In this document: positions 1-8,741 of the stretch, in pieces | Position numbering within the stretch: position 1 is the stretch's first letter | Layout: the number at the start of each line of letters is the position of its first letter | Source: a virus | Lineage: Duplodnaviria > Heunggongvirae > Uroviricota > Caudoviricetes | Virus record (IMG/VR): IMGVR_UViG_2713896788_000008 | Length of the DNA: 8,741 bases | Strand: one strand, 5' to 3' | Made by a program: the position numbers and the translations under genes | Notes under the pieces: model-generated | Seen by the model: only the letters and a program-made list of their open reading frames with translations | Told to the model about the DNA's origin: nothing | Database searches by the model: none

Positions 1-59
1 TGGCAGAATGTCTGGAGAAAAAAGGACTGTACCGGAGAGCAGCTGAACGATGGGCAAAA

Positions 60-299
60 GTGATGGTACAGCTAAGTGATGACCAGAAAAGAAAAGTGGC
101 GGCACAGAAACGAGCAGAGTGTTTGCGTAAGGCGCGCCGGACTCCGGTTTCACCGGTGAACCTGACCGAAATAAAACAAGCGGTCAACAGACTACATTCT
201 GAGTTGGGAATGGGATTTGAAGAGCGGCGGGTATTCCGACGATATAAAGGGACAGGAGAACAGAATACGTCCGGAAACGCGCGGTCAAAAAAATGCTAA
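60..299 (+). CDS. Small basic hypothetical protein (79 aa from the GTG at 60; ATG at 63). The reading frame is open back to the window start, so the true start may lie upstream of the window.
   Basis: ORF track 60..299; the same frame translated from base 3 has no stop (AECLEKKGLYRRAAERWAKV precedes the annotated start). Lysine/arginine-rich. Followed by a terminator hairpin at 340-362. No family recognised with confidence. Confidence 0.45.
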   Translation: MMVQLSDDQKRKVAAQKRAECLRKARRTPVSPVNLTEIKQAVNRLHSELGMGFEERRVFRRYKGTGEQNTSGNARSKKC

Positions 300-339
300 A
301 AAATATCTGAGAGCGTTATTGCCTGTTACCATAAGAAAA

Positions 340-362
340 AGCGACTTTAGTGGTCGCTTTTT
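340..362. terminator. Bidirectional rho-independent terminator between convergent genes
   Basis: Stem agcgac (340-345), loop tttagtg, stem gtcgct (354-359), with an A-run upstream (336-340) and a T-run downstream (358-362). It sits between the plus-strand ORF ending at 299 and the minus-strand ORF ending at 381. Confidence 0.6.
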
Positions 363-380
363 GTGTCATATATAAGTCGT

Positions 381-711
381 TTAAGTAAACCTGTCTGAAC
401 AGGTTCTCTGGTCGTGTTTGTCTTTGTTGGGTACAAATTGAGAATATTTTTCATTAATTAATCTTCTTCTGCAGGCTTCAATAACCCACGCTGAAAAATT
501 TCCTGAACCTTTCAGATCAAGAGCGATGTTAATTTGTTCAATCATCTGGTTTGGAAATCGGATGTTGCGGGTTGTTGTTNNNNNNNNNNNNNNNNNNNNN
601 NNNNNNNNNNNNNNNNNNNNNNNNNNNNNCGATGTTAATTTGTTCAATCATCTGGTTTGGAAATCGGATGTTGCGGGTTGTTGTTCTGCGGGTTCTGTTC
701 TTTGATGACAT
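381..711 (-). CDS. Ribbon-helix-helix-like small DNA-binding protein, interrupted by scaffold gap 580-629. If the duplicated 56 bp is collapsed, it encodes a 74-aa protein MSSKNRTRRTTTRNIRFPNQMIEQINIALDLKGSGNFSAWVIEACRRRLINEKYSQFVPNKDKHDQRTCSDRFT.
   Basis: ORF track 381..647 (contains X from the N-run). Reverse-complement reading of 686-711 continues in frame into the duplicated block with an ATG at 711..709. The pattern of a beta-strand (NIRFP), helix (QMIEQINIALDL), G-x-N turn and second helix (FSAWVIEACRRRL) is typical of Arc/MetJ/CopG-type RHH proteins. Coordinates as given include the artefactual gap. Confidence 0.55.
524..685. other. Assembly artefact: 56-bp perfect direct duplication (524-579 and 630-685) flanking a 50-N scaffold gap (580-629)
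   Basis: The sequence cgatgttaatttgttcaatcatctggtttggaaatcggatgttgcgggttgttgtt appears immediately before and immediately after the N-run, as expected for two overlapping contig ends joined with a spacer. Confidence 0.8.
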
Positions 712-842
712 AATGTTGCCCCATATTCAGTGTTGCTGATTTGTATTATCTGAAGTTGCTTTTACGTTAATTTGATGCAGATCAATTAATACGATACCTG
801 CGTCATAATTGATTATTTGACGTGGTTTGATGGCGTAGATGC

Positions 843-892
843 NNNNNNNNNNNNNNNNNNNNNNNNNNNNNNNNNNNNNNNNNNNNNNNNNN
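843..892. other. Second scaffold gap (50 N) just upstream of the cos right-end sequence
   Basis: Run of exactly 50 N; no obvious flank duplication here. Confidence 0.9.
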
Positions 893-963
893 TGCACGTT
901 GTGACATGTAGATGATAATTATTATCATTTTGCGGGTCCTTTCCGGCGATCCGACCGGTTACG
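893..963. promoter_or_regulatory. cosQ: Right-end cos segment (cosQ-containing region) of a lambdoid genome
   Basis: gtgacatgtagatgataattattatcattttgcgggtcctttccggcgatccgaccggttacg closely resembles the last ~60 bp of the lambda right end as I recall it (...GGGTCCTTTCCGGTGATCCGACAGGTTACG). The exact cosQ boundaries are not determinable from sequence alone. Confidence 0.6.
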
Positions 964-975
964 GGGCGGCGACCT
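964..975. promoter_or_regulatory. cosN: cosN cohesive-end sequence (12-nt 5' overhang, GGGCGGCGACCT)
   Basis: Exact match to the lambda cohesive end GGGCGGCGACCT, followed by CGCGGGTTTTCGCTATTTATGAAAATTTTCCGG (976-1008), identical to the start of lambda DNA as I recall it. Confidence 0.85.
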
Positions 976-1008
976 CGCGGGTTTTCGCTATTTATGAAAA
1001 TTTTCCGG

Positions 1009-1150
1009 GGAAAATCATGTCGGTACTTCTCGAACATAACTATTTGTTTTTTCTAATATCGAATCCGTAAAGGTCCGACATGAAAACGCCTGAAAAAGTC
1101 ATTTTCGGGCACTTTCATGTCGGACCCTGTATTTGTTGTGAGACTGTTTC
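1009..1150. promoter_or_regulatory. cosB: cosB-like terminase small-subunit binding region with three R elements (R3 1015-1026 direct, R2 1073-1083 inverted, R1 1115-1126 direct) and an AT-rich spacer that is a candidate IHF site
   Basis: tcatgtcggtac (1015-1026), gtccgacatga (1073-1083, exact reverse complement of tcatgtcggac) and tcatgtcggacc (1115-1126). The direct-inverted-direct layout copies lambda's R3-I1-R2-R1, but the motif differs from lambda's CGTTTCC-containing R sites. The R3-R2 spacer 1027-1072 is AT-rich. Confidence 0.7.
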
Positions 1151-1670
1151 ATGAAGGTTAATAAAAAGAAACTTGCCGAAATTTTCAACGTGGATCCGCG
1201 AACGATTGAACGCTGGCAGTCTCAGGGGCTCCCTTGCGTCTCCGGAGGTGGTAAGGGCGTTGAATCTGTATTTGATACCGCCACGGCAATTCAGTGGTAT
1301 GCGCAGAGGGAAGCTGATATCGAAAATGAAAAACTCCGTAAAGAGGTTGAGGATTACAGGGCTGCCAGCGAGGCAGATCTCCAGCCTGGGACTATTGAGT
1401 ACGAATGCCATCGACTTACGCGTGCGCAGGCTGACGCCCAGGAGCTGAAGAATGCCAGAGACTCCGCAGAAGTGGTGGAAACCGCATTCTGTACTTTCGT
1501 GCTGTCACGGATCGCAGGTGAAATTGCCAGTATTCTTGACGGGATCCCTCTCTCAGTACAGCGGCGTTTTCCGGAACTGGAAAACCGACATGTTGATTTC
1601 CTGAAACGGGATATTATCAAAGCCATGAACAAAGCAGCCGCGCTGGATGAACTGATACCGGGGTTGCTGA

Positions 1671-1696
<26 letters not shown>
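1151..1696 (+). CDS. nu1: Terminase small subunit (Nu1-like), 181 aa
   Basis: ORF 1151..1696. From about residue 50 onward (ADIENEKLR...LSEYIEQS) it matches lambda Nu1 as I recall it; the N-terminal winged-HTH region ([36 protein letters not shown]...) is related but clearly divergent. Lies 187 bp downstream of cosN, as in lambda. Overlaps the start of A by 26 bp. Confidence 0.9.
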
Positions 1697-5377
<3,681 letters not shown>

Positions 5378-5397
<20 letters not shown>

Positions 5398-6697
5398 TCT
5401 CCCGCATATTGCCAGCATGGCTTTTAATGAGCCGCTGATGCTTGAACCCGCCTATGCGCGGGTTTTCTTTTGTGCGCTTGCAGGCCAGCTTGGGATCAGC
5501 CGCCTGACGGATGCAGTATCCGGCGACAGCCTGACTGCCGGAGAGGCACCCGCGGCGCTGGCGTTATCCGGTGATGATGACGGACCACGACAGGCCCGGA
5601 GTTATCAGGTCATGAACGGCATCGCCGTGCTGCCGGTGTCCGGTACGCTGGTCAGCCGGACGCGGGCGCTGCAGCCGTATTCGGGAATGACCGGTTACAA
5701 CGGCATTATCGCCCGTCTGCAACAGGCTGCCAGCGATCCGATGGTGGACGGCATTCTGCTCGATATGGACACACCGGGCGGGATGGTGGCGGGAGCATTT
5801 GACTGTGCTGACATCATCGCCCGTGTGCGAGACATAAAACCGGTATGGGCGCTGGCCAACGACATGAACTGCAGTGCAGGTCAGCTGCTTGCCAGCGCCG
5901 CCTCCCGGCGTCTGGTCACGCAGACCGCCCGGACAGGCTCCATCGGCGTCATGATGGCTCACAGTAATTACGGTGCTGCCCTGGAGAAACAGGGCGTGGA
6001 AATCACGCTGATTTACAGCGGCAGCCATAAGGTGGATGGCAACCCCTACAGCCATCTACCGGGTGATGTCCGGGAAACACTGCAGTCCCGGATGGATGCA
6101 ACCCGCCGGATGTTTGCGCAGAAGGTGTCGGCATATACCGGCCTGTCCGTGCAGGCTGTGCTGGATACCGAGGCTGCAGTGTACAGCGGTCAGGAGGCCA
6201 TTGATGCCGGACTGGCTGATGAACTTGTCAACAGCACCGATGCGATCACCGTTATGCGTGATGCACTGGATGCACGTAAATCCCGTCTCTCAGGAGGGCG
6301 AATGACCAAAGAGACTCAATCAACAACTGTTTCAGCCACTGCTTCGCAGGCTGACGTTACTGGCGTGGTGCCAGCGACGGAGGGCGAAAACGCCAGCGCG
6401 GCGCAGCCGGACGTGAACGCGCAGATCACCGCTGCGGTTGCGGCAGAAAACAGCCGCATTATGGGGATCCTCAACTGTGAGGAGGCTCACGGACGCGAAG
6501 AACAGGCCCGCGTGCTGGCAGAAACCCCCGGTATGACCGTGGAAACGGCCCGCCGCATTCTGGCCGCAGCACCACAGAGTGCACAGGCGCGCAGTGATAC
6601 TGCGCTGGATCGTCTGATGCAGGGGGCACCGGCACCGCTGGCTGCAGGTAACCCGGCATCTGATGCCGTTAACGATTTGCTGAACACACCAGTGTAA
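5378..6697 (+). CDS. C: Head maturation protease gpC (S49/ClpP-like serine protease family), 439 aa, GTG start
   Basis: The ORF-track frame 5243..6697 is open from 5243, but the lambda gpC N-terminus (TAELRNLPHIASMAFNEPLMLEP) begins at the GTG at 5378, preceded by the Shine-Dalgarno gaggaggag (5368-5376). That gives 439 aa, as in lambda, and a 20-bp overlap with the end of B. Confidence 0.88.
6092..6697 (+). CDS. nu3: Scaffolding protein Nu3, made by in-frame internal initiation within C (201 aa)
   Basis: In-frame ATG at 6092 (MDATRRMFAQKVS...) shares the C stop codon; the 606-bp length equals lambda Nu3. Established lambda gene arrangement. Confidence 0.7.
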   Translation: MDATRRMFAQKVSAYTGLSVQAVLDTEAAVYSGQEAIDAGLADELVNSTDAITVMRDALDARKSRLSGGRMTKETQSTTVSATASQADVTGVVPATEGENASAAQPDVNAQITAAVAAENSRIMGILNCEEAHGREEQARVLAETPGMTVETARRILAAAPQSAQARSDTALDRLMQGAPAPLAAGNPASDAVNDLLNTPV

Positions 6698-6706
6698 GGG
6701 ATGTTT

Positions 6707-7039
6707 ATGACGAGCAAAGAAACCTTTACCCATTACCAGCCGCTGGGCAACAGTGACCCGGCTCATACCGCAACCGCGCCCGGCGGATTGAGTGCGAAAG
6801 CGCCTGCAATGACCCCGCTGATGCTGGACACCTCCAGCCGTAAGCTGGTTGCGTGGGATGGCACCACCGACGGTGCTGCCGTTGGCATTCTTGCGGTTGC
6901 TGCTGACCAGACCAGCACCACGCTGACGTTCTACAAGTCCGGCACGTTCCGTTATGAGGATGTGCTCTGGCCGGAGGCTGCCAGCGACGAGACGAAAAAA
7001 CGGACCGCGTTTGCCGGAACGGCAATCAGCATCGTTTAA
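6707..7039 (+). CDS. D: Head decoration protein gpD, 110 aa
   Basis: [56 protein letters not shown]...AGTAISIV matches lambda gpD. The ORF track starts two codons earlier at 6701 (MFMTSKE); the lambda-equivalent start is the ATG at 6707. Confidence 0.92.
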
Positions 7040-7059
7040 CCTGACCCTTCATCACTAAA

Positions 7060-7081
7060 GGCCGCCTGTGCGGCTTTTTTT
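7060..7081 (+). terminator. GC stem-loop followed by a T-run between D and E (attenuator or mRNA-stability hairpin)
   Basis: ggccgc (7060-7065), loop ctgt, gcggc (7070-7074), then T7 (7075-7081). Confidence 0.5.
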
Positions 7082-7094
7082 ACGGGATTTTTTT

Positions 7095-8120
7095 ATGTCG
7101 ATGTACACAACCGCCCAACTGCTGGCGGCAAATGAGCAGAAATTTAAGTTTGATCCGCTGTTTCTGCGTCTCTTTTTCCGTGAGAGCTATCCCTTCACCA
7201 CGGAGAAAGTCTATCTCTCACAAATTCCGGGACTGGTAAACATGGCGCTGTACGTTTCGCCGATTGTTTCTGGTGAGGTTATCCGTTCCCGTGGCGGCTC
7301 CACCTCTGAATTTACGCCGGGATATGTCAAGCCGAAGCATGAAGTGAATCCGCAGATGACCCTGCGTCGCCTGCCGGATGAAGATCCGCAGAATCTGGCG
7401 GACCCGGCTTACCGCCGCCGTCGCATCATCATGCAGAACATGCGTGACGAAGAGCTGGCCATTGCTCAGGTCGAAGAGATGCAGGCAGTTTCTGCCGTGC
7501 TCAAGGGCAAATACACCATGACCGGTGAAGCCTTCGATCCGGTTGAGGTGGATATGGGCCGCAGTGCGGCGAACAACATCACGCAGTCCGGCGGCACGGA
7601 GTGGAGCAAGCGTGACAAGTCCACGTATGACCCGACCGACGATATCGAAGCCTACGCGCTGAACGCCAGCGGCGTGGTGAATATCATCGTGTTTGACCCG
7701 AAAGGCTGGGCGCTGTTCCGTTCCTTCAAAGCCGTCAGGGAGAAGCTGGATACCCGTCGCGGCTCTCATTCCGAACTGGAGACAGCGGTAAAAGACCTGG
7801 GCAAAGCGGTGTCTTATAAGGGAATGTATGGCGATGTGGCCATCGTCGTGTATTCCGGACAGTACGTGGAAAACGGCGTCAAAAAGAACTTCCTGCCGGA
7901 CAACACGATGGTGCTGGGGAACACTCAGGCACGCGGTCTGCGCACCTATGGCTGCATTCAGGATGCGGACGCACAGCGCGAAGGCATTAACGCCTCTGCC
8001 CGTTACCCGAAAAACTGGGTGACCACCGGCGATCCGGCGCGTGAGTTCACCATGATTCAGTCAGCACCGCTGATGCTGCTGGCTGACCCTGATGAGTTCG
8101 TGTCCGTACAACTGGCGTAA
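7095..8120 (+). CDS. E: Major capsid protein gpE (HK97 fold), 341 aa
   Basis: MSMYTTAQLLAANEQKFKFDPLFLRLFFRESYPFTTEKVYLSQIPGLVNMALYVSPIV... to ...LMLLADPDEFVSVQLA matches lambda gpE. The ORF-track start at 7068 lies inside the upstream hairpin; the lambda-equivalent ATG is at 7095. Confidence 0.96.
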   Translation: MSMYTTAQLLAANEQKFKFDPLFLRLFFRESYPFTTEKVYLSQIPGLVNMALYVSPIVSGEVIRSRGGSTSEFTPGYVKPKHEVNPQMTLRRLPDEDPQNLADPAYRRRRIIMQNMRDEELAIAQVEEMQAVSAVLKGKYTMTGEAFDPVEVDMGRSAANNITQSGGTEWSKRDKSTYDPTDDIEAYALNASGVVNIIVFDPKGWALFRSFKAVREKLDTRRGSHSELETAVKDLGKAVSYKGMYGDVAIVVYSGQYVENGVKKNFLPDNTMVLGNTQARGLRTYGCIQDADAQREGINASARYPKNWVTTGDPAREFTMIQSAPLMLLADPDEFVSVQLA

Positions 8121-8122
8121 TC

Positions 8123-8147
8123 ATGGCCCTTCGGGGCCATTGTTTTT
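8123..8147 (+). terminator. Stem-loop with TTCG tetraloop and T-run immediately after E
   Basis: atggccc (8123-8129), loop ttcg, gggccat (8134-8140), then tgttttt (8141-8147). Confidence 0.55.
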
Positions 8148-8161
8148 CTGTGGAGGAGTCC

Positions 8162-8560
8162 ATGACGAAAGATGAACTGATTGCCCGTCTCCGCTCGCTG
8201 GGTGAACAACTGAACCGTGATGTCAGCCTGACGGGGACGAAAGAAGAACTGGCGCTCCGTGTGGCAGAGCTGGAAGAGGAGCTTGATGACACGGATGAAA
8301 CTGCCGGTCAGGACACCCCTCTCAGCCGGGAAAATGTGCTGACCGGACATGAAAATGAGGTGGGATCAGCGCAGCCGGATACCGTGATTCTGGATACGTC
8401 TGAACTGGTCACGGTCGTGGCACTGGTGAAGCTGCATACTGATGCACTTCACGTCACGCGGGATGAACCTGTGGCATTTGTGCTGCCGGGAACGGCGTTT
8501 CGTGTCTCTGCCGGTGTGGCAGCCGAAATGACAGAGCGCGGCCTGGCCAGAATGCAATAA
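8162..8560 (+). CDS. FI: DNA packaging accessory protein gpFI, 132 aa
   Basis: MTKDELIARLRSLGEQLNRDVSLTGTKEELALRVAEL... matches lambda gpFI. Shine-Dalgarno ggaggag at 8152-8158. The ORF-track start at 8123 falls inside the hairpin. Confidence 0.9.
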   Translation: MTKDELIARLRSLGEQLNRDVSLTGTKEELALRVAELEEELDDTDETAGQDTPLSRENVLTGHENEVGSAQPDTVILDTSELVTVVALVKLHTDALHVTRDEPVAFVLPGTAFRVSAGVAAEMTERGLARMQ

Positions 8561-8571
8561 CGGGAGGCGCT

Positions 8572-8741
8572 GTGGCTGATTTCGATAACCTGTTCGATGC
8601 TGCCATTGCCCGCGCCGATGAAACGATACGCGGGTACATGGGAACGTCAGCCACCATGACATCCGGTGAGCAGTCCGGCGCAGTAATACGTGGTGTTTTT
8701 GATGACCCTGAAAATATCAGCTATGCCGGACAGGGCGTGCG
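8572..8741 (+). CDS. FII: Head-tail connector protein gpFII, N-terminal fragment (gene runs off the window end); apparent GTG start
   Basis: Translation from the GTG at 8572 gives (M)ADFDNLFDAAIARADETIRGYMGTSATMTSGEQSGAVIRGVFDDPENISYAGQGV, matching the lambda gpFII N-terminus. Shine-Dalgarno gggagg at 8562-8567. Confidence 0.85.
   Translation, partial: MADFDNLFDAAIARADETIRGYMGTSATMTSGEQSGAVIRGVFDDPENISYAGQGV

Follow-up and report, generated by a model that had tools for sequence, protein, structure and literature searches.

The 56-base duplication in the stretch of DNA analysed here (the window; 8,741 nucleotides of the virus record IMGVR_UViG_2713896788_000008) is an assembly artefact and not a biological feature, and the DNA that carries it is an ordinary, already annotated segment of the Sp11 type. 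In the explanation that very probably holds, the window consists of three unitigs of a de Bruijn graph built at k = 64, the repeat nodes between them were omitted, and the two spacers of 50 N that separate them have no real DNA behind them. The window is the junction between the late region and the head genes of a lambda-like prophage of the Sakai Sp11 type from an enterohaemorrhagic, Shiga-toxin-type Escherichia coli. Its whole sequence is 99.8–99.9% identical to Sakai Sp11 and to the corresponding segments of many other O157:H7 genomes.

The window contains two N runs, at positions 580–629 and 843–892. Both are exactly 50 N long, so that the spacer length appears conventional and recurrent. 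The first run is flanked by a direct repeat of 56 nucleotides with 100% identity, of which the left copy (524–579) abuts the first N and the right copy (630–685) abuts the last N. The first-pass annotation had described a perfect 56-bp duplication around exactly 50 N, and a direct check of the sequence confirmed this description. The longest suffix of positions 1–579 that matches a prefix of the sequence starting at 630 is the 56 nucleotides themselves, and the other direct repeats across the 8.7-kb window are at most 34 nucleotides long and at most 88% identical. Because these next-best repeats are so much shorter and poorer, the probability that the 56-nucleotide repeat arose by chance is negligible. 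The flanks of the second run overlap by three nucleotides, with TGC at 840–842 and again at 893–895. The window is thus divided into contig A (1–579), contig B (630–842, 213 nucleotides), which begins with the right copy of the duplicate, and contig C (893–8741), which begins with the second TGC. The second run is the same artefact as the first, and the true sequence passes directly from position 842 to position 896.

The bare layout of copy, Ns and copy is also what a genuine tandem duplication of 56 bp with an unsequenced insert would produce. Such a duplication would disrupt the ylcI/ynfO gene in this strain, and the disruption would be real, since an insertion of 106 nucleotides shifts the reading frame (106 mod 3 = 1). 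However, both copies stop exactly at the edges of the gap, and the scaffold contains a second gap of equal fixed length that is also negative.

The three contigs map as overlapping neighbours in three finished genomes. In the finished-genome loci L002 and L003, contig A corresponds to positions 1501–2079 (with no mismatch in L003), contig B to positions 2024–2236, which overlap those of contig A by 56 nucleotides, and contig C to positions 2234–10082, which overlap those of contig B by three nucleotides and contain no indels. When both overlaps and both N runs are removed, the window is 8582 nucleotides long; positions in this shortened sequence are given below as collapsed positions. The collapsed window is colinear with Sakai Sp11 and with strain 1613, from which it differs by 13 and 11 mismatches, respectively, and by no indels. 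The first 1,246 nucleotides are free of mismatches, and the earliest difference, at collapsed position 1247, is far from both junctions. A query of 487 nucleotides that spans the collapsed first junction (window 250–579 joined to 686–842) matched all 30 finished genomes among the matches listed with 100% identity, over its full length and as a single piece. These genomes include O157:H7, O145 and O121 strains, and the junction is at least 99% identical in 420 records. The earlier proposals that two contig ends had overlapped and been joined by a spacer, and that the true sequence is 1–579 followed directly by position 686 onward, are therefore supported by finished genomes.

The same comparison speaks against a genuine tandem duplication, because the collapsed junction aligns in one piece to the finished genomes listed and the six finished-genome loci that cover this position (L001–L003 and L150–L152) contain no second copy. 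The 56-mer occurs once per contig in at least 120 IMG/VR contigs, and two copies of it in contiguous DNA were found neither in these IMG/VR loci nor in the finished-genome loci that were fetched. The comparison also bears on masking as an origin of the N runs, in which real bases would have been hidden by a quality filter or by whoever provided the data. Some of the sequence collections used are said to contain masked stretches; however, a mask replaces bases, whereas here the Ns and the 56 and three duplicated bases are all additional relative to three finished genomes aligned base by base, and no base of the aligned segments is absent from the window. Therefore, the Ns stand for no real bases, both spacers are insertions, the first at a position where finished genomes have no bases, and masking retains practically no probability.

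An IMG/VR contig from another genome (IMGVR_UViG_2671180524_000001; 8059 nucleotides, free of N) provides independent evidence for the arrangement. Its first base corresponds to collapsed position 524, where the 56-mer begins, its last base coincides with that of the window, and nine mismatches separate the two. It crosses the second junction without a gap. Therefore, the break at position 524 recurs in another assembly, and contigs B and C are truly contiguous.

The positions of the breaks are explained by the properties of a de Bruijn graph. If a block extending from L to R is shared between loci, the unique contig on its left ends at L + k − 2, and the unique contig on its right starts at R − k + 2. 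In 20 of the at least 120 IMG/VR contigs that contain the 56-mer, the sequence shared exactly with the window is a block of 70 nucleotides at collapsed positions 517–586, which is bounded by mismatches at 516 and 587 and lies inside the conserved 5' part of ylcI/ynfO. Contig A ends at 579, which is 517 + 62, and contig B starts at collapsed position 524, which is 586 − 62; therefore, both ends give k = 64. With the same k, the end of contig B at collapsed position 736 and the start of contig C at 734 predict a second shared block at 674–796, with mismatches at 673 and 797, although the right boundary of this block had already been seen in five loci before the prediction was made. Contigs with the exact 123-mer between a base other than A on the left and a base other than C on the right were then sought, and 26 independent ones were identified. 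This 123-nucleotide block is located just upstream of cos.

The lengths of the overlaps follow from the same value. For contigs A and B the expected overlap is 2 × 63 − 70 = 56 nucleotides, and for contigs B and C it is 2 × 63 − 123 = 3 nucleotides. The last 63 nucleotides of contig A (517–579) are the first 63 nucleotides of the 70-nucleotide repeat, which is shared with another prophage class. Contig B, the path specific to the Sp11 type between the two short repeats, has its first 63 nucleotides (630–692) in the 70-nucleotide repeat and its last 63 nucleotides (780–842) in the 123-nucleotide repeat, and the first 63 nucleotides of contig C (893–955) are the last 63 nucleotides of the latter. 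All four internal contig ends thus fit k = 64 exactly, with blocks at 517–586 and 674–796. If exact runs of at least 63 nucleotides are considered, the match of each class to the window within collapsed positions 480–900 is confined to its own block; for the first class (517–586), 17 of 21 loci have no other such run anywhere along the window.

Both classes occur together with the Sp11 type in a single genome. In the finished genome of strain 155 (NZ_CP018237.1), each of the three classes is represented with 100% identity. Its three loci were used to build a toy de Bruijn graph at k = 55–71, and the graph was also run with IMG/VR loci. The unitigs of the graph end at collapsed position 579, extend over 524–736 (213 nucleotides, which is contig B) and start at 734, with overlaps of 56 and three nucleotides, and this result is obtained only at k = 64.

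These results decide against two of the alternatives. The exact end of the repeat at the edges of the gap, the similar second gap, and the arithmetic by which 56 nucleotides follow from k = 64 and a 70-nucleotide repeat together make a genuine tandem duplication exceedingly improbable. The simplest reading, which was that of the first-pass annotation, is a plain unmerged overlap between two contigs directly adjacent to each other in a k = 57 graph; 56 is then equal to k − 1, and the overlap reaches both contig ends as it should. However, IMG/VR, with 2.9 million contigs, contains no copy of the 56-mer with another base at position −1 or +1, so that the graph has no branch there. Furthermore, the overlaps simulated at k = 57 are 42 and −11 nucleotides instead of 56 and 3, and the three-nucleotide overlap at the second gap is left unexplained. 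A graph with k = 57 is thus very unlikely. The part of the earlier reading that stands is the unmerged-overlap artefact; the part that falls is the direct adjacency of the two contigs, because at k = 64 both adjoin a node of 70 nucleotides and the 56 nucleotides are what is left over.

The three contigs would accordingly have been formed as k = 64 unitigs from an Sp11-type, lambda-like prophage of enterohaemorrhagic E. coli that had two exact blocks, of 70 and 123 nucleotides, in common with lambdoid prophages elsewhere in the source genome. The graph would branch at each block, so that the contig on the left runs k − 1 = 63 nucleotides into it and the contig on the right starts 63 nucleotides before its end. 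The blocks themselves were probably too short to be kept as contigs, and the repeat nodes may have been dropped by a length cut-off. A scaffolder would then have put the flanking contigs side by side with a minimum spacer, so that 56 and three nucleotides came to be written twice. The joins could have been made from read pairs or from a reference. Ordering of the same unitigs by alignment to a reference, with a fixed linker of 50 N, is possible, if somewhat unlikely. Both spacers are exactly 50 N long, whereas the contigs are really −56 and −3 nucleotides apart, and a contig of 213 nucleotides is short for paired-end scaffolding; however, a paired-end scaffolder with a minimum gap would produce the identical picture, and the layout does not discriminate between the two.

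Pattern scans of two contig collections (viral_contigs and genome_contigs) gave no hit for the junction with its 50 N, although such scans may not match N. Candidates for the assembly program are ABySS and CLC. ABySS allows even values of k, had a historical maximum of k = 64, produces contigs that overlap by k − 1, and uses a minimum scaffold gap of 50, and the maximum word size of CLC is 64. The literature searched provided no confirmation of 50 as the minimum-gap default of abyss-scaffold.

A third shared block should have left its mark on contig C. Most copies of the class with the 674–796 block, including that of strain 155, also share with the window an exact block of 76 nucleotides in the small terminase gene (window 1616–1691, collapsed 1457–1532). 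At k = 64 this block should split contig C; however, the window has no break there. The block is absent from two of the loci (L127 and L134). Either the source genome contains a subclass that lacks the block, or a later stage of the assembly resolved it.

The outer ends of the window adjoin single-base differences between classes. The window is preceded by C or G (position 0) and followed by C or T (collapsed position 8583, after window position 8741). In eleven paralogous loci, exact identity begins at position 1, and the preceding base is C in the Sp11 type and G in another class. Ends of the unique type, which would require one block that ends at 63 and another that starts at 8520, were also considered for the outer ends of the window; both scans returned no hits, and the shared type was adopted in their place. 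Ends that abut single-nucleotide differences fit a unitig common to two near-identical prophage copies, and the window looks like the complete scaffold of a segment of which the source genome has two such copies.

The differences from Sakai Sp11 are unevenly distributed, as 12 of the 13 form a cluster of about 1 kb in the large terminase gene (window 2261–3332, collapsed 2102–3173). The sets of differing sites relative to four close relatives overlap only partly. The cluster could reflect recombination between prophage copies or the popping of assembly bubbles between two copies.

The gene affected by the first gap lies on the minus strand at 381–711 and belongs to the YlcI/YnfO family (DUF3950). 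In the scaffold as written, a single frame is split into two open reading frames (381..647 and 538..711), both of which extend into the Ns. Collapsing the duplication restores an open reading frame of 74 amino acids with an ATG at 711..709 and a stop codon at 383..381; the true coding sequence is 711–686 joined to 579–381, which is 225 nucleotides encoding 74 amino acids and the stop. It is identical in DNA sequence to the annotated coding sequence of WP_001303940.1, named "YlcI/YnfO family protein", and the proteins are identical too. The earlier claim that the gene had been split artificially, and that a clean 74-residue frame would emerge on collapse, was thus borne out by an annotated protein.

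The restored protein matches the Pfam family PF13132 (DUF3950) with an E value of 1.8e-18 and 66.6 bits against a cutoff of 25, the NCBIfam model NF041551 (YlcI_YnfO_N) with 34.6 bits against a cutoff of 30, and PHROG 949, which is of unknown function. The ribbon-helix-helix (RHH) fold has a beta-strand at its N terminus and then two helices. No RHH family was found for the protein in Pfam at E ≤ 10, and a PDB sequence search gave no relevant match. A weak PHROG match links it to HicB-like antitoxins (E = 0.011). An AlphaFold single-sequence model of residues 10–74 (65 amino acids, the part encoded by contig A) is of low confidence, with a pLDDT of 52.6, and contains helices at model residues 10–22 and 30–45 and no strand. 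The succession of RNIRFP, a helix, GSGNFS and another helix is compatible with an RHH-like protein, and the label "RHH" that was given to the 74-residue gene is plausible as a tentative assignment. The titles and abstracts of the literature searched contained nothing that bears on the function of DUF3950, YnfO or YlcI.

The first approximately 50 residues of YlcI/YnfO are nearly invariant among about 150 prophage copies (L004–L149), and a sequence profile made from these paralogs would for this reason have too little depth. By contrast, the C-terminal tails belong to at least six unrelated classes, and the proteins are 61–77 amino acids long. The divergence of the tail classes after about 50 residues places a mosaic boundary inside the gene, at approximately window positions 455–470. 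The short exact block inside ylcI/ynfO exists because an invariant beginning is followed by unrelated tails.

The genes of the window are arranged in the order of the 3' part of pchB, the minus-strand YlcI/YnfO gene, cos, the small and large terminase subunits, the head–tail joining protein and the portal protein, followed by an S49 protease, the decoration protein, the major capsid protein, and homologues of FI and FII. The pchB segment (1–299, plus strand) encodes part of a PerC-family regulator (Pfam PerC, E = 5e-26), and the window starts 16 nucleotides inside the coding sequence that is annotated at 1485–1799 of L002 and L003. Between the convergent pchB and ylcI genes, a hairpin, AAAAAGCGACTTTAGTGGTCGCTTTTT, is present at 335–362 with runs of A and T at its flanks. 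From its sequence it looks like a candidate bidirectional terminator. The hairpin is absent from the list produced by a simple terminator scan, scanning of the junction region for promoters and terminators gave results at the level of shuffled sequence, and a comparison of the window with Rfam yielded no match.

The second gap is located about 70 nucleotides upstream of the cohesive-end site. The sequence at 964–975 is GGGCGGCGACCT, which we take to be the cohesive-end 12-mer (cos) of lambda. The small terminase gene occupies 1151–1696. Between the 12-mer and this gene, the region 1002–1126 contains the motif TCATGTCGG three times, at 1015–1023 and 1115–1123 in direct and at 1075–1083 in inverted orientation, and an inverted repeat of 25 nucleotides (1072–1096 and 1102–1126). 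The copies of TCATGTCGG and the inverted repeat are placed where the terminase-binding R sites of cosB would be. The repeats of this region differ from the lambda-type sequence of the Sp8-class copies.

The two classes that share the short blocks with the window differ from it in their packaging genes. The first class, with the 70-nucleotide block, comprises prophages in which the packaging module starts with an HNH endonuclease gene. The second class, with the 123-nucleotide block, comprises prophages with a small terminase gene annotated as nohD, among them Sakai Sp8; the start of this gene resembles Nu1 of lambda. The blocks are thus common to prophages with otherwise unrelated packaging modules: the terminase type of the window, the lambda-Nu1-like nohD type, and the type that starts with HNH. 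It is tentatively suggested that the first approximately 50 codons of ylcI/ynfO and the 123 nucleotides upstream of cos serve as linkers for the exchange of modules by homologous recombination among the lambdoid prophages of one genome. If this were the case, the breakpoints of the assembly would mark real mosaic junctions.

The result is of value mainly for curation and raises no biological question. Of the positions in the record, 159 are spurious, namely 100 N and 59 duplicated bases. As written, the record presents a real gene of 74 codons as two pseudo-fragments and places a spurious gap some 70 bp upstream of cos; any annotation of it would list the gene as broken, and any search for repeats would list the 56-bp "repeat". 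The rule that the overlap equals 2(k − 1) minus the length of the omitted node enables such gaps to be recognized and closed in the same assembly without new sequencing.

The arrangement belongs with the negative-gap or unmerged-overlap artefacts of short-read assemblies, which it matches in its fixed N spacer, in a duplication that reaches the gap from either side, in the restoration of the finished-genome sequence by collapse, and in contig ends that lie at k − 1 offsets from repeat boundaries. This class of artefacts is already well known, and the sole twist is the rule for the duplicated length. In the usual artefact the overlap is k − 1, whereas in the window the length of the repeat node left out has to be subtracted from 2(k − 1); therefore, two gaps in one scaffold can differ as greatly as 56 and three nucleotides. 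The DNA itself is like that of Sakai Sp11, with pchB, ylcI/ynfO, cos, the terminase and the head genes in the same order along the colinear sequence, and is distinguished from it by a few single-nucleotide differences, mostly in the large terminase gene, and by the artefactual extra positions. The protein encoded at the first junction is a member of the family of ylcI of DLP12 and ynfO of Qin from strain K-12, whose models it matches above their cutoffs, and within this family the C-terminal tail after approximately residue 50 differs between prophage classes.

What the first reader, a model, noticed from the sequence alone, without database searches (positions are those of the whole stretch)
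381..842. Small RHH-type DNA-binding gene immediately upstream of cos, convergent with the 79-aa ORF
An Arc/CopG-like protein encoded right next to the packaging site is not part of lambda itself. Small genes of unknown function sit between the lysis genes and the Nu1 homologue in several E. coli cryptic prophages (from memory the DLP12 ybcW-ylcI-nohD neighbourhood), so this may be that kind of moron-like regulatory or accessory gene. Its target is unknown.
Basis: inference. Interest (0 to 1): 0.45.

Follow-up and report, generated by a model that had tools for sequence, protein, structure and literature searches.

The report
YlcI/YnfO small RHH-like gene beside cos

Summary
The 74-aa minus-strand ORF is real. 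In the window it is broken by a scaffold artefact: 50 N plus a 56-bp duplicated overlap. Once collapsed, the DNA is 100% identical to many complete STEC genomes, where the gene is annotated "YlcI/YnfO family protein" (WP_001303940.1). It hits Pfam DUF3950 (E 2e-18) and NCBIfam YlcI_YnfO_N.

An RHH fold is supported but not proven. The profile aligns to Arc/Mnt in the canonical register (P 4e-4; 0 of 300 shuffled controls reach it). AlphaFold gives an extended arm plus two helices. No Pfam RHH model hits, and fold searches were empty.

The N-terminal 49 codons are under strong purifying selection (pN/pS 0.05-0.08).

The claim "not part of lambda" is wrong. Lambda has an intact 64-aa copy, complement 48109-48303, 199 bp from cosN. 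It is identical to K-12 YlcI and unannotated in J02459 and NC_001416.

The gene nearly always lies between the lysis/moron genes and the terminase genes, on the opposite strand. This also holds in phages with an unrelated HNH/Terminase_2 packaging module.

Most likely it is a stand-alone Arc-like DNA-binding regulator with an unknown target. The family is already known and its function is uncharacterised. Interest is modest.

The parts
381..711 (-). YlcI/YnfO-family (DUF3950) gene, 74 aa after removal of the artefactual 106 nt. The true ORF is 711..686 + one copy of the 56-bp repeat + 523..381. Residues ~1-13 form a basic arm (MSSKNRTRRTTTR), ~14-18 the predicted strand (NIRFP), 19-32 helix A, 37-55 helix B, and 50-74 a variable tail.
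580..685 (.). Assembly/scaffold artefact inside the ORF: N50 (580-629) plus a second copy (630-685) of the 56 bp at 524-579.
336..362 (.). Bidirectional terminator-like hairpin (AAAAAGCGAC...GTCGCTTTTT) between the convergent PerC-family gene and the YlcI-like gene. It lies 19 nt after the YlcI-like stop codon.
   Evidence: z -3.7 and -3.9 on the two strands
1..299 (+). 3' 299 nt of a 104-aa PerC-family transcriptional activator gene. The convergent neighbour; its first 16 nt lie outside the window.
719..722 (-). GGGG Shine-Dalgarno-like run 7 nt upstream of the ATG.
   Evidence: read directly from the sequence
772..834 (.). 63-bp block identical between this prophage and lambda (lambda 48364-48426), within an upstream region that otherwise differs at 17 of 199 positions.
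781..813 (.). Imperfect 33-bp palindrome ATCAATTAATACG-7 nt-CGTCATAATTGAT, 70-102 nt upstream of the ATG. A candidate operator; inference only.
843..895 (.). Second N50 join artefact (843-892) with a duplicated TGC (840-842 = 893-895).
964..975 (+). cosN 12-nt cohesive-end sequence GGGCGGCGACCT, identical to lambda. The nick falls after 963.
1151..1696 (+). Nu1-type terminase small subunit, divergent from the YlcI-like gene across cos.

Best explanation
The ORF encodes a member of the YlcI/YnfO (DUF3950) family. The protein is about 50 residues of strongly conserved domain followed by a disposable, mosaic C-terminal tail. The domain has the order basic N-terminal arm, short strand, helix, Gly-rich turn, helix.

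It most likely folds as an Arc/Mnt-type ribbon-helix-helix dimer and binds DNA. The gene is transcribed leftward, antisense to the late operon. It has its own ribosome-binding site and its own terminator. So it behaves as an independent unit, like bor, rather than as part of the late transcript.

The most likely role is a small stand-alone transcriptional regulator, probably a repressor and probably autoregulated. A candidate operator is the conserved palindrome 70-100 nt upstream of its start. Ancestrally it may have headed a leftward accessory operon (RHH, then DUF1398, then bor).

Shown: the gene, family membership, purifying selection, synteny, and presence in lambda.

Inferred: RHH fold (moderate support), DNA binding, repressor role, operator, and expression in the lysogen.
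For: Family:
- Pfam DUF3950 E 1.8e-18; NCBIfam YlcI_YnfO_N above its cut-off; phrog_949.
- 100% DNA identity to annotated genes.

Real protein:
- pN/pS 0.05-0.08 at near-saturated synonymous sites across three different flanking contexts.
- Divergent homologues at 35-55% identity keep the K-x-IRFP...NFSAWV-x-EAC motif.

RHH:
- hhalign against a 122-sequence Arc/Mnt profile aligns 36 columns in the canonical register (NIRFP to NLRWP, then helix A and helix B). Score 21.2, P 3.8e-4.
- 0 of 300 column-shuffled profiles reach that score (mean 8.9, max 18.1). The reversed profile scores 10.5.
- AF2 models: extended 1-18, helices 19-32 and 37/39-55.
- Weak HicB-like PHROG hit, E 0.011.
- The KGSGNFS turn fits the G-x-S/T/N turn of RHH proteins (read from the sequence; the motif is from my own knowledge).

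Independent unit:
- Hairpin terminator 19 nt after the stop codon.
- Orientation opposite to the lysis and terminase genes in at least 73 of 80 viral contigs, in DLP12, and in an HNH/Terminase_2 phage.

Transcription in a cryptic prophage:
- ybcW-ylcI is listed as a convergent overlapping-transcript pair in at least 50% of K-12 RNA-seq samples (PMC12288877).

Regulator-like homologues:
- In a PICI-like island, a 60-aa DUF3950 gene is preceded by two perfect GGTACGTACC palindromes flanking a TATAAT.

Operon link:
- In Qin-type loci, ynfO is followed 41 nt later by a DUF1398 gene on the same strand. Lambda and DLP12 keep DUF1398 and bor on that strand.
Against: - No Pfam RHH or Arc model hits the protein, even at E 10. 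The only trace is RHH_6 at E 0.09-0.12 in one distant member.
- hhalign probability is only 36%.
- The AF2 models have low confidence (pLDDT 63-64) and show no strand. That is expected for a monomer, but it is not positive evidence.
- No sigma-70-like promoter of 9/12 or better lies on the gene strand within 200 bp.
- The palindrome is not found upstream of the homologue in the HNH-type phage, although the protein domain there is nearly identical. If an operator exists, it may lie elsewhere.
- No experiment on any family member was found in the literature searched.
Confidence: 0.55

Rival explanations
1. It is a packaging-module accessory factor. The protein acts at or near cos, or on the small terminase subunit. 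It might bind the invariant block left of cosQ to modulate cos cleavage or termination. It might protect a resident prophage's cos. It might counter or assist satellites.
For: - The start codon is 199 bp from cosN, in lambda as well.
- The divergent upstream neighbour is a Nu1-type TerS in 66 of 80 viral contigs, HNH in 4, and TerL in 3.
- The same position and orientation occur in front of an unrelated HNH/Terminase_2 packaging module.
- The conserved DNA block (codons 1-50, upstream region and cosQ/cosN) travels together, while Nu1 types and downstream genes vary.
- In a PICI-like satellite island in E. coli (P0214), and in seven related protein clusters whose genomic context was not examined, DUF3950 is fused to the N-terminal DNA-binding domain of Terminase_2. 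This recalls the satellite protein Rpp, a TerS DNA-binding-domain mimic (PMC6739421).
Against: - The gene is antisense to the late operon that makes terminase, so co-expression is not built in.
- Lambda packaging is described as needing a ~200-bp cos with cosQ, cosN and cosB (PMC4669245), and the ORF lies outside that.
- Homologues in Tatumella, Rouxiella and a Clostridia MAG lie in non-phage contexts without terminase genes.
- Physical linkage to cos may simply reflect shared recombination modules.
Confidence: 0.13
2. It is the antitoxin-like half of a two-gene module. The RHH domain would bind the operator, and the variable C-terminal tail would neutralise a partner encoded downstream, for example DUF1398 (YdfO/YbcV/lambdap78).
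For: - The architecture, a conserved RHH-like N-terminus with a variable tail, matches that of RHH antitoxins (my own knowledge).
- In Qin-type loci, a DUF1398 gene follows 41 nt downstream on the same strand. It is the downstream same-strand neighbour in 16 of 80 viral contigs.
- Weak HicB-like PHROG hit.
- The tail type changes with the downstream module.
Against: - In this window the gene is followed by a terminator and a convergent PerC gene, with no partner.
- In lambda and DLP12, an opposite-strand gene separates it from DUF1398.
- There are no significant PADLOC or toxin-family hits for either protein.
- DUF1398 is not a known toxin.
- The tail junction coincides with a mosaic breakpoint, so the tails may simply be read-through of whatever DNA follows.
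Confidence: 0.1
3. It is not a functional gene. The ORF would be a by-product of DNA conserved for cos function or for recombination between lambdoid phages.
For: - It is unannotated in both lambda reference records.
- No convincing promoter was found.
- The flanking non-coding DNA is also about 91% conserved.
Against: - Between lambda and the window there are 12 synonymous against 4 non-synonymous codon changes in 50 codons. None of the non-synonymous changes falls in residues 4-29 or 32-49.
- pN/pS is 0.05-0.08 while pS reaches 0.69.
- The coding part alone is conserved (84% DNA identity) where the flanks are unrelated.
- Homologues at 35-55% identity occur in other genera.
Confidence: 0.03

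Closest known systems
E. coli K-12 YlcI (DLP12 prophage) and YnfO (Qin prophage); Pfam PF13132 DUF3950 / NCBIfam NF041551
   Same: Same family. The N-terminal 49 residues are nearly identical: 4 differences from YlcI, at residues 3, 30, 31 and 50. Same position and orientation: between the lysis/moron genes and the Nu1-type nohD/nohA gene, on the opposite strand.
   Different: The C-terminal tail differs (INEKYSQFVPNKDKHDQRTCSDRFT, against TSEKRAYTSIKSDEE in YlcI and a 28-residue tail in YnfO). The downstream neighbour differs too: a convergent PerC-family gene here, ybcW in DLP12, and same-strand DUF1398 ydfO in Qin. No member has a known function.
Unannotated 64-aa ORF of phage lambda, complement 48109..48303 of J02459/NC_001416
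   Same: Orthologous position, with the ATG 199 bp left of the cosN nick. The protein is identical to K-12 YlcI. The DNA from codon 50 through cosN aligns without gaps to the window at about 91% identity.
   Different: It is not annotated in the reference records. It must not be confused with the lambda gene called orf-64 (lambdap73), which lies between Q and S.
Arc and Mnt repressors of phage P22 (Pfam PF03869, ribbon-helix-helix)
   Same: Same size class and same order of elements. The alignment is in register: NIRFP to NLRWP/NFRMP, then helix A, a glycine turn and helix B. Both have a basic N-terminal arm. Both are small phage-encoded genes.
   Different: The Pfam Arc model does not hit it. 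Identity is about 17%. Helix B carries the family-specific NFSAWV-x-EAC motif. Dimerisation and DNA binding are untested. Its genomic role is different, since it is not in an immunity region.
RHH antitoxins (HicB C-terminal domain, ParD, CcdA, FitA types)
   Same: An N-terminal RHH-like domain plus a variable C-terminal tail. Weak HicB-like PHROG hit. Sometimes followed by a same-strand gene, DUF1398.
   Different: No toxin partner in this window, in lambda or in DLP12. No toxin-antitoxin or defence model hits.

Membership tests
YlcI/YnfO family (Pfam DUF3950, NCBIfam NF041551) | Score above the curated cut-off of the family models | tested here: met
   Pfam PF13132: 66.6 bits against a cut-off of 25. 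NCBIfam NF041551: 34.6 bits against a cut-off of 30.
YlcI/YnfO family (Pfam DUF3950, NCBIfam NF041551) | Conserved motif K/R-N-I-R-F-P ... N-F-S-A-W-V-x-E-A-C | tested here: met
   All motif residues are present. I15, R16, F37 and V41 are invariant across 24 diverse members.
YlcI/YnfO family (Pfam DUF3950, NCBIfam NF041551) | Prophage position next to a Nu1/Noh-type packaging gene, as for ylcI-nohD and ynfO-nohA | tested here: met
   Window: ORF (-), cos, Nu1 (+). K-12 DLP12. 66 of 80 viral contigs.
Ribbon-helix-helix superfamily (Arc/MetJ/CopG) | Detectable homology to an established RHH family | tested here: inconclusive
   hhalign against the Arc/Mnt profile gives P 3.8e-4 and probability 36%, in the correct register. 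0 of 300 shuffled controls reach the score. However, no Pfam RHH model hits at E up to 10, apart from RHH_6 at about 0.1 in one distant member.
Ribbon-helix-helix superfamily (Arc/MetJ/CopG) | Strand-helix-helix topology of about 45 residues | tested here: inconclusive
Ribbon-helix-helix superfamily (Arc/MetJ/CopG) | Obligate dimer whose two strands pair into a ribbon that reads the major groove | not testable with these tools
   Only single-chain prediction of database sequences was allowed. It needs a multimer prediction or an experiment.
Type II toxin-antitoxin antitoxin | Co-transcribed adjacent toxin gene | tested here: not met
   The stop codon is followed after 19 nt by a terminator hairpin and then a convergent PerC gene. 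No toxin or defence model hits.
cos / terminase accessory factors | Binding to cos DNA or to terminase, and an effect on packaging | not testable with these tools
   Only positional evidence and TerS-domain fusions in distant members.

The most novel reading that the evidence does not exclude
The most-studied phage carries an overlooked, strongly conserved gene that belongs functionally to the packaging module. The DUF3950 RHH protein would bind the invariant block or palindrome between its own start and cosQ, or would partner with the small terminase subunit. That would control access to cos, for example by shielding a resident prophage's cos from foreign terminases or satellites, or by tuning packaging termination. 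The satellite-encoded DUF3950-TerS-domain fusions would then be hijacking versions of the same factor.
Probability: 0.08. Interest if true: 0.7.

Novelty: already known. Interest (0 to 1): 0.3.

Why it matters
As a sequence it is ordinary. The protein is identical to a RefSeq entry found in hundreds of genomes, and it belongs to curated families.

The residual value lies in four observations.
- The family has no known function, yet its DNA occurs in 84% of complete E. coli genomes, at up to 13 places per genome.
- It is under very strong purifying selection.
- It keeps a fixed place beside the packaging module of lambdoid phages.
- An intact copy sits unannotated in lambda, 199 bp from cos.

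If it proves to be a regulator with a defined target, that would fill a small gap in the lambda gene map and in the E. coli y-ome. The neighbouring PerC-family gene makes this stretch relevant to EHEC prophage-encoded regulation.

Tried and rejected
- Sequence search of the PDB with the protein and with a family profile found no RHH hit. It found only weak TerS-domain hits caused by the fused members in the profile.
- hhalign against single Arc and Mnt sequences was too weak on its own, at probability 14% and 1%. I replaced it with a 122-sequence profile and shuffling controls.
- PADLOC defence models gave only noise.
- Promoter scans on the gene strand found nothing at 9/12 or better, only 8/12 candidates.
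- A search for a shared operator between the lambda-type and HNH-type upstream regions found one shared 11-mer and one shared 8-mer, but no repeated-site pattern.
- The literature holds no functional study of YlcI, YnfO or DUF3950.
- The lambda ribosome-profiling paper (Liu et al. 2013) is not held.
- I considered and rejected identity with lambda 'orf-64'. That is lambdap73, between Q and S, a different gene that happens to have the same length.
- The reconstructed 74-aa sequence could not be submitted to the representative search or to structure prediction, because it is not an exact window translation. I used P0001 instead, which is 97% identical.
- Most apparent homologues in unrelated genera are lambda control-DNA contamination. 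I did not use them as evidence of distribution.

Full report

The window is a lambdoid prophage segment. It holds the 3' part of a PerC-family gene, the ORF in question, cos, and then Nu1- and A-type terminase genes.

On the minus strand an ORF stops at 383-381 and starts at ATG 711-709. A run of 50 N (580-629) breaks it. The 56 bp before that run (524-579) are repeated exactly after it (630-685). That is the signature of two overlapping contig ends joined by a scaffolder. Removing the N run and one repeat copy gives a 225-nt ORF encoding MSSKNRTRRTTTRNIRFPNQMIEQINIALDLKGSGNFSAWVIEACRRRLINEKYSQFVPNKDKHDQRTCSDRFT, 74 aa.

The collapsed 436-nt stretch is 100% identical over its full length to many complete STEC chromosomes. 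There the ORF is annotated WP_001303940.1, "YlcI/YnfO family protein". The second N run (843-892) is the same kind of artefact, with a 3-bp TGC overlap.

The 12-nt cohesive end GGGCGGCGACCT is at 964-975. After removing the artefacts, the ATG lies 199 bp from the cosN nick.

The "79-aa" convergent ORF is really a 104-aa PerC-family gene whose first 16 nt lie outside the window. A hairpin at 336-362 folds well on both strands (z -3.7 and -3.9). It has a U-run on each side, so it is a plausible bidirectional terminator 19 nt after the stop codon of the small gene.

**2. What is it?**

The protein matches three libraries:
- Pfam DUF3950: E 1.8e-18, 66.6 bits against a cut-off of 25.
- NCBIfam YlcI_YnfO_N: 34.6 bits against a cut-off of 30.
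- phrog_949, of unknown function.

In K-12 the order is rzpD, bor(-), ybcV(-, DUF1398), ybcW(+), ylcI(-), nohD(+).

The statement that such a gene "is not part of lambda itself" is wrong. Lambda has an intact 64-aa ORF at complement 48109..48303. Its protein is identical to K-12 YlcI. It sits in the same layout: bor(-), lambdap78(-, DUF1398), lambdap79(+), the ORF(-), then cos. It is absent from the feature tables of J02459 and NC_001416. Other lambda-like phage records do annotate it as YlcI/YnfO. It must not be confused with the lambda gene known as orf-64 (lambdap73), which lies between Q and S.

**3. Is it a functional protein?**

Between lambda and the window, the first 50 codons show 12 synonymous and 4 non-synonymous codon changes. 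The non-synonymous ones fall at residues 3, 30, 31 and 50.

Nei-Gojobori counts over codons 1-49 compared three contexts: the window type, the lambda/DLP12/Qin type, and a type found in HNH/Terminase_2 phages. They give pN/pS 0.05-0.08 with pS 0.45-0.69.

In the HNH-type phages only the coding part is similar (84% DNA identity), and the flanks are unrelated. So the conservation belongs to the protein, not to cos DNA.

An exhaustive HMMER search of 1.8 billion cluster representatives found only 109 clusters. Many of those are error-laden lambda reads. Real divergent members, at 35-55% identity, keep the motif K-x-IRFP...NFSAWV-x-EAC.

After about residue 50 the tails are unrelated between variants. 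The mosaic junction of the phage genomes falls inside the 3' part of the gene.

**4. Is it RHH?**

In favour:
- A profile of 23 diverse DUF3950 domains, compared with a 122-sequence Arc/Mnt profile, aligns 36 columns in the canonical register. NIRFP pairs with NLRWP, and helix A and helix B follow. Score 21.2, P 3.8e-4, probability 36%.
- None of 300 column-shuffled Arc profiles reaches that score (mean 8.9, sd 2.3, max 18.1). The reversed profile scores 10.5.
- I checked the recalled Arc, Mnt and CopG sequences against Pfam before using them.
- Two AF2 runs give an extended N-terminus (1-18), helix 19-32, a short turn and helix 37/39-55, at pLDDT 63-64. That is what an RHH monomer looks like without its partner.
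- There is a weak HicB-like PHROG hit.

Against:
- No Pfam RHH model hits the protein.

I therefore treat "works like an Arc-type RHH" as the best-supported reading, at about 0.65-0.7 for the fold. Membership of an established RHH family is not demonstrated.

**5. Context and how it may work**

The gene is antisense to the late operon and has its own Shine-Dalgarno-like GGGG and its own terminator.

In 80 IMG/VR contigs the divergent upstream neighbour is a Nu1-type TerS in 66, HNH in 4 and TerL in 3. The downstream neighbour varies: Rz/lysis gene 33, PerC 29, same-strand DUF1398 16, ybcW-like 2.

In an HNH/Terminase_2 phage the same arrangement holds: lysis genes, YlcI(-), 41 bp, HNH(+), TerS, TerL.

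The region is found in 4543 of 5426 complete E. coli genomes, at up to 13 places per genome.

K-12 RNA-seq meta-analysis lists ybcW-ylcI as a convergent overlapping-transcript pair (PMC12288877). So ylcI is transcribed in a cryptic prophage.

I found no good sigma-70 promoter on the gene strand.

A 63-bp block (window 772-834) is identical between lambda and this prophage, while the rest of the 199-bp upstream region differs at 17 positions. The block contains a 33-bp imperfect palindrome at 781-813. This is a candidate operator and nothing more, because the HNH-type upstream region lacks it.

In a PICI-like satellite, a 60-aa family member is preceded by two perfect GGTACGTACC palindromes flanking a TATAAT. 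That fits an autoregulated DNA-binding protein.

My best explanation is a stand-alone Arc-like regulator. It is probably autoregulated, and ancestrally it headed a leftward accessory operon (RHH, DUF1398, bor), as still seen in Qin-type loci.

**6. Rivals**

(a) A packaging-module factor. The fixed position beside two unrelated packaging modules supports this. So do fusions of DUF3950 to the N-terminal DNA-binding domain of Terminase_2. One fusion, P0214, lies in a satellite-like island in E. coli, and seven related protein clusters share the architecture. These fusions are reminiscent of Rpp (PMC6739421). Against it are the antisense orientation, the ~200-bp definition of cos (PMC4669245), and non-phage homologues.

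(b) An antitoxin-like partner of DUF1398. The architecture and the Qin-type operon support it. It is not met in this window, in lambda or in DLP12, and no toxin or defence model hits.

(c) A non-gene. The substitution pattern refutes this.

**7. Comparison with what is known, and novelty**

The gene is an exact copy of an annotated RefSeq protein in a curated family, so it is already known as an object. Its function is not known. I found no experimental paper on YlcI, YnfO or DUF3950.

The points that go slightly beyond the databases are these:
- the evidence for an Arc-like fold;
- the strength of purifying selection;
- the constancy of the position next to the packaging genes;
- the unannotated intact copy in lambda;
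- the TerS-domain fusions in satellites.

**Verdict**

Novelty is "already known". Interest is 0.3.

Noticed in passing
window 580-685 and 843-895: Two N50 runs are scaffold joins, not missing sequence. The first has an exact 56-bp duplicated overlap (524-579 = 630-685). The second has a 3-bp TGC overlap. Any ORF or repeat analysis of this window should collapse them first.
   Followed up: yes
window 1-299 (+): The 3' part of a 104-aa PerC-family transcriptional activator gene (Pfam E 5e-44 for the full protein from L002 5685-5999). From my own knowledge, prophage-encoded PerC homologues (Pch) of EHEC activate the LEE island. This copy was not compared with pchA-E.
   Followed up: partly
window 1016-1023 (+), 1075-1082 (-), 1116-1123 (+): Three copies of CATGTCGG between cosN and the Nu1 start, with the middle one inverted. 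This is the R3 / inverted R2 / R1 layout described for complex cosB sites (PMC4669245). The sequence differs from lambda's, which suggests a different packaging specificity.
   Followed up: no
L001 1454-1648 (lambda J02459 complement 48109..48303): Intact 64-aa YlcI-identical ORF that is not annotated in J02459 or RefSeq NC_001416, although it is annotated in related phage records.
   Followed up: yes
L051 5590-6363 (E. coli CP027459, PICI-like island: integrase, AlpA-like, primase, TerS, capsid): Two adjacent DUF3950 genes lie in the island's regulatory region. The second (P0214, 120 aa) is fused to the first ~53 positions of Terminase_2, the TerS DNA-binding domain. Seven more clusters share this architecture. 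Operator-like repeats precede both genes: GGTACGTACC twice at 5546 and 5579, and GTTTAACAC / GTTAACAC at 5893, 5936 and 5973. It may be an Rpp-like packaging redirector or the island's repressor.
   Followed up: partly
L003 4001-4701; L005 4001-4702; L057 743-1276: Recurrent linkage of DUF3950 with DUF1398 (YdfO/YbcV/lambdap78). The two are adjacent on the same strand, 41 nt apart, in Qin-type loci. In lambda and DLP12 one opposite-strand gene separates them. RefSeq labels lambdap78 'head protein', but it is a DUF1398 protein.
   Followed up: partly
L002 6318-6328 and L055 4220-4230: The otherwise unrelated regions upstream of the lambda-type and HNH-type YlcI genes share an exact 11-mer, TATTCAGTGTT, in opposite orientation relative to the gene. 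In the HNH-type phage it lies inside the HNH coding sequence. About 0.02 such matches are expected by chance. Unexplained.
   Followed up: partly
L007-L048 (genome-contig hits); many 'ena' proteins P0022-P0120: Most DUF3950 'homologues' in unrelated taxa (Streptomyces, Nanosynbacter, Cohnella, Flavobacterium, a spider) sit on ~48.5-kb or ~3.5-kb contigs. They are lambda control DNA; the 3.5-kb size fits the nanopore lambda control amplicon. Many carry frameshift errors that create false long variants.
   Followed up: partly
L040, L043-L047, L050: Genuinely divergent DUF3950 genes (44-59% identity) in Rouxiella, Tatumella and a Clostridia MAG lie beside housekeeping genes (cytochrome bd, malic enzyme, transporters), with no terminase nearby. 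So the family is not strictly tied to cos.
   Followed up: partly
L002 2571-3784: In the reference O157 prophage, an IS1203 copy sits between the lysozyme gene and an antirepressor-like gene, upstream of the region covered by the window.
   Followed up: no

Follow-up and report, generated by a model that had tools for sequence, protein, structure and literature searches.

An intact lambda-family cos site with a phage-21-type cosB/Nu1 cassette, very probably the internal cos of an Sp11-type prophage of EHEC O157:H7

The window, by which we mean the whole 8741-nt stretch of viral DNA analysed here, contains a cos site that is very probably the internal cos of an integrated lambda-like, Sp11-type prophage of EHEC O157:H7, with the anatomy of the lambda family and a cosB/Nu1 cassette of phage 21 type. 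Judged by its sequence, the cos and terminase module is a natural 21/lambda mosaic in which cosB and the DNA-binding domain of Nu1 are both of 21 type. Since both elements are of 21 type, packaging specificity is predicted to be that of phage 21 and not that of lambda, while assembly of the holoenzyme is predicted to be lambda-type. The cos site itself is an already known feature that lies in published genomes, and lambda-21 hybrids made in the laboratory explained its hybrid design long ago. The present analysis assigns the window to a known EHEC prophage, of which it represents the module for cos, terminase and head, and provides coordinates for the cos subsites, which RefSeq does not give for Sp11; the window's cosB is never annotated in complete genomes.

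To define the subsites, the right ends of lambda (NC_001416) and phage 21 (OL657228) were joined in silico to the respective left ends and the window was aligned to both junctions. In addition, the curated features of OL657228 were moved to the window by a constant offset of +963. The subsite positions in the window all coincide with annotated features of OL657228, and the lambda-family cos anatomy is complete and in order, i.e. cosQ, cosN, I2, R3, I1, inverted R2 and R1, followed by Nu1 and A. The cohesive end and the sequences on either side of it comprise the following features:

630-842, plus strand: lambda-like right-arm non-coding DNA upstream of cos, forming the middle scaffold piece (100% identical to Sakai Sp11)
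893-963, plus strand: phage right-end arm of lambda type (alignment to the last 71 nt of lambda)
934-940, plus strand: cosQ heptamer GGGTCCT, the packaging-termination subsite (homology to the annotated phage 21 cosQ)
964-975, plus strand: cosN cohesive-end sequence GGGCGGCGACCT (the same as bases 1-12 in both lambda and phage 21)
976-1012, plus strand: I2 spacer between cosN and R3 (lambda-type up to 1008)

An earlier note on this DNA had placed a cohesive end at 964-975 with lambda-like right-end sequence to its left, and the alignments bear this out. The 12-mer GGGCGGCGACCT is found as a single exact plus-strand copy in the 8741-nt window, compared to a chance expectation of approximately 0.04 even when one mismatch is allowed (dinucleotide-preserving shuffles). 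The predicted nicks, inferred by homology, lie at 963/964 in the top strand and at 975/976 in the bottom strand. To the left of the cohesive end, 893-963 agrees with the 71 terminal nt of lambda at 64 positions and with phage 21 at 37, and the middle scaffold piece (630-842) shows sliding identities of 63-85% to the right end of lambda and of 30-50% to phage 21. The cosQ heptamer is located 23 nt from the nick, which is the spacing of the annotated cosQ in OL657228, and is present in lambda too; directly upstream of it, many unrelated contigs part from the window sequence. The sequence around cosN shows partial two-fold symmetry, with 10 self-complementary positions among the 24 from 958 to 981. 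The name I2 is that used for the spacer segment of lambda cos (PMC4669245).

The note had described everything between the cohesive end and Nu1 as lambda-like left-end sequence, which holds for the first part only. Positions 964-1008 are identical to bases 1-45 of lambda (45/45, compared to 41/45 for phage 21), with the lambda base at all four positions at which the two phages differ, so that the alignment to both lambda ends which the note had suggested as a check turned out in favour of lambda on the right (64/71) and, up to 1008, on the left. In contrast, 1009-1129 matches lambda at only 51 of 121 positions but the cosB of phage 21 at 103 of 121, at equal offset from the nick. Within this segment, the following elements are found:

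1013-1028, plus strand: cosB R3 of 21 type, a small-terminase binding site by homology (15/16 identical to the annotated phage 21 R3)
1037-1049, minus strand: cosB I1, a putative IHF site that separates R3 from R2 (12/13 positions shared with the annotated phage 21 I1)
1070-1085, minus strand: cosB R2, in opposite orientation to R3 and R1 (16/16 positions shared with the annotated phage 21 R2)
1113-1129, plus strand: cosB R1 (15/17 identical to the annotated phage 21 R1)

The R3-I1-R2-R1 architecture as such has been described (PMC9026076, PMC4669245). R1 and R3 are each 1-2 bases off phage 21, and none of the lambda R sequences is present in the window's cosB. A scan of the whole window for the R motif TCATGTCGGNMCY yields three matches, at 1015-1027 (plus strand), 1071-1083 (minus strand) and 1115-1127 (plus strand), where 0.18 are expected; none of 200 shuffles reaches this number. 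Moreover, the R3/R2 and R2/R1 inverted-repeat pairs were recovered by an unbiased repeat search. The IHF consensus WATCAANNNNTTR matches 1037-1049 on the minus strand with one mismatch. As the window contains no excess of this motif (3 matches, 4.7 expected), which thus occurs at chance level, I1 is accepted through its positional homology with the annotated phage 21 site only.

The complementarity between R2 and R1 outruns the R sequences themselves, spanning 1072-1126 with 25-nt arms that are 88% complementary and a loop of 5 nt. This hairpin-like palindrome accounts for sub-threshold Rfam miRNA matches and for a terminator-like match in the cos region. An RNA gene at this position was considered and rejected: the Rfam 'miRNA' match at 1067-1129 scores 28 bits compared to gathering scores of 90-95 and is attributed to chance or to the hairpin, the 'terminator-like' match at 1088-1110 falls on the stretch that separates R2 from R1, and a scan of 1-1300 for promoters and terminators gave counts no higher than those in shuffled sequence. 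A cos of the PICI type, for which cosQ/cosN together with rpp, no R repeats/helper-type cosB and no full-length terS/terL pair are the criteria (PMC9026076), was likewise discarded; the three R sites, Nu1 (181 aa), gpA (641 aa) and the complete head module rule against it.

The 21-type sequence continues from cosB into the gene for the small terminase subunit. The cassette and the two terminase genes are located as follows:

1009 to about 1350, plus strand: phage-21-type cassette, consisting of cosB and the first ~65 Nu1 codons (sliding identity, informative sites)
1151-1696, plus strand: Nu1, small terminase subunit, 181 aa, a 21/lambda chimera (Pfam Phage_Nu1, E = 5e-90)
1671-3596, plus strand: gpA, large terminase subunit, 641 aa, lambda type (Pfam GpA_ATPase and GpA_nuclease)

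Across the cassette, sliding identity amounts to 83-94% for phage 21 and to 48-69% for lambda, and the order flips after ~1350. Informative sites place the left crossover at 1007-1009 and the right crossover at ~1343-1362. The resulting ~340-bp block of 21 type sits within cosQ/cosN/I2, a C-terminal half of Nu1, gpA and head genes that are otherwise of lambda type. With ~85-91% identity to phage 21, the cassette points to a relative of 21, and not to 21 itself, as the donor. The protein sequence of Nu1 reflects the same division. Residues 1-65 are identical to phage 21 gp1 at 58 positions and to lambda Nu1 at 39, whereas residues 73-181 match lambda at 106 of 109 positions and phage 21 at 53. 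The N-terminus, which aligns with the solved structures of the lambda TerS DNA-binding domain (6HN7 and 1J9I), includes the helix-turn-helix (residues 1-29), where 28 of 29 residues agree with phage 21 and 17 of 29 with lambda. As a separate observation, codon 86 of Nu1 (1406-1408) is TGC (Cys) in both the window and Sakai Sp11, while lambda, phage 21 and phage IdasGreatGrand have CGC (Arg).

A plain cos of lambda specificity, at which a lambda cosB is recognised by a lambda Nu1, could be read from the lambda-identical cosQ, cosN and first 45 nt of the left end, and from gpA and the C-terminal 60% of Nu1, which are of lambda type. Such a site is nevertheless extremely improbable in view of the recognition elements: 1009-1129 resembles lambda at only 51/121 positions compared to 103/121 for the cosB of phage 21 and holds no lambda R sequence, and Nu1 sides with phage 21 in the helix-turn-helix (28/29 compared to 17/29) and agrees with lambda at no more than 39 of its first 65 residues. 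Terminases specific for lambda do not package phage 21 chromosomes, nor do 21-specific ones package those of lambda (PMC4669245), and a lambda-21 hybrid with a chimeric TerS has been found to be viable with 21 specificity (PMC9026076, PMC4669245).

Downstream of the cassette, the window is that of a lambdoid packaging module, as the earlier note had recognised. Pfam detects Nu1, the gpA ATPase and nuclease, gpW, a lambda-family portal protein, an S49 protease, gpD, gpE and FI, and the packaging and head ORFs (A, W, portal B, protease C, D, E, FI) are all intact. Gene A shows 91-98% nucleotide identity to lambda A, and its length and overlap with Nu1 are as in lambda. Together, gene A and the head genes show 87-99% DNA identity to lambda, except for 6500-6899. 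This segment, which covers the 3' end of C/Nu3 and the start of D, is ~66% identical to lambda and represents another mosaic patch, in the scaffold/decoration-protein region.

Two runs of N lie upstream of the cos junction, and both are outside of it:

580-629, no strand: 50-N scaffold spacer of zero real length (exact 56-nt duplication, flanks 524-579 and 630-685)
843-892, no strand: 50-N scaffold spacer, likewise without real length (3-nt overlap, TGC, between the flanks)

All three pieces separated by these runs are colinear and overlapping on the Sakai chromosome; the pieces beside 843-892, for instance, map to 8524-8736 and 8734-16582 of the Sakai locus, which corresponds to the 3-nt overlap. 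Since the flanks overlap and the pieces are colinear with Sakai, the N runs are spurious spacers between abutting contigs, and no sequence is missing. Masking of the sequence in place is unlikely, as it would need real tandem duplications of 106 bp and 53 bp and the flanks overlap exactly. Among IMG/VR draft contigs, one starts at the first base of the middle piece and two start 10-21 nt before the second gap (at 821 and 832). These coinciding contig starts fit breaks at repeat boundaries in prophage-rich genomes. The spacer at 580-629, together with the 56-nt duplication, artificially splits a minus-strand gene of the YlcI/YnfO family, the equivalent of EDL933_RS10080, which occupies ~381-605 in de-duplicated window coordinates.

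The position of the spacers raises the question of whether assembly or scaffolding could have wrongly joined the ends of two unrelated contigs at the cos junction. Two N-filled gaps occur within 400 nt upstream, position 893 is the first base after the nearer one and cosN is only 71 nt away from it. Furthermore, the cosQ-cosN core (930-1009) is a multi-copy element in E. coli, present in 4675 of 5426 complete genomes and in up to 8 places per genome. We nevertheless assign a mis-join a practically negligible probability. The window is unbroken from 893 onward, i.e. 893-1150 and what follows belong to one uninterrupted piece, and cos is crossed without interruption, just as the earlier note had stated. 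An exact 72-mer spanning the right end, cosN and R3 recurs in 29 IMG/VR and 4 metagenome contigs, none of which contains N runs; the same 72-mer has no match in GTDB representative genomes. In addition, 435 complete-genome records contain the 531-nt region 930-1460 with an identity of 99% or more, and the pieces beside both gaps are colinear and overlapping in Sakai.

To trace the origin of the window, we compared it by megablast to the 5426 complete E. coli genomes, which identified it as the Sp11-type prophage of O157:H7. Compared to Sakai (NC_002695.2), 1-579, 630-842 and 893-2260 are 100% identical, and 893-8741 as a whole is 99.83% identical. The 13 substitutions relative to Sakai Sp11 include none before 2261, and 12 of them fall in gene A. 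These 12 cluster at 2261-3332 (~1.1 kb), with a single one in the other 6.8 kb. This cluster suggests either a patch acquired from another copy of a lambda-like prophage, by recombination or gene conversion, or a collapsed-repeat consensus in a short-read assembly.

The match in Sakai lies inside the annotated 'prophage Sp11, lambda-like phage' (2158311-2204088), with cosN at ~2182395, i.e. 24.1 and 21.7 kb from the two prophage ends. The Sakai flanks of the window are in prophage order, with the lysis genes and pchB upstream and the head and tail genes downstream. The map of a prophage is circularly permuted relative to that of the virion. The virion ends are thus joined at a cos in the middle of the prophage, and a chromosome assembly crosses it. 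At its left edge (1-299, plus strand), the window carries the 3' part of a PerC-family regulator (Pfam PerC, E = 5e-26), which is pchB in Sakai (ECs_2182). The window begins 16 nt inside the CDS of pchB, a cargo gene that encodes a virulence regulator of EHEC and is located between the lysis module and cos. The window's cosB was found in 650 of the 5426 complete genomes, with a median of one per genome, and all 670 places are chromosomal. The prophage status of the window is suggested by this identity to complete chromosomes, the 8.7-kb window itself comprising neither bacterial flanks nor an att site.

The earlier note had left three origins side by side, namely an integrated prophage, a circular or concatemeric replication form and a virion genome circularised by the assembler. 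The first of these is favoured by the identity to Sp11 and by the chromosomal location of all 670 cosB places. A free phage genome, be it virion DNA that the assembler closed into a circle or a replication intermediate in circular or concatemeric form, would explain why the window shows no host flanks, and GenBank phage records with the same module cross cos internally, too, as exemplified by IdasGreatGrand, where cos is found at ~15.3 kb of a 47.9-kb record. This origin appears quite improbable, however, because 1-2260, including pchB, is base for base that of the chromosomal, non-excising Sp11, while IdasGreatGrand parts from the window upstream of ~930. The fixed 50-N spacers with overlapping flanks also speak against a free phage, as do the piece boundaries that recur as contig ends in IMG/VR contigs derived from isolate genomes. 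Such spacers and recurring contig ends are typically seen in draft assemblies of bacteria with many repeated prophages. Finally, Sp11 shows no excision, replication or packaging in Sakai, and its DNA was not found in particles (PMC2669165). According to the same study, the repressor (cI) and integrase (int) genes of Sp11 are disrupted, while the terminase is intact and the morphogenesis set is complete (Asadulghani et al. 2009, PMC2669165).

For the integrated Sp11-type prophage, the packaging reaction can be sketched from the model for lambda and phage 21, in which IHF bends the DNA at I1, Nu1 occupies R3 and R2, and gpA acts at cosN (PMC9026076). By analogy, dimers of the winged helix-turn-helix of Nu1 would bind to R3 and R2 on either side of the bend that IHF induces at I1. 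This binding would position gpA at cosN, where the predicted nicks are 12 nt apart (963/964 in the top and 975/976 in the bottom strand). The DNA would be packaged rightwards, with the Nu1/A end entering first, and packaging would stop at the next cos, where cosQ, cosN and I2 should be needed. Termination requires cosQ, cosN and I2, but not cosB specificity (PMC4669245). Because Sp11 is an integrated, non-excising prophage and there is one cos of 21 specificity per genome, we infer that a packageable unit is absent. An incoming phage of 21 specificity could at most begin abortive packaging at the Sp11 cos. In strain Sakai, the Sp11 cos is structurally intact but probably idle. The occurrence of the same chimeric cos/Nu1 module in phage IdasGreatGrand argues that the module is functional in principle.

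Two further ways in which the packaging module might be used were considered as well. Packaging in situ that starts in the tandem neighbour Sp12 and runs from cos to cos into that of Sp11 was rejected, Sp12 having a different terminase and no cosN-like 12-mer in 50 kb. In Sakai 2200000-2249999, the terminase genes of Sp12 measure 563 nt and 1661 nt, with a DNase gene just upstream and a large portal gene. Given this different packaging module, the tandem neighbours Sp11 and Sp12 use unrelated packaging systems. Cross-packaging of other O157 prophages by the window's terminase is unsupported, as the cosB occurs once per O157 genome.

The distribution of the two parts of cos bears on how specificity can be read. 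Whereas ~86% of complete E. coli genomes contain the cosQ-cosN core, ~12% have the cosB type of the window, usually once. The packaging specificity of O157 prophages is not readable from cosN alone, and the distinction between core and cosB bears on the question of which terminase can package which defective prophage. A more far-reaching idea, which we consider possible but doubtful, is that cosB and the Nu1 DNA-binding block may act as a self-contained packaging-specificity cassette that is swapped between lambda-like phages, giving the EHEC Sp11-type prophage a private 21-type specificity. If this were true, the Sp11 terminase would be insulated from co-resident lambda-like prophages with the common cosQ/cosN core, and the Sp11 cos would be a decoy only for superinfecting phages of 21 specificity.

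Among known systems, Sp11 of Sakai, with counterparts in EDL933 and other EHEC, is essentially identical in sequence to the window and has the same gene order (pchB, ylcI/ynfO-like gene, cos, Nu1, A, W, B, C, D, E, FI). The two differ by the 13 substitutions described above (12 at 2261-3332) and by the two artefactual 50-N spacers, which only the window contains. Escherichia phage IdasGreatGrand (PP925829.1) carries the same chimeric cos/Nu1 module as the window, with 97.7% identity over 931-1150 and 98.9% identity for Nu1. Upstream of cosQ it has an anti-repressor gene and a hypothetical gene where the window has pchB, the divergence setting in at ~930. Its large terminase is annotated as a 144-nt hypothetical ORF and a 1746-nt CDS (3061-4946) and not as one gene A of ~1.9 kb. 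This split may be due to a frameshift, a sequencing error or the annotation.

With lambda (NC_001416), the window shares the architecture of cos, the cosQ sequence, the cohesive end of 12 nt and bases 1-45 of the left end; its right end is similar (64/71), and identity amounts to 91-98% in the C-terminal half of Nu1, in gpA and in the head genes. Lambda differs in the R sequences of cosB and in the DNA-binding domain of Nu1 (51/121 and 39/65, respectively). Phage 21 (OL657228, M81255) presents the complementary picture. Its R3, I1, R2 and R1 are found at the same offsets from the nick as in the window, while its right end, I2 spacer, TerS C-terminus (53/109) and TerL are unlike those of the window. 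The design is also that of lambda 21hy51 from the Feiss laboratory, in which the corresponding lambda segments are exchanged for the cosB of 21 together with the 5' portion of gene 1, and in which the chimeric TerS binds lambda TerL (PMC4669245, PMC9026076). A natural chimera of the hy51 type is not mentioned in the packaging papers cited here, although the sequences are all public. Like the window, lambda 21hy51 combines the cosB and the TerS helix-turn-helix of 21 with the TerS C-terminus and TerL of lambda. However, lambda 21hy51 was constructed and has a 21 block of ~600 bp, whereas the mosaic of the window is natural and its block measures ~340 bp. Moreover, the 21 block of the window begins after base 45 and, unlike that of lambda 21hy51, leaves cosN and I2 of lambda type.

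Follow-up and report, generated by a model that had tools for sequence, protein, structure and literature searches.

A cosB of the probable phage 21 specificity class next to a chimeric small terminase gene in a lambda-like prophage

Which terminase would recognize the array of short repeats that separates cosN from the terminase genes in an otherwise lambda-like head-gene block, and what was exchanged to place it there? The stretch of DNA analyzed here (8,741 nucleotides; "the window") has the appearance of the cos region and head genes of a lambda-like prophage, and the repeats in question lie immediately upstream of the gene for the small terminase subunit (TerS, the Nu1 of lambda and the product of gene 1 in phage 21).

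The 8-mer CATGTCGG was found at 1016-1023 (plus strand), 1075-1082 (minus strand), and 1116-1123 (plus strand). A chance origin of the repeats was ruled out by the whole-window count (8741 bases), which gave four copies versus 0.43 expected (sd 0.61), with none of the 200 shuffles reaching four; three of the four copies are confined to 108 bp and follow the order plus, minus, plus. The first-pass annotation of this DNA had described three copies of an 11-12 bp motif in a direct–inverted–direct arrangement. The presence of the copies and their order stood, but the 11-mer itself did not hold throughout: TCATGTCGGAC is exact at 1115-1125 (plus strand) and 1073-1083 (minus strand), and the copy at 1015-1025, TCATGTCGGTA, shares 9 of its 11 bases, with two mismatches. 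What the three copies have exactly in common is the 9-mer TCATGTCGG or the 8-mer CATGTCGG. A search for repeats returned two inverted pairs, R3/R2 (1015-1028 with 1070-1083) and an extended R2/R1 pair (1072-1096 with 1102-1126; 25 nt, 88% complementary).

The identity of the array became apparent in the comparison with phage records. In a megablast search with 893-1700, phage 21 (M81255) was aligned with 83.6% identity over window positions 907-1482 without rearrangement, and the lambda-type phages were aligned in two pieces only, skipping cosB and the 5' part of Nu1. The cosB segment alone (1009-1135, 127 nt) was 85.8% identical to four phage 21 records (M81255, X02501, M23775, and OL657228). 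The R4/cosQ, cosN, I2, R3, I1, R2, R1, and I0 elements annotated in M81255 fall onto the window motifs at a constant offset, bp 1 of the mature left end being window position 964 and M81255 position 167. When the window, phage 21, phage IdasGreatGrand, and lambda were aligned together, no indels appeared between the window and phage 21 from the cohesive end to R1. The features of the region are listed below.

933-944, plus strand: cosQ ('R4' in the phage 21 record), GGGTCCTTTCCG, homologous to M81255 136-147 and invariant in 57 21-type cos haplotypes
About 947-993: the cosN region, placed by homology (M81255 150-196, terminase site and left chromosome end)
964-975, plus strand: the cohesive end GGGCGGCGACCT of 12 nt, part of cosN and the same in lambda and phage 21
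993-1007, plus strand: I2, an IHF-type site by homology (M81255 196-210, 'IHF I2 site')
1013-1028, plus strand: the R3 box AAATCATGTCGGTACT (M81255 216-231, 'gp1 of terminase, R3'), bp 50-65 of the mature chromosome
1035-1049, minus strand: I1, an IHF site flanked by R3 and R2 (M81255 238-252, 'IHF I1 site')
1070-1085, minus strand: the R2 box (plus strand AAGGTCCGACATGAAA; M81255 273-288, 'R2'), inverted relative to R3 and R1, with the exact reverse complement of TCATGTCGGAC at 1073-1083; invariant across lineages
1086-1112, no strand: the 27-bp, quasi-palindromic R2-R1 spacer, inverted in comparison with phage 21
1113-1128, plus strand: the R1 box TTTCATGTCGGACCCT (M81255 316-331, 'R1'), with the exact motif at 1115-1125
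1135-1149, plus strand: I0, an IHF-type site by homology (M81255 338-352, 'IHF I0 site'), overlapping the TerS ribosome-binding region
1151-1696, plus strand: the small terminase subunit gene TerS (Nu1/gene 1), 181 codons, full-length match to Pfam Phage_Nu1 (E = 5e-90)
1671-3596, plus strand: the large terminase subunit gene TerL (A), lambda-type, 641 codons, Pfam GpA_ATPase and GpA_nuclease

Between cosN and the TerS gene, whose ATG is at 1151, there are hence three R boxes with the 21-type core, R3 direct, R2 inverted, and R1 direct, spanning bp 50-165 in mature-end coordinates. In both lambda and phage 21, R3 spans bp 50-65 and the order of elements in cosB is R3-I1-R2-R1 with R2 inverted (PMC4669245, PMC9026076); the assignment of the phage 21 boxes rests on the GenBank annotation of M81255 and on the same two papers. 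The IHF consensus WATCAANNNNTTR was matched with one mismatch at 1037-1049 (minus strand), within the mapped I1; matches of this kind can be expected by chance (three found in the whole window, 4.7 expected), and it is the homologous position that carries the weight for a putative I1, at the level of sequence. The I0 stretch (1135-1149) is poorly conserved among lineages.

Phage 21 and the window are alike in the position of cosB relative to cosN, the order R3-I1-R2(inverted)-R1-I0, the R-box cores [A/G]TGTCGG, the placement of the boxes at bp 50-65, 107-122, and 150-165, and the recognition helix of TerS. They differ at R3 bp 54, which is A in the window and G in phage 21, and at about 14% of the cosB bases, a figure that also holds for the spacers, and the 27-bp stretch between R2 and R1 is inverted in the window. 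[quoted passage not shown] With lambda cosB the window shares the architecture and spacing of R3, I1, inverted R2, and R1, and the Phage_Nu1 fold of TerS; the lambda R boxes, however, are of the CGTTTCC type instead of the CATGTCGG type, and the lambda recognition helix, RTIQNWQEQG, differs from that of the window.

The two specificities of lambda and phage 21 discriminate more than 1000-fold, and the contacts and clashes that separate them are made by bp 56 and 59 of R3 and residues 20 and 24 of TerS (PMC4669245). The window has G at bp 56 (1019) and G at bp 59 (1022), as does phage 21; the lambda bases are T and C. On the protein side, residues 20 and 24 are E20 and S24, as in phage 21 (Q20 and E24 in lambda), and the whole recognition helix (residues 17-26) is identical to those of phage 21 gp1 and PDB entry 7LWR. 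The latter corresponds in sequence to residues 1-54 of phage 21 gp1, and the window TerS is identical to it at 48 of the 54 positions; all six differences are outside residues 17-26 and four of them are at positions 30-37. Lys-35, the wing lysine (PMC9026076), is kept as K35. Residues 30-37 (1238-1261) include a GGGKG string in common with lambda (VLRGGGKGNE; CASKGSKGIE in phage 21), and the rest of the domain is 21-type.

To see how regularly boxes and helix go together, 169 loci were classified; they were collected from IMG/VR, around TerS genes related to that of the window or to phage 21 gp1, and from species-representative genomes. Within 150 nt upstream of the gene, all 114 loci with the 21-type helix carried two or three boxes of the form [A/G]TGTCGG (three boxes in 110 loci, two in the remaining four, which have a point change or a truncation). 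No such box was present in the corresponding 150 nt of any of the 55 loci with the lambda-type helix. The upstream regions of these had GTTTCC-type boxes at the same offsets, about -136, -76, and -35, and the pattern holds in the relatives from Kluyvera, Citrobacter, and Buttiauxella with diverged spacers. Conversely, the window has the E20/S24 helix and no GTTTCC box was found upstream in the examined 21-type loci, the window group included. A scan of genome contigs with the 70-aa N-terminal domain gave no further 21-type loci among the matches listed; among the same matches, lambda-type relatives with 61-63% identity from Kluyvera, Citrobacter, Buttiauxella, and another Enterobacteriaceae were used as extra lambda-type controls, and a Planctomycetaceae fragment was discarded as spurious.

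In a set of 57 unique 21-type haplotypes, little or no change was seen in cosQ, cosN, or the cores of the R boxes and of I1, and the spacers varied. The same was seen at a larger distance, as the cores of the R boxes and of I1 show little or no change across three 21-type lineages while the spacers vary, and TGTCGGTACTTCTCG in R3 is invariant across all three. The third and more diverged lineage (L170-L173, from IMG/VR) keeps TGTCGGTACTTCTCG, GGTCCGACATGAAA, and CATGTCGG unchanged. Its cohesive end is GGGCGGCAGCGG in place of GGGCGGCGACCT, lying some 190 nt before the TerS start, and it has a shortened cosQ-like GGGTCCTTCCGG.

Altogether, these comparisons indicate that window 1009-1130 is very probably a cosB of the phage 21 specificity class and the site for the TerS of a lambda-like prophage. 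The first-pass annotation had seen a non-lambda recognition sequence in the lambda-like order R3-IHF-R2(inverted)-R1, and this description agrees with the colinearity with the annotated phage 21 cosB and with the IHF match at I1. It had proposed an alignment to the cosB of phage 21, and the match proved to be base for base, which also means that the R element is not new: it is the long-known phage 21 R sequence, of a system worked out decades ago. The annotation had named two findings that would speak against it, an alignment of the region to lambda cosB and the absence of the motif from related phages with the same Nu1 N-terminus. Neither was obtained, since lambda cosB gave no alignment with the region and the boxes are kept together with the same TerS N-terminus (114 of 114 21-type loci).

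The surroundings of the site are of the other type. Sliding-window identity at 893-932 was 88% to lambda and 60% to phage 21, and at 933-1012, which takes in cosQ, cosN, and I2, it was 92-98% to lambda. Identity to lambda then fell to 52-72% over 993-1292; in the interval 993-1332 it was 75-95% to phage 21 versus 48-78% to lambda. From 1373 to 1690 the window was again mostly 92-100% identical to lambda (85-90% around 1513-1572), and the TerL gene was 91-100% identical in nucleotides to lambda A versus 51-75% to gene 2 of phage 21. A 21-like segment extending from 1009 to about 1350 is therefore bordered by lambda-like DNA on both sides. The observation of the first-pass annotation that the match to lambda runs to about 1008 and is then lost was borne out by these values.

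The cassette exchange postulated in the same place was borne out as well, in a refined form. The flanked 21-like segment agrees with it; the unit is, however, larger than cosB, and its left breakpoint is not necessarily at 1008. The right junction was mapped to about 1335-1372, TerS codons 62-74, in a stretch encoding EIENEKLR, which is conserved between lambda and phage 21. As far as about nt 1350, TerS is of the 21 type and encodes the winged-helix DNA-binding domain, and from about nt 1370 it is of the lambda type and encodes the TerL-binding half; the allocation of DNA binding to the N-terminal half of TerS and of TerL binding to the C-terminal half follows PMC4669245 and PMC9026076. On the left side, the cosQ-cosN-I2 block is at least about 90% identical among the window, lambda, and phage 21, and because of this identity the divergence at 1008 alone does not map a crossover. 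The few diagnostic bases in 944-1007 are mostly lambda-like in the window, and the left junction falls within the cosQ-cosN-I2 block. As judged from these alignments, the exchanged module consists of cosB and roughly the first 62-74 TerS codons, which encode the DNA-binding domain, and not of cosB alone. TerS is a natural 21/lambda chimera in which the lambda-type TerL-binding half matches the lambda-type TerL. The donor of the 21-type part was a diverged relative and not phage 21 itself. In the loci examined, the window-type cosB was accompanied by a lambda-type TerS C-terminus 33 times (31 IMG/VR contigs) and by a 21-type C-terminus once (L169).

The same arrangement was made in the laboratory in the 1980s. 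In lambda-21 hy51, phage 21 contributes cosB-21 and the 5' half of gene 1, for the DNA-binding domain, and lambda the 3' half of Nu1, the fusion standing among lambda head genes; the hybrid is viable, has the packaging specificity of 21, and was used to assign the domains of TerS (Frackman, Siegele and Feiss 1985, via PMC4669245 and PMC9026076). The window differs in being a natural recombinant, and it provides a natural counterpart to the laboratory lambda-21 hybrids by which the TerS domains were first mapped. A lambda-like cos whose R sequences are recognized by a helix-turn-helix at the TerS N-terminus is also found in N15 and the Monarch group (PMC4669245), but their R sequences and helix are unrelated to those of the window, and N15 has a single R3 and a remote rR2 inside the TerS gene in place of the full three boxes.

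Onto the homology, positions, box–helix co-occurrence, conservation, and chimeric junction observed here, the binding, bending, and specificity described in the published work on lambda and phage 21 can be projected by analogy. In the model from that literature, the winged helix-turn-helix of TerS would read R3 (1013-1028), the inverted R2 (1070-1085), and R1 (1113-1128). IHF would bend the DNA at I1 (1035-1049), a TerS dimer would dock on R3 and R2 across the bend, and R1 would act as an accessory site. The bound TerS would then position and anchor TerL so that the adjacent cosN (cohesive end 964-975) is nicked accurately and DNA packaging starts. In the prophage, Sp11 or one nearly identical to it, the 21-type cosB is paired with a 21-type DNA-binding domain of TerS fused in frame to the lambda-type C-terminal half, and the module of packaging specificity thus sits in an otherwise lambda-like block of head genes. 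We infer that this specificity would be identical to that of phage 21.

The spacer between R2 and R1 raised a separate question. Compared with phage 21, the 27 bp (1086-1112) are identical at 17 of 27 positions in direct orientation and at 24 of 27 when inverted, and the inverted figure equals the identity of the flanks. The orientation is fixed in each lineage, with all window-type loci one way and all phage 21-type loci the other; in the third lineage (L170-L173) the spacer has the same type of arm on both sides. Such a flip would fit recombination or template switching in a quasi-palindrome bounded by inverted R boxes, and it suggests that the orientation of the spacer may be irrelevant to the function of cosB. 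Neither the spacer inversion nor the RNA fold of R2/R1 and the fourth copy of CATGTCGG, both taken up below, was found described in the literature read.

These differences bear on how closely the window can be equated with phage 21. It is unlikely, in our judgment, that the cosB of the Sp11 lineage should be set apart as a separate sub-lineage of the 21 class by its flipped spacer and changed TerS residues 30-37; the flip taken alone would show that cosB function is independent of spacer orientation. A stronger version would have the allele specify a third packaging specificity, distinct from those of both lambda and phage 21 and determined jointly by TerS 30-37, by A in place of G at R3 bp 54, and by the flipped spacer. 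Such a view draws on the six of 54 DNA-binding-domain residues that depart from phage 21, four of them at 30-37 and so around Lys-35, on a cosB only about 86% identical, on the inverted R2-R1 spacer, and on the clean separation of the window-type lineage from the phage 21 lineage in 110 loci. If it were true that these changes altered the discrimination against phage 21, a further natural packaging specificity would exist among the lambda-like phages. The parts that make contact are, however, the same in the two phages: recognition helix residues 17-26 are identical, as are the R-box cores including R3 bp 55-63, the stretch contacted in lambda (PMC9026076), and the wing lysine reported there is retained. 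Bp 54 is just outside the contacted stretch, and the A at this position makes R3 more like R2 and R1. A third specificity is accordingly considered very unlikely, and the phage 21 class remains the preferred assignment.

The dyad symmetry of R2/R1 runs 9 bp past the R boxes into the spacer, and an RNA fold of 1072-1126 gave an interrupted stem of 23 bp (-36.4 kcal/mol, z = -5.9 versus shuffles) located 24 nt upstream of the TerS start. The inverted repeat might on these grounds be primarily an RNA hairpin in the late transcript (a stabilizer, a processing site, or a modulator of translation) and not a protein-binding site, the more so as the inversion relative to phage 21 keeps the hairpin potential. 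This reading scarcely deserves credit, as it leaves unexplained both R3, which is outside the hairpin yet equally conserved, and the strict co-occurrence of boxes and TerS helix, and as the three lineages have no clean compensatory changes: G-U pairs of the phage 21 orientation become A-C mismatches in the window, and the third lineage has other mismatches. Rfam returned for the R2/R1 hairpin only generic hairpin matches, at least 60 bits under the thresholds and with no family near them. A terminator was rejected, as only the inner 9-bp stem was flagged and the next eight bases are broken by A, C, and G instead of forming an uninterrupted T run. An RNA or DNA-structure role of the dyad alongside the binding of TerS is a minor possibility. 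The boxes are best taken as TerS sites of a 21-type cosB.

The prophage is a widely sequenced one: positions 893-1700 show 100% identity to Sp11 of E. coli O157:H7 Sakai, to EDL933, and to many other O157:H7 genomes. This cosB is carried by about 10% of complete E. coli genomes; of 5426 searched, 650 had the segment (553 at a coverage of 80% or more), in each case on the chromosome. Sp11 reportedly has a disrupted repressor and integrase and showed neither excision nor replication nor packaging in O157 Sakai, although its terminase and morphogenesis genes are intact (PMC2669165). With Sp11 inactive in Sakai, the site in that host may never be used by its own phage. A 21-type specificity on the lambda-type head genes of an Sp11-type prophage would predict which co-resident prophages or helpers could cut and package here, with a bearing on prophage–prophage interactions and on the mobilization of adjacent DNA in enterohaemorrhagic E. 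coli. The significance of the site is otherwise modest and goes little beyond its correct annotation. A literature search on cosB in O157 prophages returned nothing relevant.

The fourth exact copy of CATGTCGG, at 1585-1592 (minus strand), is located in the lambda-type half of Nu1. Lambda presumably has the same bases at this position, and for this reason the copy is probably fortuitous. Phage 21 gene 1 is apparently without CATGTCGG at the corresponding position. The copy overlaps a one-mismatch match to the IHF consensus at 1586-1598 (minus strand; 1585-1598 overall), and its location is reminiscent of the intragenic rR2 of N15.

Two further observations concern the left part of the window. 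It starts inside pchB (1-299), a transcriptional regulator of the PchABC family that lies just upstream of cos in prophage Sp11. The runs of 50 N at 580-629 and 843-892 are scaffold-gap artefacts with no sequence missing, as seen in the comparison with Sakai Sp11, in which the flanks of the gaps overlap: 56 bp (524-579) recur at 630-685, and the 3 bp TGC (840-842) recur at 893-895. The actual sequence is therefore continuous and shorter than the window.

Follow-up and report, generated by a model that had tools for sequence, protein, structure and literature searches.

The small terminase subunit (Nu1/TerS) encoded on a stretch of 8,741 nucleotides from a tailed virus (IMG/VR record IMGVR_UViG_2713896788_000008; hereafter the window) is a chimera that joins a DNA-binding domain of the phage 21 class to a body of the lambda class, and the cosB site lying directly 5′ of its gene is likewise of the phage 21 class. 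It is very probable that the locus is a natural recombinant packaging module, in which a cassette of about 355 bp from a relative of phage 21 replaced the lambda-type segment of an Sp11-type prophage. What is directly observed is the mosaic organization of the locus with its breakpoints, the correspondence of DNA-binding domain to DNA site and of C-terminus to large subunit, and the wide distribution of the arrangement. The original prediction, made on the letters of the DNA, had read the locus as a co-varying protein–DNA specificity swap. This reading is supported, with the precision that the swapped unit is the ~355-bp cassette, lambda-like on both sides, and that phage 21 is the class to which the N-terminal part of the protein belongs.

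The DNA-binding domain and the cos site

The Nu1/TerS gene (1151–1696, plus strand) comprises 181 codons, and residues 1–164 of its product fall on positions 1–164 of the 164 positions of the Pfam profile PF07471, Phage_Nu1 (E 5.4e-90). Alignment to the two references—lambda Nu1 (NC_001416) and gp1 of phage 21 from its annotated head operon (M81255)—assigns codons 1 to ~71 to the 21 class and codons 73–181 to the lambda class. Over residues 1–60 the protein is identical to phage 21 gp1 at 53 positions out of 60 and to lambda Nu1 at 35; residues 61–80 agree with lambda at 16 of 20 positions and with phage 21 at 15; from residue 81 to residue 181, lambda is matched at 98 of 101 positions and phage 21 at 47. 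Identity along the protein is thus not uniform, and the lambda N-terminus on which the original prediction had based its call of a divergent winged-HTH proved to be correct. The winged-HTH domain itself (codons 1–68; 1151–1354, plus strand) is delimited by sequence matches to the solved structures 7LWR (phage 21 gp1, residues 1–54; 48/54 identical, E 1e-27) and 1J9I (lambda Nu1, residues 1–68; E 1e-23), and 6HN7 (lambda, residues 1–98) was matched as well. In the region of the recognition helix (codons 16–25; 1196–1225, plus strand) all ten residues are those of phage 21, as opposed to six of ten shared with lambda (IRTIQNWQEQ), so that the pair lambda and phage 21, to which the locus had been likened, was the right precedent. 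At positions 20 and 24 Nu1 carries E and S, as does phage 21, where lambda has Q and E. These two residues, together with base pairs 56 and 59 of R3, are the contacts that separate lambda from 21 specificity (PMC4669245). Six differences from phage 21 occur within residues 1–54, four of them between residues 30 and 37, a region that reads SGGGKGV here and SKGSKGI in phage 21.

The cos site is arranged as a complex cosB—R3, an IHF site, an inverted R2, and R1—directly 5′ of Nu1, whose end in turn overlaps the start of gpA. Upstream of cosB lie cosQ (GGGTCCT; 934–940, plus strand), which is common to lambda and phage 21 and whose distance to the right chromosome end matches that of cosQ in phage 21 (OL657228), and cosN with the 12-nt cohesive end GGGCGGCGACCT (964–975, plus strand), recognized by its identity to lambda and marking the left chromosome end, so that bp 1 corresponds to window position 964. 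R3, a predicted TerS binding site of the 21 type (AATCATGTCGGTACTT; 1013–1028, plus strand), agrees with the annotated R3 of M81255 at 15 of 16 positions; it carries G and G at bp 56 and 59 (window positions 1019 and 1022), as in phage 21, where lambda has T and C, and an A at bp 54, where phage 21 has G. The IHF site I1 between R3 and R2 (1035–1049, plus strand) matches the annotated I1 of M81255 at 13 of 15 positions. R2, also of the 21 type, lies in inverted orientation (1070–1085, minus strand) and is identical to the annotated R2 at all 16 positions, with the core CATGTCGG on the minus strand at 1075–1082, and R1 (1113–1128, plus strand) matches its annotated counterpart at 14 of 16 positions, with the same core at 1116–1123. 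The 21-type core is found at all three R sites, against a chance expectation of 0.43 copies per window, and its eight base pairs are an exact match to R2 and R1 of phage 21. No R sequence of the lambda type was found in the window, even when one mismatch was allowed. The altered R elements that had been noted alongside the divergent domain are therefore altered together with it, and towards the same phage.

A further core of the 21 type, CATGTCGGT, lies on the minus strand at 1585–1592, within the lambda-like part of Nu1, and shares a 9-mer with R3. The same bases occur in lambda itself, and this copy is probably due to chance, although the 21-type domain of the chimera could use it as an additional binding site.

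An alternative is that domain and R sites have co-diverged from phage 21 to the point of constituting a third packaging specificity, related to that of phage 21 and no longer interchangeable with it. The cassette DNA is only 87.7% identical to phage 21, four of the six substitutions within residues 1–54 fall in residues 30–37, and R3 and R1 carry one change (A for G at bp 54) and two changes, respectively; many other DNA-binding-domain variants are moreover found on lambda-type bodies (P0004, P0012, P0021). However, the whole recognition helix (residues 16–25), residues 20 and 24, and bp 56 and 59 of R3 are all those of phage 21, and the R core CATGTCGG is exactly that of R2 and R1 in this phage. 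A third specificity thus appears improbable. The ~88% identity of the cassette, the 6 differences in 54 domain residues, and the single change in R3 and two in R1 nevertheless make full cross-compatibility with phage 21 less than certain.

The body of Nu1, the large subunit, and the head genes

The oligomerization and TerL-binding body of Nu1 (codons 73–181; 1366–1696, plus strand) is of the lambda type, with 106 of 109 residues identical to lambda and 53 of 109 to phage 21, and its last 41 residues (141–181) are those of lambda at 40 positions. The earlier view of a body nearly identical to lambda, including the region that contacts gpA, is in this respect borne out. Its partner, the large subunit gpA/TerL (1671–3596, plus strand), overlaps the end of Nu1 and is also of the lambda type, sharing 629 of 641 residues with lambda gpA, and the large subunit gene has a nucleotide identity of ~66% to gene 2 of phage 21. 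W, B, C/Nu3, D, E, and FI follow, and both cos and these left-arm head genes are those of a lambda-like phage. From 1697 to 8741 the window is colinear with lambda without gaps and more than 93% identical to it, except for the first ~200 nucleotides of gpA, and the whole of 964–8741 aligns to lambda bp 1–7781 at 95.9% identity.

The exception at the start of gpA deserves mention in its own right. Seven of the 12 differences between this protein and lambda gpA fall within residues 8–37 (window 1692–1781), beside the substitution G181D at the end of Nu1, and the DNA of 1697–1730 is only 73.5% identical to lambda. The cluster at residues 8–37 lies in the N-terminal part of TerL, where the TerS-binding domain has been located (PMC9026076). 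It may weigh against the recombinant module favored here, and could represent either an interface that has co-adapted or a third, small patch of mosaicism.

Edges of the cassette and other mosaic small subunits

When 466 sites informative between lambda and phage 21 were subjected to a two-breakpoint maximum chi-square test, the 21-like block was placed at 1009–1362 (plus strand), that is, cosB and Nu1 codons 1–71 within a lambda-like backbone. Within this block phage 21 is matched at 117 of 134 informative sites, as compared with 21 of 332 elsewhere, and the resulting chi-square of 300 stands against a top value of 34 in 500 permutations. The nearest lambda-like sites on either side are 1007 and 1366, which sets the breakpoints at 1007/1009 and 1362/1366. 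To the left, the DNA of 458–963 is lambda-like (86–94% identity), and the cosN segment 964–1008 is 100% identical to lambda bp 1–45 and 91% identical to phage 21, the junction coinciding with the end of the conserved cosN/I2 sequence. The DNA of 1009–1340 then has an identity of 87.7% with phage 21 and of 58.1% with lambda, that of 1341–1366 shows mixed identity, and that of 1367–1696 is 94.8% identical to lambda and 57.9% to phage 21. The step in identity forecast at about position 1008 is therefore exact. The second step, forecast near codons 50–60, does exist, but its actual position is at codons 64–72. The stretch ADIENEKLR (residues 55–63), from which onward the protein had been described as lambda-like, is near-constant at the protein level among Nu1, lambda, and phage 21, with differences only at residues 55–56, but its codons are still 21-like in their DNA.

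The right junction zone (1343–1365, plus strand; codons 65–72, EVEDYRAA) carries 21-like and lambda-like informative sites in mixture. Since the motif KEVED is present in further 21-class relatives (P0012 and P0119), the crossover probably lies near codons 71–73, with a relative of phage 21 as the donor, and the fact that the cassette is only ~88% identical to phage 21 at the nucleotide level likewise suggests a relative rather than phage 21 itself. Codons 71–73 are situated 3–5 residues beyond the end of the DNA-binding domain solved in 1J9I (residues 1–68). Both junctions adjoin stretches that are conserved across lineages—cosN on the left and, on the right, a 10-residue coding stretch following the DNA-binding domain—and junctions of this kind would be the product expected from homologous recombination between diverged lambdoid genomes. 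From this pattern we infer the route by which the module may have arisen.

Exchanges at comparable places are found among homologous small subunits. In P0004, a DNA-binding domain of a third type is followed by a 21-like segment (residues 55–100) and a lambda-type C-terminus, and in P0113 the sequence of the window continues to about residue 101 and is then succeeded by a C-terminus of a third type; both proteins change type near residue 100. Further DNA-binding-domain variants are seated on lambda-type bodies in P0004, P0012, and P0021. The mosaics P0004 and P0113 indicate that junctions in TerS recur at conserved islands (residues ~55–72 and 92–102), and by sequence the window belongs to such a family of modular TerS recombinants.

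These data also bear on the possibility that no recombination was involved and that, starting from an ancestor of the lambda type, the N-terminal domain and cosB diverged in place at a faster rate, diversifying selection being one conceivable cause. Determinants of specificity are indeed expected to evolve fast, and a short zone of mixed sites is present at 1343–1365. However, with identities of 87.7% versus 58%, the block is closer to phage 21 than to lambda, its edges are sharp, and the DNA on its flanks is 95–100% lambda-like; the N-terminal module of the window sits on another C-terminal body in P0113; and a KEVED-bearing donor such as P0012 or P0119 accounts for the mixed zone. On the grounds of the sharp steps, the breakpoint statistics, and the occurrence of the module on another body, divergence in place was rejected as highly improbable.

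Genomic context and distribution

The window derives from prophage Sp11 of E. coli O157:H7 Sakai, to which it is 99.83% identical over 893–8741 and 100% identical over 1000–1700. Nu1 corresponds to ECs_2180, with 100% nucleotide identity, and gpA to ECs_2179. The window and Sakai differ at 13 positions; 12 of these mismatches fall within gpA at 2261–3332, which suggests either an allele particular to the strain or recombination over a short tract. Upstream, positions 1–299 correspond to the 3′ end (98 codons and the stop) of pchB (ECs_2182), a virulence regulator of the PchABC/PerC family that lies as cargo between the lysis genes of Sp11 and cos. Two runs of N (580–629 and 843–892) represent scaffold joins rather than missing sequence: 630–685 duplicates 524–579, and mapping on Sakai shows overlaps of 56 bp and 3 bp between the pieces around the runs.

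Of 5426 complete E. coli genomes, 540 (~10%) carry the full chimeric arrangement, counted where at least 80% of 1000–1700 was covered, and dozens of finished O157:H7 chromosomes, those of Sakai and EDL933 among them, match the segment 1000–1700 at 100% identity. The cassette alone, at an identity of at least 95%, was found in 568 records, with non-O157 strains among them, and a further 806 records match it at 80–90%, the band expected of a true segment of the phage 21 type. The Nu1 protein belongs to a cluster of 837 member sequences that bears the RefSeq name “terminase small subunit.” Outside of bacterial chromosomes, the deposited genome of phage IdasGreatGrand (PP925829; source, swamp mud) carries the cassette at 98.5% identity and the junction zone at 100%, with cos and head genes 97–99% identical to the window. 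The presence of the same junction in this genome suggests that the chimera works in a free-living phage. Upstream of position 931 IdasGreatGrand is unrelated to the window, which points to an additional mosaic junction just left of cosQ.

In Sakai, Sp11 itself is defective: integrase and repressor are disrupted, and neither circularization nor replication nor packaging has been detected, yet the genes for its terminase and for morphogenesis remain intact (PMC2669165). The module in Sakai may never act on its own prophage, a point that weighs against the working proposed below. A second Nu1 of the lambda type was sought in the Sakai prophage Sp15, where an unrelated terminase is found, a result that is uninformative as to co-resident specificities; a second place matched by megablast is present in O157 genomes.

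A chimera of reads from two prophages in a draft assembly, or contamination with a laboratory lambda–21 hybrid, was rejected as vanishingly improbable—even though the draft is scaffolded, with two N-runs and duplicated flanks 70 bp upstream of cosN, and lambda control DNA contaminates many public assemblies—since 1000–1700 is 100% identical in the dozens of finished O157:H7 chromosomes, the arrangement recurs in the 540 complete genomes and one phage genome, the two halves diverge from laboratory lambda (95% identity) and phage 21 (88%), that is, by 5–12%, and the surroundings are those of prophage Sp11 with pchB upstream.

Contamination does appear elsewhere in the databases. A scan of GTDB species representatives for relatives of Nu1, aimed at covariation of DNA-binding domain and R sites among species, returned only genes of the lambda type and is uninformative as to the diversity of the 21 type. 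Lambda Nu1 or near-identical copies were met in loci L009–L017, L029–L036, and L038–L039, mostly on short contigs assigned to Kitasatospora, Chromatium, Paenibacillus, Psychrobacter, Bradyrhizobium, Limosilactobacillus, and other taxa. The N-terminal part of L012, the sole one of these loci to be translated, is 100% identical to lambda Nu1, and the occurrence of the gene on such unrelated contigs is most likely contamination with lambda control DNA. Many database proteins (P0042, P0046, P0051, P0089, and others) consist of Nu1 fused to Lom/Ail, tail-terminator, or other phage domains, and look like artefacts of gene calling or assembly near cos or prophage ends.

Relation to lambda, phage 21, and their hybrids

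With phage 21 gp1 and its cosB (M81255; 7LWR) the window shares the recognition helix, the R3–I1–R2–R1 layout, and the R core; it differs from phage 21 in Nu1 residues 73–181, only 53 of 109 of which are identical, and in its lambda-type large subunit. With lambda gpNu1 (NC_001416; 1J9I, 6HN7) it has in common the PF07471 profile, the three-domain plan, cosN, the gpA partner, and the head genes, whereas the DNA-binding domain is identical at only 41 of 68 positions, four of the ten residues 16–25 differ, and R sequences of the lambda type are lacking.

The closest parallel is the lambda–21 hybrid hy51, which combines the cosB of phage 21 and a chimeric 1/Nu1 gene with lambda gpA and is viable and 21-specific (PMC4669245, PMC9026076). 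It goes back to Frackman, Siegele, and Feiss (1985), as described in the same two papers, and demonstrates by experiment the division of labor between the TerS domains; a lambda–21 hybrid with a chimeric TerS placed the specificity of TerL binding in the C-terminal half of the small subunit (PMC9026076). As in hy51, the 5′ part of the gene and cosB are of the 21 type in the window, and the 3′ part and gpA are of the lambda type. In contrast to the window, which is natural, hy51 is a laboratory product whose parents were the type phages lambda and 21. The left end that it took from phage 21 spans ~600 bp and reaches to about mid-gene, covering the 5′ half (PMC4669245), whereas in the window the junction lies 380–402 bp from the left end, at codons 64–72, and the 21-class tract ends at ~399 bp, at codons ~71–72, directly behind the DNA-binding domain. 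Unlike those of hy51, moreover, the parents of the window had diverged from the type phages, by ~12% on the phage 21 side and ~5% on the lambda side. The window would thus be a natural counterpart of hy51 in a viable genome, viability being presumed from the fact that the deposited phage IdasGreatGrand carries the junction. The arrangement was already known in sequence from Sakai Sp11 and in principle from hy51, and it is a case of ordinary phage mosaicism. In the literature searched, which covered the output of the Feiss laboratory in part, no explicit description of a natural chimera of the Sp11 type was found.

Proposed working of the module and implications

For the recombinant module favored here, the following course can be envisaged. 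Through homologous recombination at the two conserved islands, the DNA site would be transferred jointly with the domain that reads it, the cassette bringing cosB (R3, the IHF site I1, the inverted R2, and R1) along with the first ~71 TerS codons and their winged-HTH. The 21-type recognition helix of TerS would then read R sequences of the 21 type, and the lambda-type C-terminal body would assemble with lambda-type gpA. In a last step, gpA would nick the shared cosN and package the DNA into lambda-type proheads. By sequence and by analogy, we infer a packaging specificity of the 21 type coupled to assembly of a lambda-type holoenzyme.

It is tempting to go further and to regard cosB and the DNA-binding domain as a portable “packaging identity,” swapped among lambdoid prophages at the two conserved islands and selected to insulate a terminase from competitors and parasites, rather than as neutral mosaicism. 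We put this forward as a speculation that is rather unlikely to hold. If true, packaging identity would decide which of the co-resident, often defective prophages in polylysogens such as O157:H7 use a given terminase, and it would likewise decide which PICI satellites with Rpp proteins can hijack it.

Apart from this speculation, the finding opens no new question. It provides a natural illustration of the textbook principle that the specificities for DNA recognition and for the large subunit reside in separable halves of TerS, with the recognition half traveling together with its DNA site. For the biology of these prophages, it means that those of the Sp11 type, which are typical of O157:H7, are to be treated as 21-specific rather than lambda-specific despite their lambda-like head genes, and this bears on predicting which helper terminase mobilizes which defective prophage or cos-bearing island.

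What the first reader, a model, noticed from the sequence alone, without database searches (positions are those of the whole stretch)
7040..8161. Major capsid gene E bracketed by two terminator-like GC hairpins
Stable stem-loops with T-runs sit just upstream (7060-7081) and just downstream (8123-8147) of E, inside what should be a single late transcript. Under Q antitermination these would not terminate, so they more likely act as mRNA-stability or processing elements, or modulate translation, favouring high expression of D and E relative to neighbours. The upstream hairpin overlaps the false ORF-track start at 7068; the downstream one overlaps the false FI start at 8123.
Basis: partly seen in the sequence, partly recalled or inferred. 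Interest (0 to 1): 0.4.

Follow-up and report, generated by a model that had tools for sequence, protein, structure and literature searches.

The report
Terminator-like hairpins flanking lambda capsid gene
The major capsid gene of this lambda-like phage really is flanked by two conserved RNA hairpins, but they are a feature already annotated in related phages and their function has never been tested.

Summary
The window is the head-gene region of a lambda-like phage, 98.9% identical to lambda and 99.1% to phage 434. hp1 (7057-7081) has an A-tract, a GCCGC/GCGGC stem, a tetraloop and T7. hp2 (8123-8140) is a 7-bp stem with a C(UUCG)G loop and a weaker T-rich tail.

They are not outliers by folding energy alone. 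As perfect GC hairpins with T-rich tails they exceed chance (3 observed against 0.17 expected).

In about 260 related loci the stems are better conserved than the neighbouring coding DNA, while the loops vary freely. The T-run is conserved only at hp1.

Six distant phages with an E-type capsid protein (25-35% identity) all carry a strong hairpin just after the capsid gene, mostly without a U-tract.

GenBank already marks both as putative rho-independent terminators in N15, and hp1 in 434 and mEp237. Lambda has a similar hairpin between I and J.

My best reading, which is an inference:
- Q-modified polymerase reads through both hairpins.
- In the mRNA they act as barriers to 3'-exonucleases that stabilise the D and E segments.
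- hp1 can also stop unmodified polymerase.

No RNA-end data were available. This is a known kind of feature, of low to moderate interest.

The parts
6707..7039 (+). Gene D (head decoration protein). It is the cistron immediately 5' of hp1.
   Evidence: Lambda coordinate + 960. Start ATG and stop TAA were checked. The gene is annotated in lambda and 434.
7057..7081 (+). hp1, an intrinsic-terminator-type hairpin. Its parts are an A-tract (AAA), a stem of 9 pairs (G.U + GCCGC/GCGGC + 3 A-U), the loop CTGT (7066-7069) and a T7 run (7075-7081).
   Evidence: The fold gives -12.2 kcal/mol, z -2.7. It is a strict-motif hit. It is annotated as a rho-independent terminator in 434, mEp237 and N15. In the alignment 98.7% of cells are paired, the loop is hypervariable, and T-run column identity is 0.996.
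7082..7094 (+). Leader and ribosome-binding region of E (ACGGGATTTTTTT), with a weak SD-like GGGA at 7084-7087 and a second T7 run.
   Evidence: The 434 record marks the RBS 8-10 nt upstream of the E start. ACGGGA is conserved in the lambda and N15 clades.
7095..8120 (+). Gene E (major capsid protein, 341 aa).
   Evidence: 100% identical to E of phage PhiR11_1 and 98.8% to lambda and 434; coordinates.
8123..8140 (+). hp2, a 7-bp hairpin ATGGCCC/GGGCCAT closed by a C(UUCG)G tetraloop. It starts 2 nt after the E stop codon.
   Evidence: The fold gives -12.9 kcal/mol, z -3.7. The core GGCCC/GGGCC is invariant in 35 variants, and the outer pair covaries (GC 14, GU 11, AU 9). Its N15 counterpart is annotated as a putative rho-independent terminator.
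8141..8149 (+). Pyrimidine-rich tail of hp2. It reads TGTTTTTCT here and TGTTTCTCT in lambda.
   Evidence: The tail is variable among relatives, with column identity 0.66. A terminator score, computed with a formula I recalled from memory, is marginal: +6 here, -3.5 in lambda and -12.5 in N15.
8152..8158 (+). Shine-Dalgarno sequence of FI (GGAGGAG). The true FI start is ATG 8162.
   Evidence: The 434 record marks the RBS 6-10 nt upstream of FI; sequence.
8162..8560 (+). Gene FI (DNA packaging chaperone), the first cistron 3' of hp2.
   Evidence: Annotated in lambda and 434; coordinates.

Best explanation
These are two conserved RNA hairpins that belong to the E gene module of lambda-type phages.

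- hp1 has the full architecture of an intrinsic terminator.
- hp2 is an extra-stable C(UUCG)G-capped hairpin with only a weak U-rich tail.

During lytic growth the late operon is transcribed by Q-modified RNA polymerase, which resists terminators (established knowledge). Both elements are therefore transcribed through and remain as structured modules within the polycistronic late mRNA.

In the mRNA their most likely effect is to block 3'-to-5' exonucleases after endonucleolytic cuts or at decay intermediates. The segments ending in D (hp1) and E (hp2), which encode the two most abundant head proteins, would then outlast the downstream message. This step is inferred.

hp1 can in addition terminate polymerase that has not been modified by Q. 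This step is also inferred, from its canonical form and its conserved U-tract.

The hairpins would trim expression. They are not the main determinant of it.
For: Shown:
- The hairpins exist and fold stably. As GC hairpins with T-rich tails they exceed chance.
- They occupy the only long gaps in the head cluster.
- In 75-77 unique flanks from the lambda and N15 clades, the stems are more conserved (0.90-0.997) than the adjacent D, E and FI coding DNA (0.78-0.91). Loops (0.59-0.72) and spacers (0.55-0.70) are free to vary.
- hp1 shows only changes that preserve wobble pairing. hp2 shows compensatory changes (A-U, G.U, G-C).
- Clades whose E protein is 56-61% identical have different stem sequences at the same two positions.
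- Six distant phages with E-type capsids (25-35% identity, six host genera) all have a hairpin in the gap after the capsid gene. Each lies in the top 0.8% or better of the 28-nt windows of its own locus, and most have no U-tract. Only 2 of 9 other gaps of at least 25 nt have such a hairpin. The hairpin itself, not termination, is therefore the deeply conserved element.
- UUCG and GNRA loops recur.
- A library study found that terminator hairpins raise the abundance of the upstream mRNA about 2.2-fold (PMC11696848).
- Intra-late-operon terminators placed after the procapsid genes are reported in P22/L-type phages, with role unknown (10.1101/2020.10.05.325894).
Against: - No RNA 3'-end, half-life or coverage data for lambda late mRNA could be consulted. 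The stabiliser step is inference.
- The hp1 T-run is as conserved as its stem (0.996). An exonuclease barrier would not need that.
- A 7-9 bp stem of about -12 kcal/mol is only a moderate barrier.
- Sampson et al. 1988, seen only as a title, attributes late-gene expression ratios to translation initiation. Any stability effect is probably secondary.
- The E stop codon lies 2 nt from hp2, so each terminating ribosome must melt the hairpin.
- A similar hairpin precedes J, which is not a high-copy gene.
Confidence: 0.45

Rival explanations
1. Safety terminators. The main selected function, above all of hp1, is to stop RNA polymerase that has not been modified by Q. Such polymerase could come from leak past tR', from cryptic internal promoters or from read-in during lysogeny. 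Stopping it keeps the capsid gene and the genes downstream silent unless Q is present. Q then overrides the terminators during lytic growth.
For: - hp1 has every sequence feature of an intrinsic terminator, and its U-tract is under strong constraint.
- Its terminator score is +17 to +22, using a formula I recalled from memory.
- hp1 starts 17 nt after the D stop codon, so a terminating ribosome would not mask it.
- Database annotators call it a rho-independent terminator in 434, mEp237 and N15.
- A similar terminator-like hairpin sits before J in lambda. That suggests terminators accumulate wherever a Q-dependent operon has room for them.
Against: - hp2 and nearly all the post-capsid hairpins of distant relatives lack a usable U-tract. 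The D2 clade's hp1 also has no T-run.
- No promoter signal upstream needs blocking. The window has 3 promoter-like sites against 4.9 expected.
- This model does not explain why the hairpin after the capsid gene is the most widely conserved one.
Confidence: 0.2
2. Partial attenuators. Even Q-modified polymerase terminates at a low frequency at each hairpin. This creates a stepwise fall in transcript level from the head genes towards the downstream genes.
For: - Both elements have a terminator-like form.
- In this window the hp2 tail has an extra T, which raises its score to +6.
- Weak internal terminators that balance expression are documented in other phages (PMC9163698).
Against: - The stronger terminator (hp1) lies before E. 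Attenuation there would lower E relative to D, although the two proteins are needed in about equal numbers (knowledge of lambda capsid composition).
- The hp2 tail is poorly conserved and often absent.
- Q-modified complexes are known to ignore strong terminators.
Confidence: 0.12
3. Translation elements. The hairpins, together with the U-rich tract, organise the ribosome-binding regions. The U7 run would serve as a binding platform for ribosomal protein S1 that enhances the weak SD of E. The hairpins would also insulate the RBS from upstream structure, and the tail of hp2 would pair with the SD of FI.
For: - E has only a weak SD (GGGA), preceded by two T7 runs.
- ACGGGA and the U-tract are conserved together.
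- The pyrimidine tail after hp2 can pair with GGAGGAG in lambda-clade variants.
Against: - Destroying either hairpin in silico barely changes the cost of opening the RBS: 5.26 against 4.91 kcal/mol for E, and 13.15 against 11.64 for FI.
- Four of the seven U residues are paired in the extended hp1 stem.
- The tail-to-SD pairing is not conserved in the N15 clade.
- Distant relatives keep the post-capsid hairpin 16-31 nt from the stop codon and far from the next RBS.
Confidence: 0.08
4. No RNA function. The hairpins would be leftovers of module boundaries, such as conserved linker DNA that favours recombination between mosaic phages, or neutral passengers of the E gene.
For: Mosaic junctions lie immediately outside both hairpins. 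The 3' end of D and the 5' part of its spacer diverge, as do the FI alleles, while hairpin plus E stay constant.
Against: - Loops mutate freely between invariant arms. The stem changes seen keep pairing or are compensatory.
- Unrelated stem sequences occupy the same positions in distant lineages. That points to selection on structure, not on sequence identity.
Confidence: 0.05

Closest known systems
Phage N15 stem-loops at 5980-6004 and 7053-7073 (GenBank AF064539), annotated as 'putative rho-indep. transcription terminator' on either side of gene 8 (major head protein)
   Same: They occupy the same two positions, between the D and E homologues and between the E and FI homologues. The stem cores are the same (GCCGC/GCGGC with T7; GGCCC/GGGCC).
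   Different: The loops differ (CTGC and ATTC). The outer pair of hp2 is G-C instead of A-U, and the hp2 tail is CTTTCTGG, an even poorer U-tract.
Rho-independent terminator annotated between the decoration and capsid genes in phage 434 (OL657226, 6100-6120) and in mEp237 (NC_019704, 5938-5958)
   Same: The 434 element is hp1 itself, in a genome 99.1% identical to the window over this region.
   Different: hp2 is not annotated in either record. That agrees with its sub-threshold U-tract.
[quoted passage not shown]
   Same: It is a terminator-like hairpin inside a late operon driven from one promoter and dependent on antitermination, placed after the capsid genes. [quoted passage not shown]
   Different: The capsid gene family is unrelated, and that paper's prediction is also only in silico.
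T7 terminator T-phi after gene 10 (major capsid), with flanking RNase III sites (from my own knowledge)
   Same: A hairpin directly after the capsid gene gives capsid mRNA a stable 3' end and makes it more abundant than the downstream message.
   Different: T-phi does partially terminate T7 RNA polymerase. T7 processing uses long double-stranded RNase III sites, whereas hp1 and hp2 have only 9 and 7 pairs, too short for RNase III.
Intercistronic stabiliser hairpins: REP in malE-malF, the Rhodobacter puf operon, and C(UUCG)G hairpins in T4 intercistronic regions (from my own knowledge)
   Same: A stable hairpin 3' of the more highly expressed cistron of an operon would block PNPase and RNase II. 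hp2 carries the CUUCGG motif.
   Different: Here no decay intermediates or half-lives have been measured. hp1 also carries a complete terminator U-tract.

Membership tests
Intrinsic (Rho-independent) terminator | GC-rich stem of about 5-14 pairs with a loop of 3-8 nt | tested here: met
   hp1 has 5 G-C pairs plus 4 A-U or G.U pairs and a loop of 4. hp2 has 5 G-C pairs plus 2 A-U pairs and a loop of 4.
Intrinsic (Rho-independent) terminator | U-rich tract of about 7-9 nt directly 3' of the stem | tested here: inconclusive
   hp1 meets it, with a T7 run at column identity 0.996. hp2 is marginal: TGTTTTTC here, TGTTTCTC in lambda, and CTTTCTGG or CTGTTCCG in N15-clade variants.
Intrinsic (Rho-independent) terminator | RNA 3' ends and release of polymerase at the U-tract, with a measurable termination efficiency | not testable with these tools
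   No transcript-end or in vitro transcription data were available. The ten literature searches found no study of these sites.
Intercistronic mRNA-stabilising hairpin (3'-exonuclease barrier) | Stable hairpin directly 3' of a cistron inside a polycistronic transcript, conserved as a structure | tested here: met
   Position. Structural conservation with sequence turnover across 10 lineages.
Intercistronic mRNA-stabilising hairpin (3'-exonuclease barrier) | Decay intermediates that end at the hairpin, and a longer half-life for the upstream segment than for the downstream one | not testable with these tools
   This needs 3'-end mapping and rifampicin-chase measurements on induced lysogens.
RNase III processing site (as flanks T7 gene 10) | Double-stranded stem of about two helical turns (20 bp or more) | tested here: not met
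   The stems have 9 and 7 pairs. There is no significant long-range pairing between the two spacers: duplex -26.9 against -21.1 +/- 3.7 kcal/mol, matched by 8% of shuffles.
Any curated Rfam RNA family | Match to a covariance model at or near its gathering score | tested here: not met
   No hit overlaps 7040-8161. The only hits in the window are chance-level (E 0.03-0.9, far below gathering scores).

The most novel reading that the evidence does not exclude
hp1 and hp2 together could define a capsid-mRNA cassette. Endonucleolytic cleavage just 5' of hp1, with exonuclease arrest at hp2, would release a monocistronic E mRNA capped by a hairpin at both ends from the roughly 25-kb late transcript. 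The hairpin after the capsid gene would then be a near-universal capsid-mRNA stabiliser of phages with E-type capsids, across Proteobacteria and independent of how they terminate transcription.
Probability: 0.15. Interest if true: 0.5.

Novelty: already known. Interest (0 to 1): 0.25.

Why it matters
If the hairpins do stabilise the D and E segments, or act as Q-overridable locks on capsid expression, they would add a post-transcriptional layer to the textbook lambda late operon. That operon is usually described as one uniform transcript tuned only by translation initiation.

There are practical consequences too:
- The hairpins contain in-frame GTG and ATG codons that mislead ORF callers. The starts of E and FI are mis-called here, and the FI starts annotated in phi80 and D2 appear to be wrong for the same reason.
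- They lie in the spacers that people edit when building lambda display or packaging constructs.

As it stands, this is a correct re-observation of an annotated feature whose function has not been tested.

Tried and rejected
- **Folding energy as the test of reality.** Rejected, because the hairpins are unremarkable by MFE in this GC-rich DNA.
- **Generic terminator scan.** It finds no overall excess and missed hp1. I replaced it with a strict motif plus shuffles.
- **Rfam.** Nothing relevant was found.
- **Long-range pairing of the two spacers, as for an RNase III site.** Not significant. The repeat search found only short chance matches.
- **RBS insulation or occlusion.** In-silico opening energies are almost unchanged when the hairpins are destroyed. 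Pairing of the hp2 tail with the FI SD is not conserved.
- **The third strict-motif hit, inside gene C (5444-5465).** It encodes the conserved peptide LEPAYARVFF, and its T-run comes from the Val-Phe-Phe codons. It is probably a coding coincidence and I did not count it as part of the feature.
- **Literature.** Ten full-text searches found no experimental work on these sites. Liu et al. 2013, Casjens & Hendrix 2015 and Sampson et al. 1988 are not held in the library.
- **Terminator score.** I used the d'Aubenton-Carafa formula as I recalled it from memory, so the absolute values are only indicative.

Full report
**What the window is.** The 8741-base window is the left-arm head region of a lambda-like phage or prophage. 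Positions 6700-8600 are 98.9% identical to lambda and 99.1% to phage 434. A window position equals the lambda position plus 960. On that basis D is 6707-7039, E is 7095-8120 and FI is 8162-8560, with start and stop codons checked.

**The observation.**
- hp1 reads AAAGGCCGC-CTGT-GCGGCTTTTTTT (7057-7081). It has five G-C pairs extended by one G.U and three A-U pairs, a tetraloop and a T7 run.
- hp2 reads ATGGCCC-TTCG-GGGCCAT (8123-8140). It has seven pairs closed by a C(UUCG)G tetraloop, begins 2 nt after the E stop codon and is followed by TGTTTTTCT.
- As RNA, hp1 folds at -12.2 kcal/mol (z -2.7) and hp2 at -12.9 kcal/mol (z -3.7).

**Is it more than chance?**
- Not by energy alone. The average 30-nt window of this GC-rich DNA folds at -5.0 +/- 3.15 kcal/mol, and many coding windows are more stable than either hairpin.
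- The generic terminator scan shows no excess (13 against 8.5 +/- 3.5) and missed hp1.
- A strict definition does show an excess. It requires at least five consecutive G/C pairs, a loop of 3-8 and a T-rich tail. The + strand has three such sites against 0.17 in 500 dinucleotide-preserving shuffles (P = 0.008).
- Two of the three fill the only long gaps of the head cluster (55 and 41 nt). Every other head junction runs from -26 to +11 nt.
- The third site lies inside gene C. It encodes the conserved peptide LEPAYARVFF and is probably a coding coincidence.

**Close relatives.** I collected 262 loci from four clades of E proteins in IMG/VR and GenBank: lambda-like, N15/phi80-like (about 90% identical), D2-like (61%) and 569R10-like (56%).
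- hp1 in the lambda and N15 clades:
  - The GCCGC/GCGGC core and the T6-8 run are essentially invariant.
  - The four loop bases take at least 14 different forms.
  - The spacer 5' of the hairpin cannot be aligned between subgroups.
  - 98.7% of stem cells are paired. The only stem changes keep pairing (A-U to G.U, C-G to U-G) and there are no double-sided changes.
- hp2:
  - The GGCCC/GGGCC core is invariant.
  - The next pair runs through A-U (9), G.U (11) and G-C (14).
  - One variant replaces U-A by C-G.
- Column identities make the same point:

| Element | Column identity |
|---|---|
| hp1 arms | 0.92 / 0.997 |
| hp1 T-run | 0.996 |
| hp1 loop | 0.59 |
| Spacer upstream of hp1 | 0.70 |
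| D, last 60 nt | 0.83 |
| E, first 60 nt | 0.91 |
| hp2 arms | 0.94 / 0.90 |
| hp2 loop | 0.72 |
| hp2 tail | 0.66 |
| FI, first 60 nt | 0.78 |

- Both hairpins are therefore better conserved than the coding DNA beside them. They stay with E when the 3' end of D or the FI allele changes. Only hp1 has a constrained U-tract.
- The 569R10 clade has different stems at the same places: CCGCC-N4-GGCGG with T7, and GAGYC-GAAA-GGCTC with T6.
- The D2 clade has CAGGCCAC-N4-GTGGCCTG without a T-run before E. After E it has CGGGGGC-GAAAT-GCCCCCG followed by TGTC and T6.

**Distant relatives.** I took six phages from an evenly spaced ranking of tblastn hits, without looking at their spacers first: Chi, Suzuki, Vibrio K251, RcJoli, BcepNazgul and PPF1. 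Their capsid proteins are 25-35% identical to E, and they infect six host genera.
- All six have an unusually long gap (55-81 nt) after the capsid gene, holding a perfect GC-rich hairpin of -14 to -20 kcal/mol.
- Each hairpin lies within the most stable 0.8% of the 28-nt windows of its own locus.
- Five of the six have no U-tract worth the name.
- Counting all ten lineages, nine have such a post-capsid hairpin. The tenth, 569R10, has a weaker one with T6.
- A hairpin before the capsid gene occurs in only five of nine lineages that have a gap there.
- Among nine other gaps of at least 25 nt, two have a hairpin.
- The post-capsid hairpin is therefore the ancient or recurrent element. The terminator-shaped hp1 is confined to the enterobacterial lineages and Vibrio K251.

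**Context in lambda.** On the + strand of lambda 1-23000, strict terminator-like hairpins occur at five places: in C, between D and E, between E and FI, in I, and in the I-J gap (AAACCGCC-TGCG-GGCGGTTTTGTCATTT). The only gaps of at least 25 nt from A to J are D-E, E-FI, L-K and I-J. E is therefore not uniquely bracketed. Terminator-like hairpins occupy three of the four sizeable gaps of this Q-dependent operon.

**What is already known.**
- The N15 GenBank record annotates both elements as 'putative rho-indep. transcription terminator' stem-loops on either side of the major head gene.
- The 434 and mEp237 records annotate hp1 as a rho-independent terminator.
- A paper on phage L notes a putative terminator at the end of the procapsid module inside the late operon. 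[quoted passage not shown] It suggests partial termination, or the blocking of transcription that started without antitermination (10.1101/2020.10.05.325894).
- No Rfam family matches.
- Ten literature searches found no experimental work on these two sites. The key lambda papers are not held in the library.

**Mechanism.** It is established that lambda late genes are transcribed from pR' by Q-modified polymerase that ignores terminators; background is in PMC7547250. What follows is inference.
- *Stabiliser reading.* The hairpins persist in the mRNA, where stable 3' hairpins are known to protect upstream RNA. A library study found about 2.2-fold more upstream transcript with strong terminator hairpins (PMC11696848). 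The post-capsid hairpin is conserved without a U-tract across distant phages, and hyperstable UUCG and GAAA loops recur. Both facts favour a role for the hairpin itself in the RNA. I therefore rank 'read-through hairpins that act as 3'-exonuclease barriers for the D and E segments' first, at 0.45.
- *hp1 is different.* Its U-tract is as constrained as its stem. It starts 17 nt beyond the D stop codon, out of reach of a terminating ribosome. It scores as a terminator (+17 to +22, with a formula I recalled from memory). Termination of unmodified polymerase, as a safety lock before the capsid gene, is a serious rival or an additional function (0.2).
- *Partial attenuation under Q* (0.12) fits poorly, because the stronger site precedes E.
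- *A translational role* (0.08) gets no support. Destroying the hairpins in silico changes the cost of opening the RBS by only 0.35 kcal/mol for E and 1.5 kcal/mol for FI. The tail-to-SD pairing is not conserved.
- *RNase III-type processing* is excluded by stem length and by the lack of long-range pairing.
- *Neutral hitchhiking or recombination linkers* (0.05) conflict with free loops between fixed arms and with unrelated stems at the same positions.
- Against all the expression-tuning models stands the classical conclusion that translation initiation sets late-gene ratios. I know it here only from the title of Sampson et al. 1988.

**Verdict.** The feature is already annotated in close relatives. 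The comparative result, a hairpin after the capsid gene in every E-type lineage sampled, is a modest addition. Interest is 0.25.

Noticed in passing
window 5444-5465 (lambda 4484-4505), + strand, inside gene C, 47 nt after the B stop codon: A third terminator-like hairpin: GAACCCGC-CTATGC-GCGGGTTT followed by TCTTTTGTG, at -12.5 kcal/mol. It encodes the conserved peptide LEPAYARVFF. It is kept in N15 and D2 and weakened by one mismatch in 569R10. It is probably a by-product of coding, though it sits just after the portal gene.
   Followed up: partly
L272:15463-15490 (lambda I-J gap, outside the window): AAACCGCC-TGCG-GGCGGTTTTGTCATTT is another intrinsic-terminator-like hairpin inside the late operon, directly before gene J. 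Its stem resembles the hp1 of the 569R10 clade.
   Followed up: no
L087:2411 (phi80 NC_021190, FI start at 7196) and L085:2248 (D2 OM475427, FI start at 7114): The annotated FI starts are in-frame GTG and ATG codons inside the post-capsid hairpin, 12 codons upstream of an ATG that has a proper SD. mEp237 has the same sequence as phi80 and is annotated at the downstream ATG. These are likely mis-annotations, of the same kind as the false 8123 start in the window.
   Followed up: partly
window 580-629 and 843-892: There are two runs of exactly 50 N (masked sequence or gaps) in the part of the window upstream of cos and Nu1.
   Followed up: no
window 334-363, + strand: AGAAAAAGCGAC-TTTAG-TGGTCGCTTTTTG is an A-tract, stem and U-tract hairpin (-14.1 kcal/mol). 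It looks like a bidirectional terminator in the region between the lysis genes and cos.
   Followed up: no
window 7072-7082 and 7085-7095: Near-identical direct repeats GGCTTTTTTTA and GGATTTTTTTA lie 13 nt apart, so the E leader carries two T7 runs. Both runs vary in length (T6-T8) among close relatives, which suggests slippage. The second run is absent in the N15 clade, which has GGGAAAAATCT.
   Followed up: partly
window 8141-8160: A weak second hairpin pairs the pyrimidine tail of hp2 with the FI Shine-Dalgarno sequence GGAGGAG. It is present in lambda-clade variants and not conserved in the N15 clade.
   Followed up: partly
L267:2519-2540 (BcepNazgul, gap after the capsid gene): The hairpin GCCGGCCC-TTCG-GGGCTGGC has the same GCCC-UUCG-GGGC core as lambda's hp2, although the capsid proteins are only 28% identical. 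This is apparently convergence on a CUUCGG hairpin. Suzuki also uses a TTCG loop.
   Followed up: no
window 1067-1131, both strands: There are weak palindromic Rfam hits (MIR8001, E 0.03-0.2, far below the gathering score) and a terminator-like hairpin at 1088-1110, in the cos-proximal region upstream of Nu1. These are chance-level matches to a eukaryotic miRNA model.
   Followed up: no
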